A stretch of DNA of 64,000 bases from a virus. Below, piece after piece: positions 1-64,000 of the stretch. The position numbers and the translations under genes are program-made. How positions within the stretch are numbered: the first letter of the stretch is position 1; each line of letters starts with the position of its first letter. The stretch covers positions 32,001 to 96,000 of IMG/VR virus record IMGVR_UViG_3300021168_000016, one strand, 5' to 3'. The notes below the pieces were generated by a model. The model was not told where the DNA came from and made no database searches. It worked only from the letters and a program-made list of their open reading frames with translations.

Positions 1-65
1 GTGTTTGTGTTCGCAGAGCCATTAGAGTTAGCGTTGTAAGCAGTTCCATAATAGTACGGCATTGA

Positions 66-686
66 TTATTCTCCTTGAGCTTTAGGCTCTTCGATTTTAA
101 CTAGTTGCACTGTCTCACACTTCGGACACACATGTTGTACGTGTGTATCTGAATAAGGCTTTACTACACGCCAGACAAGACATCTAAAACACATAGTAGC
201 GTCTTCAGAAGTCTTCTCTCCTGGATCAATTTCAGGTTCTGGCATAACTTGTACTCCTCCAGTCATCAGTTTAATTCTTTCAGTTTCAAACTCAAATTGA
301 CCCATTATCATTACTTTCGTATAGAAAGAATTCTTATACACTGTCCAAATTGATCTACACTCGGAACAGTACCAAAAAGGCCCGCAATCTCCCCGATCTA
401 AAACAGGATCATCTTTCCAAAGTCTATAAGCTAAAGGATGCTGTCTCGGATCTTCTGTAATCCCAAGTACACTCTCTACAACTCCAATCATATGTATATC
501 AGATCGGATGAATATCTTCTGCGTTGCACGTCGACAATTCTGACAGTTCTCATTCCACTCTTTCTGCCCTTCACGAACCATTTCTGCCCAAGGGTAGAAA
601 TCTTGCTGTTTCAATGCACCTTCATCGTAGAATGGATCTTTGTGGAAGGGAGCCTTCTCTTTTGGAAATGTTTCGACCGAATTCAT
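66..686 (-). CDS. hypothetical protein with CxxC zinc-binding pairs
   Basis: ATG at 686 overlaps upstream stop (ATGA); CQNC, CSEC, CFRC, CPKC motifs. Confidence 0.6.
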   Translation of the reverse strand: MNSVETFPKEKAPFHKDPFYDEGALKQQDFYPWAEMVREGQKEWNENCQNCRRATQKIFIRSDIHMIGVVESVLGITEDPRQHPLAYRLWKDDPVLDRGDCGPFWYCSECRSIWTVYKNSFYTKVMIMGQFEFETERIKLMTGGVQVMPEPEIDPGEKTSEDATMCFRCLVWRVVKPYSDTHVQHVCPKCETVQLVKIEEPKAQGE

Positions 687-943
687 AATATTTCCTTTAC
701 GTCTGCCTTCTCGAGTCCTACGGGTTCTCCATAAGCGAACACACAATCATCACATACATATATAAGGTGAGAAGGACGTATATACTTCGACGATTCCTGA
801 CTCGAGTAACCACCCTTTTTACCGCAGATCACGCAGTACGCCCTCTCTACCAGATAGATAGGATGTGTTTCAGTAGCAGTCTTCATCCGTGAATCTATCT
901 TGCCCGTTGACGATAACTTTAAGAATTCTTGTGCGTTAAACAT
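683..943 (-). CDS. small zinc-finger hypothetical protein
   Basis: CVIC...CDDC; translationally coupled to neighbours. Confidence 0.55.
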   Translation of the reverse strand: MFNAQEFLKLSSTGKIDSRMKTATETHPIYLVERAYCVICGKKGGYSSQESSKYIRPSHLIYVCDDCVFAYGEPVGLEKADVKEIL

Positions 944-1209
944 TAGTTCGTCTTTCCTGGCTTCGGAGGAAGAATAGGTTCGTCTGTAGTTATATTCTGT
1001 TGGATGTATGGTTTAGAAGGAGCTACTGTTTGTTCGGCCTTCTTCTCTTGGAAAGCATCCGCTTTATTTAGAGTGACCATCACTACACACTCTACAAGAT
1101 GGCTGTTCTGACAGTTAAAGAGAGAACCGCCGCCTATAGGAAAGATCTTTCCTTTACAATAAGGACATCTAGTCTCAGGACCTAACCGTGCCGGATACAT
1201 CAGTTTCAT
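943..1209 (-). CDS. small zinc-ribbon hypothetical protein
   Basis: CPYC...CQNSH; AGGAG RBS upstream. Confidence 0.55.
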   Translation of the reverse strand: MKLMYPARLGPETRCPYCKGKIFPIGGGSLFNCQNSHLVECVVMVTLNKADAFQEKKAEQTVAPSKPYIQQNITTDEPILPPKPGKTN

Positions 1210-1356
1210 AAGCTTCTCCTTTCTTTCAATCTAAGATAGAGGGAGTTTAATACCCCCTCTTTCCTAGTGTCTTTGGAACTCCGAGCTTTAAGAAAATCTG
1301 CTGAGTGGTCCTTCCTCCTGTCAAAGGAACAACAGAACCACCCAGACAGACGACCA

Positions 1357-2094
1357 TCAAGACTGGCATCCCGATGGAAGGTCTTTTGAACAGCTACAAC
1401 ATTTTATTTCTTCGATACTACAACTTGGGAGAAGGCGTTGACATTTACCACATACTGTAACACCTTCACTTAAGATAATCGTTGGAGGAGTAATGTTATT
1501 CCTCGCCAGTACTCGCAACGTATTCTCTAATCTAGGATGACAGCTATTACAAAGAGTTAAGCCATTCTCTGTAACGAACCTTAGTTCGAGAAATCTTTCC
1601 CAATCCTTAATGTGATGAGCGTACATCGCATCATCATCACCAAATTTGTGTTTTCTTGCTCCGCAATGTTGGCAACGATGATAATCACGATCAAGTACGC
1701 TCTTCGACCATCTGCGATATCTTGCACTAGTACGAGCAATACTAGTTTCTCTTGCTGCTCCTATCCTAGCTTTTGTCAACTCACTGTGAGGAATACCTTG
1801 GTTCCAAGGTGCTCTTCCAGTTAGTTTATCGGAAATACTCTGAGCAATCATCTTTGCTTTTTCTTCTCCATAGTATTCAACGTTAGTTAAATTCTTCTTT
1901 GGAGAAGTATGTCCTTTATTAGGACTAGGTCTGCCTTGTAAAGCTAAACTTCTCTTTCTATTTGATTCCTCTGTTTGAGGACGACTTACAGTCCAATTAA
2001 CACCGGATCGTCCTCTTTTCCAGCCGTCTGGAATAGCAGTATCCTTTGGATGTTTCCTTGATGCTATTCCATCTGTAATCCAGATAAATTCCAT
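1357..2094 (-). CDS. HNH homing endonuclease with NUMOD3-like repeats
   Basis: RDYHRCQHCG...AHHIKDW...NGLTLCNSCH HNH motif; WNQGIPHSELTKARIG NUMOD3-like segment; GGAGG RBS before ATG 2094. Confidence 0.85.
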   Translation of the reverse strand: MEFIWITDGIASRKHPKDTAIPDGWKRGRSGVNWTVSRPQTEESNRKRSLALQGRPSPNKGHTSPKKNLTNVEYYGEEKAKMIAQSISDKLTGRAPWNQGIPHSELTKARIGAARETSIARTSARYRRWSKSVLDRDYHRCQHCGARKHKFGDDDAMYAHHIKDWERFLELRFVTENGLTLCNSCHPRLENTLRVLARNNITPPTIILSEGVTVCGKCQRLLPSCSIEEIKCCSCSKDLPSGCQS

Positions 2095-2095
2095 G

Positions 2096-2140
2096 CTTGG
2101 CCTCCTATAGACGTATATACCTGTACTAGAAGAGGCCAAG
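2096..2140 (-). promoter_or_regulatory. RBS-sequestering hairpin with internal promoter-like motif upstream of the HNH gene
   Basis: perfect 9-bp inverted repeat CTTGGCCTC/GAGGCCAAG covering the GGAGG RBS; GGTATATAC in the loop. Confidence 0.55.
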
Positions 2141-2149
2141 CTAGAATAA

Positions 2150-4150
2150 TTAGACGTATTTCTGTTCTGCCTTCTTTAGAACAGAAGTAAACAACTTGGT
2201 GAAGACCTTCTTCACAAAGCTATTCTTTTTAACCAGTTTTGCTGTTTGCTGCCCATACTTTCGATAGAGGCCCATAACCAACTTGGCTCCAAGTCCAGTA
2301 TTTTCATAAACTTCTGTCAGGTAACGTCGGACCAATTGAGTCTTAGTACCTGTGAAGAAGTTTTCTTCGAATACAGCAGCAGCGATCCAGCAAGGTGCCA
2401 CAAATGGCCCGATTGAAGTCCGGATTGCTGAAACCCACGGCATATAATGCGCGAGTACTTCGTGGATGTAAGTTCCATAGGTCCATTCACGAGTGACTAC
2501 TGGCCACTCAATGGCATAATAGTCGCGCATAGTGAAGAATTCCCTGACAGTCGGGATCCTGCTATGTGGGTAAGGATTGGTGTTAATGTCATAGAACAAA
2601 GTACCTGCGGGCAACATTGGGTGCAGACGAATAGGAATTGCTGTCCCGCCCTCAGGATTTACGCTGTACTTTGATTTATAAGCAGACACCATGAATCCAC
2701 CAAGGATGCTCTGTTGTCCACCCTTATCGTAAGGGAAGATATAGGAGTTGGTTCCAGTGGCGGAGTACACGATTGCAGCATCCAGCTTCTGACGAACATC
2801 AGCTGAACACCAAATCGCATCAGGCTGTGCTTGATATGCGTTCCACAGTGCCAGAAGATCTGCTTCCAGTTCTGCTACTTGCCCGTTACCGGCTGATGTG
2901 AACGAACCGTTGTTCATGTCCGTCCAGATGCCATTCTTAAACGCGTAAGTCAACAGACCATCAAAGTCAGTCGTCTGGAAGCTGCTATCAGTTGATAGAC
3001 CAGTAGCATTAGCGAACTGAGTACCGGCAGGAGTAGCACCAATAACAACCTTTGGTGAACTCGTGATGGCAGCCAATGTCAATGCACTATTGATAGTGAT
3101 CGCACCGGCGTTAGTACCGGCAAATACGTACCACGCGTAGCCAACTGCACCGGCAATCGCAGTCGTTGTCAACGTTACCCATTTGGCAGTAGCGTTAGTC
3201 AGGACGGCTGTTGATACGTTAGACATAGCTGACGTACCACCAGCAACGGCAAGAGTTGTTCCATCAACGTTGGTACGTGTTGAGGTAGGAACAAGACCAG
3301 CTGCTACAGTTGGAGGAGCATTATAACCACCTTGACCACCGGGGTTCATGCCCATGCCGGTAATAGCGATAACAGTAGCAAATACGTTACAGGCAGAGTT
3401 CGGTAATCCAGCAGTAGCGGGACTATTAAACGTGTCTGAAGTAGCAAGTGCGGCTGTTACGTTATTAGCCTGACCAAGAGCGAAACCAAGGTTACCGGCT
3501 GCGGTACCAGAGTTACCAAGCAGAGTCATCGACTCTTCCTGCAACCGGAGACGAGCGAGATTGCGGAAGTGTTCGTCTGCTAGGTTATCTGTATACCCTT
3601 CGCCAGCCCATTGCGATGTGAAAGTATTCCCACCTTCCATACCGAGCTCTTTGTAAGTCGCAAGGTAATCGATTTCGTTCGGAGTTGCGATAGCGTTACG
3701 TTGTCCTTCCTGAACACCTGCATAAATGTAGGTGGAGTTAGGATTACGTGTCGCCTTCCAGTGAGCTGCCGTACCAACGCCTGCGTTGACTTTACCTTTC
3801 TTCGGGATCATCTGAATAAAGGGTGTCAGCAACGGGAATAGGAAGAAGGCAGGTCCACGAAGATCGTAGAAGTTAAAACCAATCCAGGTTCCCATTCCGG
3901 GAGGATTAGTCTTAATCAGTTCCTGCATTGCATCATTCTGTGCTTTGAGCAAGCTCCTGTTAAGAGCAAGTACTTCTGGGTTATTCTGAGTCCAACGCTT
4001 GCTAACTGGGATATTTTCGTCAGTCCTTGGATCAAGATCTCGTACCCTTTTAGCAAGGTCAGCGATTTTAGGATCACTGAGGGCCTTCGCGAGTGCCTGA
4101 CGACCCCTGATGATACCTTGAATATATTCTTCTTGATTAAAACGCGGCAT
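2150..4150 (-). CDS. major capsid protein with C-terminal CFI-box-CTERM-like extension
   Basis: position after portal/gpF/protease; FYDLRGPAFFLFPLLTP and YYAIEWP segments typical of a phage capsid family; tail CWIAAAVF...LVRRYL...GAKLVMGLYRKYG. Confidence 0.75.
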   Translation of the reverse strand: MPRFNQEEYIQGIIRGRQALAKALSDPKIADLAKRVRDLDPRTDENIPVSKRWTQNNPEVLALNRSLLKAQNDAMQELIKTNPPGMGTWIGFNFYDLRGPAFFLFPLLTPFIQMIPKKGKVNAGVGTAAHWKATRNPNSTYIYAGVQEGQRNAIATPNEIDYLATYKELGMEGGNTFTSQWAGEGYTDNLADEHFRNLARLRLQEESMTLLGNSGTAAGNLGFALGQANNVTAALATSDTFNSPATAGLPNSACNVFATVIAITGMGMNPGGQGGYNAPPTVAAGLVPTSTRTNVDGTTLAVAGGTSAMSNVSTAVLTNATAKWVTLTTTAIAGAVGYAWYVFAGTNAGAITINSALTLAAITSSPKVVIGATPAGTQFANATGLSTDSSFQTTDFDGLLTYAFKNGIWTDMNNGSFTSAGNGQVAELEADLLALWNAYQAQPDAIWCSADVRQKLDAAIVYSATGTNSYIFPYDKGGQQSILGGFMVSAYKSKYSVNPEGGTAIPIRLHPMLPAGTLFYDINTNPYPHSRIPTVREFFTMRDYYAIEWPVVTREWTYGTYIHEVLAHYMPWVSAIRTSIGPFVAPCWIAAAVFEENFFTGTKTQLVRRYLTEVYENTGLGAKLVMGLYRKYGQQTAKLVKKNSFVKKVFTKLFTSVLKKAEQKYV

Positions 4151-4249
4151 ACTTTATTCTCCTGTTTCGTGATGAAGTTTTCTATTTCCTTTTCCTCATC
4201 GCTGACAGGAAGCGATTGGTAAAGAAATTAGTAGGTCCTTAGGGTCGTC

Positions 4250-5986
4250 TTACTCTACGTGTTCAATGCCAACAAGGTGGGCGAATTGCGGAGGAACTGA
4301 ATCCTTGTCAATGCCGCCAGCTTTTGTCATATCGCCAGTTCGCGGTACCGGAAAGGACCGGGCAATCGGTCCAGAGTTAGTTAGAATCTCAGCAGCACGC
4401 TTTGCGGCTTCAACTCCCTTGTTGTCAACTGCAACAGCAGCAACATTAACCTCAGGTGCCACTACTGGTGCTGGAGCTGACATCTTTTCAATTAATGCTT
4501 TAAGCAGGTTGTTAGTCTCAGTCTGCGCGGCTGCCAACTTACCAAAATCTTCATTGACAATAGCAGCAGAAGCAACATTAACAACTGGCGGAACCACAGC
4601 GATGGTCTTGTCTACAGTTTCCATAAGTTCTCCTTCTTCGATAGTAGCTAGTTTAAGTACCTTTGTTGCATCTTCTGCTGCGCATGAAGCAGCCATCTTG
4701 TGAAGATGTTCCGCATGAGCATTATGGCGTTTAGTCAACGCTACATGATGGTTAGCCATTGACTTATGAAAAGAGGCTTTAATCTTGTGGTGACTAGCAC
4801 CACTGCTATCAGCCTTCATGCACTCTCTCATCATCTCTTCATGATGAGCAGCTGCTCCATCATGTGCTTTTGTCATCTTCTCGTGTGTAGCTGCTATGTG
4901 TTCGTGGTGACTAGCAGCTTTCTTGAAATGAGAAGACATTGAAATTCTTGCCGCCTTTTCAAGATCAGCGGCTTCTGTGGCCATAGCTAGTCCTCCTTCA
5001 AATGCCGCCGCGTTGGCGGTTAATTCTTCTACTTGTTCTTCTGCGTAACTAAGAAATGCTGCTAGCAAGTTGCTAAAGATCTCTTTTACATCGTCAGTAG
5101 CAGGACTTTCATCTCCTTCTACTTCACGTTCATATTCAAGTGAAAGCCATAAATACTTTAACTGCTCAATGATTTCTGCGAAGCAACTAACTGAATACAT
5201 CCCTTTATCAAGTTGGCCGAATGCACGATCATTGATTACATCTACTAATACTTCCTTAATCGACTTGCCTACTCGATCTTGGTTATCTGTTATATATTTC
5301 GCTTTTTCAGCTTTCCCTGCTTCTATAGCAACCTTCTCTTCTTCAGAAGGAATTGTTACAGTCTCTTTTGCTGCTACAAGAGACAGATCAACAGGAGCCA
5401 CTGGATTTACTGGCGTCGGCGTAGCAGGAAGAGCACCGACAGCTGTTGGAATCTCTGCCTCTTTCTTAAAGGCACGCTTTTCAACCGTCCCATCAGCTTT
5501 AACATAATCAAAGTGAGCGCGTGTTAGGCAGGGAAGATCAACAAGACTTACTTCTGATGGTTTAGCCGTATACTTGACATACGCACCATCCTGCCACTTC
5601 TTGATGTATCGTCCCCCTTGCGAGAAGCCTGTATAGACGCACTCTTCAACTTTCTTCCAAGCAGCGTCATCCACTACTTTAAATCCCATGAAAACTTCTT
5701 TAGTGCCTTCACGAAATTCAATTGAGATACCTTTACCAGCAGCAGATAATCCATGCATCTCTCGCAGAGGAAAGATGTTAACTCCATCTGTTGCTTTAGA
5801 CATCTCATCAACTAATGCCTTATAATAAGGAACAGTTGTATCGTAGTCACAAACTTCATCCTCTTTATCAGGAACTTCAGCCGTGACTACACCCCAGACT
5901 TCTCTCTTAGCAACATCCACCTTGACAAGTGGCATGAAGATATGAAGAGCTCCGGGATCTCCGCCTTCTTTTCTAACTTCTTGCAT
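4250..5986 (-). CDS. prohead protease/scaffold fusion (XkdF-like N-terminal domain) with His-rich region
   Basis: KVDVAKREVWG...LREMH...AWKKVEECVYTGFSQGG...EVSLVDLPC; between gpF and capsid; GGAGG RBS before ATG 5986. Confidence 0.8.
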   Translation of the reverse strand: MQEVRKEGGDPGALHIFMPLVKVDVAKREVWGVVTAEVPDKEDEVCDYDTTVPYYKALVDEMSKATDGVNIFPLREMHGLSAAGKGISIEFREGTKEVFMGFKVVDDAAWKKVEECVYTGFSQGGRYIKKWQDGAYVKYTAKPSEVSLVDLPCLTRAHFDYVKADGTVEKRAFKKEAEIPTAVGALPATPTPVNPVAPVDLSLVAAKETVTIPSEEEKVAIEAGKAEKAKYITDNQDRVGKSIKEVLVDVINDRAFGQLDKGMYSVSCFAEIIEQLKYLWLSLEYEREVEGDESPATDDVKEIFSNLLAAFLSYAEEQVEELTANAAAFEGGLAMATEAADLEKAARISMSSHFKKAASHHEHIAATHEKMTKAHDGAAAHHEEMMRECMKADSSGASHHKIKASFHKSMANHHVALTKRHNAHAEHLHKMAASCAAEDATKVLKLATIEEGELMETVDKTIAVVPPVVNVASAAIVNEDFGKLAAAQTETNNLLKALIEKMSAPAPVVAPEVNVAAVAVDNKGVEAAKRAAEILTNSGPIARSFPVPRTGDMTKAGGIDKDSVPPQFAHLVGIEHVE

Positions 5987-5998
5987 AGGATCCTCCAA

Positions 5999-6604
5999 TT
6001 AAGAAATTCCTGAAAACTTCGCATACGCAGCTTGAGCAGCCATCTGCGTTCTACCTGTATTCTTATTCGTGTTGTCAGCAACTGTGAGGCTACCTGTTCC
6101 CGGAGGAGTATTGACTAGATTGGTGGTACCGCTAACAAGTCCTGCAAGAATTGTCGCTGTGGTCGGTAGAGCAGAACCACCAATCAAACCAGTAGCAGGC
6201 TCCTGGAAAGCCTGACCAATAATTACGGCTTCATTGATACTACCAATAACCTCAGGAATAACAAGAAGGCTAGTATTCTGCTTTGTCTCTGTATTCGCAG
6301 CACCAGTTGTGATATAGCAATTCCATCCGGTTGCCTGTCCGGGAGCAATCTTTCCATGCAGTGGCTGCGGATATACAGCGACAACATTATTAGCTGGCAC
6401 CTGAATCTTCACTTCAGGAGAAGGAAGTGATTCTCCGGAAGCATTACTATAAGTTATCATCACACGCTCAAAACGTGTGGCTTGCGACCCTGAATGAACA
6501 AGAGTTACTATGGGAGCATTTGTAGGCGCAGCGGGAGGAGTTGCAGTATTAGGTATTGCATCACCTAATTCAATTGTAGCCGCCATAACTGATACTGTAG
6601 GCAT
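5999..6604 (-). CDS. putative virion/head-associated protein
   Basis: Thr/Ala/Pro-rich, in head operon; C-terminal ADNTNKNTGR motif. Confidence 0.55.
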   Translation of the reverse strand: MPTVSVMAATIELGDAIPNTATPPAAPTNAPIVTLVHSGSQATRFERVMITYSNASGESLPSPEVKIQVPANNVVAVYPQPLHGKIAPGQATGWNCYITTGAANTETKQNTSLLVIPEVIGSINEAVIIGQAFQEPATGLIGGSALPTTATILAGLVSGTTNLVNTPPGTGSLTVADNTNKNTGRTQMAAQAAYAKFSGIS

Positions 6605-6762
6605 TATTTAGTCCTTCCCGTATTCTTGACTGTAAAATCAGGATGCGCTGTCGTTATCGGGGTTACTGGAGGAGTATGTACAGGTGCTATTACAACTCCA
6701 GGAGTTGCCTTATTGATTGTAGTTGCTAGGGCGCAAGTTGTAGCATTCACTGAAACTGACAT
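6604..6762 (-). CDS. 52-aa small protein not in ORF track (MSVSVNATTC...TVKNTGRTK)
   Basis: GGGGA RBS, TAATG coupling to the next gene, shares KNTGR motif with both neighbours. Confidence 0.55.
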   Translation of the reverse strand: MSVSVNATTCALATTINKATPGVVIAPVHTPPVTPITTAHPDFTVKNTGRTK

Positions 6763-6770
6763 AATCCCCC

Positions 6771-7016
6771 TTACCAGACGTCGTTAGATCCGGTTGCAGT
6801 ATGTGAAGTCTTAGCTGGAGGTGTTCCTCCCCAGTGCTGATCAACCGTCATGTATGACTGCACTGCTAGTTGTGATCGTCCTGTATTCTTATTGGTGTTA
6901 TCAGCAGATACGAGGCTTCCAGTAGGATCAGGATCACTGTTATCACCTACAACTCGATAAGTTACGTTAGGATTAGAAGGACCGTAGTTGTTAGTTCCCG
7001 AATAACTCACTGACAT
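6771..7016 (-). CDS. small head-associated protein
   Basis: TGSLVSADNTNKNTGR motif shared with 5999-6604; GAGGA RBS. Confidence 0.55.
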   Translation of the reverse strand: MSVSYSGTNNYGPSNPNVTYRVVGDNSDPDPTGSLVSADNTNKNTGRSQLAVQSYMTVDQHWGGTPPAKTSHTATGSNDVW

Positions 7017-7025
7017 AAATTCCTC

Positions 7026-7910
7026 CTATTCAGAAATCTCTGTAGCTATGATTACACATTTACATCTAGGATGTCGTGGAACAAAAGGCATATCATCAAT
7101 TGGGTAAGGCCCACCTGCTGCAGCATCGTCGCATTCGTCGACTATATCGTGATCTGCACTAAGCAGGATGCTTACTGTCTTAACAAAACCTGTAAGTTTC
7201 CATACATCGAGATTACCTTGAACCTGAGCAAGCGCGATTTCTGTCTTTGCGATTAGTTCAGCTCTTGCTTCGCTAAATGTACCTGCTTCTTGGATAGCAG
7301 TTGCCAATTCCTGAGACGACATTTTCTGCGTAACAGCCATCTCGATAATATCTTTTAGATCGTCCCTTGTTGTCTCAGCAATTACCCATTCGGCATTAGA
7401 ATCACCGATTAACTCACCATCAATGAACTTCTTGCCTACCATTTCAGCTGCACGTTTCTTTGCGTACTGTTCAGCACTGCTTACTACTTTATCTGTCATA
7501 TCAGGGACTAGATTATGGCTGATAGCTAATTGTGCGATACCATCCTTACCGCCATCTTCATATGCAGTCTTTAGTTCGCTAGTTGTACTATCAACAATCT
7601 CTTCCCAATCAACAGCACCGTTGGCGGCGTAAAGGATCTGCATCAATTCGTCTTCATCAGCCTTGATAACTTCTGCTGCTTTCTGTTCAGCTGCACTAGC
7701 CGCCTTCTTCGCAGCCTTTCTAAGGAAGCTACTTAATACAGCCTGCAATTGCTGACGAACTAACTGGAGTTTCGGACTTGGAGTACCATGATCAATCTGA
7801 AGATGATGAATACCATGCTTAACTCTAATCTTTAGGAGGTCACAGTCACTACAGCCCGCCATCCTATATAAGTGATTAGAGCAGTGGGTACTTGTTAGCA
7901 CTATTTCCAT
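7026..7910 (-). CDS. Mu gpF/SPP1 gp7-like head morphogenesis protein
   Basis: RAELIAKTE...C...PRHPRCKC C-terminal motif; directly after portal. Confidence 0.85.
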   Translation of the reverse strand: MEIVLTSTHCSNHLYRMAGCSDCDLLKIRVKHGIHHLQIDHGTPSPKLQLVRQQLQAVLSSFLRKAAKKAASAAEQKAAEVIKADEDELMQILYAANGAVDWEEIVDSTTSELKTAYEDGGKDGIAQLAISHNLVPDMTDKVVSSAEQYAKKRAAEMVGKKFIDGELIGDSNAEWVIAETTRDDLKDIIEMAVTQKMSSQELATAIQEAGTFSEARAELIAKTEIALAQVQGNLDVWKLTGFVKTVSILLSADHDIVDECDDAAAGGPYPIDDMPFVPRHPRCKCVIIATEISE

Positions 7911-9571
7911 TACTTTACTCTTGCCTCTGTTGAGGCAATGCAATCGGCACAGAATGCTCTTGGGTAGCCATAATGCTTAGTGCAGACGGATGATTTGTGA
8001 TATCCATTTCCGTTTCCATTCGTTGCTGCATCCTTATCGATGCTTGCATAGTTGTCAGAGGTTCGTCCATCCGATCCACCAACCTTTCCCTGTGCTGTAG
8101 TCCTTACCTTAGCCCCACCCCCCGAAGCTCCGCCTGAGCCCTGACTTCTAATGGCCATAGTAGCAAGCTTCTCTGCCATGTTAAGGGGGATAACGCCTGA
8201 ACTTGTGATAACGCTAAGTTCGTCTGCAGCAGGCTCATCACTCGGATCAATACCGCGATCTTCAAGAACTTGGTTGCGTGTCTTTAACCCGATGGAGATA
8301 TCGATCTTATCACCTTCAGCCTGTTTCAATGCATCCAACTCGATAACTGGATCAAAGGCAAATTCATATGCATCGTGGCCCATCTTCACTTGGATAATGA
8401 AATCCATAGCTGCCTTAAGCCAATTCAGCCAAGGCATCGTACCTTCTTCTTCAGCTGACTGTTGCTGTGATTCGCTGCTGCTGCGATTAATCATCCGCAT
8501 CAGTCTAGTAGGCGAAGTACCAAAGGCAAAGCAAATCTTACGGATATGAACTTCATCAAACAAATCCGCTAGTACAGGTTCTTTAGGGAAAGTAAACTGT
8601 TCTGTCTTTCCTTCTTGTTGGAATCCCTGTAGAATCTGAAGTCGGCGTCTCTTAGCTAATTGCCCTGCTAGATCACTGTCTAACCACTGCTGAGCTTCCT
8701 TAATCTTCTCAGGCGGTGTGTTAATGGGAGCGAAGAGGATCCCTCCGGGAATGGTCCCCTCAGAGTAGAAATTGTATACAAACTTTAGACGTTCAATCCC
8801 AATCCTGATCTCATAGGCCATCTGCTCACAAGGACTGTAACCGTACAGATAAGATGAAATCGTGTTCCTGGGAACGATGTTTCGAGGTCGATAGATCAGC
8901 TGGTCTGTTGTGAAATCTAATCTAGGATAGCCTTCATACAACTGTTGATAGGCGGTACTGGGTGGTTGAGGCGTCCATCCATGTTCATCGATCTTTCGTG
9001 TAATAGATGCACCTTCTACCCAACGTAGTCCAGTGATGTTATTCTTCCCATCACGTGTCACGAAGATACTGGCTGCATCAAGTACCAGCATATCTTCTAA
9101 TATAGGACGAAGGAATTGCTCCCAATCCTGTTCTGGGTTGGGACGCGCAAAGAACCTATTCAGCGCCTTAAGTACAGGATCCTTGGAACTCCTCTTTGCT
9201 CTATCTTTAGTAGTTTCTCCCTGAATGGGAGTGAGCTGAATACGCCAAGGCATCCGGGTAAGAATGTCTTTATTATTCTCGATACAGACACGGGCAAGTG
9301 GATACTGTGATAGACGTCTGAGTTCCTCTGTCCCTATCTCAGCATCATACCGTGCCTGTATGTTTAAGTTCTCTCCAAAGTTAAATGGGAAAGATAACGG
9401 CTCCGCTTTCGGCGGACCCATCGGAGTTATCGGCTGGAGAGGATTTGGATAAGCATCATCAGGGATAGTGCTGATAGTTGTCTGTGGCGGCTTATACAGG
9501 GCAGTTCTAGCGTTGTTAAGAGCTATTACCATCGGTCCTAACTGCCTGATAACCCCTGTAAACTTAGCCAT
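7910..9571 (-). CDS. phage portal protein
   Basis: RPNPEQDW...LEDMLVLDA...YGYSP...NFYSEGTIPGGI...ICFAFGTSP, HK97-like portal motifs. Confidence 0.9.
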   Translation of the reverse strand: MAKFTGVIRQLGPMVIALNNARTALYKPPQTTISTIPDDAYPNPLQPITPMGPPKAEPLSFPFNFGENLNIQARYDAEIGTEELRRLSQYPLARVCIENNKDILTRMPWRIQLTPIQGETTKDRAKRSSKDPVLKALNRFFARPNPEQDWEQFLRPILEDMLVLDAASIFVTRDGKNNITGLRWVEGASITRKIDEHGWTPQPPSTAYQQLYEGYPRLDFTTDQLIYRPRNIVPRNTISSYLYGYSPCEQMAYEIRIGIERLKFVYNFYSEGTIPGGILFAPINTPPEKIKEAQQWLDSDLAGQLAKRRRLQILQGFQQEGKTEQFTFPKEPVLADLFDEVHIRKICFAFGTSPTRLMRMINRSSSESQQQSAEEEGTMPWLNWLKAAMDFIIQVKMGHDAYEFAFDPVIELDALKQAEGDKIDISIGLKTRNQVLEDRGIDPSDEPAADELSVITSSGVIPLNMAEKLATMAIRSQGSGGASGGGAKVRTTAQGKVGGSDGRTSDNYASIDKDAATNGNGNGYHKSSVCTKHYGYPRAFCADCIASTEARVK

Positions 9572-9876
9572 TATTTCAACCACTTATCTGCTTTAATAAG
9601 CACTGGAGTGTAGAACTGAGCTGTACAACGAAGACAGATATGTTGTAAAGCTACTTTCTCAGGTCCAGTGGTTTGGGTACATGTAACAACACAACTCTTC
9701 CTACCCGTTCCCGAGTCTCCTTTAAATCCACAAGCAGGACATAAATCCTTCTCCGGATTATAGACTCTAAGTGATTTTACAATCCGAGCAAACAGATGTA
9801 CTGGTAGAGAGAGTAGCCACGCAATGATAGTAATTGGCGAGTAATAATCTGCGCGTTTCAGGGCTTCTTCTGTCAT
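9571..9876 (-). CDS. small zinc-ribbon protein with N-terminal hydrophobic segment
   Basis: CPAC...CLRC; coupled ORF. Confidence 0.5.
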   Translation of the reverse strand: MTEEALKRADYYSPITIIAWLLSLPVHLFARIVKSLRVYNPEKDLCPACGFKGDSGTGRKSCVVTCTQTTGPEKVALQHICLRCTAQFYTPVLIKADKWLK

Positions 9877-11531
9877 CTAAGCGAGCCCCCTGCTAATGCC
9901 ACACTCCGCATATCACCTTCAAATAAGTAGCTACCAAGATGCGTGGTCTTCATGAAGGGAGCAATGTATACTTTCATCCCAGCAGCGCGTGCATCCAGGC
10001 AGAATGCATAATCTTCGGAGACATAATGGGGAAGACCGCCTGCATTGAACTTACCTGACTCAGGATCTATCTTTGACTGGAAATACATGTATACAGGAGT
10101 ATTTTCCATTTCTCCCCGCATCGGGAGATGCCATCGACCCTCTGTGTGGAAGTTAGAGAACTTTAGGAAGGCTTCTCTCTTAACCCGCATCAATCCTGTC
10201 CCACCATGCTGTACTTCTAGCAGTTTATCTAAAGCAATCTCTTTAGGAGCATTATCAGGCGGGAAATTGAGTACGTACTCACCGAGAAGGGATTGCATCT
10301 CACCGACTGTGTAATCCTTCTCTGGATGCTGCTTTACTGCCTTCTGAACCCTGTCTAAGCGGAGATTCTTTCTAACACAAGGAGCACAGATAATCTCTTC
10401 ATCGTGGGTTAGGAGAGCAAGTAGATCATTAGGATCAAACCCTATATCTGCATCAATAAAGAAGAAGTCTGTAGCACTTGACTCAGTTAAGTATTTGCTC
10501 ACTAGCGTATTCCGTGCTCTAGTGATTAGACTCTCATTGTACAGGAAAGCAGTTTGGTACTTGATTCCCCAATCAATACAGATTGCCATTAAACTCGTCA
10601 ATGAGTTGACGTAGTTAACAGCCATCATTCCACCATAAGCAGGAGTAGCAATATAGATAGACTTTGTTCTAAGATAGTCTTTCATCGCTTGCTTCTGCTT
10701 ATCTGTAGGTGAAAGACTATATGCAGGGCGTTTTACACTTTCATCTTTCGGCTTTATATCCGTTACAATCCCTGTAGAAGCAATACGTTGAAGTGTATAA
10801 GCATCTACCTTATACTTTGCTGCTAACTTCTCATATGAAGCAATCTGCTGTCTCTGGAACGCATCAAAGCCGATATTCTTCTCGAATGTAGTAGGACCAC
10901 CTTTTGGTCCAGCTTCATGCTGTACTACTACCTTAGCGGCTACAGCGAGCTCATAATCAGCCATTCGTGCTCTTAAGCAGTAGTCAAGATCATCGGACCC
11001 AAAGCTATCAAACTGTTCATCCAGGAAGCCAATCTTATCGATAAGTTCTCTCTTGATGTACACACACGGGAACCACATCTGCATCGGAACAATAGGTTCA
11101 ACCGGGTCTACTACTTGGGAATTAGCCAGTGACGGATTAACTAGCATATAACTCCCTCGACCAACAATACGAGGAGAAAGAATGCCAATCCGAGGATACG
11201 CATAAGCAATCCTCTGAAGATCCTCGATAGTGTTCTTCTGCAGGAATCTGATGTCATCCCCTACGTAGAGTACATCGTGATCTTTCGGTACTGCCTTCAA
11301 GCCTAAGTTCCCGTTTCCAGCCATCGAGAACTTCTCAGGCCCTTTGATTGTAACGACATATGGTTCAAGAGAACCTTGCCACTTCTCCATCGGATCTGGA
11401 CTAGACCCATCAACAACGCAGTAAACAGTATTCTTAACACCAAACTTTCGAAGTGATAAAAGGAAGGGAATGTAAACATCTATATACTTCGCGAGTACAA
11501 CGATAGCGACAGGTCTATCGGGCTTGCTCAT
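9873..11531 (-). CDS. two-domain GT-A glycosyltransferase (GT2-like plus phage GT-like domain)
   Basis: N-domain GDD, IGFLDEQF, DDLDYCLRA; C-domain IATPAYGG, ESLITRARN, FFFIDADI, SEDYAFC. Confidence 0.85.
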   Translation of the reverse strand: MSKPDRPVAIVVLAKYIDVYIPFLLSLRKFGVKNTVYCVVDGSSPDPMEKWQGSLEPYVVTIKGPEKFSMAGNGNLGLKAVPKDHDVLYVGDDIRFLQKNTIEDLQRIAYAYPRIGILSPRIVGRGSYMLVNPSLANSQVVDPVEPIVPMQMWFPCVYIKRELIDKIGFLDEQFDSFGSDDLDYCLRARMADYELAVAAKVVVQHEAGPKGGPTTFEKNIGFDAFQRQQIASYEKLAAKYKVDAYTLQRIASTGIVTDIKPKDESVKRPAYSLSPTDKQKQAMKDYLRTKSIYIATPAYGGMMAVNYVNSLTSLMAICIDWGIKYQTAFLYNESLITRARNTLVSKYLTESSATDFFFIDADIGFDPNDLLALLTHDEEIICAPCVRKNLRLDRVQKAVKQHPEKDYTVGEMQSLLGEYVLNFPPDNAPKEIALDKLLEVQHGGTGLMRVKREAFLKFSNFHTEGRWHLPMRGEMENTPVYMYFQSKIDPESGKFNAGGLPHYVSEDYAFCLDARAAGMKVYIAPFMKTTHLGSYLFEGDMRSVALAGGSLR

Positions 11532-12178
11532 GCTACTATCTCCTTAGAATTTAGAATACTATCACACTTGTTAAGAAATCTCTCACGAGTATGCTGTTCT
11601 CTGCTACAGAATGAATGATAGAACAAATCCTCGTAAGTAGTACCGTAACCGAATACTTTACCGTCAGTAAGATTCCACATCGGCTGCTCTACAGCTGATG
11701 GCCAGAGAAATCTTACTTTCTTTCTACGTTCTTGCCAGCGATAGGTTAGTTCTTCTCCGCAATCGCCTCTATCTGTTTCATCGAAAGAAGGGCTAGCTAG
11801 AAGCTCATACTGCCACTTACTAAATGCCATGCAGAAAGGACCAACATAAAGATGTTCTTCATTCTGGATGTGACCCGCTCTCTGTACAGCTCCTATGAGT
11901 GTCCCATTATGTGCTCCCCAAACAAGGAAATGAAATGCATTTGAGGTTAAGGGTACACAATCGATATCAAGTAGGATGATATCATCATGCTTAGCTTCTT
12001 TGATACATCTCGCAATAGCAGCTGCATGATGCTTTACTTCAAACTCTTTCGGAGAATGCAGATACTGATGAAACTCCCAATCTGGTGGTAAGAACTTATT
12101 TACAACAGTGTTCTGTGCTTCTACGACTTCATCTGGAATGTTCGACATGTAGACGGAGAAGACGGATGCGTTATACAT
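11528..12178 (-). CDS. putative GT-A glycosyltransferase
   Basis: IILLDIDCVPL DxD motif; RGDCGEELT. Confidence 0.6.
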   Translation of the reverse strand: MYNASVFSVYMSNIPDEVVEAQNTVVNKFLPPDWEFHQYLHSPKEFEVKHHAAAIARCIKEAKHDDIILLDIDCVPLTSNAFHFLVWGAHNGTLIGAVQRAGHIQNEEHLYVGPFCMAFSKWQYELLASPSFDETDRGDCGEELTYRWQERRKKVRFLWPSAVEQPMWNLTDGKVFGYGTTYEDLFYHSFCSREQHTRERFLNKCDSILNSKEIVA

Positions 12179-12686
12179 GAGAATACCAGATGTCGGTTCC
12201 AAGAGGCTGTATTACAACTTTCAGCGATTCATTAACTGCTCTACGAACATCTGGGTACGAATAATCGTGTCCAGAAATTATACCGCCTTTAGCAACCCTC
12301 GGCAGCCAGTATTCAATATCTTTCTTAACTCCTGCATACTGGTGATCTGCATCGATGAACACAAAGTTAACTTCGCGGAAAGCTAAGACATCGGTTGATT
12401 TGTAGGGGATTACCTTCTCAGTTACAATTAGATCAAAAAGGTTATCTTGAAACTGCCCAAAGAAGGAAGGGAGTTCTTCCCGTTCGTTAGCTCCCACAGG
12501 ACCAGTCCATGTATCAATAGCTATTACCTTACCTTTAGCATGATCTCCAAGTGCGCGTGTACTACGCCCAAGAAAGGAACCAACCTCTATAATAAGGTCG
12601 TGGTTGGAAGCTTGCTGTGCGAGCCATGTTAATTCAGCATGGCTCATCCAGCCTTGGATACTTTCTGATTTGGAGATGTCAATCAT
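12171..12686 (-). CDS. class I SAM-dependent methyltransferase (Methyltransf_24-like)
   Basis: IEVGSFLGRST, FVFIDADHQY, GGIISGHDY. Confidence 0.85.
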   Translation of the reverse strand: MIDISKSESIQGWMSHAELTWLAQQASNHDLIIEVGSFLGRSTRALGDHAKGKVIAIDTWTGPVGANEREELPSFFGQFQDNLFDLIVTEKVIPYKSTDVLAFREVNFVFIDADHQYAGVKKDIEYWLPRVAKGGIISGHDYSYPDVRRAVNESLKVVIQPLGTDIWYSHV

Positions 12687-13096
12687 TATTTCATTCCAAT
12701 GCGTAGATAGTACATCGCAATGTTTAACATAACAACAAACCCACTAAGTGCAGCACCTATAGCCCACATCCTACCTTCTAAGTTAGACTTATTAGTTTCT
12801 AGTGCTTTAAGTCTAGTGTCGACCGATTCCTTATTCGAATCTCTTTCAGCTTCGTATCGATCTCTTTGTAGGTAACGTCCTCTCTCTTCATTGATCTGAG
12901 ATCGAAGTTCATTCATTCCTTCGAGCCTGCGATTAACATCATCACGAGCAATATCTAATGCTAACGCATCACCCGTGCGAGCTATTTGTAGAGCGTGTTG
13001 CTCTAGGTCATGTTGGTGCATATGCTGCTTTTGCCACTGCACAACGAGATCGTGATCTGCTTTTATCTCAACAAACCTGTAATCTACATCATTCAT
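12686..13096 (-). CDS. coiled-coil protein with C-terminal transmembrane helix
   Basis: heptad-like region then WAIGAALSGFVVMLNIAMYYL. Confidence 0.55.
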   Translation of the reverse strand: MNDVDYRFVEIKADHDLVVQWQKQHMHQHDLEQHALQIARTGDALALDIARDDVNRRLEGMNELRSQINEERGRYLQRDRYEAERDSNKESVDTRLKALETNKSNLEGRMWAIGAALSGFVVMLNIAMYYLRIGMK

Positions 13097-13335
13097 AGAA
13101 GGCCCAATTCCTTTGCTCTTAAGTACATCAACCTGACTTGCGGACAGAATTCATCTTCGTAGATCTCATACACCATATATATATGGAGGAAATGATTCCG
13201 TAATGTACTTATCTTACACTTGAAATGATCTGCTATCTGATGTCTAATTGGCTTAGCTAAAGTTGTCTTCGGATTAATCATGTAATCGATAATGGCTTTC
13301 TGCTTCTCTGTACACCTGTCGTAGCTCATGATCAA
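13093..13335 (-). CDS. small LuxR-like HTH protein
   Basis: TEKQKAII...QIADHFKCKISTLRNH; resembles 24813-25196. Confidence 0.45.
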   Translation of the reverse strand: MIMSYDRCTEKQKAIIDYMINPKTTLAKPIRHQIADHFKCKISTLRNHFLHIYMVYEIYEDEFCPQVRLMYLRAKELGLL

Positions 13336-15086
13336 TCCATGAATCCAACTTTACGATCCATCTTTTGCAGTACATCAGTACGTGATTGCGTCCTCAAGCC
13401 GATAGGTTGTACTTCTCTTTCTGCTCGAAATTGTAGTCCGCACTGGCCGCAGCGCCATTGTCCCTGAGCACGGCTAATACACGTTGCTTGACATTCGGGA
13501 CAGTTAAGAGGCTTATCAACCTGCATTGGCTTCAGTAAACTCTTCGCTTCCTCTATTTTTCGCATATCCTTAAAGAAGTCCAATGCGCCGTAGACTAAAG
13601 TACGTTCAGCGAATGCGAGCATAATAGATTCTGCTCGATCAGGACTTCTCATTCCCCTTTTGGCTGCATCTTCTTTTGATTCAATCTGAATCTGCCCTTT
13701 TGAAGTAGGCTTATAACGTATACCGGCTAACTGTCCAACTGTCTTCTCATCTGAAAGTCCAGAAATCTCACCGGCCTGGAATCTAAGGCGGAGTCCCCAA
13801 TAGAACTCTGCTTTAAGATTGAAGTACTTATCACCATCGTTACTTATCTCACAGACATTGATAGGAGTAACTGGAAAGCCCATATCTTTAAGATGCTGGC
13901 AAATACCCCAGCCAATACCAATTGAATCAATATTGATATTCTCAATGTTCTCTTTTAGTCTCTCTTGAAGATTTCTTAGGCAGATTACAATATCACCACG
14001 TGGATCTGAATAGTTCCATTGCTTGTGAAGTATGATCTCTCCGCCACGCCTAACTGTAAGAGATGACTCATCTTCCCCAGGACCAGCAACATCTAACCCA
14101 GCCTTAATCTTTCCTACACCGATACCTTGGCTAGCCCCTGCTTCCTCAAGCCAAGTAAGACTCATGAGAGCATCAGGACTCTGTTTCGGGAAGTTTCCTA
14201 GTACACGAGATTCCCAGAGAGGATGTCCTGGACCCCATTCAAAATACTTTTCCTGTACCCATCTTCGAGTTGTTAGATAAGGAAGAGCATTAGTATCAAG
14301 TTCCTCATCTGTAGCATCTAACAGGTCTCCCGGTACTTTCTTTCCTAACCTTTTAGATTCTCCTAGTTGATCTAGGAAGTAGGTTCCTTTCAGGTTAGGC
14401 GTATCAAAGGCAGAGATTGTATACGTCTTCCAACCTGAACGATTATCTGTAAATGCATCATGGAAGGGACCGGATGAGATGGTTGGGTTGCCGATAGCAA
14501 GAATACGTACATTACCACCAGCTCTAGCACCTTCAATGGCTTCCCAGATCTTTGCTTCTACACCGGGTGCTTCATCTAGGATGATTAGTACATGCTCTGC
14601 GTGGATACCTTGAAACTTAACACCTTCATCAGACTTCGTGACTGATGTAGCTAATCCATAAGCGAGGCGCTTAGCTCCACCAGGAAACTGTATCTTGGTT
14701 AAGTTAGCAATGGGAAAAGGATATGTACTCTTAGCTAGGAAGCTGTGAACCTCTCCCCAGAGTAGACGTTCTACCTGTCCCCATGTCGGCGCGGTCGTTA
14801 CCACTACTACTTCCTGATACTTCGCTAGGAACCATAATACTGCTAAAGCTGCGGTAAAGGTCTTTGAAGAAGCATGGCAAGCCTTTACAGCTACACGAGC
14901 TTGAGGTACTGTCAGAGAGTTTAGAATCTCCTTCTGCATGTACCAAAGATTAGTCTGTAGATAAGTCTTTGCGAATAGGTCAGGAAGTTCAAACGATAAC
15001 TTGATACGTTGTGCTGGTGTTAAGGTTGATAGATTTAATCCTTGAGCAACAACATCAGCAACCGGTAATACTGCTTGAGTAGCCAT
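13332..15086 (-). CDS. terL: terminase large subunit
   Basis: VKACHASSKT Walker A variant, IILDEAPG Walker B, IGNPT, GLDVAG RNase H fold, SPDRAES; C-terminal Zn ribbon. Confidence 0.92.
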   Translation of the reverse strand: MATQAVLPVADVVAQGLNLSTLTPAQRIKLSFELPDLFAKTYLQTNLWYMQKEILNSLTVPQARVAVKACHASSKTFTAALAVLWFLAKYQEVVVVTTAPTWGQVERLLWGEVHSFLAKSTYPFPIANLTKIQFPGGAKRLAYGLATSVTKSDEGVKFQGIHAEHVLIILDEAPGVEAKIWEAIEGARAGGNVRILAIGNPTISSGPFHDAFTDNRSGWKTYTISAFDTPNLKGTYFLDQLGESKRLGKKVPGDLLDATDEELDTNALPYLTTRRWVQEKYFEWGPGHPLWESRVLGNFPKQSPDALMSLTWLEEAGASQGIGVGKIKAGLDVAGPGEDESSLTVRRGGEIILHKQWNYSDPRGDIVICLRNLQERLKENIENINIDSIGIGWGICQHLKDMGFPVTPINVCEISNDGDKYFNLKAEFYWGLRLRFQAGEISGLSDEKTVGQLAGIRYKPTSKGQIQIESKEDAAKRGMRSPDRAESIMLAFAERTLVYGALDFFKDMRKIEEAKSLLKPMQVDKPLNCPECQATCISRAQGQWRCGQCGLQFRAEREVQPIGLRTQSRTDVLQKMDRKVGFMD

Positions 15087-15627
15087 TAATGTTTTCTAGC
15101 TTCAGCGCAGAGTCCTATAGGAGATTTCCGCCCAACAACTGCAGTAAGTTGAAGCGTACTATAGCCACCACTCCTACGGCCTGTCCAAACGTATCGAAGG
15201 ACACATGTATACATCACAATAGCCCTGAGTTCAGGAATCCAGATAGCTTCATCACCATGCACAGCTTGCTGTGCTTTAGTGAAAGAAGTATGATAGTGAT
15301 ATTTACAGGGAGGACGTATTCCTGATACTTCCCAAGCAGTTACCTGTGAATGTGTCAAAATGCACGTCGCCACTAAAGCACATCCTCCGGCTTTATACCT
15401 TTAAGGATTAATGTAGGACTTACAGCCAACATCATCCTAGCTGTTTGTAATCCCAGCATATAACCTATCCTAAGATCACTGGATATACCCTTAGCTCCTA
15501 TCTCCTGTGCTCGTACATCTCCAAATGACTTTAGCTCAGCCTCTTGGCTAGCCAGCATCCTTGGATCTGCATTATGCAGACTATCTTGAGCCATTTCTAT
15601 AAACATTACGGACGGTGCTACCCACAT
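15086..15627 (-). other. two small hypothetical CDSs (15086-15373, 15373-15627)
   Basis: coupled ORFs in the packaging operon. Confidence 0.45.
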
Positions 15628-15629
15628 AA

Positions 15630-16337
15630 TTACCGCACCACCGTCGTCGTCGCAACTACTATGTTGCTAGGACCAGAAGTAACGAATACGCCAGCAATAG
15701 TATCATGAGCCTTTACATCAAACCAGCATGTCTTCTTTACATTCGGTGCAACTGGCGTGCAGGTTGCAGTATAGGACTTTTGGCTTGCGGGAACAATAGC
15801 AACTCGTGGAGGTGAAGGACACCTTGAATCACCACATCGATAAATCCAATAGTTATCAACTACTACGCCTGCCTGCTGGATAGGAGCCTTCCACATTAAA
15901 GGAACATTGTTCTTTGCGATTGTACCGACAGTCAAGCCGGTTGGAGTTGCTGGTTGGCCATCAGCTGGGATAACTACAGGGCCAACTTCATCAGGACCAG
16001 ACAAGCTAGGATTACAGGTAGAGCAGTATGCTTTAACTGAGTAGTAATAACTTCCTAATGCCATCACTCCAGTATCTGTGTAACTGCATGTGGCTAATGG
16101 AGAGGCATTCAAAGGAGTTGTACTTTCCTGTCCTTGGATTGATCCTCGATAGAAGTTGAACATAACTCCTGCGGTTGTATCCGTACAACCACCGAGGGTA
16201 ACAGAATGGACAGTAGCACCAGCAAGGGTGCTTGTATTAACTGTAGCTCTTGGAGCTACTTTTGGTTGTGTACGAGGCTTCGTTTGTCCGAAGCTAAGAC
16301 AGGATCCAAGCATTACAAATAAAATGAGACTTTTCAT
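15630..16337 (-). CDS. secreted fibronectin type III-like protein
   Basis: signal peptide; YTDTGV...YYYSVKA, PTGLTV...LMWKAP...YWIYR FN3 motifs. Confidence 0.7.
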   Translation of the reverse strand: MKSLILFVMLGSCLSFGQTKPRTQPKVAPRATVNTSTLAGATVHSVTLGGCTDTTAGVMFNFYRGSIQGQESTTPLNASPLATCSYTDTGVMALGSYYYSVKAYCSTCNPSLSGPDEVGPVVIPADGQPATPTGLTVGTIAKNNVPLMWKAPIQQAGVVVDNYWIYRCGDSRCPSPPRVAIVPASQKSYTATCTPVAPNVKKTCWFDVKAHDTIAGVFVTSGPSNIVVATTTVVR

Positions 16338-16620
16338 CGTAACTCCTTAGAATACCTGACATGTGAATATTGGTAACTCGATACCGTGCTGCTGGAGATG
16401 CTCGAAAAGAGACGATATTAGTTGATTTGTCTCTTCAGGTAAGATCCATACGCCTTCCCACTGGCACTCTTCACACTTGATAGATTGTGGTCCAGCGACG
16501 AAGTTCGGGACAGGATCGGACTTCTTTACCGGCATGTTTCCCCACTTCTGTTACTGCTGAAAAGGGAATACCTGTTAGAGTTCTATAGGACTGATGAAAA
16601 CCTTCTCTACTAGGGCGTCT

Positions 16621-17376
16621 TCAAGAACCCTTTTGGGATTGTGTATCATCTACTAAGATCTTACCTTCAAGGACAGGATGCTTATCTTCGAGCTTCTCTC
16701 TATCCGGACTTACTACTCGAACATTTTGGACATTGATAGTAGTGTTCATGATAATCTGATCAAATGCTTGAATAGTTGATGGTGATCCATCTTTTCCATC
16801 TGATTCAAATCTGTTATCTGAAAGCATACCCTTTAGACGTGTTTCTAATGCGACGTATGCTGCTTTAGGTACAAACGTAATTCGAGGACGACCTGCTGCA
16901 TCATAGTAGAGTTCTTGAATAGCTTCAGCTGCTTCTCTTGACGGCATATTATTAAGGTTAAGCTGGAAGTTGCCATCAGGAAGAATATCGTAGTAATCAA
17001 GTGGATTTGAATGGGCGCAAGCAGAAACTCGATTTAATACATCTTCTGTAGTTAGCTGCATCTTCTCGAAATGAACTCTTGCTCGCTTCTGAATTTCTTG
17101 GAATATCCGCGGTCTGCGGTAAACATCGGTACCGGTAACACTTTCCTTAAACCCAGCTAAAGTTTTTGCTTCCTTTAGACTCTTACCCTGCAGAAAGAAT
17201 TCAATGAAGGTCATTTCCTTAGTAGTAAGACCTCTATTTGTGGGAAGCGGTGTATTACTAATCTTTTCTACTTGCTCAATAGAGAGACTACTGTTAGGTC
17301 TAAGAGGTAATACTGGAGTCTTTCTAATTGGTAGGAGGTCAACGTCTTTCTTTTCAATTGGAGGAGACGTGGACAT
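16621..17376 (-). CDS. terS: terminase small subunit
   Basis: LTTKEMTFIEFFL...AKTLAGF...LTTEDVLNR pattern; upstream of TerL. Confidence 0.75.
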   Translation of the reverse strand: MSTSPPIEKKDVDLLPIRKTPVLPLRPNSSLSIEQVEKISNTPLPTNRGLTTKEMTFIEFFLQGKSLKEAKTLAGFKESVTGTDVYRRPRIFQEIQKRARVHFEKMQLTTEDVLNRVSACAHSNPLDYYDILPDGNFQLNLNNMPSREAAEAIQELYYDAAGRPRITFVPKAAYVALETRLKGMLSDNRFESDGKDGSPSTIQAFDQIIMNTTINVQNVRVVSPDREKLEDKHPVLEGKILVDDTQSQKGS

Positions 17377-17565
17377 GTACCTTAAGTTGTATTGGATTCT
17401 CTACAGTATGTCAAGACAAACCTTTAACAGACGATTAATAAGGCAGATTACCAATAATATCTACTTGACTTCTTTCGAACGTTAATATACATTAGTAATG
17501 TCTTCGGACTCCCCGCCCAGAGGAAATGTATCTGGGCATCGCTTTATACAATTAATTCATAAAAA

Positions 17566-17600
17566 TCTCCCCCACCAACTAAAAGTGGGGGAGAACTTTT
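17566..17600 (-). terminator. intrinsic terminator-like hairpin
   Basis: TCTCCCCCAC/GTGGGGGAGA stem followed by T-run on minus strand. Confidence 0.55.
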
Positions 17601-17618
17601 GTGCTTAACTTTTTCCTC

Positions 17619-17879
17619 CTAGCAAGAGATTGTAGAGCCATCCCCTCCTGTTGTTATAGCTCCAGTTGTGGTTCCCGTATATATAATCGTATTTGTTGGG
17701 TACACTACTGGATACGTAGGCATGACCCAATACGGCTGTGGATAGATATATGGTGCAAAATAAACAGGTTGCCATGGAAGAGCTACGTACTTTCCGCAGT
17801 TTCTACAGCAACCGCAATGAGAGCAACGATCACAGTTGGCGCAAGCGCCACACTGTTTACATCCTGCTCTTTTACTCAT
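17619..17879 (-). CDS. small Cys-rich protein
   Basis: CKQCGACANCDRCSHCGCCRNC followed by P/Y-rich tail; AAGGAGG RBS. Confidence 0.6.
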   Translation of the reverse strand: MSKRAGCKQCGACANCDRCSHCGCCRNCGKYVALPWQPVYFAPYIYPQPYWVMPTYPVVYPTNTIIYTGTTTGAITTGGDGSTISC

Positions 17880-17893
17880 TACACCTCCTTAGA

Positions 17894-17925
17894 AACATCC
17901 CCACCCCCGAAAGAGTGGGGATATT
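17894..17925 (-). terminator. hairpin 3' of the GGY-NN unit (terminator or processing handle)
   Basis: ATCCCCAC/GTGGGGAT stem with TTCG-containing loop on minus strand. Confidence 0.6.
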
Positions 17926-17926
17926 T

Positions 17927-18006
17927 TTGCTTTACCTTACCCCACCGGACCTCACCACAACGTACCTAACCCCGCCAGACCTCACCAGACCAGACCCTGC
18001 CGTGTC
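17927..18006 (-). ncRNA. orphan (GGY-NN)x16 pentamer guide-like RNA (VIPR-type)
   Basis: minus strand GACAC GGCAG GGTCT GGTCT GGTGA GGTCT GGCGG GGTTA GGTAC GTTGT GGTGA GGTCC GGTGG GGTAA GGTAA AGCAA. Confidence 0.8.
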
Positions 18007-18015
18007 ATTTCAAAA

Positions 18016-18282
18016 TCATGCGGCCTGTTTAGCCTTGACTACAGCACGCTTCCCAGTAAAATCACCGTTTGCTTCAGATTGGAAAGTGTACATGCCATCA
18101 ATTCCAGTTTGGACTGTTCCATCAAGAGTATGGTAAGCTTTTAGCCGACCTCGCTTCGTCTTCTTGACGAAAATTGGTCGGTAGACAACAGCGATGACCT
18201 CTAGACCGTTAGCATCCTTTTCTCCATGACCTGGCTCGATAGTAAAACCTAATCCGAGCAGGCTATTTGATTTCTCTGCCAT
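18016..18282 (-). CDS. hypothetical protein; its 5' codons resemble the decoded downstream guide
   Basis: AAGGAG RBS and TAGCGGTATA promoter-like motif upstream. Confidence 0.7.
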   Translation of the reverse strand: MAEKSNSLLGLGFTIEPGHGEKDANGLEVIAVVYRPIFVKKTKRGRLKAYHTLDGTVQTGIDGMYTFQSEANGDFTGKRAVVKAKQAA

Positions 18283-18301
18283 AATTTCTCCTTTTATAGT
18301 A

Positions 18302-18311
18302 TATACCGCTA
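18302..18311 (-). promoter_or_regulatory. recurrent promoter-like motif TAGCGGTATA
   Basis: same motif at 20011-20020 (-), 50410-50419 (+) and CAGCGGTATA at 25247 (+), each just upstream of a gene start. Confidence 0.5.
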
Positions 18312-18335
18312 GTTTAGACGAAGTAGCAATAAAAT

Positions 18336-19022
18336 TTAACCTTTCTTCTGTATCACAAAAGACATGGAATCATTTTCTTTATAAAGATCTTCTCCACAAG
18401 AACACTTGAGTCTAGCATAATCAAACTGATCGCCTCCACATTTCCAGCAGCGCAGTGGTAAGTGAGAACGTCTAATCATATGAAGATCTTCGATTGAATA
18501 GAATAGCTCAGCAATCTCCTTTCCTGTGAAGTAGTAATCAAGGGATTCCTGGATATGCTTTGTAGGATGTTCTCCCGTAGACTTAAGATGCTTGATCATC
18601 AGCAGTACGTGAAAGATTGTAGGAGAACCTAATCTTATAAAGGATGCGTGGATATCCTCTACGATGTAGAAGCCACCCTTCCTTACATGAGGGAATCCCT
18701 CGAGTAGACAGATAGCCTGATGCTCTGGTTGATGACTGCCGTCATCGATTATCAGATCAAACTTAATGTCTAATCGTTGGAACATCTCCCTTACTTCTAG
18801 TCGCTTCCCTTGATCCTGATGTAAATAGATAAATCTAGGATCCTTGATTGCATCAAATATCCCGAAGATATCAACACCTAATACATCAGCATGAGGAAAG
18901 CGTTCTAGAAGGAATCGTATCGAAGCTCCTTGGAGCACACCGAATTCAAGGATATTCTTTGGTGGATCGATACGGGTGAATATGAGTCTCTCATAATCAC
19001 CCATGTACTGATGCCAGTACAC
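18336..19022 (-). CDS. class I SAM-dependent methyltransferase (MycE/8-demethyl-type-like)
   Basis: ILEFGVLQGAS, FDLIIDDGSH, GGFYIVEDIH. Confidence 0.85.
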   Translation of the reverse strand: MYWHQYMGDYERLIFTRIDPPKNILEFGVLQGASIRFLLERFPHADVLGVDIFGIFDAIKDPRFIYLHQDQGKRLEVREMFQRLDIKFDLIIDDGSHQPEHQAICLLEGFPHVRKGGFYIVEDIHASFIRLGSPTIFHVLLMIKHLKSTGEHPTKHIQESLDYYFTGKEIAELFYSIEDLHMIRRSHLPLRCWKCGGDQFDYARLKCSCGEDLYKENDSMSFVIQKKG

Positions 19023-19326
19023 CTTTCACTTTCCTAATTTTGTCTCTACCGGGTACATTCTTGTTGTCTCCGTATCGTGTCGGTTGCTGTTTCAGTGCCG
19101 CCCAACTCGATCCACTTTTAAATGCTCCAGTCCAACCTGCTGGAATCGAAGCTTCTTTCTTAACAGCAGCTTTATCAGCAATATGCTTATCTTTCTGTTT
19201 CTGAGTCATTTTTCCCTCGTAGCCATCTGCAGAGAAAGCAGGGTCTAATATCAGTACATGTAACGACATCGTAAGCAGAGACGGCTAGCAGTGTGATAAC
19301 CAAGCCAGTGATAACCCCCCAAGATA

Positions 19327-19989
19327 TCATAATATACCTCGTCCGCCAATAGATCGTATCCTTGTAGCGACAGCGCGTTCAGCCCTCCCAAAGTTCTTGC
19401 TAGATAGCTTGGCTGCTCGTTCGACAGGGGTGCGCTGTTGAGTTACCTGCTGTTCAGCATAATCGACTATCTTGTGAAAGATCTCTTCCGTGTAGACGTA
19501 TTGGTTGTTGTAGATATCAGGCTTTGGGGTAGCACCTTTAGCTTCCCACCGAGCGATAGTCGAATGACTGACGCCTAATAGGTTAGCTACTTCATTCCTG
19601 CTGTAGTACTTTTGGCCAGCCTGCAATACAGTAGTATCAGATCCTATGAACTCGTTCTGTGGAAGGGTATCACGGAGAGATTCCTTGAATCGGTTTATCG
19701 AACAGCGAGAACAGATGGATGAATTACGACGTGCTTTCCTTCTTTTACAGATACTGCAGAGTTCACTCTCGTCGTATGCTGGCTGTTGATGTGCGATTGC
19801 GACTTCTTTTATGCGCTGTAGTTCCTCTTCCGTATACAAGGACATACCATTGTAGCGGGTAGCTGAAGTAATTATCCCTTTCTTTTCCCAGCGACTGATA
19901 GTAGAGTGATCCACACCAGCGAGTTCAGCCACTTGCTTACGTGTGTATAGGTTCGGTGCAGCGTTGATTGGAATAGGTGTATCAGCCAT
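19327..19989 (-). CDS. tandem MerR-like HTH DNA-binding protein with central zinc finger
   Basis: two YxRxxVAxLxGVxHSTIxRWExKG repeats flanking CSIC...CSRC. Confidence 0.8.
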   Translation of the reverse strand: MADTPIPINAAPNLYTRKQVAELAGVDHSTISRWEKKGIITSATRYNGMSLYTEEELQRIKEVAIAHQQPAYDESELCSICKRRKARRNSSICSRCSINRFKESLRDTLPQNEFIGSDTTVLQAGQKYYSRNEVANLLGVSHSTIARWEAKGATPKPDIYNNQYVYTEEIFHKIVDYAEQQVTQQRTPVERAAKLSSKNFGRAERAVATRIRSIGGRGIL

Positions 19990-20144
19990 TTTATTCTGCC
20001 TGTAAGTTATTATACCGCTAGTATAGGACGGAATGAAATATTTTTATATAACAACCTTTGCAGACATCCTTAGTAGTTAAGATTTTCATTAAAATCAAGA
20101 TGATGATATCAGCAGTAACGGTATACTAGGTAAAGGAGATTTAT

Positions 20145-20648
20145 ATGAAAAGTTTAGCAGCAGTACTAATGCTGATGATTTTATCTGCAGCAGCACAAAA
20201 GGTATGGGTAGGTACTGTCAAGGATGCTCCCTGTACTGAGATTAAAGACTTCTCGATAGGAGCTCCTACGTGGCAGGGATATCCTGAATCTGACTATACA
20301 AAGTATATGGAAGATACAACTGTGAGGGACGACTTTCAGATAGGACCAACCGTAGTTTGGTTTCCACCAGCACCGAAGGATGCTCCTGGCTGGGAATATG
20401 AGAATGTAGGTGACGGTACAGACAGTGGACCGCTTAAAGACTTTGAACCGCCTATGGATGTACCTGCCCTCACTGAAACTAAGAGTTGTTTCGATACTTT
20501 TTCTTTAGCATATTCAACTGGGTGGTCTATTTCTGAAGATGCAAAACATGGTTGTAAAATAACGTTTGCTACCTGTGCTGATAAGTCTCGTATACTGTTA
20601 ACTGCAGAAGATGGTTCTAAGCACTGTGTAAAGTTTCCTCAGATGTAG
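20145..20648 (+). CDS. secreted hypothetical protein
   Basis: signal peptide MKSLAAVLMLMILSAAA; AAGGAG RBS. Confidence 0.6.
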   Translation: MKSLAAVLMLMILSAAAQKVWVGTVKDAPCTEIKDFSIGAPTWQGYPESDYTKYMEDTTVRDDFQIGPTVVWFPPAPKDAPGWEYENVGDGTDSGPLKDFEPPMDVPALTETKSCFDTFSLAYSTGWSISEDAKHGCKITFATCADKSRILLTAEDGSKHCVKFPQM

Positions 20649-20699
20649 ATGTATAGGAAGTTTATGGCAGTTTAGCAGAATTTGCTAATAACTGAAGAT

Positions 20700-20803
20700 T
20701 AGTAGTTAGGATTTTCGGAAAGTAGAACCATATCTGAAGATACCATTGGATGTGGTTACCAGTTAAGATTTTCGGAAAGTATAGTTCTAGATGAAGATAC
20801 CAG
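20700..20803. repeat. imperfect tandem direct repeat (2 copies)
   Basis: AGTTARGATTTTCGGAAAGTA...TGAAGATACCA twice. Confidence 0.6.
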
Positions 20804-20997
20804 TCCCCGTCGTCACAAAAATAAATTCGAAAATTGGCTCATAATGGCCCTTGAATTGCAAGGGATTGCAAACTACGCCGAGTCCCTGTGCGCGCTAGTG
20901 CGCCGAGTCTGTGCTCACAATGCAACCAAATTGTATACAATATACGTGCAATTGGGACGTAAGAAAAGGCCAGTGCGTTATGCACTGGCCGAGTAGC

Positions 20998-21252
20998 CTA
21001 CGCTGTGTGTGTGGGTTGAATGTTAGCCTCGACTGTCATACCTGCGATGAGCAGGGCAGCCTGTAGCTTAGGTCCGCTTAAACCGCTAATCTCGATAACG
21101 ATTGCTAGATGCTCCTTTGCATCCTCGACAGTGAACCCGACCGAAAGCATTTGGAAACAATCCCAGACCCCATGTACTACTACATGGACGTCAGCGAATG
21201 AGCCGCTATAGTGGCAGCACTTGCAAGGCTCCAATCTGAAGTTACGCGCCAT
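20998..21252 (-). CDS. hypothetical protein
   Basis: AAGGA RBS; followed by GGCCAGTGC/GCACTGGCC terminator-like hairpin at 20968-20990. Confidence 0.5.
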   Translation of the reverse strand: MARNFRLEPCKCCHYSGSFADVHVVVHGVWDCFQMLSVGFTVEDAKEHLAIVIEISGLSGPKLQAALLIAGMTVEANIQPTHTA

Positions 21253-21373
21253 TGTTTTGTTCCTTTCAGTGTGTGTGTGTAGTTCGTGCAAATAGGCTTG
21301 CGCCTAGGGTATGCCATGCACCGCTGTACTAGCGGTAAGGCACCATACCCTAGACGCAAACTACGTGTACCAA

Positions 21374-21790
21374 CTAGACGGTTGCTGAACCATCCTTACC
21401 CTTTCCCTTTGCGGGAATTGGGGTTGGCATCTTGGCCTTGAGTTCTTCCATCTTGGCCTTGACAGTAGCCAATTGCGCCTTGAGTGTGTCCGGCGGGGTT
21501 GGCATGGTTGCCCCACGTCCCCTACCGGAACGTTCCTTGCGGACAATATCCTCAGTCGCAAGGACTCGGAATGCATCCGTGCCGATATACTCAAGTACAC
21601 CGTCCCCGTATGCATCCTTACCGCGCGGTACGAATCCCTCATTCGTCCGAACGTATGCAACGTCGGAAGGGTAGATACCACCCTTCCATTCAGGGGAAGA
21701 TTCGCGGACTAGGAACTTAATCTGTTCCCCTGTCAACGTAGCGCCAACATATTCGCGGGTTGCCTTCTCAATTCGGGTATCGTTTGCCAT
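21374..21790 (-). CDS. hypothetical protein with C-terminal coiled coil
   Basis: AGGAG RBS before MANDTRIEK; GC-richer than the surrounding genes. Confidence 0.65.
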   Translation of the reverse strand: MANDTRIEKATREYVGATLTGEQIKFLVRESSPEWKGGIYPSDVAYVRTNEGFVPRGKDAYGDGVLEYIGTDAFRVLATEDIVRKERSGRGRGATMPTPPDTLKAQLATVKAKMEELKAKMPTPIPAKGKGKDGSATV

Positions 21791-21804
21791 GATGTGTGTA
21801 TCTC

Positions 21805-22095
21805 CTGTGCATAGGGGTTTACCCTTATGCCTGTGCTCAGGTATCAGGTTACCCTGTATACCCTGTCCCTTTTGCTGCATACAGGTGAGCCATGCGAACT
21901 GCTAGGGCCTGTATGGTTGGTCGGACTAACCTTTGTACCCTGTCTTGGGTTAGCCTACGGCTCACCTGTCGGGTACGTTTCGCCATTCGATCCAAGGGGC
22001 AGGATTCGGGAAACCCTGCTCGGGGCTGGTACGCGCGTACGGGGTGCGAAACCCGAGCCGCGCCAATTGCAACCAACCGCCAACCGAACGACTAC
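21805..22095. ncRNA. candidate structured RNA/leader
   Basis: 11-bp ACAGGTGAGCC/GGCTCACCTGT helix plus several shorter stems; no credible ORF. Confidence 0.4.
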
Positions 22096-22701
22096 TTAAT
22101 CACTGTAACATGAGTGTTATAACGTAGGCTTGCATATGGGGTTTATACGCTTGTAAGTACCTTTGCTTGCAATACGAAAATAATTATCTTGACATGTTTG
22201 CAATTGGGGAATCTTGCACAGCAATTGTGTGCAATTTACACACACTTGGCCTTGATCGTGCGCCGAGTGCTGGCTTGATCGGTGCGCCTATAGTAAGGAT
22301 GCGTCTAAACCCTAGATTCTAATGGCCTTATGCTATGTGTATGAAAATAAAGGGTTTAGCAAATTGGGCATTTTGACGACGAGCCGGCGGAGGGCAGCCG
22401 ACGACGAAGATGTATATAGAGCCATAATAGGAGCTGGAGGACGTAGAGCAGGTAAATATAGAACAAAAAGAAGAAAACGAAGCTGTAGATTCTACCTCAT
22501 AGAATCTTAATATTTAACAACGACGCAGAGGAGGATGTAGAACGCTCTTGCTCTGCTAATAAAGATGTATCTTACTCCTATTAGGATGTTGTTTCCTGTC
22601 ATAACAGATTCCTCCTAGCTAAAAAGAGGTGAAATATTTTTCTGGCATAACTGCTATAGAACTGAGGTATATACTATAGCAGGAGGAAAGAGGAGGTAGC
22701 C

Positions 22702-23139
22702 ATGATTAAACCTACTATAGACTATCCCAAAGAATATCAAGCCTATTGTGACGCTAAGTTCAGATGTAATAATCCAAACAACAATGAGTATCCTTACTAT
22801 GGCGGACGAGGCATCGCGTTCCTATATAGAAGTTTCGAGCAGTTCATAGAGGACCTTGGCAAGCGTCCAGAGGGAATGACGCTTGATAGAATTGATAATG
22901 ATGGACACTATCAGCCTGGCAACTGTAGATGGGCTACAAGGATAGAGCAAGCAGGCAATAGAAAGAGGAGGATTGCTCCTAGGAGGATTGTCACGTGCGA
23001 ACTGCCATTGGAAATGTTCATTAGATTAGAAGCAGCTAGGAGAAAGATTAATATGCCAATGAATCAGCTGCTGAAAGGGATGATCCTGGAGAAAGTAGAG
23101 GAGATAGAAAGAATTCTTACTGCAGATATCGCTGTATAA
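22702..23139 (+). CDS. HNH endonuclease (YGGRGI type) with C-terminal RHH-like segment
   Basis: RCNNPNN..YYGGRGI...[20 protein letters not shown]. Confidence 0.85.
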
Positions 23140-23396
23140 CCGTAGTTGAGGAGGAAGTTAGATGACGACTATGTTGTAATCATATGTATCGCGATATTTC
23201 TGAATCTTTCATGATTTAATAGCTCTAAACATCTTCAATACGTCTTGTAGAGCAATAGATTACTAATCACCTCCGTATACTGACGATGTTATTTATACTG
23301 ATCCTACGGTATTACCTATAGCTAGCATACTCTTCATAGAATCTCACAGGCTTACGGGTATACAATCCGGGGTATATAAGCATATAGGAGGCTTAT

Positions 23397-24813
23397 ATGC
23401 TAAGGCATTCTCTCGTAGGTATCCTACTTGCTGTCGGCTACACAATACTCTCTCGATATGTACTCCACAGCAAAACTCTCATCATTACATCATTCCTTGG
23501 CTTCCTATTCGGCTGGTTCCTATATGATGTCATTAGGCTGATGATACGTCGTAGGAGGATAAAGATCTGCACACGACCTTTTCCTCACATCTGTAGAGTA
23601 AACGGACCTTGTAACGGTCTCCCAAACGATTCACCCGATGACGTAGATGAATTGAAATCGGATGCTTGGAGAGAGGCAGACTGACAGGATTATAAAGAAA
23701 TAAGGGTTATAAAGAAATGAAAGAGGAAATTAGACAAGCATTTGAGGCTTCCTATCCACTAGCTAATTGGGAGATAAAACAGCTCGGTGAGCCTGTAGCT
23801 CGCGCTATCATGGATCAGCATACAAAACGCGAGTGGGAAGCCTTCCAAAAAGGTTGGGAGGCAGCTAAAGAGAGGTTTATAAAGAAATGAAAGTATTCTT
23901 GCTTATATTCATTGGAGCTAGCCTATATATCAGTTGGGTGTTCTTCTGGATGGGCAGAAATGTAAATCATAACTGGCCATTTCTCCCATGCTTTATCATG
24001 GGATTTGTCTTCCCAATCTCTCTAGCCATTGCTATAGCAATTAAGCTGACAGGATTATAAAGATATGCTAGTTGAAATCACGATTAAAAGAGATGATGGC
24101 ACCGTCGTAATTAAAGCAGGAGGGAATGCTTTCGGTCAGATCGAATGGAGAGCTCCTCTGGATAATGGCTTAATCGATATGCAAGCCAGTAAAGTTCTAC
24201 AGGGATTTGTATTCATCTCTGATTTTACTTATCTAGATGTAGGAGAAATAGAATATGAGACAAGAGATTAAATCTTGGATGTATACAGCAGCACATGCTT
24301 GTAAGACGCTAGATAGAGATATGCAGGATCGATTAGGTCGTCAAGCAGACATAGCTGACCTAGCTGTTGTCATAGCTCGTGCCTACTATCAGGAGAATGA
24401 TAGCAATGAAGATTAAAGAAGTTAGATTCATAGAGGGTTAGGCATAATCCTTAGGGCAGCAATAGAGTCTCAGAGATTCGTAGCCAAAACTAAAGCAACG
24501 GGTAAGAGATTAGCGATACTAGATGGCCTCTACCAAGTTACTACTTCCTATTTATGTGCAGGATTCGTGATTAAGGATGGGCTGATTACATTCTGTGCTC
24601 CTATCCTAAGGAATAAGCTATCTTATTGGATGTCGATTGCACAGAGGATAGGAGATTAGAATGTATAAAATACTGGTGATAGTGCTTTATCAAGGGAATG
24701 TAGCTGTGACTACAGTTGGATACGATGAAAGGGATAGAGCAGATATCGCTTACGATAAGATAGCATCTACCAATAACGTCTTCATTGGAGATTTCAAAGT
24801 CATCAAGCTGTAT
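23397..24813 (+). other. run of small hypothetical/membrane CDSs (23397-23684, ~23717-23890, ~23887-24049, 24065-24271 and others)
   Basis: short coupled ORFs; recurring TTATAAAGA(A)ATG start context. Confidence 0.45.
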
Positions 24814-25196
24814 TAGGTCCTTCCCTTCCCTTGATCGTTACAAGCACGATTTCTGATGAATTTAAGACTTCTGCTCTGTATATCATGATAGGCATCAATC
24901 TCAGCAGCAGTCCTTAGATTATCAGCAGCTGAAGGATAGCCCCACTGTGAAGCACGATCACCATCAAAGAAAGGCTTTAGCTCAGGATTACGTTCATAGA
25001 GGACAAGGATAGCTAAACGAACACTAGGTACATGTACAGCGTAATCGATATCATAGAGGACAAATGCTCTACTGAGGTGAGCCTTAACTGTACGTCTAGC
25101 CATATCAAGTGCTTTGCCAATCTGTTGGTTAGAGTATCCTAGAATCAAGAGATTGAGTACCTGTATAGCTCGCGATCCTAGGATTCTTTGTTTCAT
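24813..25196 (-). CDS. LuxR-like HTH regulator
   Basis: LLILGYSNQQIGKALDMARRTVKAHL. Confidence 0.75.
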   Translation of the reverse strand: MKQRILGSRAIQVLNLLILGYSNQQIGKALDMARRTVKAHLSRAFVLYDIDYAVHVPSVRLAILVLYERNPELKPFFDGDRASQWGYPSAADNLRTAAEIDAYHDIQSRSLKFIRNRACNDQGKGRT

Positions 25197-25280
25197 ACTG
25201 TGTTGACAGTATATAGGTAAGATTCATGTATATATAGGATAAAAGACAGCGGTATATAAAGAATAGGAGGAATATAGAAT

Positions 25281-25709
25281 ATGCCACTAATCGCGAAGCA
25301 AAAAGAAAGAAGTATGAGTCCGCAGAAAGCTACAGCCATCACCTTGAAGATGCAAGGACTTACATATGAAGAAGTAGCGGAAAGAATGAACTGCACTCCT
25401 GCAAATGTTTCGCAATTGTGTCGGCCATCTAAGAACATTGCTTGGGAACTCAAAAGGAAAGCTAAATTCAGATGTCAGCACTGTAATACACCGATAAGAA
25501 CTGGGCATGTCCATCATATTGATTACAACGTTTCAATAGAGATATTCAATTCTATTTCGAATCTACTGTACTTATGTGATGCATGCCATAGCAAGTTACA
25601 CTGGGAAGGAGAGAAAGGAGTTAAATGGAATAAACAGGAAAGAATTAGATGGAATGAACAGAGGGTAAGAAAAGCAAAGCAACTTTATTATGTTAATAAT
25701 CATTATTAA
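25281..25709 (+). CDS. HTH plus HNH endonuclease
   Basis: GLTYEEVAERMNCT; RCQHC...HVHHIDY...NLLYLCDACHSKLH. Confidence 0.8.
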   Translation: MPLIAKQKERSMSPQKATAITLKMQGLTYEEVAERMNCTPANVSQLCRPSKNIAWELKRKAKFRCQHCNTPIRTGHVHHIDYNVSIEIFNSISNLLYLCDACHSKLHWEGEKGVKWNKQERIRWNEQRVRKAKQLYYVNNHY

Positions 25710-25924
25710 CTTACTTGGGATTATGCAAATCACTTTGCAAAACAAAGAACTTTATAAAAAGGTGTTGAAAACAAAGGTAATTCTCCAGATGCAAAGGGAC
25801 GTGCGATAGGGTAAACTGGTAACGGTGTCCGTCCTGAGCAAAACGCGATGCAAGGCGGGTGGTGGGCCGAGCGCCCCCGCTCGCAAAACCTTCCGTGTCA
25901 ACAAAATTCTAAAGGAGACAATGA

Positions 25925-26062
25925 ATGAAGATACCAACAATAAAAGGTTGGAACAAAGTTCATTTAAACTATCACCGAATGCCGGCAGAAAGGACGGCGG
26001 ACAAACAAACCAAAGTCGACTGGAGAAAGGTAGTCAGGAAACAATTCTACAAATCACGCTAG
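25925..26062 (+). CDS. 45-aa basic peptide (MKIPTIKGWNK...KQFYKSR)
   Basis: AAGGAG RBS 8 nt upstream; ends right before a conserved hairpin element. Confidence 0.4.
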   Translation: MKIPTIKGWNKVHLNYHRMPAERTADKQTKVDWRKVVRKQFYKSR

Positions 26063-27170
26063 ATACGATACGACATAGTGGGGTTGGGATTCTATATTCC
26101 AACCCCAGTTTGATGTATCGCATATACATCAGTGGAGATAGGAATAGCGCGAGCCGGTGGACATCACCTTATACCGGTGGACAGGATGGGATGTCACATT
26201 CCTTCGGGAATGGGGCGCAACAGATAGGACAATCCAGCTATACCGAATTAGACCATAGCAGTCTAATCAACCCATGTGGATCCTATCGCAAACTAACCTC
26301 CTGTGGCCCAAAAATCTACGGTAGCGGCGTTAAAGACTTCAAATTTAACAGCTTACCCAACCCGCTACTATCAAAAGTCGATGCCAGAATCGAAAGACGG
26401 TCGACGGGCGATCAAGACCAAAAGAGAGTGGCACTCCTATCGATAAGGACCCAAAAGCGGAGCAATGGGAAGGCTAGCAGAATATGCGAAATGGCTAGCC
26501 AGACAGTCTTAACAATCAACAAAAATCACTGTCAATTCCCCGCCCGGCGAAGTAGGCATCAAGTTCATATCTATATGAACTTGGTCTAGTCAAGAGGCCA
26601 GAAGCCAATTTGACCCAAACAATCCTTGCTGTATCCCAGGTGTCCATCAACATAGAGTTGAACGGCAGTCATTAAATCAGCGTGACAGGTTGATTTAATG
26701 GTTGCTGTTAAGGAAGACGGGGACGGACAGAGCTTAACTGGATTGGAGTAGGTCATCTGAGGTGAATCTGCAAGGCAGAAGACAACGCGAAGTTGTCGAT
26801 ATTACTGCTCATCAAGATAATACAACTTGATGGCTATGGGTAGACTAGGCGTTATGTCCAAAATCCAACGTCACATGGATTTAGTCCACAAAGACGAGAG
26901 AGAACCGAATGGAGTAGTTACTCCATACGTGAGAGACCCAATTTGTGGTATGTGACGTAAGATTTTGGTGTAGCCGAGGCGCAAATACATCCAGCAAGAG
27001 TCGATAGAGTTGGTAATGTAGTTAACAACGCTAGACCTTGAAATCGCATGTGACATTTCTTGAATAATCGACAGCGGTCTAGTATTTGGAATGTCGATAG
27101 CTAGAGAGAAAGAGACTAATCGATTACATGATTTGGTGGATGGATTTGCTCCTTACGATACACCAAGCTC
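26063..27170 (+). ncRNA. candidate large structured ncRNA
   Basis: more than 10 local hairpins and long-range complementarities over ~1.1 kb lacking protein-like ORFs. Confidence 0.55.
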
Positions 27171-27206
27171 TTGAAAACAAATCAGATTGTACTGGAGGAT
27201 AACAAT

Positions 27207-30200
27207 ATGAAAACACGGACGGTAGCTGAGTACATCGACAATTGCAGTAGCTGGATAGATTCAGACAAAAAGAAGCATGTGCAAGAACACGTCAAGAAGC
27301 TATGGGAACAATTCTGGCAAATGGCAGGGATAAAGGAAGGCGAAACGATCACAGAAGTTGGCGATTTCGACTGCATGGGATCGCAAGAAGCGGAAATCAA
27401 GGCTAGGAAGATCGCCGGTTGGACAGAATGGCTTGGTGAAGAGTCGACCTTAATCTGGAAAGATGGTCGGCTAGTGGCTGAGGTGATATGCTGCCGAGGG
27501 AGCTGGGACATGGTACTGAATGGAAAGAAGTATTACGAAAGTCTGAGGGAGCCGGTCTGGGTGGAAAGAGAGGTATGGCTGGCCGAAGTCAATGCACGGG
27601 CAGCTCTGTCAGGACTTGACAAATTGTCGTAATCAGCGACATAGAGTGGATGGCTAACCAGCGTCCACTACTTGATGTTGATTACAAACAGATTGTATTG
27701 GAGGATAACATGGCAGGCAGATTCGTTAGTCCCGATGAAATGCTCCGGGCTGCTAAAGACATGCAGCTTGAGGGTCGTGAACCAATCACAACTCGTGATT
27801 GGCAGCTGATAATCAACTTCATAGCTGCTAACACAGCAGATGGTCTTGAGAAGGCTGTCTGCAAGATGGCCAAACTGATATACAGCATCCCACTCAGCGA
27901 TTCAGACATAGAAGAAATTGCTGTATTCCAGCACAATCACAAGAATCCTTCAAGCCCGGAAGACGAAATGGAAAGGGCAAGGAGATAGAGATGGCGCGCG
28001 GATATAACCCGCAGCGGTTGACAATGACGGAAAGATTGGCTTTCTCGATGTCTAAGGACAAGAAGAAGGTCATATCTTTCCGTCACTCAAACAAAGGATG
28101 TCTGCCGTGGCAACGACATTTAGTTGTCACGTCATTTGCCAAGCAGAAAGAGAAGCCAACGGAGAGGAAAGTAATCCTCCCAATCAAGACAGGAGATAAG
28201 GTCCTGCATTCAGCTGGCGGGATAGGATTTGTGAGGAAAGTTGACAGCCGCGGAATCTGGGTGAACATGGATCCGAAGCATGGCGACAACCTATTCAACC
28301 ATAATCAAGTCTGCCGCCAATGTAAGATGATATTCGCGTCAGCAGACATTAATCGACTACATCGAGAGCATGGTCATAGACGTGAATATCCATACGTCAC
28401 ACAATCGCGGAAGATTAGCAAGAGCGAAGAAAGATATATGGAAGCCAAGGAAAGACGGACAGTCGCGCAATATGTTGGCGACAATCGGGAATTGATTCAG
28501 GTCGAGGAGTAAAATTCAATCAGATTGTACTGGAGGAACAAAATGGCAACACGAAGGCAATTTGGGAAGTTAGTCGCGGGAGCGATAAGCACATCGCTAC
28601 TACCGAAGTCCAGCGAAAGTCAACCAGCAAAAGTGGTAACTCCAAAGGCGCCAGTTGTTGGGCAGAACAAACTCACAGTTGATTTGACCTTCAAGACAAT
28701 TGAAGAGACTGGCTACGATTCTCACTTCATGGGAGTTGAGGTAAATGGAGTCCATGTCATCCCTGAAAGATTTGATGGGCACGAGACTGTACATCTACAG
28801 GAGCTTCCAGACAGCGAAGTCTTCCTGGTCAGACAGTCCAAGGATGATGGTAGCAATTGGCAGCGAGCTTCAGAGATTGTAACTGGTGTCCCCTGTGATG
28901 GAATGTATACAGCCAACGAAGATGATATCAACTTCGCACGAATTGAAATCATGACTGGGATGCCAACAGACGATGTGATTGTCTCCCGATTGTGGATGAT
29001 TGGCGACGGCTATCTAGCAGTTGTCAGCGGCTGCGTCGGTTATAGAATTGGCGAGCACATCGTCAAAGACGCCTTAGCATGGTGCGAAATGTCACATGGG
29101 ACAGATGGATTCTTAATCGCGCATGTCAGCTTCACGCGGACAATCGCGGATTGGAAGCAGGTAATTGAAGAGTTGGGAGACATCTACCCAGCCGTGAAAG
29201 GTAGTTCAGACAACTTTGGCTGGTAGGGAGTCAATATGAAAGTCAAGGAGTTAATCAAGCATCTCGAAGCCATTGACAACAATGACTTAGAAGTCGTTCT
29301 TGTCAGTGACGTAGAAGCATCTCCGGAAGTAATTAAGCAGCCTGAGATGTCCCATGAATTCCACCATCGTGAAGAAAAGATTATATTTGTCGGATTTACT
29401 GACAAAGCAGTCTTCATTCACGCCGAAGCTCACGCGATTTATTAATCAGCGACATAGAGTAGACAAACGTGACAGTTGTCTACTCTTTGATGTTGATATA
29501 AATCAATCAGATAGGAGATGTTATGCGTCAGATTGGATCTGATCTTCGTGAAGTATATGGTTCGCACTATCGTCCCGAGCTAGTTGGTCAGCTTGGATCG
29601 GTTGTTAATGTTCAAACCCTTAGGGTAGCAATGGGTCTACCGGCAGGCAAACTGCCAGTCGGCGCTGTTGATGCTCAGCTGATAGGTGATACCTATGTGG
29701 GTATTTCCAGCAGAGCAGTCGCGGAATTGATGGCACCTAACTCACACAGGCCACATAGAATGTTTGCCCGTTGTAATCACTGTGGCCGTTGGATACCTGT
29801 CGGACGCTTTGGACAGCATCTCGGCTTATACCGAATTGGTGGAAGAACTGCTGATGGCAAGCCACGATATGGCAAGCCATGTAAGGAGCGTGTATCATGA
29901 CATCAGGACGCAGATTTTTCTGGTCACCTAAAACCTCAATAGAACACATCAAACAGACAATAGGTGGCTCCACAATCAGCCATGAAGAGATGGAAAAGCT
30001 GAAGCAAGAACAGAAGACTGACATCGAGAAAGGAGCGGCTGAGGCTAGCCGCCAGCATCTCCGACTAATCGGGCTATTCCAGGAGATTGGAATGCATCCG
30101 ACAGGTATTCACATCGGCATTGAAAAAGGAGGAACACTCCTTTCGGATGATGGAGAGGAGCTTTGGAATGGAGCTATCTCCGCAGAATCATTCGAAGATA

Positions 30201-33200
30201 CCATGATTGACTATCTCGAATCCATGCCTGAATCAATAGATCAGACCATCGAGTATGTCAGGCAGAAGTTGCAAGAGAAAAGAGACAAGGTAGCAGGTTG
30301 GAACAAGAAGGCACGCGCCGCTGTTGATACAGCAACTTGTCCTGATTGCGGACACAAACTGCATACAGGAGTCTCTTGTCTGGAATCTGATTGCTGTGGG
30401 TGCGGAGAGTGATATCAACTCCGCTTTCACTCCTGTTTGTATGTCTAGTTGCTTCAACGATCCGAGCATTCTGTGAGGGTGCTGTGAAAGGAGTATACAA
30501 GCTCGTGCTATTGTTGGTATTTGTGAAATGTTTGATTATGTTAGCGGCACTAACGTCTGGGCAGTAGAAGTGAGGTCTGGCCATGCATGTTACACAAAGC
30601 GTTGACCGTGCTCCAATCACCAACATCACAATCAATTGCGATTGTGATGATTTACGTATGGAGACATTTTCTCTCTACGTGGAGATGTTGAATATATATG
30701 ATGTTTGCGCCGCTGCTATTCCTGAATGGAGAAGGAGTCAACGCAGACATCAAAATCCAAATCCTAACTGGAAGAACTAAAACATCTGCGACATAGATCA
30801 GCCAGTCTGATATAGGCTGGCTGATGTTTGTTTCATGTGTTAAATCCAATAGAGGAGTTGTAAATGACAACGACAGAACAACCTGACCAAAAATTCAGCT
30901 CAGCCGATGAAATAGCAAAGACGCTATTACAGAAGCATCCCAACTGGAACGCCAGCCAAAATGAACTAAAGAACACAATCCTGGCAAGTCCGAAAGACTC
31001 CGGCACCGACGAAGCTCCAGTCTATGACGTCCAAAAGACGATGAAGAACATGGAGAAAATGAGCGAGCGCTGGGAGAAAGCTGCTTAATACTGTTGTCGA
31101 TCGATGACAAAAGGCTGATGCAGAATATAGCATCAGCCTTTTGATGTGGATCGTCAATCAAGGGAGACTACAAAATGCTTGGAGATTTGACTAGGCTGAC
31201 AGATACACAACTGCTTGAATTCTTCATGTTGATCTTAAGCAAACCAGACAAAGAAATCTCACCATTCGATCACAGTGAAATGACTCAAATCAATGATGAA
31301 TTCCTTAGACGGGGATTTGTTAGGGAAGCATACGCTGATTTACTGGCCAGTAAGGAGAAATAAGATGGACGAATGGTATTGCATGAATTGTGGGAAGCAA
31401 CTAGTAAAAGTAAAGCTGGATGAAGGTGATTTTCCTTGCTGCCTGGATTGTGCAATTAAGTATACAATTCATGGGACGGGAGTAGGCGATTCACTGTTCG
31501 TCGTAGGGGCTGACTCCCTTAAGATTACATTCTAAGGTTGCCCTATAGAAGCAGTGATAACCCCAGCCATTCGTAGCGATCTTGGTCGCAACCTAGATAA
31601 GAAAGGAGGATAGCCAATGCGGGAAAAGATGGTCATAGAAATTACTCCTGATCGCATAGAAAAGATGAAAAAGGTAGCAGTAGCCGTAGTCGAACTTATA
31701 GGTGCAAGCGACCTCACAGTGATAGAAAAGTATCTCTGTCTTAAGTATCTGTCTGAGACGTTCACTGACACATATAAGATAGAGGCTGAAGTCTTTGAAG
31801 TCTCTACTGCAACTGATAGCAAAACTGCGAATTGAGGGACAAATGAAAAAAGAAGACGAACAGTTGAATAAACTTCAAGCAGCGGGAAATGATGTCGTCT
31901 CCCTCCTTAATGAAAGGGGATTAACCCCAATTGAAATGCTGCTAGTCATCACAGCGCTCTACACCTCCATGGCACAGGCTCTTGGAGTAGTAGATCCCGT
32001 TGGAATGCTAGCTTCAAAGATGAAAGACAACAAAGGTAGGAATTAAGGACGAATGCAGTGATCCTGCAGACCTGATGGCCATGACGATGGCCATCTTGAA
32101 GTAAATAGTTAAAACGGCTTAGTTAAAACTAAGGGAAGGAACATATGCCACGCAAACGACGAGTAATCGTCACAATGAAACCCGACAGCATGTACTATGC
32201 TGTCTCAATCGAAGTAGAGGGAAAGTCGAAAGGGAGTTGGGAAGCAGTTAGGCCGGCAAAGTTGATCCACAAAAGGAGAATCGAGGCGAACCGATTAGGG
32301 TATATGATTGCAAGTATGCTAGTCTTGTCCGCCAAGGAGAAGTGAAGCTGTTATATTAAGAGCTCATTGGTATCTTACTGTATTGAAAGACAAGATTTGG
32401 GGTTGACAAGCAAATGAAAGGATCTCAGAATGGAACTCTACAGATGCCTCGACTGTGATTTCGTTGGTAATCTTGAGAAAGGAGGATGCTCCAAATGCTG
32501 TAGTCAGGCGACAATTTCTGAGGAAATTGTCAGGATTCACGATATAGAGTATGAAGTAATCAACACAGAAAGAGAAAGAGAAGAGGAATGTGCCTCTGTT
32601 CTAGTTGCAACTCCGCTCCCTGTAGCTGTAAGAAAGAAGAGTCAGTTAACTCTTCTTTTGATCATGATTTCCTCCGCTACCAGAACAAAATTCTCTTCAA
32701 TGTCATCCAAAGGGGTAAAATCCAGGTAGAGAGTAGCCCCAAACCAAACCCTTCTAAGTAGATACTGAACTCAGCCGTCATGTTTCAAGTAATTATGACG
32801 GCTGATTTGTGTATCTAAGGGAGAAGAAATGAATAACGATAGAGTCGTTCATGCGTTTCAGATGGTTATGTCAGTCCCTTTAGCACCTGATGATAAAGAA
32901 GAATACTTGCAGATGAAGCACACGGTACTCAATTGTCTTGCGATAATCGCAGAAGCAGGAAAGTTAGAAGTGGAGCTCAATCAAGCACTTGAAAACATAA
33001 CCGCAATAGTAAAGGGATCAGAATTCCGTAACTTTATAAATGAGTATCACAAAGCTGAGAAAGGAAAGAAGGACCATGCTAACTAGCCTATTGAAGGCAG
33101 ATGAACATCAATACATGAAAGAAATGATTGAAGAAGCAGAATATCAAAACTTCTGCCGAGAGCATCCTCACCTAAAGAAATTCACAGAGACATTTCGACG

Positions 33201-33991
33201 GATGAAATATCTCAGCAGAACACAGATTAACCGAAAGGTCATATGCCCAATCTTGGGCCATGACATACAAAGATGTACATTCTTTGAGGAATCCAGAGGA
33301 GTAGAGGCTTTCTGGTGTAACCGCTGTGACCATTCTGGTCATAACAGATTGTACTGAGGTATATACAGGTAAGCAGCTATGAAACACTATTATTGGATTC
33401 TGGATGAGAATGGAAATCCACTAAAAGTAAACGATCCTCTTACCTGGGCCGCTTGGTATGAGACAGCGGAGCGGCATATCGGTAATGATTTCCTTCCTGG
33501 CGGCATTCAGATTTCAACTGTCTTTCTGGGACTGGACCATAGCTTTTCCTTCTTGGAAGAAAGTCCTCCGGTTCTATGGGAGACAATGATATTCGGAGGA
33601 GAAGAAGATGGCTACCAGGAACGCTACTGTACCAAAGAGGAAGCACTTGAAGGGCACAAAATAGCAGTCATGTTAGCACAGATGAGCTTGTCCTCAAAGG
33701 AAGTAGGAGGTAGCAATGACAACACGTGAGTTCCATTTTATGCTGATAGGATTCAACATCGCCATGTGGCTCTGCATAGCTATCTCTTGGGTAGCGAGGA
33801 GAAGATTGAATCACAGGAAATGTGAGCATTGTAAGAGAAAGTTTTGGACGAGGGATTCAACCTGCAAGGATCATCCTAATCTGTTCTGTACCGATTATTG
33901 TGAAACAAGCTACGGGATAGATTTCCTAATCTCTGAAGGCATTCCTCCAGAGGTAGCTATCAAGATAGTATGTGCTCAAGAATCAAAGTAG
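27207..33991 (+). other. early region of about 20 small hypothetical CDSs separated by hairpin elements
   Basis: co-oriented ORFs with GGAGG RBS (e.g. 27207-27632, 27710-27988, 27991-28512, 28543-29226, 29523-29900, 29897-30412, 33379-33729). Confidence 0.65.
27631..27706 (+). repeat. conserved intergenic hairpin plus RBS cassette
   Basis: AATCAGCGACATAGAGT...TTGATGTTGAT also at 29444-29497; CAGATTGTAYTGGAGGA at 27183, 27689, 28521. Confidence 0.65.
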
Positions 33992-34036
33992 TATAACCCC
34001 CAACCTCCAACCAAATCTATAAAGAGGATATAGAAG

Positions 34037-35452
34037 ATGTCACAAGAGAGAGAATTATTGAACGAAGCCAGAGAACAAATTCAACGTCAACAAGAACAGC
34101 TGGAGGAACTGGCCAATCCTAGCGCTGTCAAACTGGGTACTGTGATGGCTGTCTATTCAGATTCCATCGTTGTTAGCTCGGGAGATGGTCTCTTCCAACT
34201 CATGAATCAACCGACAACTAAGCAATTCAAACCGGGAGATACCGTCTGCCTCCATCCAATGACCAGTAACCTGATAGGGAAGTCAGATTATGAAAGGTAT
34301 GGGAAGACAGGAACAGTTCAGTCCATTGGGACTGACTTCATAGAAGTCATTATCGACGGTAGTTCAACCTTTGTCTCTCAGACCAGAGTGAAGGGACTGG
34401 AAACAGGTGATCGTGTACTTTGTGATGTCACCAACACTATCATCGTGAAGAAGCTCGAGAGTGAAGCTGAGAAGTACTTGTTCGCTGAACAAGTCAACCT
34501 CGACTGGAGTGAGATTGGTGGATGTGATGAAGCAAAGAAAGAACTGAGAGGGACGATTGAGAAGCCAATGCAGCACAGCAAACTCTTTGCTGCTTTTAAG
34601 AAGAAGACACCAAAAGGCTTCTTACTTCACGGTCGTCCAGGCAATGGAAAGACTATGCTGGGAAAGGCAGTGGCAACAGCAATCGCTAAGGCTCAAGGGA
34701 AGCAAGCGGCACCTTCTGCTTTCTGCTATGTGAAGGGACCAGCAATATTAGACAAGTTCGTCGGTGAGACGGAAAAGATGATCCGAGCACTCTTTGAACA
34801 ATGCCGGCAGCATAAGCAGAAACATGGCTACCCTGCTGTCATGTTCGTCGATGAGGCTGATGCGATATTGGCTAATCGGACATCCAGTAAGCACATTGGA
34901 CTTGGGATGACAGTTGTCCCCCAATTCCTATCAGAAATGGATGGACTTGTGGACAGTGCTGCCATTGTCATACTGGCTACAAACCGCCCAGATACATTGG
35001 ATCCTGCCGTAATTCGTCCAGGGAGAGTAGATCACAAACTCTATATTGCTCCCCCATCCAAGGAGAATGCTACCGACCATATCGCTATCCATATGCGAGA
35101 GATTCCAACCAGTGAGGATGATTTAGCTAGTCGGGTAACAGAAGAATTGTATACCGAAAGCTATCCTCTCTACAGGATGGTCGCTCATGGGCAGTGGGTC
35201 TTCTTTGGATTAAAAGACTTAATCTCAGGAGCCATGCTAGCTTCCATCGTTGAACAAGCAACGTCCAATGCCATCGATAGGAACATAGAATCAAAGAGTT
35301 CTAAAATCAATGGCGTTAACTTCTGCGATTTCCAATCTGCCTTAAAGTCGATGCAGAAATCACAGTATGGTCTCAACCATGAACTGGAAGTTCAGGAGTT
35401 CGCGGAAGCTCGCGGCTTCAAACCATCCACAATCCAGTGGGTAGGAGTCTAA
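34037..35452 (+). CDS. ARC/Mpa/PAN-like AAA+ ATPase
   Basis: N-terminal coiled coil, two OB-like segments, WSEIGG, LLHGRPGNGKT, VKGPAILDKFVGETE, FVDEADAI, VPQFLSEMDG, ATNRPDTLDPAVIRPGR, ISGAMLASIV. Confidence 0.85.
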   Translation: MSQERELLNEAREQIQRQQEQLEELANPSAVKLGTVMAVYSDSIVVSSGDGLFQLMNQPTTKQFKPGDTVCLHPMTSNLIGKSDYERYGKTGTVQSIGTDFIEVIIDGSSTFVSQTRVKGLETGDRVLCDVTNTIIVKKLESEAEKYLFAEQVNLDWSEIGGCDEAKKELRGTIEKPMQHSKLFAAFKKKTPKGFLLHGRPGNGKTMLGKAVATAIAKAQGKQAAPSAFCYVKGPAILDKFVGETEKMIRALFEQCRQHKQKHGYPAVMFVDEADAILANRTSSKHIGLGMTVVPQFLSEMDGLVDSAAIVILATNRPDTLDPAVIRPGRVDHKLYIAPPSKENATDHIAIHMREIPTSEDDLASRVTEELYTESYPLYRMVAHGQWVFFGLKDLISGAMLASIVEQATSNAIDRNIESKSSKINGVNFCDFQSALKSMQKSQYGLNHELEVQEFAEARGFKPSTIQWVGV

Positions 35453-35453
35453 G

Positions 35454-35654
35454 ATGCAGATACAAAGGCAGCGACAGAAGGAAGGAACTGAGAACAGGAA
35501 CAAGCAGATCCCATCGGGAGTTCCTGTCATTGACAACTCCGATCTCCTGGATAAGCTTCAGGAAGCGGGCAAGGAGGATGAAGGAACAGACTTTGACTCC
35601 ATGGATGATGGTTCGCCATTGGATGATGGAGAAGGAGGCTGCACATGCTGGTAA
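35454..35654 (+). CDS. small acidic disordered Pup-like protein ending CTCW
   Basis: directly after the ATPase; paralogous to the next ORF. Confidence 0.5.
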   Translation: MQIQRQRQKEGTENRNKQIPSGVPVIDNSDLLDKLQEAGKEDEGTDFDSMDDGSPLDDGEGGCTCW

Positions 35655-35860
35655 AGAAACAGAAGAAAGAAGAAGTTAAGGAAAGCATCCATGACCAAAA
35701 GATTCCTCAAGCAGTGCCAGTCGTAGATTCCTCAGAACTGGTGAAGAAACTACAATTGGCTGAGGAAAAGAAGAAACGGGAAGAATCCCAAATCGAGAAA
35801 TTGGAAAGAGAAGTAAGGCAATTAATGAGGGAAGCAGAAAGGAAATGCGGATGCTTCTAA
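35645..35860 (+). CDS. small coiled-coil protein ending CGCF, paralog of the previous ORF
   Basis: shared IPxxVPVxDxSxLxxKLQxA core. Confidence 0.5.
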   Translation: MLVKKQKKEEVKESIHDQKIPQAVPVVDSSELVKKLQLAEEKKKREESQIEKLEREVRQLMREAERKCGCF

Positions 35861-35978
35861 TAAACTACTGGAAGACAACATATTGGAAGCATGTTTTGTT
35901 AGCAAAACCGATAATATGGGGAGTCGACTCCAACTTCAATCCGCCAAAGAAGTACATTAGAGTATTGGGGATTGCCAT

Positions 35979-36305
35979 ATGCTGGTAGAATGGTTAGAGA
36001 TAGGATACCTCTCGCTAGGCACATCAACCATCACCCTAACAATAACCCGAGCAAAGGTATCTAAGCCCCTGCGGGCTTGGATATCTTCTCATAGTAGTTA
36101 CCTAGGCGAAATGATTAACTGCCCGTACTGCACCAGTCATTGGGTAGCATTTCTGCTATGTGGAATCTATCATCCACGACCCTTCCCACTGAACTGGTTA
36201 ACTGACTGGTTTGTCAGTTCGATGGCAGTCGTTGCGATTTCCTCAGTTCTAAGTCGGTTCGTGTTTTCAGCTATAACCAAAATCTATCCGCCAAAAGAGG
36301 ATTAG
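35979..36305 (+). CDS. DUF1360-like membrane protein
   Basis: PLRAW...LGEMINCPYCTSHW plus hydrophobic helices. Confidence 0.6.
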   Translation: MLVEWLEIGYLSLGTSTITLTITRAKVSKPLRAWISSHSSYLGEMINCPYCTSHWVAFLLCGIYHPRPFPLNWLTDWFVSSMAVVAISSVLSRFVFSAITKIYPPKED

Positions 36306-37453
36306 CATGCAGATAAAACAGACTGTAAAAAGAGCTGAAGAGTCGATAGAGAGATTCAGGCAAAGAGTAGGCGGAGATATCTACTTATTCCTTTGTAGTA
36401 TGATCCTATTACTCAACGGCCTGATCCTGGCTGCCGCAGGGATCTACATGATCTTTACGCGAGACTGGAAACACGGATTTGCTGTACTCCTAGTAGGAGC
36501 TGGTGCTACTATTCTCGCTCGTGTTTTCTTCTTGCTATCTCACTGGTTCAAGAGGCTAATAGACAGATTGTTTGAGAAACTTTGGGGAAAGTAGATGACA
36601 AAAGCAGAGATTAAGCAATGGTGTACCGATAACCTCTTTGGGCAGCGAAAGATATATGGAGTTGAGATACCGCTGACTCGAGCACAAAGAGCTATACTCC
36701 AGCTGGCCGTAGCTGTCATCCTTAAATGGGAGGCGAGAGATGAAGCAACAAAGGAAGTATCCAGCAAAGTTACTCCGTCGGCTAAGAAGAGAGTTGATCT
36801 TTTGGCAGACAGAGTACCTTCTGCTGGTAAAGAAGAATTACCCAATTTCGTACAGGGACCAGATATTCAAGACAAGTCTTCGCGCTAAGCAAGTCCTCAA
36901 GAATTAGGGGGTAAGGTGGAAAACAATGACAGCTTTCAAAAGCCGCCAATCAAGCCACCAACTAAGCCGCCATTCGTCGGGGATACCAATTATGTAAGAT
37001 TGGATAACCGAACAAAAGTCAGCCTGATGGCAGCTATCATGTTTGCACTCGACGGCTCGATCACAGAAGATCAAGCAGTAGAATATGCAATCTCGTTGGA
37101 CAATAAGGTGGCAGAGAGACTTCGACAAATTAAACACGAAAGAAGGATGAAAGGATTTCAATAAAGCACCATACTGGTTGCTGCGGTTACTTTCTACTAT
37201 TTGCCTGTAGAGATAATCCGGAGAACACTCCGCAACTAATCAACCAACGGCAACTAGGAGAAGGTAATGAGAAAGGAATACGTTGGTAAGGTCAAAGAGT
37301 ACAGTACAGATTCAAGGCGGAATCCATACACGGTAATACTTGTGGAGATGCCTTCACATCTAGACTATAGGATCTTTGTTCCTGGACAGGAGTTTCTGTT
37401 CGGTGACAAGATAAGAGTAATCCTTGAACAAACCCAAAAAGAAAAGAAAGGAA

Positions 37454-38983
37454 ATGAGCCTGATGGCAACAAAGGATGAAATTCGAGCAGAAATATTGGA
37501 TCTTCTCGAAGGTGGTGATAAAAAGAAGGTTCACATCGCAGAGGTAGTACGAACTGGAGAAAAGATCATCATTCCGAAAGGGATGAAAACCAAAACAGCC
37601 ATTGAAACACTGCAGAAACAAATGCAGTATGACAACGAAACAGTCAGGATGACTTTCGACTTCAACTACTTCTACTGGGATGGAGCTTATGCTCTATCAC
37701 AGGCAATGGAAAAGAGGTATGGATTTGTCTTCGGAAAGACAGAAAAGACCTTCTTCGGAGATTTTCCGCCTCAACTCGTTGGCGTCGAAGTTGAACAAGG
37801 GAAGTCTATCCTTATTCCCTATGGAAAGTTCACGGCTCCTTCAGTAGCGGATTCAGTCTTTGAAACTGGATTCCAGATAAAAGACGGAAGGATGAACTTT
37901 CAGTACAGTGTGACCTGCAAGCACATGTACGAAGAAGAAATGAAGAAGCTTCGAGATGAAGTAGAGAAGTATCTCGAAGAACATTCAATCTACAAAGGGA
38001 AAGCAATTTCAATTCGGTTCAAGAACGATAAGGGGGAGAATCTTATAGATCTCAAACAAGTCCCAACCCCAAAGTTCTTGGATCTTTCAAAGCTTGTCGA
38101 AGATGATCTGGTCTTCAGCAAGAAGGTCGGGGATGCAATCGACACGAACCTGTTCACAATCCTTGAGAAGCCTGAACTCGCAAGGAAGGCCGGTATCCCA
38201 ATCAAGAGGGGTATCCTGCTTGCCGGTGATTATGGGACAGGAAAAACACTCACAGCTTATGTAGCCGCGCAGAAGGCTGTGAAGCACAGCTTCTTCACAT
38301 ATATCTACTGTGAACAACCTCAGGAATTCACGCAGATTATGCGATTCGCTGCCCAGTATGCTCCTGCCCTTGTCTTCTGTGAAGATGTCGAGAAGATCGC
38401 GGGACTTGACAAGGACAAAGGTGTTGATGAACTCGTCAACATCATTGATGGCGTGGAGACGAAGAATGTGGAGATTATCGTGGTCTTCACGACCAATGTC
38501 ATCAAGAATGTGCATCCTTCTTTACTGCGTCCTGGTAGGATGGATGCAGTTATCCCAATCTATAAACCAGATGCAGAGGCTGTTCAGCGTCTCGTCTGGA
38601 ACTATTGTGGTCAGTTCCTGGAGATGAACGCAGATCTTTCACAGGTCGGCGAATTGCTAAAGGACAACATTCCCTCTGTAATTCGAGAAGTCTGCGAAAG
38701 GTCAAAGCTTTCTGCTCTACGCTTTGTTAATAAAGGTGAAGAGTTGAAAACAATCCCGGTAGAAGCCTTAACCGAGGCTGCTACGACAATGACAATGCAG
38801 TTAGAGCTTCTGAGTAACCGCTCAGTAACTCCTCTAAAGCCTGAAGTACAGGCCCAAGCTGATATTGCTAAGGGTCTTCTTAGGATAGCGGAAGCAATTG
38901 CTCTTTCTGCAGGGAAGAGTTTACCCGAACCAACGCCTGTAAAGATCAACAAGGAAGTCGAAGAGGTCACAGCGGCGCGCTAG
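37454..38983 (+). CDS. AAA+ ATPase
   Basis: KRGILLAGDYGTGKT, VFCEDVE, FTTN, LLRPGRMD. Confidence 0.85.
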   Translation: MSLMATKDEIRAEILDLLEGGDKKKVHIAEVVRTGEKIIIPKGMKTKTAIETLQKQMQYDNETVRMTFDFNYFYWDGAYALSQAMEKRYGFVFGKTEKTFFGDFPPQLVGVEVEQGKSILIPYGKFTAPSVADSVFETGFQIKDGRMNFQYSVTCKHMYEEEMKKLRDEVEKYLEEHSIYKGKAISIRFKNDKGENLIDLKQVPTPKFLDLSKLVEDDLVFSKKVGDAIDTNLFTILEKPELARKAGIPIKRGILLAGDYGTGKTLTAYVAAQKAVKHSFFTYIYCEQPQEFTQIMRFAAQYAPALVFCEDVEKIAGLDKDKGVDELVNIIDGVETKNVEIIVVFTTNVIKNVHPSLLRPGRMDAVIPIYKPDAEAVQRLVWNYCGQFLEMNADLSQVGELLKDNIPSVIREVCERSKLSALRFVNKGEELKTIPVEALTEAATTMTMQLELLSNRSVTPLKPEVQAQADIAKGLLRIAEAIALSAGKSLPEPTPVKINKEVEEVTAAR

Positions 38984-39384
38984 AGCATTAGTCTCGCTCA
39001 AGAGCATATCAGGATATCGATATGCTCTTTATGAGGGACTATCTATGCAAGGACCAGGAAAGTATGATGCAGAGTGCAAAGCGGTTGTCAACCAGACAGA
39101 GGCAGATGGAGCTATCTTGATTATCTTTGGTGGTAAGCGAGGTTCGGGAATGGCAACGATAGCTAACGCTGAAGCCCTCACTAGTATACCGGGAGTACTT
39201 CGATACGTTGCAGATATGATAGAAAAGGATATGATAGAAATGGGAGGAAAAGCATGAAAAAGAAGTGTTGGTGCTGTAAAACTCCTAAAGCGATTCATTT
39301 CTACTCAAAGGCAGAATGGACAAAGAACATTCCAATGTGTACCTCATGCAGAAGTAAAGAAAACAAAGGAAGGCCTAAACGAAG

Positions 39385-39816
39385 ATGAGAGAACTTCGAC
39401 TGATCATTTGTGGAGACAGGTTCTGGCAGAATAGAGATATTATCTATTTCACAATGAGAACTCTCAAGGATAATCTCGGAAACTACACAGTTATTGAAGG
39501 AGAGGCTCCTGGAGCTGATTCAATGGCTAGGGCGGTAGCCAAGATAAACCTTAATCTTCCTTACGCTCCTTATCCAGCTAAATGGGAGACTTACGGAAAG
39601 GCTGCTAGCCCTATGAGGAACACACAGATGAGAATCGATGGGAGAGCTGATGCTGTAGTTGCCTTCCATTACGATCTAAAGCGCAGTAGAGGCACTAAGA
39701 ACATGGTAGAACAGGCGATGAGAGCAGGACTGCCTGTATGGATAGTAAGTGAAGGTCCTGCCAAGCTAGCTGAATTCATCATACGGCTAAAGGAAATCCA
39801 AAGGGAGGAAGAATGA
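39385..39816 (+). CDS. SLOG/YspA-like (DUF2493) protein
   Basis: IICGDR, VIEGEAPGADSMA, YPAKWETYGKAASPMRNTQM, SRGTKNMV. Confidence 0.8.
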   Translation: MRELRLIICGDRFWQNRDIIYFTMRTLKDNLGNYTVIEGEAPGADSMARAVAKINLNLPYAPYPAKWETYGKAASPMRNTQMRIDGRADAVVAFHYDLKRSRGTKNMVEQAMRAGLPVWIVSEGPAKLAEFIIRLKEIQREEE

Positions 39817-42800
39817 ACTACTATTCACTCGACGAAATCCACCACATCTTTGTCGAAGTTGTTGATGGGCGCGGCCGGCATGGAGATTTCCTTAAGAAAT
39901 ATGCGGCGGCATTTCTTCAAGCAGATGACGAGAATGCTTTACTACTAAAGGTCTCGGCACTCATGCTGATCAAAAAGTACCATCTTGACGCTTATCTTGA
40001 CAACTACCAGCCTGAAAAGCTTGGTGAAGATGCATGGATACGACAGAAAGCAGCAAAAGAAGACGGCGCTATTGTCTCGGCTGGTCATATGACAAAAGAG
40101 GAGAAGAAAAATGGCTAAGAAGGGGTATATGATTCCGCAGCAAAGTGAAGAGCATGTCTATCTCGATATCTATGACGCCTGGAATAACCAAAGCGAAGGT
40201 AGTGATATTGTTAAAGTTGAAGTCAGTGAACTCTTAGCGATTGAAATCGTCCACGAGTGGACCTGTCCGGGATGTGAACAGGTAACTACTGGTCTGCGCG
40301 AGGAAGATAAAATCTTCTGCATATATTGTTCTACATGGCAGGAAAATAGAGGATCACACGCCTGGAGTGACCTTGAAGCAGTTACTACTCGATTAATCGA
40401 GCTAGCCATCCAAAAGCTCACGGATGAGGGGAAGGATAAAGAAGAGATCAACAAGATCTTCAAGCACTTCGTTGCCGTATCAAACGAAATGGAGAAAGAG
40501 AAAGAAGATGCCGTCTAACCTCGCAACCCTCATTAAGATAGCAAAACTGTACATCGCAATTCCTTCAAAAGTAGTGAAGGAGCACCTTGGTCCCAAGAAG
40601 TACCATGAACTGATGGAATGTTACACGCAAGTAAGCCATCTGATTGAGCACCAAGGAGAACTCTTTAAGAAAGAGAAATCTAATGTCAGAAAGTCTCATG
40701 AAAGTAGTTGAGTGCAGATTTTGTGAAAGAAGATTCCATAGCTACAACCACGATAGATTCACATGCGAGCAATGTTCAATTCTCTACCAAGCTGTAGCGA
40801 GCACTGATCCTAGGGTACTTAGAAATATAATCAAGGAGGTTTTCAAGATAAATGTCACCTCAGACAGAGAAGTGTGATTTCTGCTATTCTGATCAACCAA
40901 TCAAAGCCTATACGCATCCTGAGATAACTTTACCTCCTCCAATTGGGATATTATTCCTCGCGGGAGAATGGTCTGCTTGTAAAGAGTGCGCTGATTTGCA
41001 TGAAGCAGGTAAGCTTGAGGAACTGATAGAGAGGGTAATGGCATCTCCTTCTGTAGCCAATCGTAACATAGACAGAGATCGAGCACGTCGGGATCTTAGA
41101 TACATGTATCCACAAATCTCACGAGAAGGAAGGTCAATATTAAACTAATGATAACACTAAGCGAAAAGTGGCAGGATCGTCTAGCTTCCCAACCAGAAAC
41201 AGGGATGGGCTACCAAATCTGTTCAATCAAATTAACAGATGGACGTGAATTAAATGATGTAACAGTCCTATCTGGCCAGGCTGTTGTATCCGATGAGATT
41301 TCTTCAGAGGAACAAATCGAGAGTATAGAGGTAACAAGATTAAGGAGATGATATGAAAGTTAGACTTCCTGGAGTCCCAATTGATGTTGAAGTAGTCAGT
41401 GAACAGAAGTGCTTAGAAGCAGACGTAATTCGAGCAGCACTTCCCAAAGCTATATACGATAAAAGTGTCGCAGCAGGTGACGAATATGTTCCCGGTACTA
41501 AAGGGGGATTCTTCTGCATAGTCTGCGGATGTGAAGTCGTATTAGCTCCTTCTGGTCAGCGGATTGAGGCCCAAGGGGGCGGATACACTTGCATGAATTG
41601 CGTTCTAAAAGCAGCGAAAGAAGAGGATCACAACTAAATGCTTTTCAAGATCAAACATCCGTGCGAACTTTGCCCTTTTAGAAAAGATGTAAGACCTTTT
41701 CTAAGAAGAGCTCAATCGATTGCAGAACAGATGGAAGATGATCACTTTTGGTTCGCTTGCCACGAAACTACTGGGGTGAAAAGCGGCAGACGTGTTCGCC
41801 CCGCGAAGCAATCACACTGTGCTGGATTGATGGGTGTCCTTTGGAAAATGAAGCGACCTAATATCGCGATGCGGCTCGCACTAATGTATAAAATGATCAC
41901 AGTCAAGCAATTAAATTCTATCCAGAATGTATTTAACTCGTTGAACGAATTCAAGAACCACCATGATGAGGAGGTGTAGTATGTCAGTAGGGAGCATCGG
42001 AATGCGAGTATATCTTCCACCGGTTGACGGTGAAAGAGTAAAAACACTCGTCGGAGAATTAGTGAAAGTTCAACCAAAGCCCGAAATAGTCGGCAGATAT
42101 GGGACAATCACAGATTACGAAGTAATAGACTTCATCGGTAGGCCAATCCACATTCCAGTTATCACACTGGATGATGGGAAAATAGTCAGAGGTTATGAAT
42201 GCTGGTGGACTGAATCGAATGGAGATGACCCGTGCCATCAAAGGAAGAGCTAAGTGATGACTCAATCGGAGAGATCTGGGAATGGGTCGGAGTTGCTACT
42301 AGGAAATCAACTCCACAACCTAAACCTGACGTAATCCTACCTTATGGTACTCTGGTTGAAAATACCAGAGCTACAATTATAGGAATAGGTACCAGCTTAA
42401 AGTGGGTAGCTATTCTTCCCAACGGAGATCTAGTTATCGGGCCTGGAATGATTACACACACAGCGAACGAAGAGAATTATCAACTAGGGATTGAAGCCAA
42501 AGAATTTAGGAATGATATGATCTTCCTGAAGAAAGCTATGGTACATGGGACAATCAACCTCAAGAACATTCCGAAACTGAAGTAAGGAGGAAAAGTATGG
42601 AATGGAAGAACAGTGAAAACCTACTCACAGAAGTAATAGGTGAAATCGGCCAAGCTGACGGTGGGATGTTTACGCCGCCTGGAAAGATTTGCGTCCATGA
42701 AAAGAAACTCTTTGTCTTAGAAGATGCTTTTCTGAGAAAGATGTTTGCACTAACAACATTTTATGCCCGGGAAGCAGGACAACTCAAGGTTAAGCTGCAG

Positions 42801-44288
42801 TATGAGCCTGACAACAAGGAATTGCAAATCGAGTTTCAGAAGATGGATTCGAAAGAAGATCTTCTTCGTGAAATGCTCTGGTACTGCATCCGTACCAAAT
42901 ACGATCTTTGGCGGTACCCTTCTCTTGGCATCCGGGAGGGCTGGAACATCATTGAAGACTGCCATGAAGACGGTGATGCTCCTGAATTCCTTCGGAAGCT
43001 ACTTGGGAGCTAACCATGGCGAAACTTCAATCCAGTTGGAGTAGAGGGATAGACCTTGAAGGCTTGAATGAGACCGACAAGAAGCGAATTAAACAAGTCG
43101 GCCTCAATCAGTGGATGGATGAACTGTCTGCTAAGAATGAAAAGTCAGTAACCGAGAAGAAGTCAAAGGAGGTGATGCCAAGTGCCCCAATGGGAGCCAT
43201 TAAGGAACAATCTGCTGTAACGGGGGTGCACCGAGCCGAAACGAGTGCTGATCCAATCCTCGAGTTAGCTATATCAAAACTCAATAAAACACAGAAGCAA
43301 GTAGTTGCTTTCATAAAGGTTTCTAAGGAAAACGGTGGTGTTGTTACCTTTGAGCAATCTGCCAAAATTAACCCAAAGTACCCCGCGGATCCGGTATATT
43401 ATGCTAGGAAGGCCGGTTGGGCAGTGGAAACAGACCGAAAAGCAAAAGTCTTCAGGGTAGGTGCATATGTTCCTAAGACATCCTGATGGGGACGTAATCC
43501 TCAAAATGAGCCCGGACGATTATGATACTGTCCTTATGGCTCTTGGCTACTTCACAGGTGGGATGTCGAAACACAACCCTCAAGGTATGAATGATATGCT
43601 TAAGCTGATAAACAGGCTTAATGACGGAAACCCGCAGTACACACCATATGAAACGAAGTAAGGAGTTCTCTTTAAATCAAGGGAGGACAATGAGTGGTAT
43701 CATGGGGAGGGCACGAACACCATGAGAGGATTTAACAATGCCGGTACAGGAGGATACCCTCAAAATGAGATTGGTTCGGTTATCAATCTGTCCATGCGGT
43801 TTCTCAACTTTAGACGATTCGATTCTTGTAGGACAGACGTATGTCGTCTACCCAGGTACCATCAAAATGGGATTTAGCTACTTCTGTGGCGGCTGTAAAA
43901 GAACACTCACAAATATCGTTGCTATCAAGGCAGATCAGATTATAGAGACTGATCTAAAACCTGAATACTTACCTCTAAGATTATTCGATACGGAGTAACT
44001 ATGAGCAGAGAGAAACATGACGATAATTGCCGTGGCTGTATGCCGGCAGTCCTTGATCCAAAAACAGGAAAAGTACTTCCTGACACTCACTGGATTATGA
44101 AAGCTATCTACTCTGTCTGGAACCAAACGACATTGGAAGAAAGAGAAGCATTCCATCATGTCACAATCGATAACTCTCGTGATCCCAAAGAGATGGAGCT
44201 GTTCACAACGTTAGGAACAAAGTTCCAAGAGGCTATGATATTTGCGGAGGAGCAGAATGAATGCGGATACAGCAGCAGTAATACTTAA
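39813..44288 (+). other. run of small hypothetical CDSs, many with CxxC motifs
   Basis: tightly packed co-oriented ORFs with RBSs. Confidence 0.55.
41638..41979 (+). CDS. Cys-motif protein (DUF6283-like)
   Basis: PCELCPFRKD...FACH...CAG. Confidence 0.5.
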   Translation: MLFKIKHPCELCPFRKDVRPFLRRAQSIAEQMEDDHFWFACHETTGVKSGRRVRPAKQSHCAGLMGVLWKMKRPNIAMRLALMYKMITVKQLNSIQNVFNSLNEFKNHHDEEV

Positions 44289-44445
44289 ACTAACGAAAAT
44301 GCTTACTCCTGAGGAGTATGTATTCTTCCTAAACACTTCAAACCCATACATCGGTGGCCGTGAACCACAGGAGTTACTTGACAGCGACCCTGAACGAGTA
44401 CTCTCACTAGCACAAACATTTAAGCATCCTGCTGATGTATTTTAG
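44257..44445 (+). CDS. Xre/MbcA/ParS antitoxin C-terminal-like domain
   Basis: FLNTSNPYIGGREPQELL resembles WLxxPNxxLGGxxPxELL. Confidence 0.5.
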   Translation: MNADTAAVILKLTKMLTPEEYVFFLNTSNPYIGGREPQELLDSDPERVLSLAQTFKHPADVF

Positions 44446-44451
44446 GAAACA

Positions 44452-46056
44452 TTGATCTTGTCATTCCAAGGCGTCCGTTTTGTCGCACGCGAGACGTCTT
44501 CGAATGACATAGAAATGGTAAAGAAGGCAGGATTCCACTGGGACGGTAGTATTCGCGCTTACTGGACATCAATTGCATATCTTGCTGCTTCCTTCAAGCA
44601 GTATGCAGATGCTAGTGCACAGGTAAGGATTGGATATGACGATTCGCAGATTGCTCTTTCGCACGCTCTCGGTTCTACTCTACGTATTCCTGTTCCTGAT
44701 GGTTTATGTTACCTTCCTTTCCAGACCGTAGCAGCAGAGTATGCAATCCAGCGCAAAGATACACTGATAGCTGACCCTCCAGGTGCAGGGAAGAGCATTG
44801 AAGCTATTAGTATCATTAACTTCTTACCTGAAATCAAAAAGATCTTAATCATCTGTCCGGCATCATTAAGAATTAACTGGTCAAGAGAATTAATGCGGTG
44901 GCTAACAAAGGAGTTAACTGGAGGGTTTGCTCTAGGAGGGCAGTTCCCAGACACTAACATCATTATCACGAATTACGAACAGGTCAAAGCGTTTAGAAAG
45001 AGAATTGACAAGGAGAAATGGGATCTTGTCATCTTTGATGAGAGTCATATGTGTAAGAACCCAAAATCGCAACGAACGAGGGCTAGTCTTGGCTGGGTAA
45101 GTGAAACTGGTAAGACACACATTCCTCCCATTGATGCAGGTATGAGATTGTTCTTAACGGGTACTCCAATCCTTAACCGCCCTGTTGAATTATGGCCTAT
45201 GCTAAGGATCGCAGATCCTGATGGATTAGGAGCCAATCAACTCCAGTTCGAAAAGCATTACTGTGCTGCGTGGGATGCCCCTTGGGGGTATGACGCAACT
45301 GGAGTTTCAAAGAGACACTTAGAAGACTTACAGAAACGTCTACGAAGTAAATTGATGATCCGCAGATCAAAAGAATTGATCCTTCCTCAGTTACCTCCAA
45401 AGAGACGCCAAATCATTACACTACCGGCAGAAGCTGCTAGGCAGGCTATTCAAGCGGAACTTGATTACTACGAAAGAAATCAGACGGTCGTTGAAGAGGC
45501 TACAAAGAATGCGGCAGCAGAGATTGATTACCAGCAGGCAGCAGATCAACTAACAGAAGGTAAGGCCGCTCAGCTCTGGGAAATGAGTCGTTTACGTCAC
45601 GCTACGGGACAAGCGAAGATCCCTTACATCATTGAATACCTTGAACAAGCATTAGCAGAAAGAGAGAAAGTAGTAGTCTTTGCACATCACAGAGATATAA
45701 TTGACGCAATCGTAAAGCATTTCAAGAAGAAAGCAGTGTCTCATCACGGTGGGATGACAAATGATGAGAAGCAGAAAAGTATTGACAGGTTTCAAGGGGA
45801 TAAGTCGGTCAACATATTTGTAGGTTCAATCACAATGGCAGTTGGATATACGTTGACAGCCGCTAGTCTAGTGGTAATAGCTGAACTTGACTGGCGAAGT
45901 TCTGTCGTTCTTCAGGCAGAAGATAGGTTACATCGAATTGGACAAATGAATCCTGTCCAAGTTTCTCATCTCATTTTCGACAACAGTTTGGATTCAAGAA
46001 TAGTGTTTCGTGTAATTGAGAAGGAAGAAATAGCAGAAAAAGCATTAGGGAGTTGA
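44452..46056 (+). CDS. SNF2/HARP-like DEAD/DEAH helicase
   Basis: LIADPPGAGKS, ICPASL, FDESH, LTGTPILNRP, VVFAHHRD, QAEDRLHRIGQ. Confidence 0.9.
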   Translation: MILSFQGVRFVARETSSNDIEMVKKAGFHWDGSIRAYWTSIAYLAASFKQYADASAQVRIGYDDSQIALSHALGSTLRIPVPDGLCYLPFQTVAAEYAIQRKDTLIADPPGAGKSIEAISIINFLPEIKKILIICPASLRINWSRELMRWLTKELTGGFALGGQFPDTNIIITNYEQVKAFRKRIDKEKWDLVIFDESHMCKNPKSQRTRASLGWVSETGKTHIPPIDAGMRLFLTGTPILNRPVELWPMLRIADPDGLGANQLQFEKHYCAAWDAPWGYDATGVSKRHLEDLQKRLRSKLMIRRSKELILPQLPPKRRQIITLPAEAARQAIQAELDYYERNQTVVEEATKNAAAEIDYQQAADQLTEGKAAQLWEMSRLRHATGQAKIPYIIEYLEQALAEREKVVVFAHHRDIIDAIVKHFKKKAVSHHGGMTNDEKQKSIDRFQGDKSVNIFVGSITMAVGYTLTAASLVVIAELDWRSSVVLQAEDRLHRIGQMNPVQVSHLIFDNSLDSRIVFRVIEKEEIAEKALGS

Positions 46057-46606
46057 AAGGAGGAAAGAAATGTCAATCATGCTAGAGCAAGGTAAGAGTC
46101 TTGGATTATGGAGCTTTGCACTTCCAAAAGGTTGGAAGTATGATGAAACCCATATCGGAGGAGACTACCTAAGCCACCTTGGATATGATGAGTTTAATGG
46201 GGAGAAGGTCATTAAACTAACCTATCGATTCAGATATTACAACGTTGTTGACACAAATGATCCGTACAAGGATGATGATATCAAGAACTGGTTTAGCGTA
46301 ATCCTTGACCTTGAAAAGGTAACAGAAGCCTATGCCATTGCATCAACTCGTGAAATGATGCAGGAAATGGCATCAGCAGCAGGAACTAAACTCCATGAAT
46401 TCCTTGTCGGAAATGATTTTAAAGCGTTCTCTGAGAGAGTTCAGGACGCGCCTTTTGCTTACTCAAGGATGGCTACTAAAGAAGAAATGGAGGACTTAAG
46501 AAGAGAACACATTGCCGAACAAGTAAAGAAGGCAGGTTAACCAAAACAAACAGAAGGTAACCGGAGATTCTCAAATAGAGATTCTCTACATAGGAGAAAC
46601 ACAAAA

Positions 46607-47176
46607 ATGAGAGGAGAAACAAATGAACGACAATCCGGAGAAGAACGAGAGTACGAAGGAAGAGAGTACGAAGGCCACGTCACGTTCGCGAGTGGTTACG
46701 TTACGCGGTACCTCGAAGATTATGCCCACGGAATTAACGTCGCTTCGAGCGACTTTGCCGACAGGGTGGTCTCACTTATTCGTACCGCGCAGGGCAGGGA
46801 AGTACGTGGGGCTGATAATCATGTGTCCCCATTGCGACGCAACGGCACCGAAAACAATCAAGCCGTGGAACCGCTGGAGGTACATGGCCTGCCACATAGC
46901 GAAACACAAGTAAGAAAGCCTCGCCGAGTTGATCTTCCTGTCAGATGTAAAATCTGTAACAGGTTATTTCCCACTCGAAGTAAATTCATGTCACACAAAC
47001 TCAGGAAGCATAGTCCTGGAAAGACAGGAGCAGAAGTCCACAGAAAGAATGTAAGTAAGGGAGCTGTCGGTTACTGGTCACAATTTACTCCTGAACAACG
47101 AAGTGCGGAGATGAGAAGGAGGCAAGATGTATCAAGGAAGAAAAAGCTTGAAGAAGTAAGAAGAAAGGCAGCATAA
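46607..47176 (+). CDS. hypothetical protein with C2H2 zinc finger
   Basis: CKICNRLFPTRSKFMSHKLRKH. Confidence 0.55.
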   Translation: MRGETNERQSGEEREYEGREYEGHVTFASGYVTRYLEDYAHGINVASSDFADRVVSLIRTAQGREVRGADNHVSPLRRNGTENNQAVEPLEVHGLPHSETQVRKPRRVDLPVRCKICNRLFPTRSKFMSHKLRKHSPGKTGAEVHRKNVSKGAVGYWSQFTPEQRSAEMRRRQDVSRKKKLEEVRRKAA

Positions 47177-47515
47177 AAACTTCCTTCAGGAGCAGGCTTC
47201 GCAGAGCCTGCTAAGTGGGAGGTTTTTCTATGAATGAAAATGATTATTCTTTTGTGACAGTGAAGAGTATGGAAAAAGCAGTAAACCAGCTAGGTTCTGA
47301 AGAAATGGCTGCTCATCCTGAGATGCATGAATTAGTCAGTAAGATTACAGAAGCTATGAAGGCTTCCGATCTTGTCGCTTACTTTCTAAAACAGCTGATT
47401 AGAAATGCAGGTAAACAGGGCGAACTTACTAAGAATGTATTGACCGCGGCGATAGCTTTTACATCTGGTGTTAATGTTGGGATTAACATAACACTCAATG
47501 AAGAAAAGGAGAGGT

Positions 47516-48589
47516 ATGATGGCAAATCGTGAATCCATAAAGTTTGTATCTGCGGCTTTGGATGAGGACGGCAATGGAAATATTGTTCTGAGAGGAGTAA
47601 TTGAACCTGCTTCACTCTATTTGTTAAAAGTAGGGGCTTATCAGCGGGAGATACTCCCAATCACAAAGATTAAAGATCTCGAAGAGGTCTTTAGTACAGG
47701 TGGACGGATTCCTGATATCGATTTAGGTATGCGTGGAGGCAACTTCCTTGAGAAAGAAAGTGCATTCTTTCTACAGGACGACACATATATTATCGATGGC
47801 CTCCAGCGAGTTACAGCAGCAAAGAAAACAATAGAATCAGGAAAGGTTCCACGGTTGGGTGGCATTGTCCATTTCAACACCACAGAAGAATGGGAAAGAA
47901 ATCGGTTCAGAATCCTCAATACAATGAACACGAAGCTGTCACCAAATGTGCTGCTTCGTAACATGCAGACAGAATACAATGCAATAGAATTACTCTACAC
48001 AATATCAAAGGATAAAAGCTTCGTACTTGGAGGGAAGGTTTGCTGGCAGCAGCGAATGAAGAGAGACGAATTAATCACAGCCTTAACAATGCTGAGAGTG
48101 GCGGGCATCATCCATGCAATTTATGGGCCGTCAAGAGGGGGAAACTTTAAGATAGCTGCGGCTCAGCTTGAGAAGATCTATAACAAGATAGGAAGGAACA
48201 ACCTCCGTGAGAATATCAAAACATTCTGGAGTATGATGGATCAAAGCTTTAAGTTGAGTTTTGTCACATATAAGGAGAGGCAAACCTTCCTAAAGTCTGC
48301 GTTTATACTAACGCTGGCTGGTGTAATCGGTGATCACGCTAACTACTGGAAAGACGCAAAGCTGTTCATCTCGAAAGAACAGATTCGACAGATTGCTCAG
48401 TTCCCAATCAACGATCCGCAGATTGTCTCCTTAGCCAGTTATTCCATAGGGGGATCATCGGGAGATCTTCTATACCAGATTTTACTCAAGCATCTGAACA
48501 AAGGAAAGACAAAAAACCGATTGATTTCTCACAGAAAGTCGCTTAGGCAGAGCAAGAAAGAACAAACACAGGAATTATCAGAGGAATAG
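47516..48589 (+). CDS. ParB/DGQHR-like domain protein
   Basis: YQRE...YIIDGLQRVTA...ERNRFRILN. Confidence 0.6.
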   Translation: MMANRESIKFVSAALDEDGNGNIVLRGVIEPASLYLLKVGAYQREILPITKIKDLEEVFSTGGRIPDIDLGMRGGNFLEKESAFFLQDDTYIIDGLQRVTAAKKTIESGKVPRLGGIVHFNTTEEWERNRFRILNTMNTKLSPNVLLRNMQTEYNAIELLYTISKDKSFVLGGKVCWQQRMKRDELITALTMLRVAGIIHAIYGPSRGGNFKIAAAQLEKIYNKIGRNNLRENIKTFWSMMDQSFKLSFVTYKERQTFLKSAFILTLAGVIGDHANYWKDAKLFISKEQIRQIAQFPINDPQIVSLASYSIGGSSGDLLYQILLKHLNKGKTKNRLISHRKSLRQSKKEQTQELSEE

Positions 48590-49193
48590 ACAAAACATGA
48601 CAATGAAAAAGAAGATACCTGCCCCTCTCTCAATCGAACAACTCAAAGCTAAAGTAAAGGAAATACCGGCTGTGATTCCTAAGCACGCAACGATGCCGAG
48701 TACATCTAGTCGTGTAAACAGTAAAGATATAGCAACAGGGAAAGCAAAGTTCAGTCACACTGATATCTCAGCAATTGGCTACTCTGAAGAAGTTGTCGGA
48801 GTAGATACGGATGGAAAGGAACATAAGTTTGGTGGTGGCGTATGGATCAATCTCAACTGGTCAGTACCTGGATTTGGTTTCGGTGAGATAGAATTAAGAA
48901 AGACACCGGGAGGCAAGATCCAAATCCAAACAGAAAGACTGGGCAAGGAATTTGCCAAAGCAATGTTCTGTGATCTAATAGACAGAGCAGAGGAAAAAGA
49001 ATGATTAACATGAAGGACTACTTCAACTTCGGTAGTAAAGTCAAGGCACACGGGAAGGAATGGTACAAAATCCTTCCCGTAGGAATCGACTGCTACCTTG
49101 CCATCTCAGCAGATGCTGAGGATTACCCTGCAGAGATCTTTCTGATTAAACCTGACAAAAACTACCCTGCACCGAAATAGAAAGGAAGATATC

Positions 49194-49715
49194 GTGCATC
49201 GTGTCAAGGACAGTAGTAATGTTTACGGCCTGGATTGGAAAGATAACAATCTCGACGTAACCTATAAACTCAACAAGAATTCAGACATGCCGGGAGAGAC
49301 GTATCGTTATTTTGGGGTTCCTGAAGGAATATTTATTCTTTGCTTAGCCGCAAGATCTAAAGGGGAATACTTAAACACATGGGTAAAACAGGTGGGGTAT
49401 AGATACGAGAAACTACCACAGGCCCATGCTATAGCGAAAGAAGTCGAAAAGGAAGAAAGTGCGGAAGTCGACGAGGTCATTAAGTATTTAGAAGAGAAAG
49501 GACTAGTCAGAACAGAACTAGACGACAATATGGTTAGACGTGTCGTTGTAACAGGAGATATTGCTCATGAAATCATTAACTCTTTTGTCTCACTGCCTGA
49601 AAGAATGAAGAAAAGTAAGAATGCTCTGCGGAGAATCGTTGAAGGTATACTCAGACAGAATCTTGATCCAATACCGAAAGCACTAGCAGAATATATTCGG
49701 GAGAGGAAGAAATGA
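49194..49715 (+). CDS. KTSC domain protein
   Basis: SSNV...LDVTY...YRYFGVP...AARSKGEYLN. Confidence 0.7.
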   Translation: MHRVKDSSNVYGLDWKDNNLDVTYKLNKNSDMPGETYRYFGVPEGIFILCLAARSKGEYLNTWVKQVGYRYEKLPQAHAIAKEVEKEESAEVDEVIKYLEEKGLVRTELDDNMVRRVVVTGDIAHEIINSFVSLPERMKKSKNALRRIVEGILRQNLDPIPKALAEYIRERKK

Positions 49716-50429
49716 GATGGTTCGGAGAAAACTGGGGTGCTCCTATCTGTAAGACGACTAAGCACGCGCCAACTCCTGAAGGTTTACCCTGTGCTCATAA
49801 CTGTCAACACAGCATCAGAGAGGGAGATATTGGAGTGCTTATCCCTTATACAGGTCCTCCTTTAGTACATGGGCAATACATAATGGCAGCTGGAATACCG
49901 CACATTGGCTACCACCTCGTCTGTTTCTTTGATGAAATCGGTATACGAGGGAAAACACATGACTGAACACATAGAAAAGATATACGCTCCTTGGACAGAA
50001 AGTGAAGTTCACGCTCTGAATAAGTACCAGGTTTCTGGGCTTATGCATCCATTCACATGCGGTGAAGAACACGGGAGAGAATCTGTTCTAGAAGCTACAG
50101 TAGATGGATGGGTATGTCCAGTGCCCCTTTGCTATTACACCCAAGATTGGTGCTACAGCTGGATGATAAATATTGGAAAGGAAGAGGTATGACGGAAGTA
50201 CATCTTGATGCAATAATGCCAAAGGAGCATGTACAGGAATTTCTGCAATTAATGCGTACATTTGATCTGACACATCCTGACTGTCATTTTGAGGTAACAA
50301 CGAATGATACTAATATGACAGCTGAGGAAGCAAGAGCAATCCTAGAAAAGATTCAACCGCCATTCTCAAGTTTGAAGGAATATAAGGGAGGGAATTCATA
50401 ATTTTAGAGTAGCGGTATATATAAAATAT

Positions 50430-50900
50430 ATGGTCTACTTCATTCAAAGTGCCTGCCCAAAAGGGCTTATCAAGATAGGTAATTCGGATAAACCCTTAAC
50501 CAGGTTGAAAGAACTTCAAACAGCTAATGGTTACAAACTGACATTCCTGAAGATTATTCAGGGAGGTTATCAGGAAGAATTAATCACAAAGAAGAGATTC
50601 AGGCAGTTCCGTGTTTTGGAGGGCGGAACCGAGTGGTTTAAACCAGAAAAGGAACTACTCGATTACATCAAATCACTGGTATTAGAACAGGCATTTGAAA
50701 TGCCTACTACTTACCAAGAAATACCTGGAAAGTATGATCCGAGTATTATATCACAAACAGCACTACTTTCTTTGTCTAGTCGAAGACAACTTTCAAAGAG
50801 GACTGAGATAAGCAATGAACAACTTCTTTCAACGGTGAAGAAGCAAGAATTACCTTCACGAATTGATTTTTCGTTACAAATCAAACTAAGGAGAATATGA
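50430..50900 (+). CDS. GIY-YIG/T5orf172 family nuclease domain protein
   Basis: VYFIQ...IKIGNS..PLTRLKELQTAN...EWF. Confidence 0.8.
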   Translation: MVYFIQSACPKGLIKIGNSDKPLTRLKELQTANGYKLTFLKIIQGGYQEELITKKRFRQFRVLEGGTEWFKPEKELLDYIKSLVLEQAFEMPTTYQEIPGKYDPSIISQTALLSLSSRRQLSKRTEISNEQLLSTVKKQELPSRIDFSLQIKLRRI

Positions 50901-50901
50901 T

Positions 50902-51555
50902 ATGAGTACAGCAGAAGTAATTCAGTTTGAGGAATCTGAATCTCAAGAGATTTCTCTTACAAAGATGTATGAAATCGCAGTAGAATCACTAAGTCCCGTC
51001 GGATTCGGACGATACTATGAACGAGAATATCCGGCAACACCTGTGGAACAAAACAATAAAGAGACGTATGAAGAACGGACTTGGATGAAACGCCTCTGGA
51101 TAAACGAAGACGGTAAAGTCTTCATTCCTGGAGTATCATTCAAAGGGGCGTATGTAAACGCTGCGGGACAGAATATGCTCCCTGATAGAGTTCCAAATAC
51201 TGGGAATAAAGGGACTTACACGAAACACTTCGCTGCTGGTTTCCATGTTATCAACAATGTTGTTACTGAATATACTGAAGCAGATGTTGTCAGGAATAAA
51301 TGGGGAAAGTGGTTACATGTTCCCGCAAATGCACAACGAGGAGGGAAGACAAGGGTTATGCGCTGCTTCCCAACAATCCCAAAGTGGGCCGGCAAACTAC
51401 AGGTAATCACCCATGATCCTTGTTTGACTAAAGATATCCTAAAGCGTTTCGGAGATGCAGCAGGGTTAGTAATTGGCGTCGGTTCTCTTCGTGTCCAAAA
51501 CAACGGAATGTGGGGGCAATTCCGAGTAGTTTCTGTAGAAGAAAAAGCTTTTTAA
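50902..51555 (+). CDS. stand-alone Cas7/Csm3-like RAMP protein (Vipr-like effector)
   Basis: N-terminal beta strand then ESLSP; FIPGVSFKGA resembles the RAMP IPGSSLKG motif; C-terminal Gly-rich loop GVGSLRVQNNGMWGQFRV; immediately followed by the pentamer array. Confidence 0.8.
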   Translation: MSTAEVIQFEESESQEISLTKMYEIAVESLSPVGFGRYYEREYPATPVEQNNKETYEERTWMKRLWINEDGKVFIPGVSFKGAYVNAAGQNMLPDRVPNTGNKGTYTKHFAAGFHVINNVVTEYTEADVVRNKWGKWLHVPANAQRGGKTRVMRCFPTIPKWAGKLQVITHDPCLTKDILKRFGDAAGLVIGVGSLRVQNNGMWGQFRVVSVEEKAF

Positions 51556-51879
51556 GATTCGATGCGATGCAATACGCTGAAATATGATAGGATTTGATGG
51601 AATATAATCTAATCGGATTAGATTTGATAAGATACGAAGTATTTTTATACTGGAATTATGATAGGATCAGATCAAATCTGATGGAATCAAATCGGATAAA
51701 ATAAGATCGAATGTGATCTGAGAGAATGAGATTTAATTTGATAAGATATGAAGTATTTTTATACTGGAATTATCATGCGATGAGATAAGATGTAATATAA
51801 TCTGATACCATCAGCCAAGATCTGTTTTGATGGGACCGGATGCGATATGATACGAGATTTTTCACTTTCGGAGAATCTC
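51556..51879 (+). ncRNA. array of three (RAT-NN)n guide-like RNAs (16, 18, 16 pentamers) with identical 24-nt linkers and terminal hairpin
   Basis: units 51556-51635, 51660-51749, 51774-51853; linker GAAGTATTTTTATACTGGAATTAT at 51636 and 51750; final GAGATT...AATCTC hairpin. Confidence 0.85.
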
Positions 51880-51880
51880 T

Positions 51881-52585
51881 GTGCTACAAGACTCCCTCGA
51901 CAAAATAATCGGAACATACTTTGCAGGAATTACTCGATCAAGTTTTACTTACAAAGACAGAGTCTACCCACCACAAAATCTTTTAGTAAGTCATTTGTTG
52001 TTTAGAGGATACACTTGTCCTGAAAATTGTGGAGGGTGTTGTCCGCGATTTTCTCTGGATTACCTGACCTCAGAGTACTGTCCGATGCCACAAGTCAAAC
52101 TCAGGGAAGTTGACTTTAATGGGAGTAAGATTCCCATTATATCCGATATGCAACTTGATCATCAGGACCACCATTGCAAAAATCTGACTAAATCAAACGG
52201 CAGATGCGGAATTCACGGAAACCAACCATTTTCATGTGATTTTGAATTATGTCGATTTCTAACCTTCAATGACAGAAATGTATTAACTTCCAAATTATTC
52301 GGTAGAGGCTGGGCTTTTCTTCGAACCGATAACGAAAGAGGAGCTCTTTGTGAGATGCTTCCAGTCACTAAAGAAACGATTGACGAAGTCATAAGGAAGC
52401 TGATCCGATTAAAGCAGTGGGCAGAGTATTTCGGCGTCGATCATTGCTTAGACGCTATAATCCAATGGGCAAGATCAGGATCAGGAATGGATCTTCTTAT
52501 CCCGAAACACAAAAAGGTGGGACTAAATATAAAAAGCATTTCCGGCCCGCAAGAAGAAGACCCGTTAATTCAAATAGAGTTATGA
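51881..52585 (+). CDS. YkgJ/CxxCxxCC cysteine-cluster protein
   Basis: CPENCGGCC...CKNL...GRCGIH..QPFSC. Confidence 0.7.
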   Translation: MLQDSLDKIIGTYFAGITRSSFTYKDRVYPPQNLLVSHLLFRGYTCPENCGGCCPRFSLDYLTSEYCPMPQVKLREVDFNGSKIPIISDMQLDHQDHHCKNLTKSNGRCGIHGNQPFSCDFELCRFLTFNDRNVLTSKLFGRGWAFLRTDNERGALCEMLPVTKETIDEVIRKLIRLKQWAEYFGVDHCLDAIIQWARSGSGMDLLIPKHKKVGLNIKSISGPQEEDPLIQIEL

Positions 52586-53034
52586 AAAAACTACCTATTA
52601 GAAACAGAAAACTCCCTAAGAAGGGGCTGCTTCGCAAGAAAAAGGAATTCTGTAAAACAAGCCACCCATTGTGGAATGTTTACTCTAGTATGGACACTAG
52701 GTGTAATAAGGATAATAGTTCCGACTACCGCCACTATGGCGGACGAGGAATTAAAATGTGTGAAAGATGGTCGTCTTCACTTAAAAATGATAAAGGCTTC
52801 TGGAATTTTATAGAAGATATGGGTCCAAGACCTGAAGGTCGTACACCTTCAGGAAAACGGCCTGCTTTCACACTAGAACGTAGAGATAATAATCTAGGTT
52901 ACAGCAAAAAAAACTGCTACTGGGCACCTTGGAAGGAACAAGCCAATAATAGACGAAAACCTAAAAGCATCGCTCAACTGGCTAGAGCCAAAGCGTTTAC
53001 TAATGTTATGAGATTAGGATTCTACGGTAGTTAA
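52582..53034 (+). CDS. HNH endonuclease (YGGRGI type)
   Basis: HPLWNVYSSMDTRC...YGGRGIKMCERW...FIEDMGPRP...TLERRDNNLGYSKKNCYWA. Confidence 0.85.
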   Translation: MKKLPIRNRKLPKKGLLRKKKEFCKTSHPLWNVYSSMDTRCNKDNSSDYRHYGGRGIKMCERWSSSLKNDKGFWNFIEDMGPRPEGRTPSGKRPAFTLERRDNNLGYSKKNCYWAPWKEQANNRRKPKSIAQLARAKAFTNVMRLGFYGS

Positions 53035-53185
53035 AGAAGGTAGGCTTGAACATAAAGAGTATCGGACTCGTAGAAGAAGAACCTCTCATCCAAATTACAC
53101 ATTAGTAATCATGAATTTCGGATTTTTCATCTGATGATGAAGCACGAATCGTGATGTTTACAAATAACAGAAAAGGAGAAGAAAA

Positions 53186-53467
53186 ATGCCGGAAGATAGA
53201 ATGAAAGTTATTGCAGCTAAACTGCTCAACCTATTCGGTGCTAGAGGCCAGCACTGGATAAGAGGTGAAGAAAGCAACGGTAATGGCGACTACTGCCTGA
53301 TAGGTGGTATGAAAGAGTTAAACCTTACTCATGAAATGAAAACGTTACAAAGAGCTGTACGTGAAAAGACAAAGCATACTTCCATCGCAGCATTTAACGA
53401 CCAGCACTACTGGCCTACCATCAAAGACTTTCTCTGCAGTTACATCCGTCCGAAAGTAAAGAAATAA
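53186..53467 (+). CDS. hypothetical phage protein (DUF6197-like)
   Basis: WIRG...YCLIGG...IAAFND. Confidence 0.5.
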   Translation: MPEDRMKVIAAKLLNLFGARGQHWIRGEESNGNGDYCLIGGMKELNLTHEMKTLQRAVREKTKHTSIAAFNDQHYWPTIKDFLCSYIRPKVKK

Positions 53468-53479
53468 AAGGAGGCTGTC

Positions 53480-55221
53480 ATGCCACTAAATGTACCACTT
53501 CTACGCGAAATTCAGAAGCAGATACTGGAGAAGCCCAACACTTTCTTCATGAGAAATTGGATAAGAAGAAAAAAGTTTGAGGGTTCTACCTACATTAATG
53601 ATGAAGGACTCAGTACTAGATACGCTGAGTGTGGAACTGTTGGCTGTATAGCTGGGACCGCCTGCCTGATAATGGAGCGTGAAGGGAAACTTTCCGAACT
53701 TAACGGCGCAGATGACATCAAAAGCGGGGCAATTGACCTACTCGGCCTTAAGGACGTAGGAAATTCACTCTTCTACGTGGATAACTGGGACTGTGAAATT
53801 CGTAAGGAGTACAGAGAAGCACCAACAGCTAAGTGTCGGGCTGTTGCGGCGTGTAAACAGATCGATCTGTACATCGAACAACACAAAGGAGAATAGCTAT
53901 GCCAAAGTTAAACGTACCTCTACTGAGAGAAATACAGAAGCAGATCCTCAGGGAACCAAATGGCTTCTTCATGAGATCTTGGATACGCAGAAGAAGTCAT
54001 GATAATGAAGAATTCTTTTCTGGCGATATTGTAGCAGGAGGATCAGATCTACAAAGATTTCCTGAGTGTGGTACAGCTGCATGTATTGGAGGCTGGGCAG
54101 TATTACTTTCCGGAGGCACATATAACGAGAACGTAGAACCTATAGCCAAATCCCTTCTAGGCCTTTCTAGTACTTGGCTCTTCCAAGTTTCGACTTGGGA
54201 TAGAGATCTCCAAGGAAAGTATTGGTCTGAGCCATCAGTCGAGTGTCGTGCAGCTATCGCTGCTGAACAAATCGAACGTGTCATTCAACGCTACGGAGAA
54301 AAGGAGAGTGAAAGTGAAAAAGTCACTAAATGTGAAGCTACTTAGAAAGGTGCAGAAGCATATCATGAAGGAGCCTAAGCGTCTCCTCATGGGAGAGTGG
54401 CTAGTCACCAAATCTAAGAAAGTTCCCCAGTTTGAGAACGATGCAGGCGAATGGGAACATTTTCCGAAGTGTAATACAGCTGCCTGTATAGCCGGATGGG
54501 CAGTTATGTTACATGATAAACATCCTCCACGAGGAAAATCAATTGAGACTAGAGCTACCAAGATATTGGGTGGTAGCTCTATGGACAGCTTGTTTTATAC
54601 CTCTCTGTGGAAGCTAGAGCACGAGTTCAACACAGCAGAAACTCCTCGTCAACGAGCTAAGATAGCCGTTAAAGAGATCGATCACTTCATCAAAGAACAT
54701 GAGAAGAAAAAAAGGAGTTTAGGTAAGTAGCTTTGGAAGTTAAATAAGGATGAAAGGAAAATCAAATGCCGCTAAATGTTAAACTGCTTAGAAAGATACA
54801 GAAACGTATCCTAACCCAACCACAGGCATTCTTTATGCACGACTGGATACGTAGAAAAGAGTATTCCTCCAACAATACATTCCAGAATCCAGACACAGGT
54901 AAAGTGACAGAATTTACCACCTGTGGTACTGCTGGCTGTATAGCAGGATGGGCTATCCTGTTAACAGAGAAGAAAGGAGATGCGAAACTCATCTGGTCTA
55001 GCCAAATCCAGGAGAAGGCCACAGAGATACTTGGCCTAAGCCCCGGTGAGGACCTCATATTTGGTTCACCAAACTGGGGGACAGAACTTAGCGATGCTTA
55101 CGAAAATGCTAAGTCTGATCTTTGTCGTGCTGCTGTAGCGGTGAAAGCAATAGACAACCTGATTGAGCGGCACAAGGCAAAGAAACCTAAGGCTGTATTA
55201 AGCTCCTTTGAGAGCTTCTAA
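53480..55221 (+). repeat. four tandem paralogous CDSs (53480-53896, 53899-54345, ~54314-54730, 54766-55221)
   Basis: shared LNVxLLRxxQKxIxxxP..M..W and C[G/N]TxxCIxG motifs. Confidence 0.8.
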
Positions 55222-55228
55222 TCAGCAG

Positions 55229-55269
55229 CAAAGGCTCTTGGATTAGGAAATGTTATCCAAGAGCCTTTG
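55229..55269. terminator. hairpin between convergent genes
   Basis: CAAAGGCTCTTGGAT/ATCCAAGAGCCTTTG 15-bp stem. Confidence 0.65.
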
Positions 55270-55288
55270 GGGTTTGGGCTGGGACAGA

Positions 55289-55963
55289 TTACAGGGCTGC
55301 TTCGGTAACAGTGAATCCAACTGCACTGTTATCTGCAACGATGTCAACTGGAGCTGAGGTAGCAGTGATAGTTCCCGTAGCCAATGTGTCAGAGAACCCA
55401 ACAGTTACTCCCGTAGCATCAACCACAGGCTTAACCACGGATCCTAAGAACACGAGTCCGGTCGTATCAGCTGCGCGGGGAGGAGTAGCGGTGGGATCGC
55501 CGGGATCAGCTGCTACGGTTAAGGTAGCCGGTGCAGAACTAGTCGCGACCACTACCGTGCCGGTAGGAAGGGGTACGGAACCGCCTGCTGCATTGACGGG
55601 AGTAAGGGTGAAAAGAACACCCTTACCGTCGTCTAGAATTTGTAGGTCAACTGTCGCCTTAGCCTTTGCCATTAGTTTCTCCTTTGATAGAACGGTTTCA
55701 GTTACAGTAAATCCAACCGGAATTTGAGAGGGCTCCAAATAGCTAAGGATGGTATCAACCTTAGTACTCATTGCCGATTGTACTACAATCACTTCTTTAA
55801 TCAAGTTTAGAAGTTGTATATGAGCAGCTTCAGTCTTACCGACAGTAGAGGCAATCAAATCTACTGTGAATTCAATCTCGTCTATATCCTGTTGCAGCCT
55901 ATTCAACTCATTAAGAATGCTACAGGTGTCTCTTCCTACCCAACCTCTGTTATCATCAAGCAT
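55289..55963 (-). CDS. coiled-coil plus Ig-like Thr/Val/Ala-rich protein, possibly with an internal start at MAKAK
   Basis: beta-rich C-terminal half; VGFTVTE repeated; internal AAGGAG RBS. Confidence 0.5.
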   Translation of the reverse strand: MLDDNRGWVGRDTCSILNELNRLQQDIDEIEFTVDLIASTVGKTEAAHIQLLNLIKEVIVVQSAMSTKVDTILSYLEPSQIPVGFTVTETVLSKEKLMAKAKATVDLQILDDGKGVLFTLTPVNAAGGSVPLPTGTVVVATSSAPATLTVAADPGDPTATPPRAADTTGLVFLGSVVKPVVDATGVTVGFSDTLATGTITATSAPVDIVADNSAVGFTVTEAAL

Positions 55964-56039
55964 AGGATTTTCTTGAAACTAACTATAGACTTTTAAGACT
56001 AATAGTAGGACACTTTCACAATAAAGTCAAGAGGTATTT

Positions 56040-56597
56040 ATGGCCGGTGACAACAAATACTGGAGAGGATTCGCTCGGTTAATCCTTTGGCCTGTAACTA
56101 TCGTCGACAACGGAACAGAGCGAACATGCCATTGGTTTCAGAGGATGACAGGCTTAACTAATTACTGGCTACTAGGGAAGGAATCAATTGGCGTCTCATT
56201 CACCGTACTGGCTGAGTTCATGGCACATGCAGCTGGATTGAAAGGATATGCTTGGTTCACATCCCATCTGATTCCGGGAGGTTGGCCATGGAAGATTGTT
56301 GCTGGGGCTGTCATAGTGAACTATCTAGTTGATGGGGCATTCTACTGGAAAGTAAAAGAGCAGAGAGCATTTATACGGCTCTCACATGGGTTAGCTAACC
56401 CTAACAAGATGAATTTGATTAGAGTCTACCGCCTACTTCTGCTTGCTACCTGCTGGATTGACATGTATTTACTCGCACTAATGATCTATTTCTTTCTGGA
56501 TTCCTGTGATCCTTTACCTCCATGTAAAGGGAAGGTTAGAGAGTGGTGGGAGAATAGGAACAAGAAGTTAATCCCTGTTGAGGTGATAGAACAATGA
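56040..56597 (+). CDS. membrane protein
   Basis: three hydrophobic segments. Confidence 0.55.
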   Translation: MAGDNKYWRGFARLILWPVTIVDNGTERTCHWFQRMTGLTNYWLLGKESIGVSFTVLAEFMAHAAGLKGYAWFTSHLIPGGWPWKIVAGAVIVNYLVDGAFYWKVKEQRAFIRLSHGLANPNKMNLIRVYRLLLLATCWIDMYLLALMIYFFLDSCDPLPPCKGKVREWWENRNKKLIPVEVIEQ

Positions 56598-56884
56598 AAG
56601 AAAGATATGATTTCTCCGAAGGAACACAAGGGAAGTATGCTCAGGCGAAGGAATGGATAGTACTGCTTAATGCCTGGAGAGCAGCAGCTGCTCTATTGAT
56701 GCAACACATCCGTACCTGTGCTATCTGCCATGCAGCAGAAGCAAATGGAGGAGTATCGTACTGTGAGATGAATGATAGGATGTGGGAAGAGATGATGTCG
56801 TATGAATACAAGGTGAAGGCTGTACTACCTGAGATGCGTGATGCTGGTGTAGATGTAGATAGTGTTATAAAGGATTTTAAGTAG
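56594..56884 (+). CDS. hypothetical protein with BrnA-like N-terminus
   Basis: MKERYDFSEGTQGKYA. Confidence 0.4.
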   Translation: MKERYDFSEGTQGKYAQAKEWIVLLNAWRAAAALLMQHIRTCAICHAAEANGGVSYCEMNDRMWEEMMSYEYKVKAVLPEMRDAGVDVDSVIKDFK

Positions 56885-57319
56885 ATAACTAAATGATATA
56901 TACAGTACTCATCCTCCCTACTACTATGTGTTCTGTATAGTAGATCTCTATTTATAACGTATACATACAAGCATCAAGCAATAGAGAAAACAGTATCAGA
57001 AAGCAATAGTATATACATCCGTAGTAGGATGTTAAAGCATAGCCGGTAAACCACTTATACACCAGTTGATTTGTAGTAGTAGGATCCAACCAAGGACGTC
57101 GAGTTTCATATGCCTCGTATGCGATATGCGAATGTGCGCTGTGCATTAAACGACATATGGTGGAATCAAGTATCCACTCCGTTCCGATGGGAAAAACCTC
57201 TTTCGAGGACAACCAGCTTTCATGGCTTACATGTGCCCTACACACGCGACTATTACAGCACTCAATAACAGCAGCCCGTTGTTTGTTGCCGGAGGTTACA
57301 CGTTGCTGCGAAGTTCCTC

Positions 57320-57682
57320 TCATACAACTCTGGCTAAACTCAACTTAAATTCTCTATCAATTTCTTCGATTTCGTGCTTAGTAGTAGCACTTCTTTTAAT
57401 CATTCTTTCATGCAATCTTTGCTGTCGTCTTACCCACTTCTGTTTCCTCTTGGAAACATCCTTAACAGGCTTAAGCTTTTCCTGCTTAGGTTCACTCGCT
57501 ATGTTAACCTGATAGGCTTCGTAATGGAAGCCTTCATAGGAACTGAGTCTGCGTTCCTTAGTAAGCAGAGGCTTTATGCCTTGTTCAGTCAAGCAGGAAG
57601 GACACTCGTTAGCGAACCCCGGCTTGCCAGGAAGCAGTTCAAATTCTTCTGAGCAGTGTCTACAAGTTAAGATTCTGTTCAT
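57320..57682 (-). CDS. zinc-ribbon hypothetical protein
   Basis: CRHC...CPSC. Confidence 0.55.
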   Translation of the reverse strand: MNRILTCRHCSEEFELLPGKPGFANECPSCLTEQGIKPLLTKERRLSSYEGFHYEAYQVNIASEPKQEKLKPVKDVSKRKQKWVRRQQRLHERMIKRSATTKHEIEEIDREFKLSLARVV

Positions 57683-57938
57683 ATAGCTATTCTGTTTGTC
57701 TTGAATTAGGTCTTGACAGGAAAGACTTTCTCTCGACAGTGATGTTATATAATATTTGCTTGACTTTTGTCAAGCATTATTTATAATGAATGCTCCAACC
57801 TTCAGACCTTTTCTCGACAAAAAGCTCGAAGAAATCAACGCCGACGAGCCATCGTCGGCTTTGGTTTGTATTGACCTTTTATACCGGCCTATTAATCAAC
57901 TGATAGGTGTAGTAAAATCCAACGAAGGAGTTAACAAA

Positions 57939-58226
57939 ATGTCACCGTTTGCACAAAACTCCATGCTGTCACAACAACAACAACAGGGACAACAATCTCA
58001 GACCAGCGAGTATAAGCCGAAACTGGTTTATGCTACTCGTCAGAACCATCATGAGGATCCCGTGGAGCTGGCATTTGCAGTCACCGATCCAGCGACCGGA
58101 TCTGAAAAGATAATCACCGTTAACAACATCGACAGCCTCACCCTCTTTGAGTCTACCCAAGAGGGACAGCAATGGGTGCAGCAGGTGAAACAGCAGAGCC
58201 AACGCAACATTCGTCGCGTGGCCTAA
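57939..58226 (+). CDS. Gln-rich small protein
   Basis: AAGGAG RBS; followed by GGGGCGAGG/CCTCGCCCC terminator with T-tract near 58285-58317. Confidence 0.55.
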   Translation: MSPFAQNSMLSQQQQQGQQSQTSEYKPKLVYATRQNHHEDPVELAFAVTDPATGSEKIITVNNIDSLTLFESTQEGQQWVQQVKQQSQRNIRRVA

Positions 58227-58562
58227 CCTCGCTCTTGTCTACCGCTTAACCTTTAACTAGCCTACCTTTAAACATAGTCGTGATGGGGCGAGGACGCGAT
58301 TCCTCGCCCTTTCTTTATAGGGAAGGTAGTATGACCCCACACAAACAGATTACAAAGAAAGTCAGTGCTAACTGCTTGAAAGGGAAGCACAGCATCTGCT
58401 ACACAGATAGTTGCCAATGCAGATGCCCCACCCATCTTGGACATACCAGTGAGAACCGACGACCTAGCTATAAGCTATCACAGAATTCTAAAGTAGAAAG
58501 GAGTCAATCATGAGGAATCATTTAACTATGATTCAAATCTGTTCGAGAAAAGAAGGGGTAGT

Positions 58563-59222
58563 ATGCAACCAAGTCTCAAAACCTCCCTAGTATTGCTATG
58601 TCTTCTGCTGGTTACATTCCCAGCATTAGCACAGCAGAAGATAACAGGTGCTCATGTCACTGCAGCTTATGCGAATGGCAAAGCAACCTTCACAGTTTAC
58701 AATGATTCTGATCGAGAGATAAAGGTGTGGCAGATCAGAACCGTCGCCAAGTATCCAAATGGACATGAACAGATCGGAGGTAAAGGAGAAATCAATTCTT
58801 TGCCTGCGGGAAAGTCTGTCGTGTTCGAAGATGCTAACGATTATGGACCTGCGGTTTCAGTCACGGCTGAAGTCACCCTAGTTGTCTACGGTGACAACAG
58901 TGCTGAGGCAACCGACGAAATCGCTCTTGCTAGAATAATTGCAGAGCGAAAGAGTCGTGCTTACACGACTGCTCTTTTGTCCTCAACCCTTAGGACAGCA
59001 GCCATGGACGAACAGCCGACTGCACGGCTGAGAAGTGATCTGCAGTCGCTCATGTCATCTCCTGATAAGAGGATAAATAAAGCCTTGATATCAGGGGCCA
59101 TCGACGATATTAAAAATATCGCTGATGATGGTCATGAGCGGGAAGCGATACAACAGAGAGCTACCTTCTTTCAACGGATGTCTAAAGCCAATGACACCGG
59201 TGAGATTAGGAGGCTCCAATGA
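58563..59222 (+). CDS. secreted hypothetical protein
   Basis: signal peptide ending in ALA; coupled to the next gene. Confidence 0.65.
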   Translation: MQPSLKTSLVLLCLLLVTFPALAQQKITGAHVTAAYANGKATFTVYNDSDREIKVWQIRTVAKYPNGHEQIGGKGEINSLPAGKSVVFEDANDYGPAVSVTAEVTLVVYGDNSAEATDEIALARIIAERKSRAYTTALLSSTLRTAAMDEQPTARLRSDLQSLMSSPDKRINKALISGAIDDIKNIADDGHEREAIQQRATFFQRMSKANDTGEIRRLQ

Positions 59223-60289
59223 AAATCCTATTTGCTGTATTGGTTCTAAGTTGCTGCCTGCATGCTCAGGACCCTAACTGTAGCTATGGGACAATGACCC
59301 CGACCGGAGTGGCTGCTGGTTGCCAAGCTGGTCCGGGTCAAACTCCTCCCTTCCAACCTGGTACAGTAGTTCCCAATCCAACTACTTACTCGTTCAACGA
59401 TCAATGTTGGGACGATTCGTCCGGCATTTCCAAGTTGTACGGGAGCATGGGCTCATCCGTTACGGGACAGGGCCAATGCCTGAGTCTAGGATACCATCCT
59501 GGAATTACCTGGCAGCTGTGTTTCCCGCAGAGTGCTCCCGTGGAGATAGATGCTTTTACCTCCGGTGGATATAACCAGTTTTACAATTACGCCTACGATT
59601 ACTATTTTGTAGTAAGCGGCGGGGGTATAGCTGGAGGACCAATAAAAGGGTCATGTCAACCGACGGGAACTGGGAAGTTTGATCTGAAGCAATGTCACGC
59701 CAAAGCCTGCCTCTTCTGCGGTAATGGGGGAGGCAGTCCAATCATCCTGGACGTAACGGGAGAAGGGTTCCATCTAACGTCAGAAGAAAATGGAGTTAAA
59801 TTCGATATTCTGGCTGATGGAAATCCTGTCCAAACGTCCTGGACTGATCCACATTACCACACAAGCCTCCTGGTACATGACGTTCCCACGAACGGCAGAC
59901 TCACTGGGAAGAACTTGTTTGGGAACCATACTTACAATGGCTGCAGAAATGGTTACTGTGCTTTAGCCGAGTTTGCTCGCGTAGACTTGACTAAGACTAG
60001 TACCATTGACAGCAGCAACGCAGCCTTTGCTAAGTTGAAACTGTGGGATGATGTCAATCATGATGGTATTGCTCAACCTAACGAGTTGAGTAGTTTGTCA
60101 TCGAAAGGAGTGACTTCGTTGAGTGTGGTTGGCACGTCGAATTCTTACACCGACGTCTACGGTAATTCCTTCAGGTATAAGGGGAAGGTAAATCCGTTGG
60201 GCCAACCATCAACAGATCACGTCGATCGAACTAGCTATGACGTGTTCTTTGTATTCCAAGAACCACCTCAACCAGAATGTGTTTACTAA
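59219..60289 (+). CDS. secreted Cys-rich protein with FrpC self-processing-module-like Ca-binding C-domain
   Basis: signal peptide; SPIILDVTGEG, VKFDILADG, LFGN, NGYCALAEF, LKLWDDVNHDGIAQPNEL. Confidence 0.65.
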   Translation: MKILFAVLVLSCCLHAQDPNCSYGTMTPTGVAAGCQAGPGQTPPFQPGTVVPNPTTYSFNDQCWDDSSGISKLYGSMGSSVTGQGQCLSLGYHPGITWQLCFPQSAPVEIDAFTSGGYNQFYNYAYDYYFVVSGGGIAGGPIKGSCQPTGTGKFDLKQCHAKACLFCGNGGGSPIILDVTGEGFHLTSEENGVKFDILADGNPVQTSWTDPHYHTSLLVHDVPTNGRLTGKNLFGNHTYNGCRNGYCALAEFARVDLTKTSTIDSSNAAFAKLKLWDDVNHDGIAQPNELSSLSSKGVTSLSVVGTSNSYTDVYGNSFRYKGKVNPLGQPSTDHVDRTSYDVFFVFQEPPQPECVY

Positions 60290-60403
60290 TGACAAGAAGT
60301 TAGACAACAATCAGCTGGTACCCATTTAGATATCTAGCAGCCCTCACTGGTTATGTGGGGGCTGTCTTTACTGGTATATTACTCTAAAAAGGAGAAAATA
60401 ACA

Positions 60404-60661
60404 ATGGCAACAGCAGTTGAAGTACCAAAAGCAAAGAACACCATTCACACTCTTAACGAGTCAGGCGATACTCGCTTGATGTGGTCCGTTGACAACCCAG
60501 ACGAAACAGCAGCCGCTAAGCTCATGTTTCAATCACTGAAGGCAAAGCATTTCATTGCCTATAAGGCGGAGGGGAAGGAAGGAAAGAAGGGAGAGATCAT
60601 TCACGAGTTCGATCCTACCGCAGAACGAATCATCATGGTGCCACGACAGGTAGGAGGGTAA
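60404..60661 (+). CDS. small protein with C-terminal GG (ubiquitin/ThiS-like terminus)
   Basis: FDPTAERIIMVPRQVGG-stop. Confidence 0.55.
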   Translation: MATAVEVPKAKNTIHTLNESGDTRLMWSVDNPDETAAAKLMFQSLKAKHFIAYKAEGKEGKKGEIIHEFDPTAERIIMVPRQVGG

Positions 60662-60662
60662 C

Positions 60663-61271
60663 ATGCCCTATGCCTATACCAGCTCTAGCCAAAATATAGC
60701 TGTCTCTACCGGTGTTGCCTGTACAGGAGGGAACATGTACGGTAGCTGGCCATTTGATACAGGCACAGGAACAAATGTCACTACAGTCGCCCAGTTGGGT
60801 AACTGGCCCTTCATCTACATACAGGAAGGACAACTAACCCAGCAAGGTATGACCCAAATAGCTATGCAGTATACTTACAACGATAGTCAACCGACACAAA
60901 AGGAGATTGCCCTTCGGATTGCCCAGCAAGAAGAAGAAAATGAGAGGTACAAGAAAGCACTTGAGCAGAAGCTAAAAGCTGAAGCTCGGGCTGATGAATT
61001 GCTTCTCTTGTTCTTGAATGAAGAACAGAAGAAGCAGTACAAAGAACTAGGCTACTTCGAAACTGAAGTGAACGATACCAGGTATCGTCTCCATAGAGGG
61101 AGAGCTGGGAACGTTTACAAGATCGATTCAAAGGGGAAGCCTGTAGAACAGCTGTGCATCCATCCCAAAGAGTGGCTTCCTGACAGTGACAACGTGCTCG
61201 CTCAATTCCTGGCTCTAACAACAGATCCAGTAGAGTTTGAGCGGACCGCCAACCATACGAGGTTAAGCTAA
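60663..61271 (+). CDS. hypothetical protein partnered with the GG-terminal protein
   Basis: LCIHP...LPDSDNVLAQFLAL...FERTAN. Confidence 0.6.
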   Translation: MPYAYTSSSQNIAVSTGVACTGGNMYGSWPFDTGTGTNVTTVAQLGNWPFIYIQEGQLTQQGMTQIAMQYTYNDSQPTQKEIALRIAQQEEENERYKKALEQKLKAEARADELLLLFLNEEQKKQYKELGYFETEVNDTRYRLHRGRAGNVYKIDSKGKPVEQLCIHPKEWLPDSDNVLAQFLALTTDPVEFERTANHTRLS

Positions 61272-61322
61272 ATCCACGCTAAACCAACAGGGCGGGAGCA
61301 TAAGCTCTCGCCCGGAGGATCT

Positions 61323-61829
61323 ATGAAAACAGCGATTGCAGTCCTGTCGTTAGCAGGTGCAGCGTTTGGGAATTCAATCAACATCAACGGAGTTGGAAGT
61401 GCAGTATCACTGAATAAGACGCCTTATGGATTAGATGTAGAGTTCTCATCGAGCAATCGAGGGAACCCACATTTCTATCTGGCGCTGTCGAGTGTGAATG
61501 AATCCTCTTTCACTGGAGGATTCTCAGTAGCAATAGGAGACACAGAATATCGGATGGCATTGCCAGTGGCCGACTTGAAAGACAACATTCTGAGTGGGAA
61601 CTTCACGGGATTCGAGTATCAAAGATTAGGTCCACGGGATTGGGTTTACTACGCGATTGCAGGGACATTCACAGAGGGAGTTAACTTCACAATACCCAAT
61701 CAGCAAGCAACAGTCGATATCACACAGTCTACATTCCTGGGACCAATCGTTATAGCGCCGGAGCCTTCGGCGCTGATGCTGATGGTCACTGGGATATTGG
61801 GAATGTTTGGGATAAGGAAGCGCCGTTAA
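61323..61829 (+). CDS. PEP-CTERM surface protein
   Basis: signal peptide; C-terminal APEPSALMLMVTGILGMFGIRKRR (PEP, TM helix, basic tail). Confidence 0.85.
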   Translation: MKTAIAVLSLAGAAFGNSININGVGSAVSLNKTPYGLDVEFSSSNRGNPHFYLALSSVNESSFTGGFSVAIGDTEYRMALPVADLKDNILSGNFTGFEYQRLGPRDWVYYAIAGTFTEGVNFTIPNQQATVDITQSTFLGPIVIAPEPSALMLMVTGILGMFGIRKRR

Positions 61830-61842
61830 GTTACTTTAAACG

Positions 61843-62048
61843 ACGTCAGGTTGGCGGTGTTGACCTTGAATCGCCCATCGTGGTTGGGTGGTGGGTAGTT
61901 AACAGCACGGTAACGGTTCAGAAAACCGCCATTTAAGTTTGGGAAGTGTGGTGTAAGTAGGTCAGTAAACAGCATATAGCTGCTGGAGGGGTTCTGCAGG
62001 ACGATTCCAGCACTGATTCGAACACCTGACGTGTAAGCGTGCTTCCCA
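61843..62048 (+). ncRNA. candidate ~205-nt pseudoknotted ncRNA
   Basis: ACGTCAGGT/ACCTGACGT, GGCGGT/ACCGCC, GGGAAGT/GCTTCCC, TGCTGGA/TCCAGCA helices. Confidence 0.45.
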
Positions 62049-62067
62049 ATTCATTAGGAGATCTGTT

Positions 62068-63475
62068 ATGCATCCAGACAGTTTCGAATTCGGCTGTGCC
62101 ATTTTCATAGTTTGTTTGGCGGGATTTATATACTTAACGTATCAGCAGGCAAGCCTTATGCGGTGGGGTATAGTAAATGTAATTACGATAATAATTTGGG
62201 TAGGCATGTGTGGGCTGATGCTATCTAGCCTGGGCTGGATCATCTGGCACCTAAACGATTACTACCCGCTAGCTAAGACAGTTCATCCACCCGATCATTG
62301 GTTCATGATTAGCCGACATTAGGAGATAATATATGGAGATGAGTAAACTGCTTCTTCTCCCACCGGACTTCTTTCCCATTGAAATAGAAGCATTTAGAGA
62401 GGATACAAAAGAAGTTGTCTGGACTACATTAGTAGAACGCCCGAAAGAAGATGAAGCTAGTCAGATACATGTTCCTCCTTTGAAGAAGATCCATGGAGTT
62501 CCTATAGGGATACGCATAAGTTATGCAAACGGTATCAAACACGAAGTCACTAGTGAAGAGAATGACAGTGAAGAACAGATTCGAGATTAAGGAGGATCAG
62601 AATGCAACCTAAAGTTGACAGAAGGAAATTCCTCTCTATGTTCGCAGCAGGATCGGTTGGCATGTCTGTTGTAGATAAGGTCGATCTCTTAGCTGATATG
62701 TCGAAATGGGTATTGTCTCCCAGCAAGACGATATTCATTCCTCCACCTCTGTCTGAAATCCGATTCGACTACTTTGAAACTCCTGTGTATGGCAAATGGG
62801 AAGCCTGGCAACAGATACAGTGTGTCAGCATGATGTTCTACGCCAAATAACCCTTGACATTGCGATTCGATTTCTGTAGAATCGCTCTGTCAGGAGAGAT
62901 ATTCATGTCATACAGTAACGTTACTGTTAATCTTATTGGTGGCGCGAATGTCAGTTCAATTCTAACAACTTCTGACCTATCTAGTGCACAGACTTACATC
63001 CAAATGGTGGCGAAGAATGCAGGGATCTGGTTGCCTCTTGTGAACGCTACAAGCAGCTATCAAGTCTTTTATCCTACGTCCAGCATTCTGTCGATCACAG
63101 TAGGTTAGGAGAATTAAATTGGAAATCTATTGGTCACTCCTTATCTGTCTCCTCGGATTAGTTATTTACTTCATTACAGCTAACCCAGCCCCTCCTCCAT
63201 CGACCCTGAATATGAAGTTTAACGTAGTCGGTCTGCATATGTTCTGGGTAGGTCTATTTGTATTCTTGATGCAAGTTGGACCGACGATGACTGGCTTCGC
63301 TACTCATCGATAAGGGAGACAGAATGTATCTGATTCTAATAGTTGTACTGATCTTGGTGCTCATTGGAGCTGTTCCTTCATGGCCACATAGTGCGGGATG
63401 GGGATATGGTCCTTCAGGAATCGTAGGTCTTATCCTGATAATTGTTATCGTACTATTTCTAGTGGGCAGATTGTA
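62068..63475 (+). other. run of small hypothetical/membrane CDSs
   Basis: short ORFs with AGGAG RBS; 62602-62850 carries an RRKFL Tat-like N-terminus. Confidence 0.5.
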
Positions 63476-63622
63476 ACATGGAGAAAGAAAAGAAATCTTA
63501 TCCTGAACATAAGAATGCAGGGGATTTGGTTAATCCCAATGCTCCTGTCGACGGGAAAGATCAAGCAGCTGGTAAGAAGCAATACCCAGAAAAAGATGAC
63601 GGTATAAAGAAACCAGTATGAA

Positions 63623-63871
63623 ATGGGAGTACTTAGAGATCAACTAACCGCTAGGCGCCAGCTTCGCGAGCAGCAGGTAATTGAATTACTACTACAAGGC
63701 TGCGAAGACTCAGAAATAGCCAGTCAACTACACGTAGCAAAAAGAACAATCAAGATGAACATGAATGTGTTGTTCCGCCGATTCAAAATCTCCGGCGGAA
63801 TCAAGCGTGTGAAACTTGCAGTTATCCTGTATCGAATACAGGTAAGGCAGAACGCTACTCCGCCAGTTTAA
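63623..63871 (+). CDS. LuxR-like HTH regulator
   Basis: REQQVIELLLQGCEDSEIASQLHVAKRTIKMNM. Confidence 0.75.
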   Translation: MGVLRDQLTARRQLREQQVIELLLQGCEDSEIASQLHVAKRTIKMNMNVLFRRFKISGGIKRVKLAVILYRIQVRQNATPPV

Positions 63872-64000
63872 ATCTTACTGGGATCCGGTTCACGCCCATC
63901 ATGGTATCGAGTATCATATACCTTCCCAGTAGATTGTGGTTTAGGCGGAGTGTTAGGAGTAACGTCCTGCTGTGCATCCGCAGGATTCTTATGCGATGAT

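Follow-up and report, generated by a model that had tools for sequence, protein, structure and literature searches.

The closest described systems to the locus analysed here are the VIPR systems, whose guides, in the accessible parts of the published accounts, are vrRNAs of 9–16 YNNGG repeats with a structured 3′ tail (bioRxiv 10.64898/2026.04.26.720920). Vipr protomers polymerise along the vrRNA, one per repeat, so that each GGY is hidden (10.64898/2026.04.26.720920; 10.64898/2026.04.26.720927). The NN pairs stay exposed and bind double-stranded DNA with every third base skipped, usually the codon wobble base, and the bound complex blocks transcription; targets may lie on either strand, no PAM is needed, and the natural targets are competing phages and satellites (10.64898/2026.04.26.720920). 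A target was called in that study at an NN match of at least 80%, and no self match that high is reported in its accessible text (10.64898/2026.04.26.720920). For the SUSP1 system, constructs with an altered GGY, GGY>GAY among them, are described there as having lost silencing (10.64898/2026.04.26.720920).

Phages and satellites also carry solo vrRNAs, which match their own genome less well than the genome of a rival (10.64898/2026.10.15.759431). The accessible part of that survey presents solo vrRNAs as widespread, with at least some of them functional, and describes solo vrRNAs of satellites that redirect the Vipr of the helper phage to decoy sites, namely multi-copy host repeats (10.64898/2026.10.15.759431).

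The array studied here, array A, lies in a 64-kb window (the whole stretch of DNA that was analysed) of an uncultivated virus record that is unrelated to SUSP1. The genome record of this phage (G000) comprises 125,421 b and is 87% complete. Read on the minus strand, window positions 18006–17932, array A is GACAC GGCAG GGTCT GGTCT GGTGA GGTCT GGCGG GGTTA GGTAC GTTGT GGTGA GGTCC GGTGG GGTAA GGTAA, that is, 14 units, 13 of them with an exact GGY and one with GTT, and a degenerate 15th. It is the sole GGY-NN array within the window and the longest uninterrupted one (14 units) of the 125-kb genome. A five-unit GGY-NN pattern with at most two mismatches gave 12 overlapping matches in the window, all of them in array A, against 0.65 expected from shuffles; a four-unit pattern gave one extra, weak match outside the array.

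As in VIPR, for which the SUSP1 system serves as the type II reference, the GGY-NN tract has a repeat count inside the published range, and a hairpin predicted behind it is a candidate for the structured 3′ tail. This hairpin begins 5 nt beyond the degenerate 15th unit (Table 1), and the plus strand of the same stretch likewise scores terminator-like; by analogy with the published vrRNA layout, the hairpin probably represents the vrRNA tail. It is a simple hairpin, whereas the SUSP1 tail is a pseudoknot, and a comparison of tails showed that it is absent from the genome's remaining GGY-NN arrays. At array A, no Rfam family reached the gathering score, and no tRNA genes were found.

Outside the window, the genome holds two more GGY-NN loci (Table 1). 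Compared by eye, array A and the outside arrays have the leader GA(A/T)(A/T)TGAC(A/G)(C/T) in common, the sequences ahead of the genome's other GGY-NN arrays being GAAATGACGC and GATTTGACA(C/T). In sense orientation, the outside arrays closely precede replication-region ORFs.

Table 1. Positions of array A, its neighbours and the Vipr-related features; window coordinates unless a record or locus is named
Feature	Position	Strand	Remarks
Large terminase ORF	13332-15086		Beyond terS; named by eye from the ORF list
Small terminase gene (terS)	16621-17376		After the terminator-like hairpin; Pfam Terminase_2
Conserved element upstream of terS	~17480-17545; L143 ~505-560; L144 ~720-775	- (window)	
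Intrinsic-terminator-like hairpin at cassette end	17566..17594	-	Terminator-type score
ORF86, Cys-rich, 86 codons	17619..17879	-	Strong ribosome-binding site; shares the cassette with array A
Array A 3′ tail hairpin, 15 pairs, strong	17893..17926	-	RNA fold prediction
Array A repeat tract (putative solo vrRNA)	17932..18006	-	14 YNNGG/GGY-NN units and a degenerate 15th
Array A 5′ leader motif GAAATGACAC	18002..18012	-	Compared by eye
ORF88, small all-beta protein (predicted), 88 aa	18016..18282	-	Flanked by a methyltransferase-like gene and terS
Near-cognate site, ORF88 codons 6-19 (NSLLGLGFTIEPGH)	18226..18267	-	22/28 guide bases; skipped base is the wobble position
Vipr (Cas7-like RAMP) homolog, 217 aa	50902..51555	+	Only one in the genome
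Three head-to-tail GAT/AAT-NN pentamer arrays	51556..51858	+	Immediately 3′ of the vipr homolog
GGY-NN locus outside the window, several arrays head to tail	G000:C1:104791-105075		
GGY-NN locus outside the window	G000:C1:110088-110167		
Vipr homologs of G001	C1:89739-90302; C1:96831-97397	-; +	

The NN pairs of array A, hereafter guide A, are AC AG CT CT GA CT GG TA AC GT GA CC GG AA. The preliminary description, made from the letters of the window, had aligned this string with codon positions 1 and 2 of residues 6–19 of ORF88, the gene just upstream, and had scored the match at 22/28; both strings and the score were reproduced. The mismatches are spread over six of the 14 dinucleotides, and the NN of the 15th unit (AA) is mismatched with the following ORF88 codon. 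With two bases read and one skipped, the ORF88 site has the top score on both strands of the window (runner-up 19, then 17) and of the entire 125,421-b genome, and it falls in the nearest gene, on the same strand and in the codon frame. Skips of 0, 2 or 4 gave at most 18–19, and a skip of 3 recovered array A alone. In the shuffle test that the preliminary description had called for, a score of 22 was reached genome-wide by none of 1000 dinucleotide-permuted and none of 1000 base-shuffled guides, the best shuffled score being 21 (in 7/1000 and 12/1000 guides, respectively). Among 1.35 million positions in unrelated viral loci, guide A itself scored no higher than 19. For the six further GGY-NN tracts that the genome carries, all outside the window, no site in the genome scored above their own shuffles, so the in-genome echo is special to guide A. 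With its top gapped match in ORF88, beyond what shuffles attain, array A has the properties of a guide under an NN-skip-NN code aligned to the wobble position, as had been claimed. That code is already published for VIPR and is thus not new here.

TRAP sites, bound by a ring protein that the genome or its host encodes, consist of triplet repeats with 2–3-nt spacers, among them period-5 repeats with 2-nt spacers. A different identity for array A, as another kind of G-rich leader element such as the binding site of a TRAP-like ring protein, with a gapped match that is coincidental, is extremely improbable. The period-5 layout is all that the array shares with TRAP sites, and the lack of in-genome matches for the six other arrays would also suit a coincidence. 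On the other side stand the 0/2000 shuffles at 22, the decoy maximum of 19, the agreement of the decoded peptide with the ORF88 family consensus at 12/14 residues, and the co-occurrence of such arrays with Vipr homologs across IMG/VR. A TRAP-like site, a G-quadruplex and a Shine-Dalgarno-like run in the 5′ leader were all considered for array A and dropped, since the VIPR papers and the Vipr family that recurs beside such arrays explain the array, and guide A is assigned to the VIPR vrRNAs.

The gene that guide A echoes belongs to a family of 67 clusters on large phage contigs. A first protein search yielded four homologs and a profile search 66 non-self clusters, while no relatives of ORF88 were found in viral_contigs and no close relatives of the array A region in the phage collection. 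The predicted fold is all-beta (pLDDT 76) and had no PDB match at E <= 0.001; the sequence belongs to no family in Pfam or PHROG.

Two non-self ORF88 alleles, both from metagenome loci, were read as DNA. The allele of L143 (NSLLDLGYVIEPGK) matches guide A in frame at 24/28 (85.7%), above the 80% from which the VIPR papers accept a wobble-aligned target, and that of L144 (NSLLENGYTIDYQN) at 20/28, below the self match of 22/28. Both are at the ceiling that their protein sequences permit, and the resident protein would permit 23. Among the 66 non-self family proteins, three (P0004, P0011 and P0014; footprint NSLLELGYTIEPG[KN]) allow 21–26/28, judged from the protein only, and four further ones allow at most 24/28. 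Homologs with a closer fit to the guide than that of the resident allele had been predicted, and L143 together with these three protein-only alleles (at most 26/28) answers that prediction. The perfect gapped nucleotide match that had been proposed as a check was not found in any homolog, the best being 24 as DNA and 26 as allowed by protein: none of the 66 non-self proteins offers an allele of 27–28/28, and the exact guide pattern, relaxed to 20 fixed bases, had 0 matches in viral_contigs and 0 in genome_contigs. Guide A decodes as T-S-L-L-[DE]-L-G-Y-T-V-[DE]-P-G-[KN], and each of these residues is present in some natural allele, as each dinucleotide of the guide is in at least one. Two outcomes that the preliminary description had named as counting against its proposal did not occur: shuffled guides fell short of 22, and homologous alleles surpass the resident one. 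Its wording that the guide was copied from a related phage is better replaced by saying that the guide is aimed at relatives.

A role in self-regulation, in which guide A would bind the start of its own ORF88 weakly and thereby time or damp the expression of ORF88 and the downstream terminase, is quite improbable. The genome's top site lies in the neighbouring gene, in its reading frame and on the array's own strand, and the self identity of 78.6% over 14 units (22/28), or 80.8% without the first, non-GGY unit (21/26), is near the published target cut; given this borderline value, some self-binding to the resident ORF88 is possible. Against such a role, mismatches affect 6/14 dinucleotides and non-self alleles fit better, with 24 verified and up to 26 allowed. 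In their accessible parts, the surveys likewise report no self matches at or above 80% (10.64898/2026.04.26.720920) and lower scores of solo guides on self (10.64898/2026.10.15.759431). Selected escape substitutions in the resident footprint were also considered. The residues G10 and H19 are found only in the resident ORF88 and lie inside the footprint, but resident-only residues are not significantly enriched there (2/14 inside vs 5/74 outside, p = 0.31), and the idea was set aside as unsupported.

We consider it probable that array A is a solo VIPR vrRNA directed at the ORF88 of relatives. No vipr gene lies within 33 kb, and the self score of 22 is below the non-self scores of 24 (from DNA) and up to 26 (from protein). 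Array A is like VIPR in its 1-nt skip, in the wobble alignment of the skipped base, in having a gene of competing phages as the putative target, and in the presence of a Vipr homolog in the genome. It differs from the SUSP1 system in lying 33 kb from that homolog, which is of a divergent clade and is flanked by GAT/AAT-NN instead of GGY-NN arrays. The solo vrRNAs described for VIPR-null SUSP1-family phages and F5 satellites are also similar: they too have no adjacent vipr-vap, are wobble-aligned and score lower on self than on relatives, and, like them, array A would need a Vipr in trans (10.64898/2026.10.15.759431). However, the targets of solo vrRNAs in the accessible account are vipr genes, other vrRNAs, satellites and host repeats, whereas array A points to a small packaging-head gene (10.64898/2026.10.15.759431). 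A further difference is that the phage's own, mismatched version of the target ends only 10 nt ahead of array A, and, unlike the Vipr-null phages with solo vrRNAs, this phage keeps a Vipr homolog with a different adjacent repeat code.

The proposed mode of action would be as follows. Guide A appears to spell codons 6–19 of the ORF88 family, skipping each wobble base, and its candidate non-self sites are alleles of the L143 type and of the NSLLELGYTIEPGK type. By analogy with the published systems, Vipr protomers would polymerise on guide A and hide each GGY, leaving the NN pairs to bind target DNA. During co-infection, or against a relative that is resident as a prophage, guide A may bring the Vipr filament onto the ORF88 of the rival. 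The bound filament would silence the packaging genes ORF88-terS-terL of the rival, which ORF88 heads, and the phage's own ORF88 would escape through its six mismatches (22/28, just under the 80% cut). A canonical GGY-reading Vipr may be provided by the rival, in line with the "guns for hire" model of the literature.

Virus-borne mini-CRISPR arrays serve in virus–virus conflicts and use contiguous spacers and Cas effectors. Array A is comparable to them as a guide that is probably directed at close relatives and carried by a virus that seems to have no effector of its own for it, and differs in its gapped code and in the Vipr filament, where the mini-CRISPR arrays have contiguous spacers and Cas effectors. 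An action on the rival's protein instead of its genes, with array A mainly soaking up or misdirecting a foreign Vipr and the ORF88 match being incidental or a parking site, has little probability. The redirection of helper Vipr by satellite solo vrRNAs is a precedent for it, but the decoys published in the accessible account are multi-copy host repeats (10.64898/2026.10.15.759431), and the best matches of guide A are single-copy phage genes of relatives, aligned to the wobble position.

Array A, its hairpin tail and the Cys-rich ORF86 make up a cassette of ~400 nt between ORF88 and the small terminase gene, array A starting 10 nt past the ORF88 stop codon. Array A is assigned to this cassette because both relatives read as DNA, L143 and L144, are without the array, the hairpin and ORF86 at the same junction. 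Both keep the order of ORF88 homolog and terS, and L143 also has a methyltransferase-like gene upstream. In the two relatives, a hairpin and a conserved element come straight after the ORF88 stop codon, and the window has this element too, upstream of terS. This element reads roughly GATACATT.CCTC.GG..GGGGTCC.TAAGACA in all three phages and may represent either a packaging signal or a structured RNA. ORF86 has many CxxC motifs in its N-terminus and a Pro/Tyr-rich middle, and it had no match in Pfam or PHROG.

The unit had been described as an orphan. This holds in that no vipr gene is adjacent to it, but a Vipr homolog does lie inside the window, 33 kb from array A, with none closer (Table 1); a six-frame scan of the 125-kb record (87% complete) found no second one. 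A set of 134 IMG/VR loci with GGY-NN arrays was fetched, and their ORFs were compared with all ORFs of the genome. The window ORF had blastp matches to ORFs of 190–260 aa beside GGY-NN arrays in many other IMG/VR loci, and an iterated profile of this array-adjacent family, comprising 72 ORFs, matched it at E = 2.5e-42. A 195-aa CDS of SUSP1, flanked on both sides by intergenic regions that bear arrays, also matches this profile (2.6e-52) and has H17, R138, D177, W178 and R179, as named in the structure paper (bioRxiv 10.64898/2026.04.26.720927). The array-adjacent family is therefore identified as Vipr.

At the positions that contact G1, G2 and Y3 in SUSP1 (H17, R138, D177, W178 and R179), the resident Vipr has G, F, S, L and R, and judged by its sequence it is a member of a divergent clade. 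In the arrays immediately 3′ of it, 15/17, 17/19 and 11 units are RAT and in phase, where shuffles reach 6–7 at most, and two of the three arrays end in the tail GAAGTATTTTTATACTGGAATTAT. Homolog and arrays together (50902–51858) resemble a VIPR locus whose repeat code is not GGY. In VIPR systems an accessory vap gene adjoins vipr; the neighbours of the vipr homolog here, ORF156 and ORF234, have no PHROG matches other than to endonuclease-like families and families with no assigned function.

Loss of H17 and R138 was considered as a marker of the GAT code and rejected. The closest relatives of the resident Vipr, from L027 (39% identity) and L016 (34%), lack both residues (S17, F138) and sit beside GGC-NN arrays, so the loss is a feature of the clade and not of the code. 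In the F138 clade, only position 177 (SUSP1 numbering) differs by code: two proteins that adjoin GGC-NN arrays have R there, and three that adjoin GAT-NN arrays have S, M or T, numbers too small for a statement on covariation.

Two further Viprs adjoining GAT-NN arrays were found among 120 IMG/VR loci fetched with a GAT/RAT pattern. One of them is in G001 (the record of L154), a phage record of 115 kb, complete and not related to the present one, with two Vipr homologs (Table 1), a divergent one (G17, F138, M177) beside GAT-NN arrays and a canonical one (H17, R138, E177) beside GGY-NN arrays. Since G001 has one Vipr per code, the resident Vipr has altered contact residues and SUSP1 loses silencing when GGY is altered, it is suggested that the GGY-NN and GAT/AAT-NN codes have separate readers. 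If so, the 87% of the genome that is available would contain no reader for array A, which would then be a solo vrRNA needing a Vipr in trans. The resident Vipr might nevertheless load guide A, given its kinship to the GGC-associated proteins of L027 and L016.

The same arrangement could be read as that of a relic. Array A would then be left over from a lost VIPR locus of the GGY type, or have been brought in with the cassette by recombination, and would have neither a working partner nor a present function. We regard this as rather unlikely. It would agree with the absence of a canonical Vipr from the record (87% complete) and with the distance of array A from the sole vipr homolog, whose adjacent arrays use GAT/AAT-NN. 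A relic is harder to reconcile with 13/14 units that are intact GGY, with the strong tail hairpin and with the persistence in the genome of three separate GGY-NN loci that share a leader motif; published solo vrRNAs, moreover, are described in the accessible account as widespread and at least some as functional (10.64898/2026.10.15.759431).

A more far-reaching version of the solo-vrRNA reading, which is speculative and rather unlikely, would give the two codes of this phage opposite purposes. Its own Vipr would work on a private GAT/AAT-NN code that the solo GGY guides of rivals could not hijack. The three solo GGY-NN loci would be weapons that load the canonical Vipr of a co-infecting relative against the genes of that relative. 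Guide A, 10 nt from the resistant ORF88, would be inseparable from it by recombination, and the two would act together as a killer-and-antidote haplotype, in the manner of a gene drive among related phages.

The VIPR system, its code and the solo-guide strategy were already published in 2026, and array A leaves the known mechanism unchanged. What it adds is an independent natural case of the gapped code, unrelated to the published systems of E. coli and Pseudomonas. The putative target also differs, being a conserved small packaging-head gene of close relatives, where the targets in the accessible published accounts are satellites, lysis–lysogeny regulators and vipr itself. As a guide beside the phage's own mismatched copy of the target, array A offers a concrete case for the avoidance of self-targeting and for the number of mismatches that suffices. 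Two repeat codes in a genome with one Vipr homolog, and one Vipr per code in G001, suggest orthogonal codes, which would be useful for multiplexed engineering if confirmed.

GGY-NN arrays are numerous beyond this genome, with ~4000 IMG/VR stretches carrying the exact eight-unit pattern, as extrapolated from 2/64 parts of the collection. A survey for near-cognates covered 195 arrays from 61 other IMG/VR loci, with flanks of 1.5 kb each. At an identity of at least 0.75, a match in the own locus was found for 10/195 arrays against 35/1950 decoys (p = 0.006); at 0.70 or above there was no excess over decoys (p = 0.19), and none of the three near-cognate matches inspected lies in an open frame. The survey is taken to lend no support to near-cognates beside guides as a general pattern. 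A guide adjoining its near-cognate is not a common feature of the 61 surveyed loci, none of which has a convincing case within 1.5 kb. In the genome of this phage, the part that spans the outside GGY-NN loci (L145 3535-6786 and 13826-17059; G000:C1 ~101.5-115 kb) also contains ORFs that by eye resemble genes of 7-deazaguanine (queuosine-type) synthesis, two of them broken by intein-like inserts.

What the first reader, a model, noticed from the sequence alone, without database searches (positions are those of the whole stretch)
50430..51879. Solo Cas7/RAMP-like gene with a (RAT-NN)n guide array: candidate gapped-code RNA-guided system
Seen: a 217-aa protein with RAMP-like motifs (FIPGVSFKGA; Gly-rich GVGSLR..NNGMWGQF). 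Starting at the first base after its stop codon are three units with strict 5-nt periodicity: a constant GAT/AAT triplet plus a variable dinucleotide. NN strings: unit 1 TC GC GC AC GA AT AG TT GG AT CT CG TA TT AA AC; unit 2 AG CA CA CT GG CA CG AA AA CG GT CT AG GA TT TT AA AT; unit 3 GC GA AA GT AT CT AC CA AA CT TT GG CG GC AT AC. Units are joined by an identical 24-nt linker with an AGTAT/ATACT hairpin. No cas1/2/5/6 gene or true CRISPR repeat is visible in the window. Known: Cas7 RAMPs polymerise along guide RNA with fixed periodicity. From memory, recently described viral VIPR systems pair such a RAMP with GGY-NN guides. Inference: this is a RAT-NN variant in which each subunit binds a triplet and displays NN for pairing. 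The upstream GIY-YIG/T5orf172 gene, one base before the RAMP start, could be a recruited nuclease.
Basis: partly seen in the sequence, partly recalled or inferred. Interest (0 to 1): 0.95.

Follow-up and report, generated by a model that had tools for sequence, protein, structure and literature searches.

The report
Phage VIPR system with GAT-coded guides
A phage carries an RNA-guided DNA-binding protein of the recently described VIPR kind whose three guides use a non-standard GAT repeat, one of them aimed at related phages' copy of the gene next door, while the same genome also holds six standard-code guides that its own protein probably cannot read.

Summary
50902-51555 is a Vipr: its family profile hits SUSP1 Vipr (E 3e-11) and the model has a RAMP fold. 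Three guides follow (43 of 50 scaffolds RAT, none GG). Non-GGY scaffolds were already reported computationally (bioRxiv 2026.10.21.760802), and this scan noted a GAY VIPR on other DNA (e1-5377753), so this is a variant of a known system.

New here:
1. Guide 3, read with the one-base skip on wobble positions, fits the neighbouring YkgJ-like gene of related phages at 11 of 13 codon classes (1000 shuffles: at most 9). The phage's own copy fits 8.
2. Among 94 related loci, all 59 Viprs with G in scaffold position 2 have Arg at residue 195; 21 of 23 with A lack it. This protein has Ser.
3. The 125-kb, probably complete genome has no second vipr gene and no usual vap gene, yet holds six GGY guides. 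Two fit their own neighbour genes.

Likely: a private GAT code for its own silencer, plus GGY guides that borrow rivals' Vipr. No support for T5orf172 as a recruited nuclease. Targets of guides 1 and 2 not found; nothing tested at the bench.

The parts
50430..50900 (+). T5orf172/MUG113 (GIY-YIG-like) gene, 156 aa; role in the system unsupported
   Evidence: Pfam PF13455 E 1e-6, PF10544 E 6e-5; only such gene in the genome; no homologue but itself among 34 candidates; not found in 160 vipr loci
50902..51555 (+). vipr gene, 217-aa RAMP; Lys136, Phe156, Ser195 at the positions that covary with the guide scaffold
   Evidence: Family profile hits SUSP1 Vipr, PDB 36pp, E 3.4e-11; AF2 pLDDT 92, Foldseek hits Cas7/Csm3; 739 related clusters; covariation
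51556..51635 (+). Guide 1: 16 RAT-NN units; target not found
   Evidence: searches gave nothing above chance
51636..51659 (+). Linker 1 (24 nt, identical to linker 2); weak hairpin; holds the -10 box of a promoter-like site spanning 51624-51651
51660..51749 (+). Guide 2: 18 RAT-NN units; target not found
   Evidence: searches gave nothing convincing
51750..51773 (+). Linker 2; holds the -10 box of a promoter-like site spanning 51738-51765
51774..51853 (+). Guide 3: 16 units; first 13 fit related phages' allele of the downstream YkgJ-like gene under the one-base skip
51851..51883 (+). Predicted 3' hairpin after guide 3; its 3' arm covers the likely ribosome-binding site and start codon of the next gene
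   Evidence: fold z -1.7; sequence
51881..52585 (+). YkgJ-like (CxxCxxCC) gene, 234 aa; the phage's own allele of the gene that guide 3 fits in relatives
   Evidence: Pfam PF03692 E 2e-4, just under the cut-off; 420 homologues
52268..52306 (+). Own near-target of guide 3: 15 of 26 read bases, 8 of 13 codon classes; Ser at residue 137 where 91 of 119 homologues have the Gln that the guide predicts
17932..18006 (-). Solo canonical GGY-NN guide (15 units), no vipr gene near
17893..17926 (-). Strong 15-bp hairpin after the solo GGY guide
   Evidence: z -4.6, 0 of 200 shuffles as stable
18016..18282 (-). 88-aa gene just upstream of the solo guide; its codons at 18223-18267 are the guide's best own-genome match (22 of 30), and a homologue from another contig fits better

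Best explanation
This is a phage VIPR system with a GAT/AAT scaffold. SHOWN here (sequence and computation): the protein is a Vipr; three guides follow it; guide 3 fits the downstream YkgJ-like gene of related phages under the one-base-skip code with the skip on the wobble base, and the phage's own allele fits worse; the residue at position 195 tracks scaffold position 2 across the family and this protein has the A-type state; no second vipr gene and no usual vap gene were found, yet six GGY guides are present, two fitting their own neighbour genes. TAKEN FROM THE SUSP1 PAPERS, not tested here: one Vipr subunit binds each five-base unit, holds the triplet, presents NN, forms an R-loop on double-stranded DNA and blocks transcription. 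INFERRED: the Vipr loads the GAT guides and silences genes of co-infecting related phages. The GGY guides are solo guides that work only when a rival brings a GGY-reading Vipr. The scaffold switch keeps this phage's own effector from being diluted or redirected by GGY guides, its own or a rival's. Guides sit next to the gene whose rival allele they hit, so guide and resistant allele are inherited together after recombination.
For: Profile hit to SUSP1 Vipr; RAMP fold. Guide 3 against 119 YkgJ-like homologues: best 11 of 13 codon classes, 1000 shuffles at most 9, guides 1 and 2 only 6 and 7; four homologues of 62-67% identity carry the 11-class match, self 8. On DNA of 59 viral loci the top skip-1 hits (21 of 26, in 2 loci) fall in that gene in codon phase; 12 shuffles reached at most 19, skips 0, 2, 3 at most 19. 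Arg195 present in 34 of 34 (first set) and 25 of 25 (hold-out) G-scaffold Viprs, absent in 7 of 9 and 14 of 14 A-scaffold Viprs. Nearest relatives L201-L203 (43-45% identical, Ser195) have GAY arrays. One Vipr hit only, with two profiles; the same profile found a distant Vipr at E 1e-14 in another record. Contig ends overlap by 202 nt at 94% inside one gene, so the genome is probably whole. Solo GGY guides: best own-genome hits 22 of 30 and 21 of 30 lie 217 and 406 nt away, wobble-phased (0 and 3 of 100 shuffles as high); one fits a homologue at 12 of 15 classes against 9 for self. GGY>GAY is among the substitutions the SUSP1 paper lists, and its text says GGY perturbation abolished silencing. 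Solo vrRNAs that redirect another element's Vipr are shown in 10.64898/2026.10.15.759431.
Against: No expression, binding or silencing data. No target for guides 1 and 2 or for the four arrayed GGY guides (6 of 9). The best guide-3 matches are protein-level; DNA of those four homologues was not available, and an exact 10-unit pattern found 0 viral contigs. The covariation is only partly freed from kinship: 4 independent pairs on well-supported branches, 3 same way, 0 opposite, p 0.25. Two GAC loci keep Arg195 (L121, L185), and some Ser195 loci tolerate several GGY units (L210, L232), so the code is not strict. The GGY guides here include 12 of 88 units with A at position 2, mostly at their 5' ends. 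CheckV rates the record 87% complete. SUSP1 needs Vap1 in natural infection and this genome lacks the family's vap, so the system could be weak or decaying. Next-door targeting is not a family rule: 13 of 221 guides at p<=0.05, about what chance gives.
Confidence: 0.62

Rival explanations
1. One relaxed Vipr reads both scaffolds (G-purine-pyrimidine), so all nine guides in the genome belong to one system.
For: Only one vipr gene for nine guides. Two arrayed GGY guides begin with GAT/GAC units and share a 7-base 5' context with guide 1. Mixed GGC/GAC guides exist at L269. Loss of Arg195 could relax rather than switch the pocket.
Against: 0 of 50 units in the cognate array start GG. 0 of 59 G-scaffold loci lack Arg195. 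The mixed locus L269 keeps Arg195. Solo GGY guides also occur in a related, 90%-complete phage record with no Vipr hit (L305).
Confidence: 0.17
2. The phage has two systems: this GAT one and a canonical GGY Vipr that is missing from the assembly or too distant to detect.
For: CheckV 87%, record classed linear. An earlier, unchecked note describes another phage with both a GAY and a GGY VIPR (e1-5377753). The four-unit GGY array has the staggered one-base overlaps of complete systems.
Against: Contig ends overlap within one continuous gene. Three searches (family profile, phrog_4652, a distant Vipr) and a G-loop motif screen find only the known gene; the single-sequence search was insensitive, scoring the known gene only E 0.66. 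No vipr gene flanks the GGY array.
Confidence: 0.12
3. The T5orf172 nuclease has replaced Vap and is recruited by the Vipr filament to cut the target, giving RNA-guided homing of the cassette next to the YkgJ-like gene.
For: The gene ends one base before vipr; the usual vap is absent; guide 3 fits rivals' allele 415 nt downstream, the geometry of free-standing homing endonucleases whose sites lie hundreds of bases away (PMC2988022). VIPR types III-V carry predicted nucleases.
Against: Never seen beside another vipr; a singleton; one-base gene spacing is normal in this dense operon; free-standing GIY-YIG/HNH genes are common phage passengers, and an HNH gene lies just beyond the YkgJ-like gene.
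Confidence: 0.08
4. The array is a microsatellite or decayed repeat unrelated to the protein.
For: RAT-NN period-5 runs are common as microsatellites in viral contigs.
Against: Those have at most 4 distinct NN in 8 units and no Vipr; here 10-12 per tract, placed at the stop codon of a Vipr, with 139 of 160 related loci carrying callable period-5 arrays and a codon-phased target for guide 3.
Confidence: 0.01

Closest known systems
VIPR type II, phage SUSP1 Vipr/vrRNA (bioRxiv 10.64898/2026.04.26.720920 and .720927; PDB 36pp)
   Same: Stand-alone RAMP, array of about 100-nt five-base-periodic guides after the gene, wobble-phased one-base-skip fit to a phage gene, no cas genes.
   Different: Scaffold GAT/AAT, not GGY. 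By my hand count on the alignment, SUSP1 Asp177/Trp178 (G-loop) and Arg138 (thumb) correspond to Ser195/Leu196 and Phe156 here. No vap gene found; no pseudoknot tail seen; 16-18 units.
Non-canonical VIPR arrays (GAC/NN, CAC/NN, WGT/NN, TGH/NN) in bioRxiv 10.64898/2026.10.21.760802
   Same: Vipr-fold protein next to five-base repeats with a non-GGY triplet.
   Different: In the passages and methods section read, that work reports motifs and folds only: no targets, no residue code, no co-occurring GGY guides. Its Fig. S10 could not be seen and may list GAT.
Solo vrRNAs of F5 satellites and SUSP1-family phages (bioRxiv 10.64898/2026.10.15.759431)
   Same: GGY guides without a cognate vipr gene, aimed at related elements and matching self less well.
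   Different: Here they sit in a phage that keeps a Vipr of another scaffold class, and two fit the rival allele of their own neighbour gene.
Class 1 CRISPR Cas7/Csm3
   Same: RRM-based RAMP fold with thumb and G-loop (Foldseek E 1e-7, TM about 0.5).
   Different: No Cas1, no Pfam RAMPs hit, no repeat-spacer array; period 5 with two read bases rather than contiguous pairing.
Free-standing homing endonucleases (T4 seg/mob; PMC2988022)
   Same: A mobile-looking cassette whose target is a related phage's allele of a nearby gene.
   Different: Recognition is RNA-guided and, on present evidence, silencing rather than cutting.

Membership tests
VIPR | Vipr protein: RAMP with RRM core, thumb and G-loop, homologous to described Viprs | tested here: met
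   Profile hits SUSP1 Vipr E 3.4e-11; AF2 model and Foldseek
VIPR | Minimal locus without cas genes or CRISPR array, usually viral | tested here: met
   Virus record with terminase; no Cas1 or RAMPs match; no CRISPR-type repeat family in the window. Cas5 and Cas6 profiles were not searched separately.
VIPR | Guides of alternating fixed triplet and variable NN, five-base period | tested here: met
   43 of 50 RAT scaffolds, 10-12 distinct NN per guide
VIPR (canonical GGY form) | Scaffold GGY, or the paper's listed variants NNNGG, YNNNG, NNNNG | tested here: not met
   0 of 50 units start GG, 47 of 50 have A in the middle; listed variants; GAC/NN variants accepted as divergent VIPR
VIPR | One-base-skip target code, skip on the wobble position | tested here: met
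   Computationally, for guide 3 only: 11 of 13 classes, 1000 shuffles at most 9; DNA 21 of 26 for skip 1 against at most 19 for other skips
VIPR | vap accessory gene (typical, not universal) | tested here: not met
   Family vap in 76 of 83 loci with enough flank; best hit in this genome E 0.89
VIPR | Structured constant 3' tail | tested here: inconclusive
   Identical 24-nt linker but weak fold; no Rfam match; also reads as a promoter
VIPR | Guides expressed, bound by Vipr, and repress a target | not testable with these tools
   Needs bench work or RNA runs
Class 1 CRISPR-Cas | cas operon with repeat-spacer array | tested here: not met

The most novel reading that the evidence does not exclude
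The cassette is an RNA-guided homing or drive element. A Vipr with a private GAT code, immune to hijack by GGY guides, has swapped its usual Vap for a GIY-YIG-like nuclease and cuts related phages' allele of the gene next door, so repair copies the cassette across. Meanwhile stand-alone GGY guides scattered in the genome turn rivals' own Vipr against rival alleles of their neighbour genes. The nuclease-free version (two codes, silencing, guide linked to a resistant allele) is my best explanation and far more likely.
Probability: 0.08. Interest if true: 0.9.

Novelty: new variant of a known kind. Interest (0 to 1): 0.6.

Why it matters
VIPR is a small programmable DNA binder with only the GGY form tested at the bench. 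This locus gives first target evidence (among the papers found) that a non-GGY scaffold keeps the one-base-skip code. It also gives a testable protein-to-scaffold code: residue 195 with scaffold position 2, residue 156 with position 1. If that holds, GAT, GGY, CGC and other Viprs could be used side by side as non-interfering tools. The genome also suggests why scaffolds diversify (escape from solo-guide hijacking) and why guides sit where they do (linkage to a resistant allele).

Tried and rejected
RAT-NN pattern scan of viral contigs: 119 stretches, all microsatellites, no Vipr. Single-protein searches: no viral locus, no phage record, no Pfam family, no solved structure; only the profile reached SUSP1 Vipr.

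Targets for guide 1: 2 viral hits extending to 20 and 24 of 32, as chance gives; 0 of 44 related records. Guide 2: 3 genome hits of 23, 26 and 23 of 36, about the number expected by chance, the best with an in-frame stop; 0 of 44 records. Guide 3 exact 10-unit pattern: 0 viral contigs. No window or genome guide clearly fits vipr or vap genes (one GGY guide reached p 0.01 among 18 tests on Vipr proteins). One arrayed GGY guide scored p 0.005 on an overlapping reading frame, one of 18 tests, not pursued.

Next-door targeting as a family rule: rejected, 13 of 221. A GAY guide of L203 resembles vipr genes only marginally (19 of 24, shuffles 18, self 18). Hammerhead or other known RNA in the linker: no Rfam match.

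No RNA holder was listed for the locus; that is no evidence on expression. The complex prediction for Vipr with the T5orf172 protein was not available, so that question is open. Cluster membership and source names of the sister-phage proteins could not be looked up. The careful tree did not finish; quick and FastTree trees were used, and the window protein sits on a long branch.

Full report
VERDICT. The locus is a real VIPR system with a non-canonical GAT/AAT guide scaffold: a new variant of a known kind. The added value lies in a target for one guide, a residue code for the scaffold, and six canonical guides in the same genome that the resident protein probably cannot read. Nothing was tested at the bench.

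OBSERVATION. RAT fills 15 of 16, 17 of 18 and 11 of 16 slots; 100 simulated windows reached at most 7 of 16. RAT-NN microsatellites from 119 viral stretches have at most 4 distinct NN in 8 units and no Vipr.

SETTING. The window lies in a single 125,421-base virus record with terminase and clamp-loader genes. CheckV gives 87%, but the last and first 202 bases align at 94% inside one continuous gene, so I read it as a circular genome broken at a variable site.

PROTEIN. It has no Pfam family but 739 related clusters at E up to 0.001. A profile of 139 of the best 150 hits SUSP1 Vipr, PDB 36pp, at E 3.4e-11. The AF2 model has pLDDT 92 and matches Cas7/Csm3 chains. No Cas1 or Pfam RAMPs match is in the genome.

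SCAFFOLD CODE. I fetched the best 80 of 176 viral and the best 80 of 555 metagenomic relatives. Arrays could be classed in 66 and 73 of them; after removing proteins over 80% identical, 51 and 43 remained. Scaffolds were GGY (most), GAY, GTY, CGY, CTY and AGY. Positions were picked on the viral set and checked on the metagenomic set. Arg at residue 195 is present in 59 of 59 loci with G at scaffold position 2, in 2 of 23 with A and in 10 of 12 with T. Phe156 is present in all 84 loci without C at position 1 and absent in 9 of 10 with C. The window protein has Ser195 and Phe156, and its nearest relatives (43-45% identical) have Ser195 and GAY arrays. The A state needs at least 14 changes on a tree built without those columns, but only 4 pairs are independent on well-supported branches (3 same way, 0 opposite, p 0.25). 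By hand count on the alignment, residue 195 is SUSP1 Asp177 and residue 156 is Arg138. The structure paper assigns these to G1 and G2 respectively, the reverse of the covariation here. I infer that the G2-reading Arg sits in the G-loop in this family; that is untested.

TARGET OF GUIDE 3. Under the one-base skip each NN gives the first two bases of a codon. Guide 3 has no own-genome DNA hit above shuffles at its neighbour gene, but its best own-proteome hit is the YkgJ-like gene 415 nt downstream (p 0.03 genome-wide; 0 of 100 shuffles within 10 kb). Among 119 homologues (of 420 found, 120 listed including self) the best fit is 11 of 13 codon classes; 1000 shuffles reached at most 9, guides 1 and 2 reached 6 and 7. 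I left out the last three units because they are near-constant between guides. Self fits 8 of 13, with Ser where 91 of 119 homologues have the predicted Gln. On DNA of 59 more distant viral loci the two best skip-1 hits (21 of 26) are in this gene in codon phase, above 12 shuffles (at most 19) and above other skips. Guides 1 and 2 found no target.

SOLO GGY GUIDES. A genome scan found six canonical guides: window 17932-18006 (minus), a staggered four-unit array at G000:C1:104786-105074 and one at 110088-110162. No second vipr gene was found, though the profile detects a distant Vipr elsewhere at E 1e-14. The two single guides have their best own-genome matches in the adjacent genes, wobble-phased: 22 of 30 at 217 nt and 21 of 30 at 406 nt, reached by 0 and 3 of 100 shuffles. 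The first fits a homologue at 12 of 15 classes against 9 for self; homologues of the second target were not fetched. The four arrayed guides have no identified target. A related 90%-complete record also has GGY guides beside its clamp-loader gene and no Vipr hit (L305). So all 3 guides with a candidate target (of 9) point at the gene next door. Across the family this is not a rule (13 of 221).

PARTNERS. A winged-helix-like vap (label from its sequence pattern and the paper's description, no Pfam hit) follows vipr in 76 of 83 loci with enough flank but is absent here. The T5orf172 gene has no tblastn hit in 160 loci; 0 of 100 neighbour proteins (98 of 99 cluster representatives plus two more vap genes) hit its families; it is a singleton. 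Recruitment is unsupported.

LINKER. Its hairpin is weak. A TTGATA-16-TATACT site spans the last units and the linker; at 10 of 12 it is the best of 11 sites in 3.7 kb, where shuffles give 8.9 sites. The two copies are not independent. Either a constant tail or an internal promoter, or both, is possible.

MECHANISM. Vipr subunits coat a GAT guide one per unit and silence the matching double-stranded DNA of a co-infecting relative, by analogy with SUSP1. The GGY guides act through a rival's Vipr, as solo vrRNAs do. The scaffold switch would insulate the resident effector, and adjacency would keep each guide linked to a resistant allele. The last two steps are inference. Confidence: VIPR membership about 0.95; one-base-skip code for the GAT guides about 0.85; full two-code model 0.62.

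LITERATURE SEEN. 10.64898/2026.04.26.720920: whole text and a term search of its supplement PDF; figures and data files not seen. 10.64898/2026.04.26.720927: parts 1-2 of 6. 10.64898/2026.10.15.759431: parts 1-3 of 8 and passages. 10.64898/2026.10.21.760802: passages and section 4.22; it reports GAC/NN and other motifs beside Vipr folds; Fig. S10 not seen. PMC2988022: passages. Searches found no paper giving targets or a residue code for non-GGY scaffolds; unseen figures and bioRxiv supplements may bear on that. An earlier unchecked note of this scan describes a GAY VIPR on another genome.

SCORE. Interest 0.6: a variant of a new and actively studied system, with several sharp, cheap tests. 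The nuclease-homing reading is 0.08 likely and would deserve 0.9.

Noticed in passing
window 17932-18006 (minus) and 18016-18282 (minus): Solo canonical GGY guide with a strong hairpin; fits homologues of the 88-aa gene just upstream better than the phage's own copy.
   Followed up: yes
L001 4787-5075 (G000:C1:104786-105074): Four GGY guides with one-base staggered overlaps after a queuine tRNA-ribosyltransferase-like gene in a QueC/FolE-like cluster (those two labels recalled from motifs, not from a call); no vipr gene; targets not found.
   Followed up: partly
L001 10089-10163 (G000:C1:110088-110162): Solo GGY guide after the clamp-loader gene; antisense, wobble-phased 21 of 30 match in the next gene.
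   Followed up: partly
L305 8705-8870: GGY guides just before the clamp-loader gene of a related phage record with no Vipr hit; similar neighbourhood to the guide above.
   Followed up: partly
L121-L280: Vipr family uses GGY, GAY, GTY, CGY, CTY and AGY scaffolds; Tyr/Met in place of Phe156 goes with C at position 1 (9 of 10).
   Followed up: yes
L269 302-1900: Guides mix GGC and GAC units (44 and 22) beside a Vipr with Arg195: a natural relaxed case.
   Followed up: no
L138 4109: A GGY guide fits a neighbouring gene with a serine-recombinase-like motif (label recalled; score 48 against shuffle maximum 36).
   Followed up: no
L201-L203, L188, L216: Several GAY loci have RecA and phosphoesterase-like neighbours; L188 and L203 lack the usual vap.
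   Followed up: partly
window 51851-51883: The hairpin after guide 3 covers the likely ribosome-binding site and start codon of the YkgJ-like gene.
   Followed up: no
window 53186-55221: Five short, similar-looking ORFs in tandem, several starting with the same motif: a paralogue array of unknown function.
   Followed up: no
G000:C1:1-202 and 125218-125419: Contig ends overlap at 94% inside one gene, suggesting a circular genome with strain variation.
   Followed up: yes
L345 (G040): A distant Vipr with a SUSP1-like G-loop and a long GGY array in a fragment that also carries a YkgJ-like gene.
   Followed up: partly

What the first reader, a model, noticed from the sequence alone, without database searches (positions are those of the whole stretch)
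51774..52315. Guide unit 3 decodes to a homolog of the downstream YkgJ-like gene
Seen: unit 3 dinucleotides CT AC CA AA CT TT GG CG read as L-T-[Q/H]-[K/N]-L-[F/L]-G-R. The adjacent gene encodes L-T-S-K-L-F-G-R at 52283-52306, so 7/8 residues are compatible, though only 17/32 nt match over the whole unit. Inference: as with the GGY unit, the target is a flanking-gene allele in a related genome. This resembles homing or allele competition, where a mobile cassette attacks cassette-free relatives next to its insertion site.
Basis: partly seen in the sequence, partly recalled or inferred. Interest (0 to 1): 0.85.

Follow-up and report, generated by a model that had tools for sequence, protein, structure and literature searches.

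The report
VIPR guide aimed at rivals' gene
The third five-base-repeat unit is a guide RNA of a phage VIPR system (a CRISPR-like system first described in 2026), and its code spells a conserved stretch of the neighbouring DNA-modification gene as related phages carry it, not the phage's own altered copy.

Summary
Unit 3 (51774-51880) is a run of RAT-NN pentamers. Eight of its NN pairs fit LTSKLFGR of the next gene at 7 of 8 residues (11 of 16 bases). In shuffles this happened 1-4 times in 1000.

Homologues fit better than the resident copy. The family motif is LTQKLFGR, and twelve consecutive NN pairs fit DRVILTQKLFGR of the closest relatives at 11 of 12 residues. The one close relative with DNA in hand (L178) matches 22 of 24 bases, against 15 of 24 for the resident gene. 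L178 is syntenic but lacks the cassette.

The system is already in print. The 217-aa "RAMP" gene is a Vipr homologue (profile hit to the solved SUSP1 Vipr, E 3.8e-12). The arrays are vrRNAs that read DNA by the published rule of two bases read, one skipped (three 2026 preprints).

The local features are a RAU constant triplet instead of GGY, a dpdM-like (YkgJ-family) target, and a guide sitting beside the resistant allele.

Homing by cleavage is not shown. The neighbouring T5orf172 gene accompanies vipr in 0 of 80 related loci.

This scan has noted VIPR guides beside their targets in other genomes before.

Verdict: a new member of a known kind.

The parts
50430..50900 (+). T5orf172/MUG113 (GIY-YIG-like) ORF of 156 aa. 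Its stop lies next to the vipr start. It may be an accessory gene or an unrelated free-standing endonuclease.
   Evidence: Pfam PF13455 E 1.4e-6 and PF10544 E 6.1e-5. PHROG endonuclease family at E 6.9e-4. No tblastn match beside vipr in 0 of 80 related loci.
50902..51555 (+). vipr gene: 217-aa lone RAMP (Cas7-like) protein, the guide-binding subunit
   Evidence: 739 representative homologues at E<=1e-3. The family profile hits PDB 36pp_D 'SUSP1 Vipr protein' at E 3.8e-12. AF2 model pLDDT 93.1. Foldseek top hits are type VII Cas7 and Csm3. It is the only such gene in the 125-kb genome.
51556..51659 (+). vrRNA unit 1: 15 RAT-NN pentamers from 51561, then a tail with a small hairpin. No target found.
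   Evidence: No match of at least 17 of 20 bases in 120 loci. No exact 10-NN match in IMG/VR.
51660..51773 (+). vrRNA unit 2: 18 RAT-NN pentamers plus the same tail. No target found.
51774..51880 (+). vrRNA unit 3, the finding: 17 pentamers plus its own tail
   Evidence: Of the 16 pentamers from 51779, 9 start GAT, 2 AAT and 5 are degenerate (CAT, GCC, GTT, GAC, GAG).
51779..51838 (+). Informative part of unit 3: 12 NN pairs, GA AA GT AT CT AC CA AA CT TT GG CG
   Evidence: Fits DRVILTQKLFGR of relatives at 11 of 12 residues. 300 shuffles reached at most 8 of 12. 22 of 24 bases match in L178.
51854..51879 (+). Tail hairpin of unit 3 (10-bp stem). It overlaps the GGAG upstream of the GTG start at 51881.
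   Evidence: Present in both the MFE and the centroid structure. The fold of the whole unit is no better than shuffles (z -0.64).
51881..52585 (+). dpdM-like (YkgJ/DUF3109 family, CxxCxxCC) gene. This is the resident, guide-resistant allele.
   Evidence: Pfam PF03692 at 22.4 bits, just under the cut-off of 23. 420 homologues. tblastn hits the phages in which DpdM was defined (passages of bioRxiv 10.1101/2023.04.13.536721).
52271..52306 (+). Resident counterpart of the guide's target: GAC AGA AAT GTA TTA ACT TCC AAA TTA TTC GGT AGA (DRNVLTSKLFGR)
   Evidence: 15 of 24 read bases match (62.5%), below the 80% used in print to call a target.

Best explanation
The locus 50902-51880 is a VIPR system: a vipr gene followed by three vrRNA genes whose pentamers carry RAU in place of the published GGY.

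By analogy with the solved SUSP1 complex, one Vipr subunit binds each pentamer, buries the constant triplet and presents the two variable bases. The filament then reads double-stranded DNA two bases at a time and skips every third base. In a gene, the skipped base is the codon wobble position.

Unit 3 is written in the sense of the coding strand. Its 12 informative NN pairs specify codons 131-142 of the dpdM-like gene as close relatives carry it (D/E-R-V-I-L-T-Q-K-L-F-G-R), which is the most conserved motif of that family. The likely effect is binding and transcriptional blockade of that gene in a co-infecting related phage.

The phage's own copy, 400 bp downstream of the guide, differs at 9 of the 24 read bases. 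Three differences are Leu/Arg codon-family swaps (TTA, TTA, AGA) and six are residue-level differences. It should therefore escape.

Shown here: the Vipr homology, the repeat architecture, the match statistics, the better fit to relatives, and the absence of the cassette in one relative.

Inferred: expression and loading of unit 3, binding, silencing, and any benefit in competition.
For: Vipr identity.

Repeat architecture.

The published rule (1-nt skip, wobble-aligned, either strand, at least 80% NN match counts as a target, no self hits at 80% or more).

Match to relatives: 10 of 10 and 11 of 12 residues, against at most 8 in 300 shuffles. L178 matches 22 of 24 bases, and 7 of the resident's 9 mismatched bases are 'corrected' there. 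In 120 dpdM-like loci (964 kb), 63 ten-NN windows score at least 17 of 20, against 3 in ten shuffles.

Self match is 15 of 24.

Related Vipr loci: 79 of 80 have period-5 arrays. In the arrays beside vipr the constant triplet is GGC in 47, GAC in 10 and other triplets in the rest. All 4 loci with a G-loop like this one's (GxG[S/A][L/F]RV) use GAC, so a G-A-Y constant fits this clade.

The same pattern recurs in this genome. The GGY array on the minus strand at window 17931-18000 fits relatives of its neighbour gene at 11 of 12 residues, against 9 of 12 for the resident.
Against: There are no expression data and no RNA run was listed.

Five of unit 3's 16 constant triplets are degenerate, and they lie exactly in the matching stretch. 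Loading might therefore be impaired. The preprint's Methods do mention frequent internal degeneracy of vrRNAs.

Over all 17 pentamers the L178 match is 26 of 34 (76%), below 80%. The 92% figure depends on treating the first pentamer and the last four as handle or tail.

No exact 10-NN target exists in IMG/VR.

Only one close relative's DNA was available.

Units 1 and 2 have no identified target.

RAU is not among the alternative repeats named in the preprint's text (NNNGG, YNNNG, NNNNG). Binding of RAU by this Vipr is inferred from adjacency and from the clade pattern only.
Confidence: 0.8

Rival explanations
1. RNA-guided homing or gene drive. Vipr plus unit 3 marks the rival's dpdM-like allele, and the adjacent T5orf172 (GIY-YIG-like) protein, or the HNH endonuclease gene just downstream, cuts there. 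Repair from this phage's genome then copies the cassette together with the linked resistant allele into the rival.
For: The T5orf172 ORF abuts vipr, with its stop at 50900 and the vipr start at 50902. An HNH endonuclease-like ORF follows the target gene at 52585-53034. A syntenic relative lacks the cassette and carries the sensitive allele. The guide lies 400 bp from the resistant allele, which is the geometry of free-standing homing endonucleases (recalled knowledge of T4 Seg/Tev, not from a call). The preprint says VIPR types III-V carry predicted nucleases.
Against: T5orf172 is beside vipr in 0 of 80 related loci (tblastn, E<=1e-2), so it is not a conserved partner. The characterised VIPRs silence without cutting. 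In L178 the cassette's place is taken by two other ORFs that are absent from this genome, so this is a replacement and not an empty site. No cleavage evidence of any kind exists.
Confidence: 0.12
2. Self-regulation. Unit 3 binds the phage's own dpdM-like gene through the partial match and tunes its transcription.
For: The guide sits directly upstream of the gene it resembles. Two GGY arrays of the same genome match their own neighbour genes at 19 of 24 and 20 of 24 bases.
Against: The self match of unit 3 is only 15 of 24 (62.5%), well below the 80% level used in print. The authors found no self hits at 80% or more in their sets. Relatives' alleles fit better than the resident at all three loci or tie with it, which is not expected of a guide kept matched to its own gene.
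Confidence: 0.05
3. The array is not a guide. It would be a periodic protein-binding or structural element, and the resemblance to the gene would be chance.
For: The predicted folds of the units are no better than shuffles (z -0.35 to -1.01). Units 1 and 2 have no target. RAT pentamer runs elsewhere in IMG/VR are mostly microsatellites.
Against: The match is 10 of 10 and 11 of 12 residues against at most 8 in 300 shuffles, and 22 of 24 bases in L178. The array adjoins a Vipr homologue, and 79 of 80 related loci show the same architecture.
Confidence: 0.02

Closest known systems
VIPR systems (Vipr protein plus vrRNA); reference is type II of Escherichia phage SUSP1. Sources: bioRxiv 10.64898/2026.04.26.720920 (Results, Discussion and Methods sections 20 and 27 read) and 10.64898/2026.04.26.720927 (abstract, sections 5 and 6 read).
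   Same: A lone ~20-kDa RAMP protein homologous to SUSP1 Vipr. Arrays of about 100-nt units directly downstream of the gene. Pentamers made of a constant triplet plus a variable NN pair. The target is read with one base skipped, and the skip falls on the wobble position. The target lies in a competing phage. The self match is below 80%.
   Different: The constant triplet is RAU (GAU or AAU), not GGY. At the two G-loop positions that read the guanines in SUSP1 (D177, W178), this protein has S and L by two-step alignment. The tails differ: small hairpins, with no pseudoknot shown. The neighbour gene is a T5orf172 protein. The target is a dpdM-like DNA-modification gene. I could not assign the type because the supplementary figures and tables were not visible.
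Solo (orphan) vrRNAs of satellites and VIPR-null phages, bioRxiv 10.64898/2026.10.15.759431 (abstract, section 8 and passages read)
   Same: Guides are wobble-aligned to conserved, functionally constrained codons. Self-match scores are lower than scores against rivals. This genome also carries GGY/NN arrays far from any vipr gene.
   Different: Unit 3 is not solo, because it sits in the vipr locus. Its target is the rival's version of the gene next door. It is not vipr, a vrRNA or a satellite. The words 'homing' and 'allele' occur 0 times in that text and in the first preprint.
Class 1 CRISPR backbones (Cas7 / Csm3 filaments on crRNA)
   Same: The RAMP fold: Foldseek top hits are type VII Cas7 (E 5.9e-8) and Csm3. 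One subunit binds each repeat of the guide, with periodic flipped bases.
   Different: There is no CRISPR array, no other cas genes and no spacer-repeat structure. The period is 5 on the guide and 3 on the target, instead of 6 and 6.
Free-standing homing endonucleases of T-even phages (Seg, Tev; recalled, no call)
   Same: An intergenic cassette lies next to the gene it targets in relatives, and the resident allele is protected by sequence differences near the site.
   Different: Recognition here would be by RNA. Cleavage is not shown. The GIY-YIG-like neighbour is not conserved with vipr (0 of 80 loci).

Membership tests
VIPR system | Vipr protein: a minimal RAMP (RRM core, G-loop, thumb) homologous to the described Vipr proteins | tested here: met
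   A profile of 48 family members hits PDB 36pp_D 'SUSP1 Vipr protein' at E 3.8e-12 over 161 profile positions. AF2 pLDDT is 93.1. Foldseek top hits are Cas7 and Csm3.
VIPR system | Tandem pentanucleotide repeats (constant triplet plus hypervariable NN, 9-16 per vrRNA) in the intergenic DNA flanking vipr | tested here: met
   Three units of 15, 18 and 17 pentamers start at the base after the vipr stop. The numbers are slightly above the 9-16 quoted for SUSP1-type vrRNAs.
VIPR system | The constant triplet is GGY (YNNGG) or one of the alternatives named in the text (NNNGG, YNNNG, NNNNG) | tested here: not met
   The constant is GAT or AAT, which none of the named forms covers. The text also allows 'a related consensus' shown in fig. 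S17, which I could not see. Ten of 80 related IMG/VR loci use GAC. I therefore read this as a variant within the family, not an exclusion.
VIPR system | A natural target obeying the 1-nt skip rule at 80% NN match or more, gapless, wobble-aligned | tested here: met
   L178 matches 22 of 24 (92%) over 12 NN pairs, in frame with the codons. It is 23 of 26 with one more pair and 26 of 34 (76%) if all 17 pentamers are counted.
VIPR system | No self-target at 80% or more | tested here: met
   The resident site matches 15 of 24. In the six-frame residue-level scan of the genome, no site beats the noise level of 8 of 12 for unit 3.
VIPR system | The vrRNA is expressed as a ~100-nt RNA and co-purifies with Vipr | not testable with these tools
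   No RNA run was listed for this DNA. Promoter-like hexamers lie in the tails of units 1 and 2, which is a consensus match only.
VIPR system | A conserved structured 3' tail | tested here: inconclusive
   Units 1 and 2 share a tail with a 5-bp hairpin. Unit 3 has a different 10-bp hairpin. No covariation test was possible with three copies.
CRISPR-Cas (class 1) | A CRISPR repeat-spacer array and a set of cas genes | tested here: not met
   No direct-repeat array other than the pentamers. Only one RAMP gene in 125 kb.
Homing endonuclease cassette | A nuclease that cuts the cassette-free allele, and a precise presence/absence polymorphism | tested here: inconclusive
   T5orf172 and HNH ORFs are present. 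The relative L178 lacks the cassette but has other ORFs in its place. Cleavage is not testable here.

The most novel reading that the evidence does not exclude
In this phage, VIPR guides are systematically placed next to a resistant allele of the very gene they attack in relatives. Three loci show this: unit 3 with the dpdM-like gene, a GGY array with the UvsY-like gene, and a GGY array with an 88-aa gene.

Each pair would then act as a linked poison-antidote module. In mixed infections it would favour transfer of itself and its flanks into rival genomes, which is an RNA-guided analogue of homing or marker exclusion. Cutting by the neighbouring T5orf172 or HNH nucleases might help.

The GGY guides, which have no cognate Vipr here, would be loaded by the rival's own protein.
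Probability: 0.25. Interest if true: 0.8.

Novelty: new member of a known kind. Interest (0 to 1): 0.45.

Why it matters
This gives a natural, testable VIPR target pair. The sensitive allele is in L178, and the resistant allele lies 400 bp from the guide. The locus comes from a soil phage far from the E. coli and Pseudomonas models.

It also has a different constant triplet (RAU). That could show how Vipr pockets and repeat letters co-vary.

The resident allele shows how a phage escapes a wobble-blind guide. Three of its nine mismatched bases come from Leu and Arg codon-family swaps (CTN to TTA, CGN to AGA). That route is open despite the skip logic, which the preprint presents as blocking synonymous escape.

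The target is a dpdM-like gene of the 7-deazaguanine DNA-modification pathway. This hints that rivals' DNA protection is what is being attacked.

If the guide-beside-antidote arrangement is general, VIPR guides behave as selfish linked modules and not only as weapons.

Tried and rejected
Tandem Repeats Finder and Rfam (50000-53000, E<=1) gave nothing. Pfam gave nothing for the 217-aa protein, and tblastn against GenBank phages found no match for it.

A single-protein scan of IMG/VR for the dpdM-like gene found none. The alignment-based scans found 59, 61 and 6 loci. Only one of them (L178) is more than 60% identical.

My first ideas were a TRAP-like or CsrA-like protein-binding RNA, a standby ribosome site or a G-quadruplex DNA element. 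I dropped them once the NN match and the Vipr homology were clear.

Exact 10-NN gapped patterns of units 3, 1 and 2 found 0 stretches in IMG/VR. This allows no mismatch, so it is weak evidence.

Units 1 and 2 have no hit above noise in this genome or in 120 loci.

Sequencing runs: no RNA holder was listed. One DNA run may be the source of this DNA. A second run held 19% of the sampled words. When laid, it showed only three short identical contigs (151-272 nt), and no joint across the cassette was seen. That says nothing about presence or absence.

Complex prediction, the protein-atlas search and build_rna_model were not used.

Supplementary figures and tables of the three VIPR preprints were not seen (fig. 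S17 on repeat logos, data S3 and S4 on targets and types). They may already list RAU-type repeats, T5orf172 partners or neighbour-gene targets.
Full report
WHAT IS THERE

The window lies in a single 125,421-bp virus contig. states it is a virus record.

Between a 217-aa ORF (50902-51555) and a CxxCxxCC ORF (51881-52585) lie 325 bases with a strict 5-base rhythm. In-phase AT dinucleotides fill 9-12 of 12 pentamers only in windows that start between 51546 and 51791.

The stretch parses into three units of 15, 18 and 17 pentamers. Most are GAT-NN or AAT-NN. Units 1 and 2 end in the same tail with a small hairpin. Unit 3 has its own 10-bp hairpin at 51854-51879. Rfam and Tandem Repeats Finder report nothing here.

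THE OBSERVATION

The NN pairs 6-13 of unit 3 are CT AC CA AA CT TT GG CG. The next gene encodes LTSKLFGR at 52283-52306.

Every other combination of unit, orientation and flanking gene reaches at most 5 of 8. In 1000 shuffles, a score of 7 of 8 or more in either flanking gene occurred 4 times with within-unit shuffling and once with resampling.

The gene has 420 homologues at E<=1e-3 among 514 candidates. In an alignment of 28 of them, chosen by me from the 120 listed, the motif is LTQKLFGRGW. L139, G141, R142, G143 and W144 are invariant.

The guide's one mismatch (CA = Q/H against the resident S) is therefore a match to the family. The match also extends upstream. Twelve consecutive NN pairs (GA AA GT AT CT AC CA AA CT TT GG CG) decode to D/E-K/N-V-I/M-L-T-Q/H-K/N-L-F/L-G-R. 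This fits DRVILTQKLFGR or ERVILTQKLFGR of four close homologues at 11 of 12 residues.

Against the 27 homologues, the best windows score 8 of 8, 10 of 10 and 11 of 12. In 300 shuffles the maxima were 7, 8 and 8.

Per homologue, 13 of 27 beat the resident's 8 of 12, 7 tie and 7 are lower. The best scores belong to the closest relatives.

BASE LEVEL

In 59 IMG/VR loci, all at most 57% identical, the eight-codon core is a perfect 16 of 16 in several, for example L001, L023, L024, L028 and L030.

The one close relative with DNA is L178, a 1223-nt metagenome contig that is 66% identical. It reads GAg AGa GTc ATc CTa ACc CAa AAg TTa TTt GGa CGg. That is 22 of 24 read bases, against 15 of 24 in the resident gene, and 7 of the resident's 9 mismatches are 'corrected' there.

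Across 120 dpdM-like loci (964 kb), unit 3 gives 63 ten-NN windows at 17 of 20 or better, against 3 in ten shuffles. Units 1 and 2 give none.

L178 is syntenic. Its first ORF is 47% identical to window ORF 50108-50401. Between that ORF and the target gene it has two small ORFs with no tblastn match in this genome. The T5orf172 gene, the RAMP gene and the arrays are absent.

WHAT IT IS

The 217-aa protein has 739 representative homologues at E<=1e-3. A profile of 48 of them matches one solved structure, 36pp_D 'SUSP1 Vipr protein', at E 3.8e-12.

The AlphaFold model is confident, with pLDDT 93.1. Its best fold matches are type VII Cas7 and Csm3.

That led to three 2026 preprints on VIPR, Viral Interference Programmable Repeat systems. 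From the Results, Discussion and two Methods sections of bioRxiv 10.64898/2026.04.26.720920, I take the following:
- Vipr is a lone phage RAMP.
- vrRNAs are about 100 nt long, with 9-16 GGY/NN repeats and a structured tail.
- The NN pairs read double-stranded DNA with one base skipped.
- The skipped base mostly falls on the codon wobble position.
- Either strand can be targeted.
- A natural target is called at 80% NN match or more.
- No self hits reach 80%.
- Targets are competing phages and satellites.
- Seven types exist, some with nuclease or helicase partners.

From sections 5 and 6 of 10.64898/2026.04.26.720927: one protomer binds each repeat, two adjacent protomers bury the GGY, and the thumb flips out the skipped target base.

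From section 8 and passages of 10.64898/2026.10.15.759431: many phages carry solo vrRNAs. Guides sit on constrained codons so that escape is costly. Self-match scores are lower than scores against rivals.

HOW THIS LOCUS DIFFERS

The constant triplet is RAU, not GGY. It is not covered by the alternatives named in the text, and I could not see fig. S17.

It is nevertheless in family. Of 80 IMG/VR loci encoding relatives of this Vipr (80 kept of 235 found), 79 have period-5 arrays. For the strongest array beside vipr in each locus, the constants are as follows:
- GGC in 47
- GAC in 10
- GGT in 4
- GTC in 4
- GTT in 3
- other or opposite-strand readings in 11
- none in 1

The four loci whose G-loop resembles this protein's (GxG[S/A][L/F]RV) all use GAC.

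By a two-step alignment, the positions that read the two guanines in SUSP1 (D177, W178) are S and L here. This is an inference, not a test.

The T5orf172 gene that abuts vipr is not a conserved partner (0 of 80 loci).

The target gene is dpdM-like. Its tblastn hits are the Cellulophaga and Vibrio phages in which DpdM, a YkgJ/DUF3109-family preQ1 methyltransferase, was defined, plus a cyanophage copy next to a DpdA-type gene (passages of bioRxiv 10.1101/2023.04.13.536721).

MECHANISM

The most likely mechanism is that unit 3 is transcribed on the + strand. Promoter-like hexamers sit in the preceding tails, though this is a consensus match only. The RNA would be coated by Vipr and would bind the template strand of a rival's dpdM-like gene at codons 131-142, blocking its transcription.

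The resident copy escapes with 15 of 24. Three of the nine mismatched bases are Leu/Arg codon-family swaps (TTA, TTA, AGA). In this genome TTA is 21% of Leu codons and AGA is 33% of Arg codons, so this alone is weak evidence of selection.

The other six mismatches are residue-level differences. Five are residue changes from the close relatives: Q to S, V to N and I to V. The sixth is the Arg codon (AG against the guide's AA), which the close relatives share.

Binding, silencing and benefit are all inferred by analogy.

EVIDENCE AGAINST, AND LIMITS

- There is no expression evidence.
- Five of unit 3's 16 constant triplets are degenerate, and they lie within the matching stretch.
- The 92% figure needs the first and last pentamers to be handle or tail. 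Over all 17 pentamers it is 76%.
- Only one close relative's DNA was available, and its site is a replacement, not an empty site.
- No exact 10-NN target exists in IMG/VR.
- Units 1 and 2 are without targets.

HOMING

The geometry fits homing: a cassette next to a resistant allele, a sensitive allele in a cassette-free relative, and T5orf172 and HNH ORFs on either side. The words 'homing' and 'allele' do not occur in the two preprints I searched for them.

Nothing shows cleavage, however, and the nuclease gene is not conserved with vipr. I give nuclease-driven homing about 0.12. I give the broader linked poison-antidote reading about 0.25.

THE SAME PATTERN ELSEWHERE IN THIS GENOME

Only one vipr gene exists in the genome, yet GGY/NN arrays lie at four other places.

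The array at G000 110083-110177 is read in reverse complement. It matches its downstream UvsY-like gene at 19 of 24 bases, which is the best 12-residue match in the genome. Relatives fit at the Ile position, and the resident fits at the His position.

The minus-strand array at window 17931-18000 matches the 88-aa gene just upstream of it at 20 of 24 bases. A relative (P0283) fits at 11 of 12 residues, against 9 of 12 for the resident.

Earlier notes of this scan describe VIPR guides beside their targets in other genomes. Those are unchecked notes that agree with this reading. They are not independent evidence.

VERDICT

The system is a member of the recently described VIPR class, with a variant repeat letter code and a neighbour-gene target.

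Noticed in passing
window 17931-18000 (- strand) and 18229-18264: A GGY/NN array with no vipr nearby is followed on the minus strand by a hairpin, an RBS and a gene. Its NN pairs match the 88-aa gene just upstream of it at 20 of 24 bases (SLLGLGFTIEPG). A relative's protein (P0283, SLLELGYTIEPG) fits at 11 of 12 residues, against 9 of 12 for the resident.
   Followed up: partly
outside the window: G000:C1:110083-110177 and 110574-110609: A GGY/NN array lies in the 5' leader of a 155-aa UvsY-like gene. Read in reverse complement, it matches that gene's codons LVQAGFISTVHY at 19 of 24 bases, the best 12-residue match in the genome.
   Followed up: partly
outside the window: G000:C1:104781-105075: A multi-unit GGY/NN array. 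The first two units start with TAAGATTTGACA, and the first and last end with GGCAAGG. No self target above noise was found.
   Followed up: partly
window 51624-51651 and 51738-51765: The shared tails of units 1 and 2 each contain TTGATA-16 nt-TATACT, placed so that a transcript would start at the first pentamer of the next unit. The conserved 'tail' may therefore double as a promoter (consensus match only).
   Followed up: no
window 52585-53034: An HNH endonuclease-like ORF (PHROG families at E about 1e-29) starts at the stop codon of the dpdM-like gene. The target gene is thus flanked by two endonuclease-type ORFs.
   Followed up: no
L239-L318 (80 IMG/VR loci): The constant triplet of the pentamer arrays varies with the Vipr clade: GGC in 47, GAC in 10, GGT in 4, GTC in 4 and GTT in 3. 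All four loci with a GxG[S/A][L/F]RV G-loop use GAC. This could be used to map which protein residues read which repeat letters.
   Followed up: partly
L023 8561-8730: A distant dpdM-carrying phage contig has a GGY/NN array with very short units punctuated by GGCAGG, upstream of a clamp-loader-like gene. It resembles the 'staggered' arrays mentioned in the preprint.
   Followed up: no
window 51556-51773: Units 1 and 2 decode to ..D/E-I/M-S/R-F/L-G-I/M-L-R-Y-F/L-K/N.. and ..L-G-Q/H-R-K/N-K/N-R-V-L-S/R-D/E... No target was found in this genome, in 120 loci or in IMG/VR by exact pattern.
   Followed up: partly

Follow-up and report, generated by a model that had tools for sequence, protein, structure and literature searches.

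The window, a stretch of 64,000 bases from a 125,421-base soil virus record (GC 41-44%), contains a vipr-like gene, an array of 5-nt-periodic units and a gene for a YkgJ-like cysteine-cluster protein (hereafter the resident gene), all on the plus strand (Table 1). The phage was identical in both of two DNA runs, with zero variants. Within the genome vipr is single-copy, and Pfam and PDB sequence searches with its 217-aa product yielded zero matches. The AlphaFold2 model of this protein (pLDDT 93.3) was best matched in Foldseek by type VII Cas7 and Csm3, with E-values down to 2.8e-7, a probability of 1.00 and a TM-score of about 0.5, and its C-terminus contains a Gly-rich motif in which G188, G192, R197 and G205 are invariant. 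PDB contained no solved Vipr structure up to 2026-04-08, and the fold is likened here to Cas7-type RAMPs and not to published Vipr. A total of 739 representatives were found as Vipr homologues. At least one 5-nt-periodic array was called at 80 of the 80 viral loci fetched with such homologues, and the fixed triplets in the relatives' arrays include GAC, GTT, GGC and GGT/CGT.

Table 1. Features of the locus and of the region of the solo guide G17, with positions in the window.
Feature	Position	Strand	Support or detail
GIY-YIG-like (T5orf172/MUG113) gene, upstream of vipr	50430..50900	+	PF13455 E=1.4e-6, PF10544 E=6e-5
vipr-like gene, 217-aa RAMP protein	50902..51555	+	AlphaFold2 fold and Foldseek
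vrRNA unit 1, 16 (G/A)AT-NN pentamers	51556..51635	+	off-consensus triplets 1/16
Putative sigma-70-like promoter TTGATA-16-TATACT, inter-unit repeat, before unit 2	51624..51651	+	10/12 consensus positions, consensus match only
vrRNA unit 2, 18 pentamers	51660..51749	+	off-consensus triplets 1/18
Promoter-like repeat, second copy, before unit 3	51738..51765	+	consensus match only
vrRNA unit 3 (U3), 16 pentamers	51774..51853	+	(G/A)AT-NN register
Hairpin past U3, containing the GGAG ribosome-binding site of the next gene (51869-51872)	51851..51883	+	-11.6 kcal/mol, z = -1.6
Resident YkgJ-like cysteine-cluster gene, 234 aa	51881..52585	+	PF03692 E=2e-4, 22.4 bits, just under the cutoff of 23
U3 footprint, resident codons 130-145	52268..52315	+	TTA 52283-85, TTA 52295-97, AGA 52304-06
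G17, solo GGY-NN vrRNA, directly past the 88-aa gene	17927..18011	-	GGY-NN register
88-aa gene	18016..18282	-	codons 6-19 (18264-18223) face G17; TTA at 18252-18250

VIPR systems, described in 2026, consist of Vipr and vrRNA, and type II was reported from Escherichia phage SUSP1 and a Pseudomonas fulva prophage (bioRxiv 10.64898/2026.04.26.720920; 10.64898/2026.04.26.720927; 10.64898/2026.10.15.759431). As far as the accessible text of these preprints goes, Vipr polymerises on vrRNAs of GGY/NN repeats, for which 'a related consensus' of the triplet is allowed, and the NN dinucleotides pair with DNA such that one base in three, usually in wobble position, is left unread and no PAM is needed (bioRxiv 10.64898/2026.04.26.720920 and companions). 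Targets are described there as rival phage and satellite genes, with phages aiming guides at each other. The present locus is a VIPR system, since a RAMP-fold protein is directly followed by 5-nt arrays and the same arrangement recurs across the loci of the family. The original prediction that guides in this phage skip wobble positions is thus supported, a 1-nt skip being the published rule. A reading of the 5-nt repeats as an origin of replication or iterons was dropped in view of the RAMP fold and of the arrays found throughout the family.

The locus resembles published VIPR in its lone RAMP-fold protein with 5-nt arrays, in the predicted reading of two bases with the wobble skipped, and in the predicted targeting of rival genes. 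It differs in that the fixed triplet of the vipr-adjacent array is (G/A)AT and not the canonical GGY, and in that the guide adjoins the phage's own copy of the targeted family. GGY arrays are present at other places in the same genome. Non-canonical arrays of GAC/NN, CAC/NN, WGT/NN and TGH/NN have been described (bioRxiv 10.64898/2026.10.21.760802), similarly placing an alternative fixed triplet beside a Vipr-like fold; the accessible text of that preprint gives no (G/A)AT example and does not deal with targets or self-avoidance. The GIY-YIG-like gene upstream of vipr is a possible accessory (vap) gene, judged by position alone, and nuclease vaps are known for VIPR types III-V according to the accessible text of the VIPR preprints. 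Rfam and tRNA scans of the whole window detected nothing, and Tandem Repeats Finder missed the array.

The array starts at the first base past the vipr stop and comprises three (G/A)AT-NN units of 16, 18 and 16 pentamers. The NN string of U3 is GC GA AA GT AT CT AC CA AA CT TT GG CG GC AT AC, of which NN 2-13 translate as D-[KN]-V-[IM]-L-T-[HQ]-[KN]-L-[FL]-G-R. Five of its 16 triplets are off-consensus (CAT, CAT, GCC, GTT and GAC). The final two pentamers of U3 (GATAW GATAY) are common to units 1 and 2 and are therefore probably scaffold; a tail common to units 1 and 2 is absent from U3. The resident gene begins 28 bases past the end of U3, and the two may lie on one shared transcript. Homologues of the resident gene numbered 420, some of which carry the source annotation YkgJ family or Fe-S cluster protein. 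For units 1 and 2, and for five GGY units outside the window, matches in the phage's own genome were not above chance and targets were not found.

The predicted target family of unit 3 and the resident copy

The original prediction set CT, CT and CG of U3 against TTA, TTA and AGA in the resident gene, and parsing in (G/A)AT-NN register confirmed this alignment. Under U3, resident codons 130-145 read AAT GAC AGA AAT GTA TTA ACT TCC AAA TTA TTC GGT AGA GGC TGG GCT and encode N D R N V L T S K L F G R G W A. U3 agrees with the resident gene at 17 of 32 read bases (0.53), in 5 of 16 full dinucleotides and at 8 of 16 compatible residues, with 15/24 in the 12-NN core and 11/16 in the block corresponding to LTQKLFGR. 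Taken alone, this match is at chance level: a base score of at least 17/32 was obtained by U3 at 169 sites of the 125-kb genome, a residue score of 8/16 somewhere in frame in the genome was reached by shuffled guides in 102 of 300 trials, and a six-frame scan did not place the resident footprint as the top site of U3. Autoregulation of the resident gene by U3 was considered and rejected, the identity being only 0.53.

The match to relatives of the resident gene was of a different order. Comparison was performed with 119 homologous proteins among the matches listed (120 of 420). Five close homologues among these (62-67% identity) read Q/R/S/L-D-R-V-I-L-T-Q-K-L-F-G-R-G-W-A and are compatible with U3 at 11 of 16 residues, ten of them consecutive, versus 8/16 for the resident protein. 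The gain falls exactly where the resident protein mismatches (V, I and Q), and none of 200 shuffled guides reached 11/16 on the 119 homologues among the matches listed. In all 11 of the closest homologues among the matches listed, T, Q, the second L, F, G and R of the U3 motif are compatible, and the final three NN of U3 never fit the invariant G-W-A. At the DNA level U3 was scored on 43 viral loci with 29-57% identity, the closest homologues (65-69% identity) being compared as protein. In register, U3 matched the DNA of two of these loci (L030 and L010) at 20/24 bases (0.83) of the 12-NN core and at 23/32 (0.72) of all NN. Because the homologue match lies above shuffled guides and the core is matched in register on DNA, U3 is, on this sequence comparison, a guide to the YkgJ-like gene family as relatives carry it. 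Pattern searches with full-length U3 and G17 in viral contigs returned 0 matches. Genome contigs likewise gave 0 matches, both to the core of U3 and to a codon-neutral rendering of the relatives' peptide. Single-protein and alignment searches of viral contigs found no close relatives, and tblastn against cultured phages found only homologues below 60% identity.

Eleven resident codons are mismatched under U3, of which eight are amino-acid changes and three are silent switches between codon blocks. The amino-acid mismatches at variable residues, from family to resident, are V to N, I to V and Q to S. The silent switches lie at L135 and L139 (CTN to TTA) and at R142 (CGN to AGA), residues that are conserved among the 119 homologues of the matches listed in 87, 118 and 118 cases, respectively. 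In the accessible text of the VIPR preprints a target is called at 80% NN identity or more, and zero self matches passed this threshold. Reverting the three codons arithmetically raises the resident score to 20/32 (0.63) over all NN and to 18/24 (0.75) over the core, both below 0.8, and the silent switches are therefore unneeded by the published criterion. Silent change is, moreover, neither the sole nor the main route here, given that non-synonymous change accounts for 8 of the 11 mismatched codons.

Six-fold codons in this phage and in other VIPR loci

The original prediction held that the phage may escape its own guides by synonymous change at Leu, Arg and Ser codons, and proposed a comparison of TTA and AGA with background usage. 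Codon usage was derived from 166 crudely called genes. Genome-wide, TTR accounts for 32% of Leu codons (TTA 20%) and AGR for 52% of Arg codons (AGA 33%), AGA being the most frequent Arg codon and TTA the second most frequent Leu codon; in the resident gene the corresponding counts are TTR 10/26 and AGR 9/14. With n = 3, the probability that all three six-fold sites fall in the other block is 0.053 under genome usage and 0.095 under gene usage, i.e. not significant, and pooling the U3 and G17 sites gave 4/6 in the other block (P = 0.12). These figures are in keeping with the reading that ordinary divergence and codon bias account for the pattern, in which U3 targets the alleles of relatives, the amino-acid differences protect the resident gene, and TTA/TTA/AGA are simply favoured AT-rich codons under no selection. 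The reversion scores below 0.8 agree with it, as does the occurrence of TTR or AGR at single sites in other AT-rich homologues.

Comparison with the family points the other way. A conserved-site test was restricted to six-fold sites at which at least about half of 29 homologues share the resident residue. The resident block was unlike that of the family majority at 3/3 sites inside the footprint versus 7/23 outside (one-sided Fisher P = 0.046, a borderline value for sites chosen when the pattern was already known). Beyond the footprint, 7 of 9 conserved Leu sites are coded CTN in the resident gene. None of the 12 comparable homologues with the same L, L and R has more than one other-block codon, against three in the resident gene, and 20 of 24 viral homologues exceed the resident gene in their score on the LTQKLFGR block, the other 4 falling below it. 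Given the low n, the AT-rich usage and the reversion score below 0.8, the window taken by itself does not allow selection to be told apart from AT-rich codon bias, and within this phage the recoding is only suggestive. With the evidence from other VIPR phages given below, where the same excess runs contrary to the phage's own usage in one locus (L069), codon bias is a serious reading that we nevertheless consider unlikely.

The second self-match in the window involves G17. This guide matches the adjacent 88-aa gene at 21/28 bases (0.75), or at 0.83 on 12 NN when the last two, probably constant, are dropped; this is the top site of the genome, and none of 200 shuffled guides reached 21. A metagenome homologue (L001) fits G17 in frame at 23/28 (0.82), and residue compatibility is 12/14 for another homologue (P0004) and 9 for the resident 88-aa gene. 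The original prediction that this gene has TTA where the GGY guide has CT is correct for one CT position out of three; at the remaining two, the gene has CTG and CTC, which match the guide. Self-avoidance of G17 by the 88-aa gene is weak and not clearly present.

A pooled analysis was performed on 251 distinct guides from 80 Vipr loci, with the last two NN of each guide dropped. For each guide, the best in-frame residue-compatible site was sought among own-locus open frames 60 aa or longer and compared with 100 shuffles. Own-locus matches at P of 0.01 or less were found for 8 of 251 guides (3.2%) and for 6 of 1506 shuffled guides (0.4%). Only sites with the same residue in guide and gene were counted, and expected counts were taken from the codon usage of the locus. 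For those eight guides, 19 of 23 Leu/Arg/Ser sites carried an other-block codon in the gene, with 11.6 expected (Poisson-binomial P = 0.00035), in an analysis that relied on crude array calling, rough guide boundaries and a crude open-frame filter, and whose thresholds were set after looking. Thirteen guides with P between 0.01 and 0.2 showed 15/24 other-block codons (10.0 expected, P = 0.012), the remaining 230 guides 222/456 (223.5 expected), and the shuffled guides passing the filter 3/9 (4.4 expected). One guide (in L048) matched its own locus at 10/12 residues, a value reached in 0 of 2000 shuffles, with three of four six-fold sites switched. Guides in two loci are exceptions and match their own loci at 0.94 (L120) and 0.85 (L076), and base-level self scans of other loci gave a mixed picture. 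Silent self-escape is probably a property of VIPR phages with guides against genes they also carry.

The pooled P is dominated by L069. Without this locus the pooled set shows 15/19 other-block codons (P = 0.034).

In L069 (57% GC), a 14-NN guide lies between the gene for the terminase large subunit (Terminase_6C) and vipr. The guide spells Y-R-L-Y-R-R-D-E-[KN]-G-[SR]..., and the phage's own terminase carries YRLYRRDERGRIVK about 215 bases upstream, compatible at 11 of 14 residues (0 of 2000 shuffles reached that). The own terminase codons are TAC AGA TTG TAT AGA AGG GAT GAG, with 17/28 bases matching the guide, and all four six-fold codons belong to the minor block (AGR 16% and TTR 19% of usage). 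An exact pattern made of the first eight NN of the guide plus one Gly was searched in viral contigs and found at 119 sites in 117 contigs, all encoding the same terminase motif. Over those 119 sites the whole guide scored 19-26 of 28, and 22 or more at 111 of them.

These terminase data also bear on a third reading, in which the switches arose as escape from guides of other phages and the phage's own guide came later or independently. A block-neutral pattern for the terminase motif found at least 120 stretches, of which at least 54 carry one or more switched codons; among the matches listed, 33 contigs have one other-block codon, 16 have two, four have three and one has four. The only four-switch contig among the matches listed (L265) is 91% identical to L069 over the terminase end. 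A search of this contig for such a guide found none in the available sequence. The contig fits a switched allele that arose first as escape from rivals' guides, and the published work, in its accessible text, shows phages targeting each other. Against this stands the rarity of the fully switched allele (1 of 120 among the matches listed), which moreover occurs in the lineage of the guide bearer, and unsystematic searching turned up no rival guide directed at the YkgJ motif. We therefore hold an origin in rival guides to be improbable for the resident gene.

U3 could also be a decaying, non-functional unit in the 5' leader of the resident gene, its likeness to the family being a relic under no present selection. 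The excess of off-consensus triplets in U3 (5/16, versus 1/16 and 1/18 in units 1 and 2) and its missing shared tail would suit such decay. On the other hand, 11 of 12 core positions of the NN string still agree with the family motif, mixed triplets (such as GAC, GAT, AAC and GGC) are tolerated in related arrays, and U3 has its own promoter-like site upstream by consensus match, which together make decay highly improbable. Chance resemblance of a short degenerate string to the neighbouring gene would readily yield the resident residue score, as the shuffled guides did, and is hardly credible given that the homologues among the matches listed reach their higher score exactly at the resident mismatches and no shuffled guide equalled it.

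Proposed self-avoidance by codon-block switching

The reading we favour, with a probability of roughly 55%, is that U3 is a VIPR guide against the YkgJ-like motif of relatives and that the phage's own copy is spared by amino-acid changes together with silent block switches. Were U3 expressed and loaded on Vipr, it would bind the segment encoding D-[KR]-V-I-L-T-Q-K-L-F-G-R as the closest relatives have it, and during co-infection it would silence the YkgJ-like copy of a rival. The phage's own copy would escape, since its mismatches affect 11 of 16 read dinucleotides (identity 0.53 versus the threshold of 0.8). At variable residues the mismatch comes from amino-acid change, and at the conserved Leu135, Leu139 and Arg142 from a switch of codon block, which is the only silent change visible to a wobble-skipping guide. 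Selection against self-silencing, acting on the gene, the guide or both, may have produced the switches in this phage. As an alternative order to recoding of the gene, guides may survive only where the resident allele already differs.

In its broad form, silent self-escape from the phage's own guides thus retains support from a self match below 0.8, from switches at family-conserved residues and from independent evidence in other VIPR phages; as the only route of escape it does not stand. Self-avoidance by six-fold codon-block switching is a proposal of this analysis and has no published family. In all three cases the guide fits relatives better than the resident gene: 11/16 versus 8/16 residues for U3, 23 versus 21 of 28 bases for G17, and mostly 22-26 versus 17 of 28 for L069. 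This agrees with published VIPR, in which self matches stay below 0.8 and, for vrRNA-targeting vrRNAs, self-match scores lie below non-self in the accessible text of the preprints. The preprints argue, in that text, that wobble skipping closes synonymous escape, whereas the self copies here and in other loci differ by synonymous Leu/Arg/Ser changes that are still open. No mention of this route was found in the main texts of the VIPR discovery and competition papers.

CRISPR systems tell self from non-self by a PAM or by repeat flanks. VIPR shares with CRISPR the need of an RNA-guided system to spare the DNA of its bearer, and unlike CRISPR it has no PAM; therefore the sparing of a resident homologue must come from mismatches inside read positions. 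The accessible text of the VIPR papers leaves open how a PAM-less system spares a bearer that carries the targeted gene. In the toxin-antidote drives ClvR and TARE, a recoded rescue copy sits in tight linkage with the guide that attacks the important gene. The arrangement here similarly links a guide to a copy that it fails to recognise. ClvR and TARE are engineered, nuclease-based and used in animals, whereas the present case is natural and would probably act by silencing.

By this analogy, a rather doubtful extension is that the guide and the silently recoded resistant allele form a linked 'silence-and-rescue' cassette, a natural counterpart of cleave-and-rescue drives, with block switching as a general mark of self and non-self. 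If so, a rival's copy would be shut down during co-infection while the phage's own copy keeps working, and recombinants gaining the guide would have to gain the resistant allele as well, such that the pair would spread as a selfish unit. Victims would likewise have no silent way out other than block switching at Leu, Arg and Ser. If six-fold codons are such a loophole, this would explain guides against conserved genes common to phage and rivals, predict the positions of escape mutants and provide a simple design rule for guide-resistant alleles in VIPR tools.

Transcription and loading of the guide units

The repeat lying between vrRNA units of the RAT-NN array, TTGATA-16-TATACT, resembles a sigma-70 promoter. 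Each of its two copies has a predicted start at the first pentamer of the following unit, so units 2 and 3 may be separate transcripts. Judging from this arrangement in the sequence, unit 3 and the YkgJ-like cysteine-cluster gene that resembles it may share a common transcript. In addition to the RAT-NN array, the phage genome carries GGY-NN units at three further places, with heads of the TAAGATTTGACA type and ends of the GGCAAGG type. The RAT-NN array adjoins the single Vipr gene found in the genome. As solo vrRNAs, the GGY units may be served by the Vipr of another phage; alternatively, the resident Vipr may load both kinds of unit.

Coordinates of promoter-like repeats and arrays
Feature	Position	Strand	Remark
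Sigma-70-like promoter repeat, copy 1	window 51624-51651		10/12 consensus match
Sigma-70-like promoter repeat, copy 2	window 51738-51765		10/12 consensus match
GGY-NN unit	window 17927-18011	minus	
GGY-NN units	72806-73074 (window numbering)		beyond window; genome 104806-105074
GGY-NN unit	78093-78172 (window numbering)		beyond window; genome 110093-110172
L265 alternating-repeat array	~11120-11500 (reverse-complement coordinates)	reverse	directly 3' of terminase gene

Surroundings of the YkgJ family

Among the 43 YkgJ-homologue loci, a GGY array was present in the flanks of one, L022, where it lies at 6603-6672, ~3 kb downstream of the YkgJ-homologue gene. In Pseudanabaena phage Pan1 (ON968452.1), the YkgJ-family gene (46235-46933) adjoins an annotated queuosine tRNA-ribosyltransferase gene, hinting that the family is part of 7-deazaguanine DNA-modification modules.

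Guides and arrays in related loci

L076 and L120, two of the loci with Vipr homologues, encode guides matching their own locus. The L076 guide (2467-2526) has a 17/20 match, antisense, in or adjoining its own vipr, and the L120 guide (3495-3544) has a 15/16 match, in frame, in a 158-aa ORF. These matches could represent autoregulation or genuine self-targets. Across the 80 loci with homologues of this Vipr (L047-L126), the fixed triplets included GAC, mixed GAC/GAT, GTT, GGC, and GGT/CGT; triplet preference is therefore fast-changing inside a single Vipr protein family. In L265, a relative of L069 with a recoded terminase, two 10-base repeats alternate with each other, separated by short spacers (~8 bases) at a period of ~18, forming what looks, by sequence, like a TIGR-type array. 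Its position is that of the vrRNA and vipr in the related locus L069, which suggests one hot spot behind the terminase where different RNA-guided systems are exchanged.
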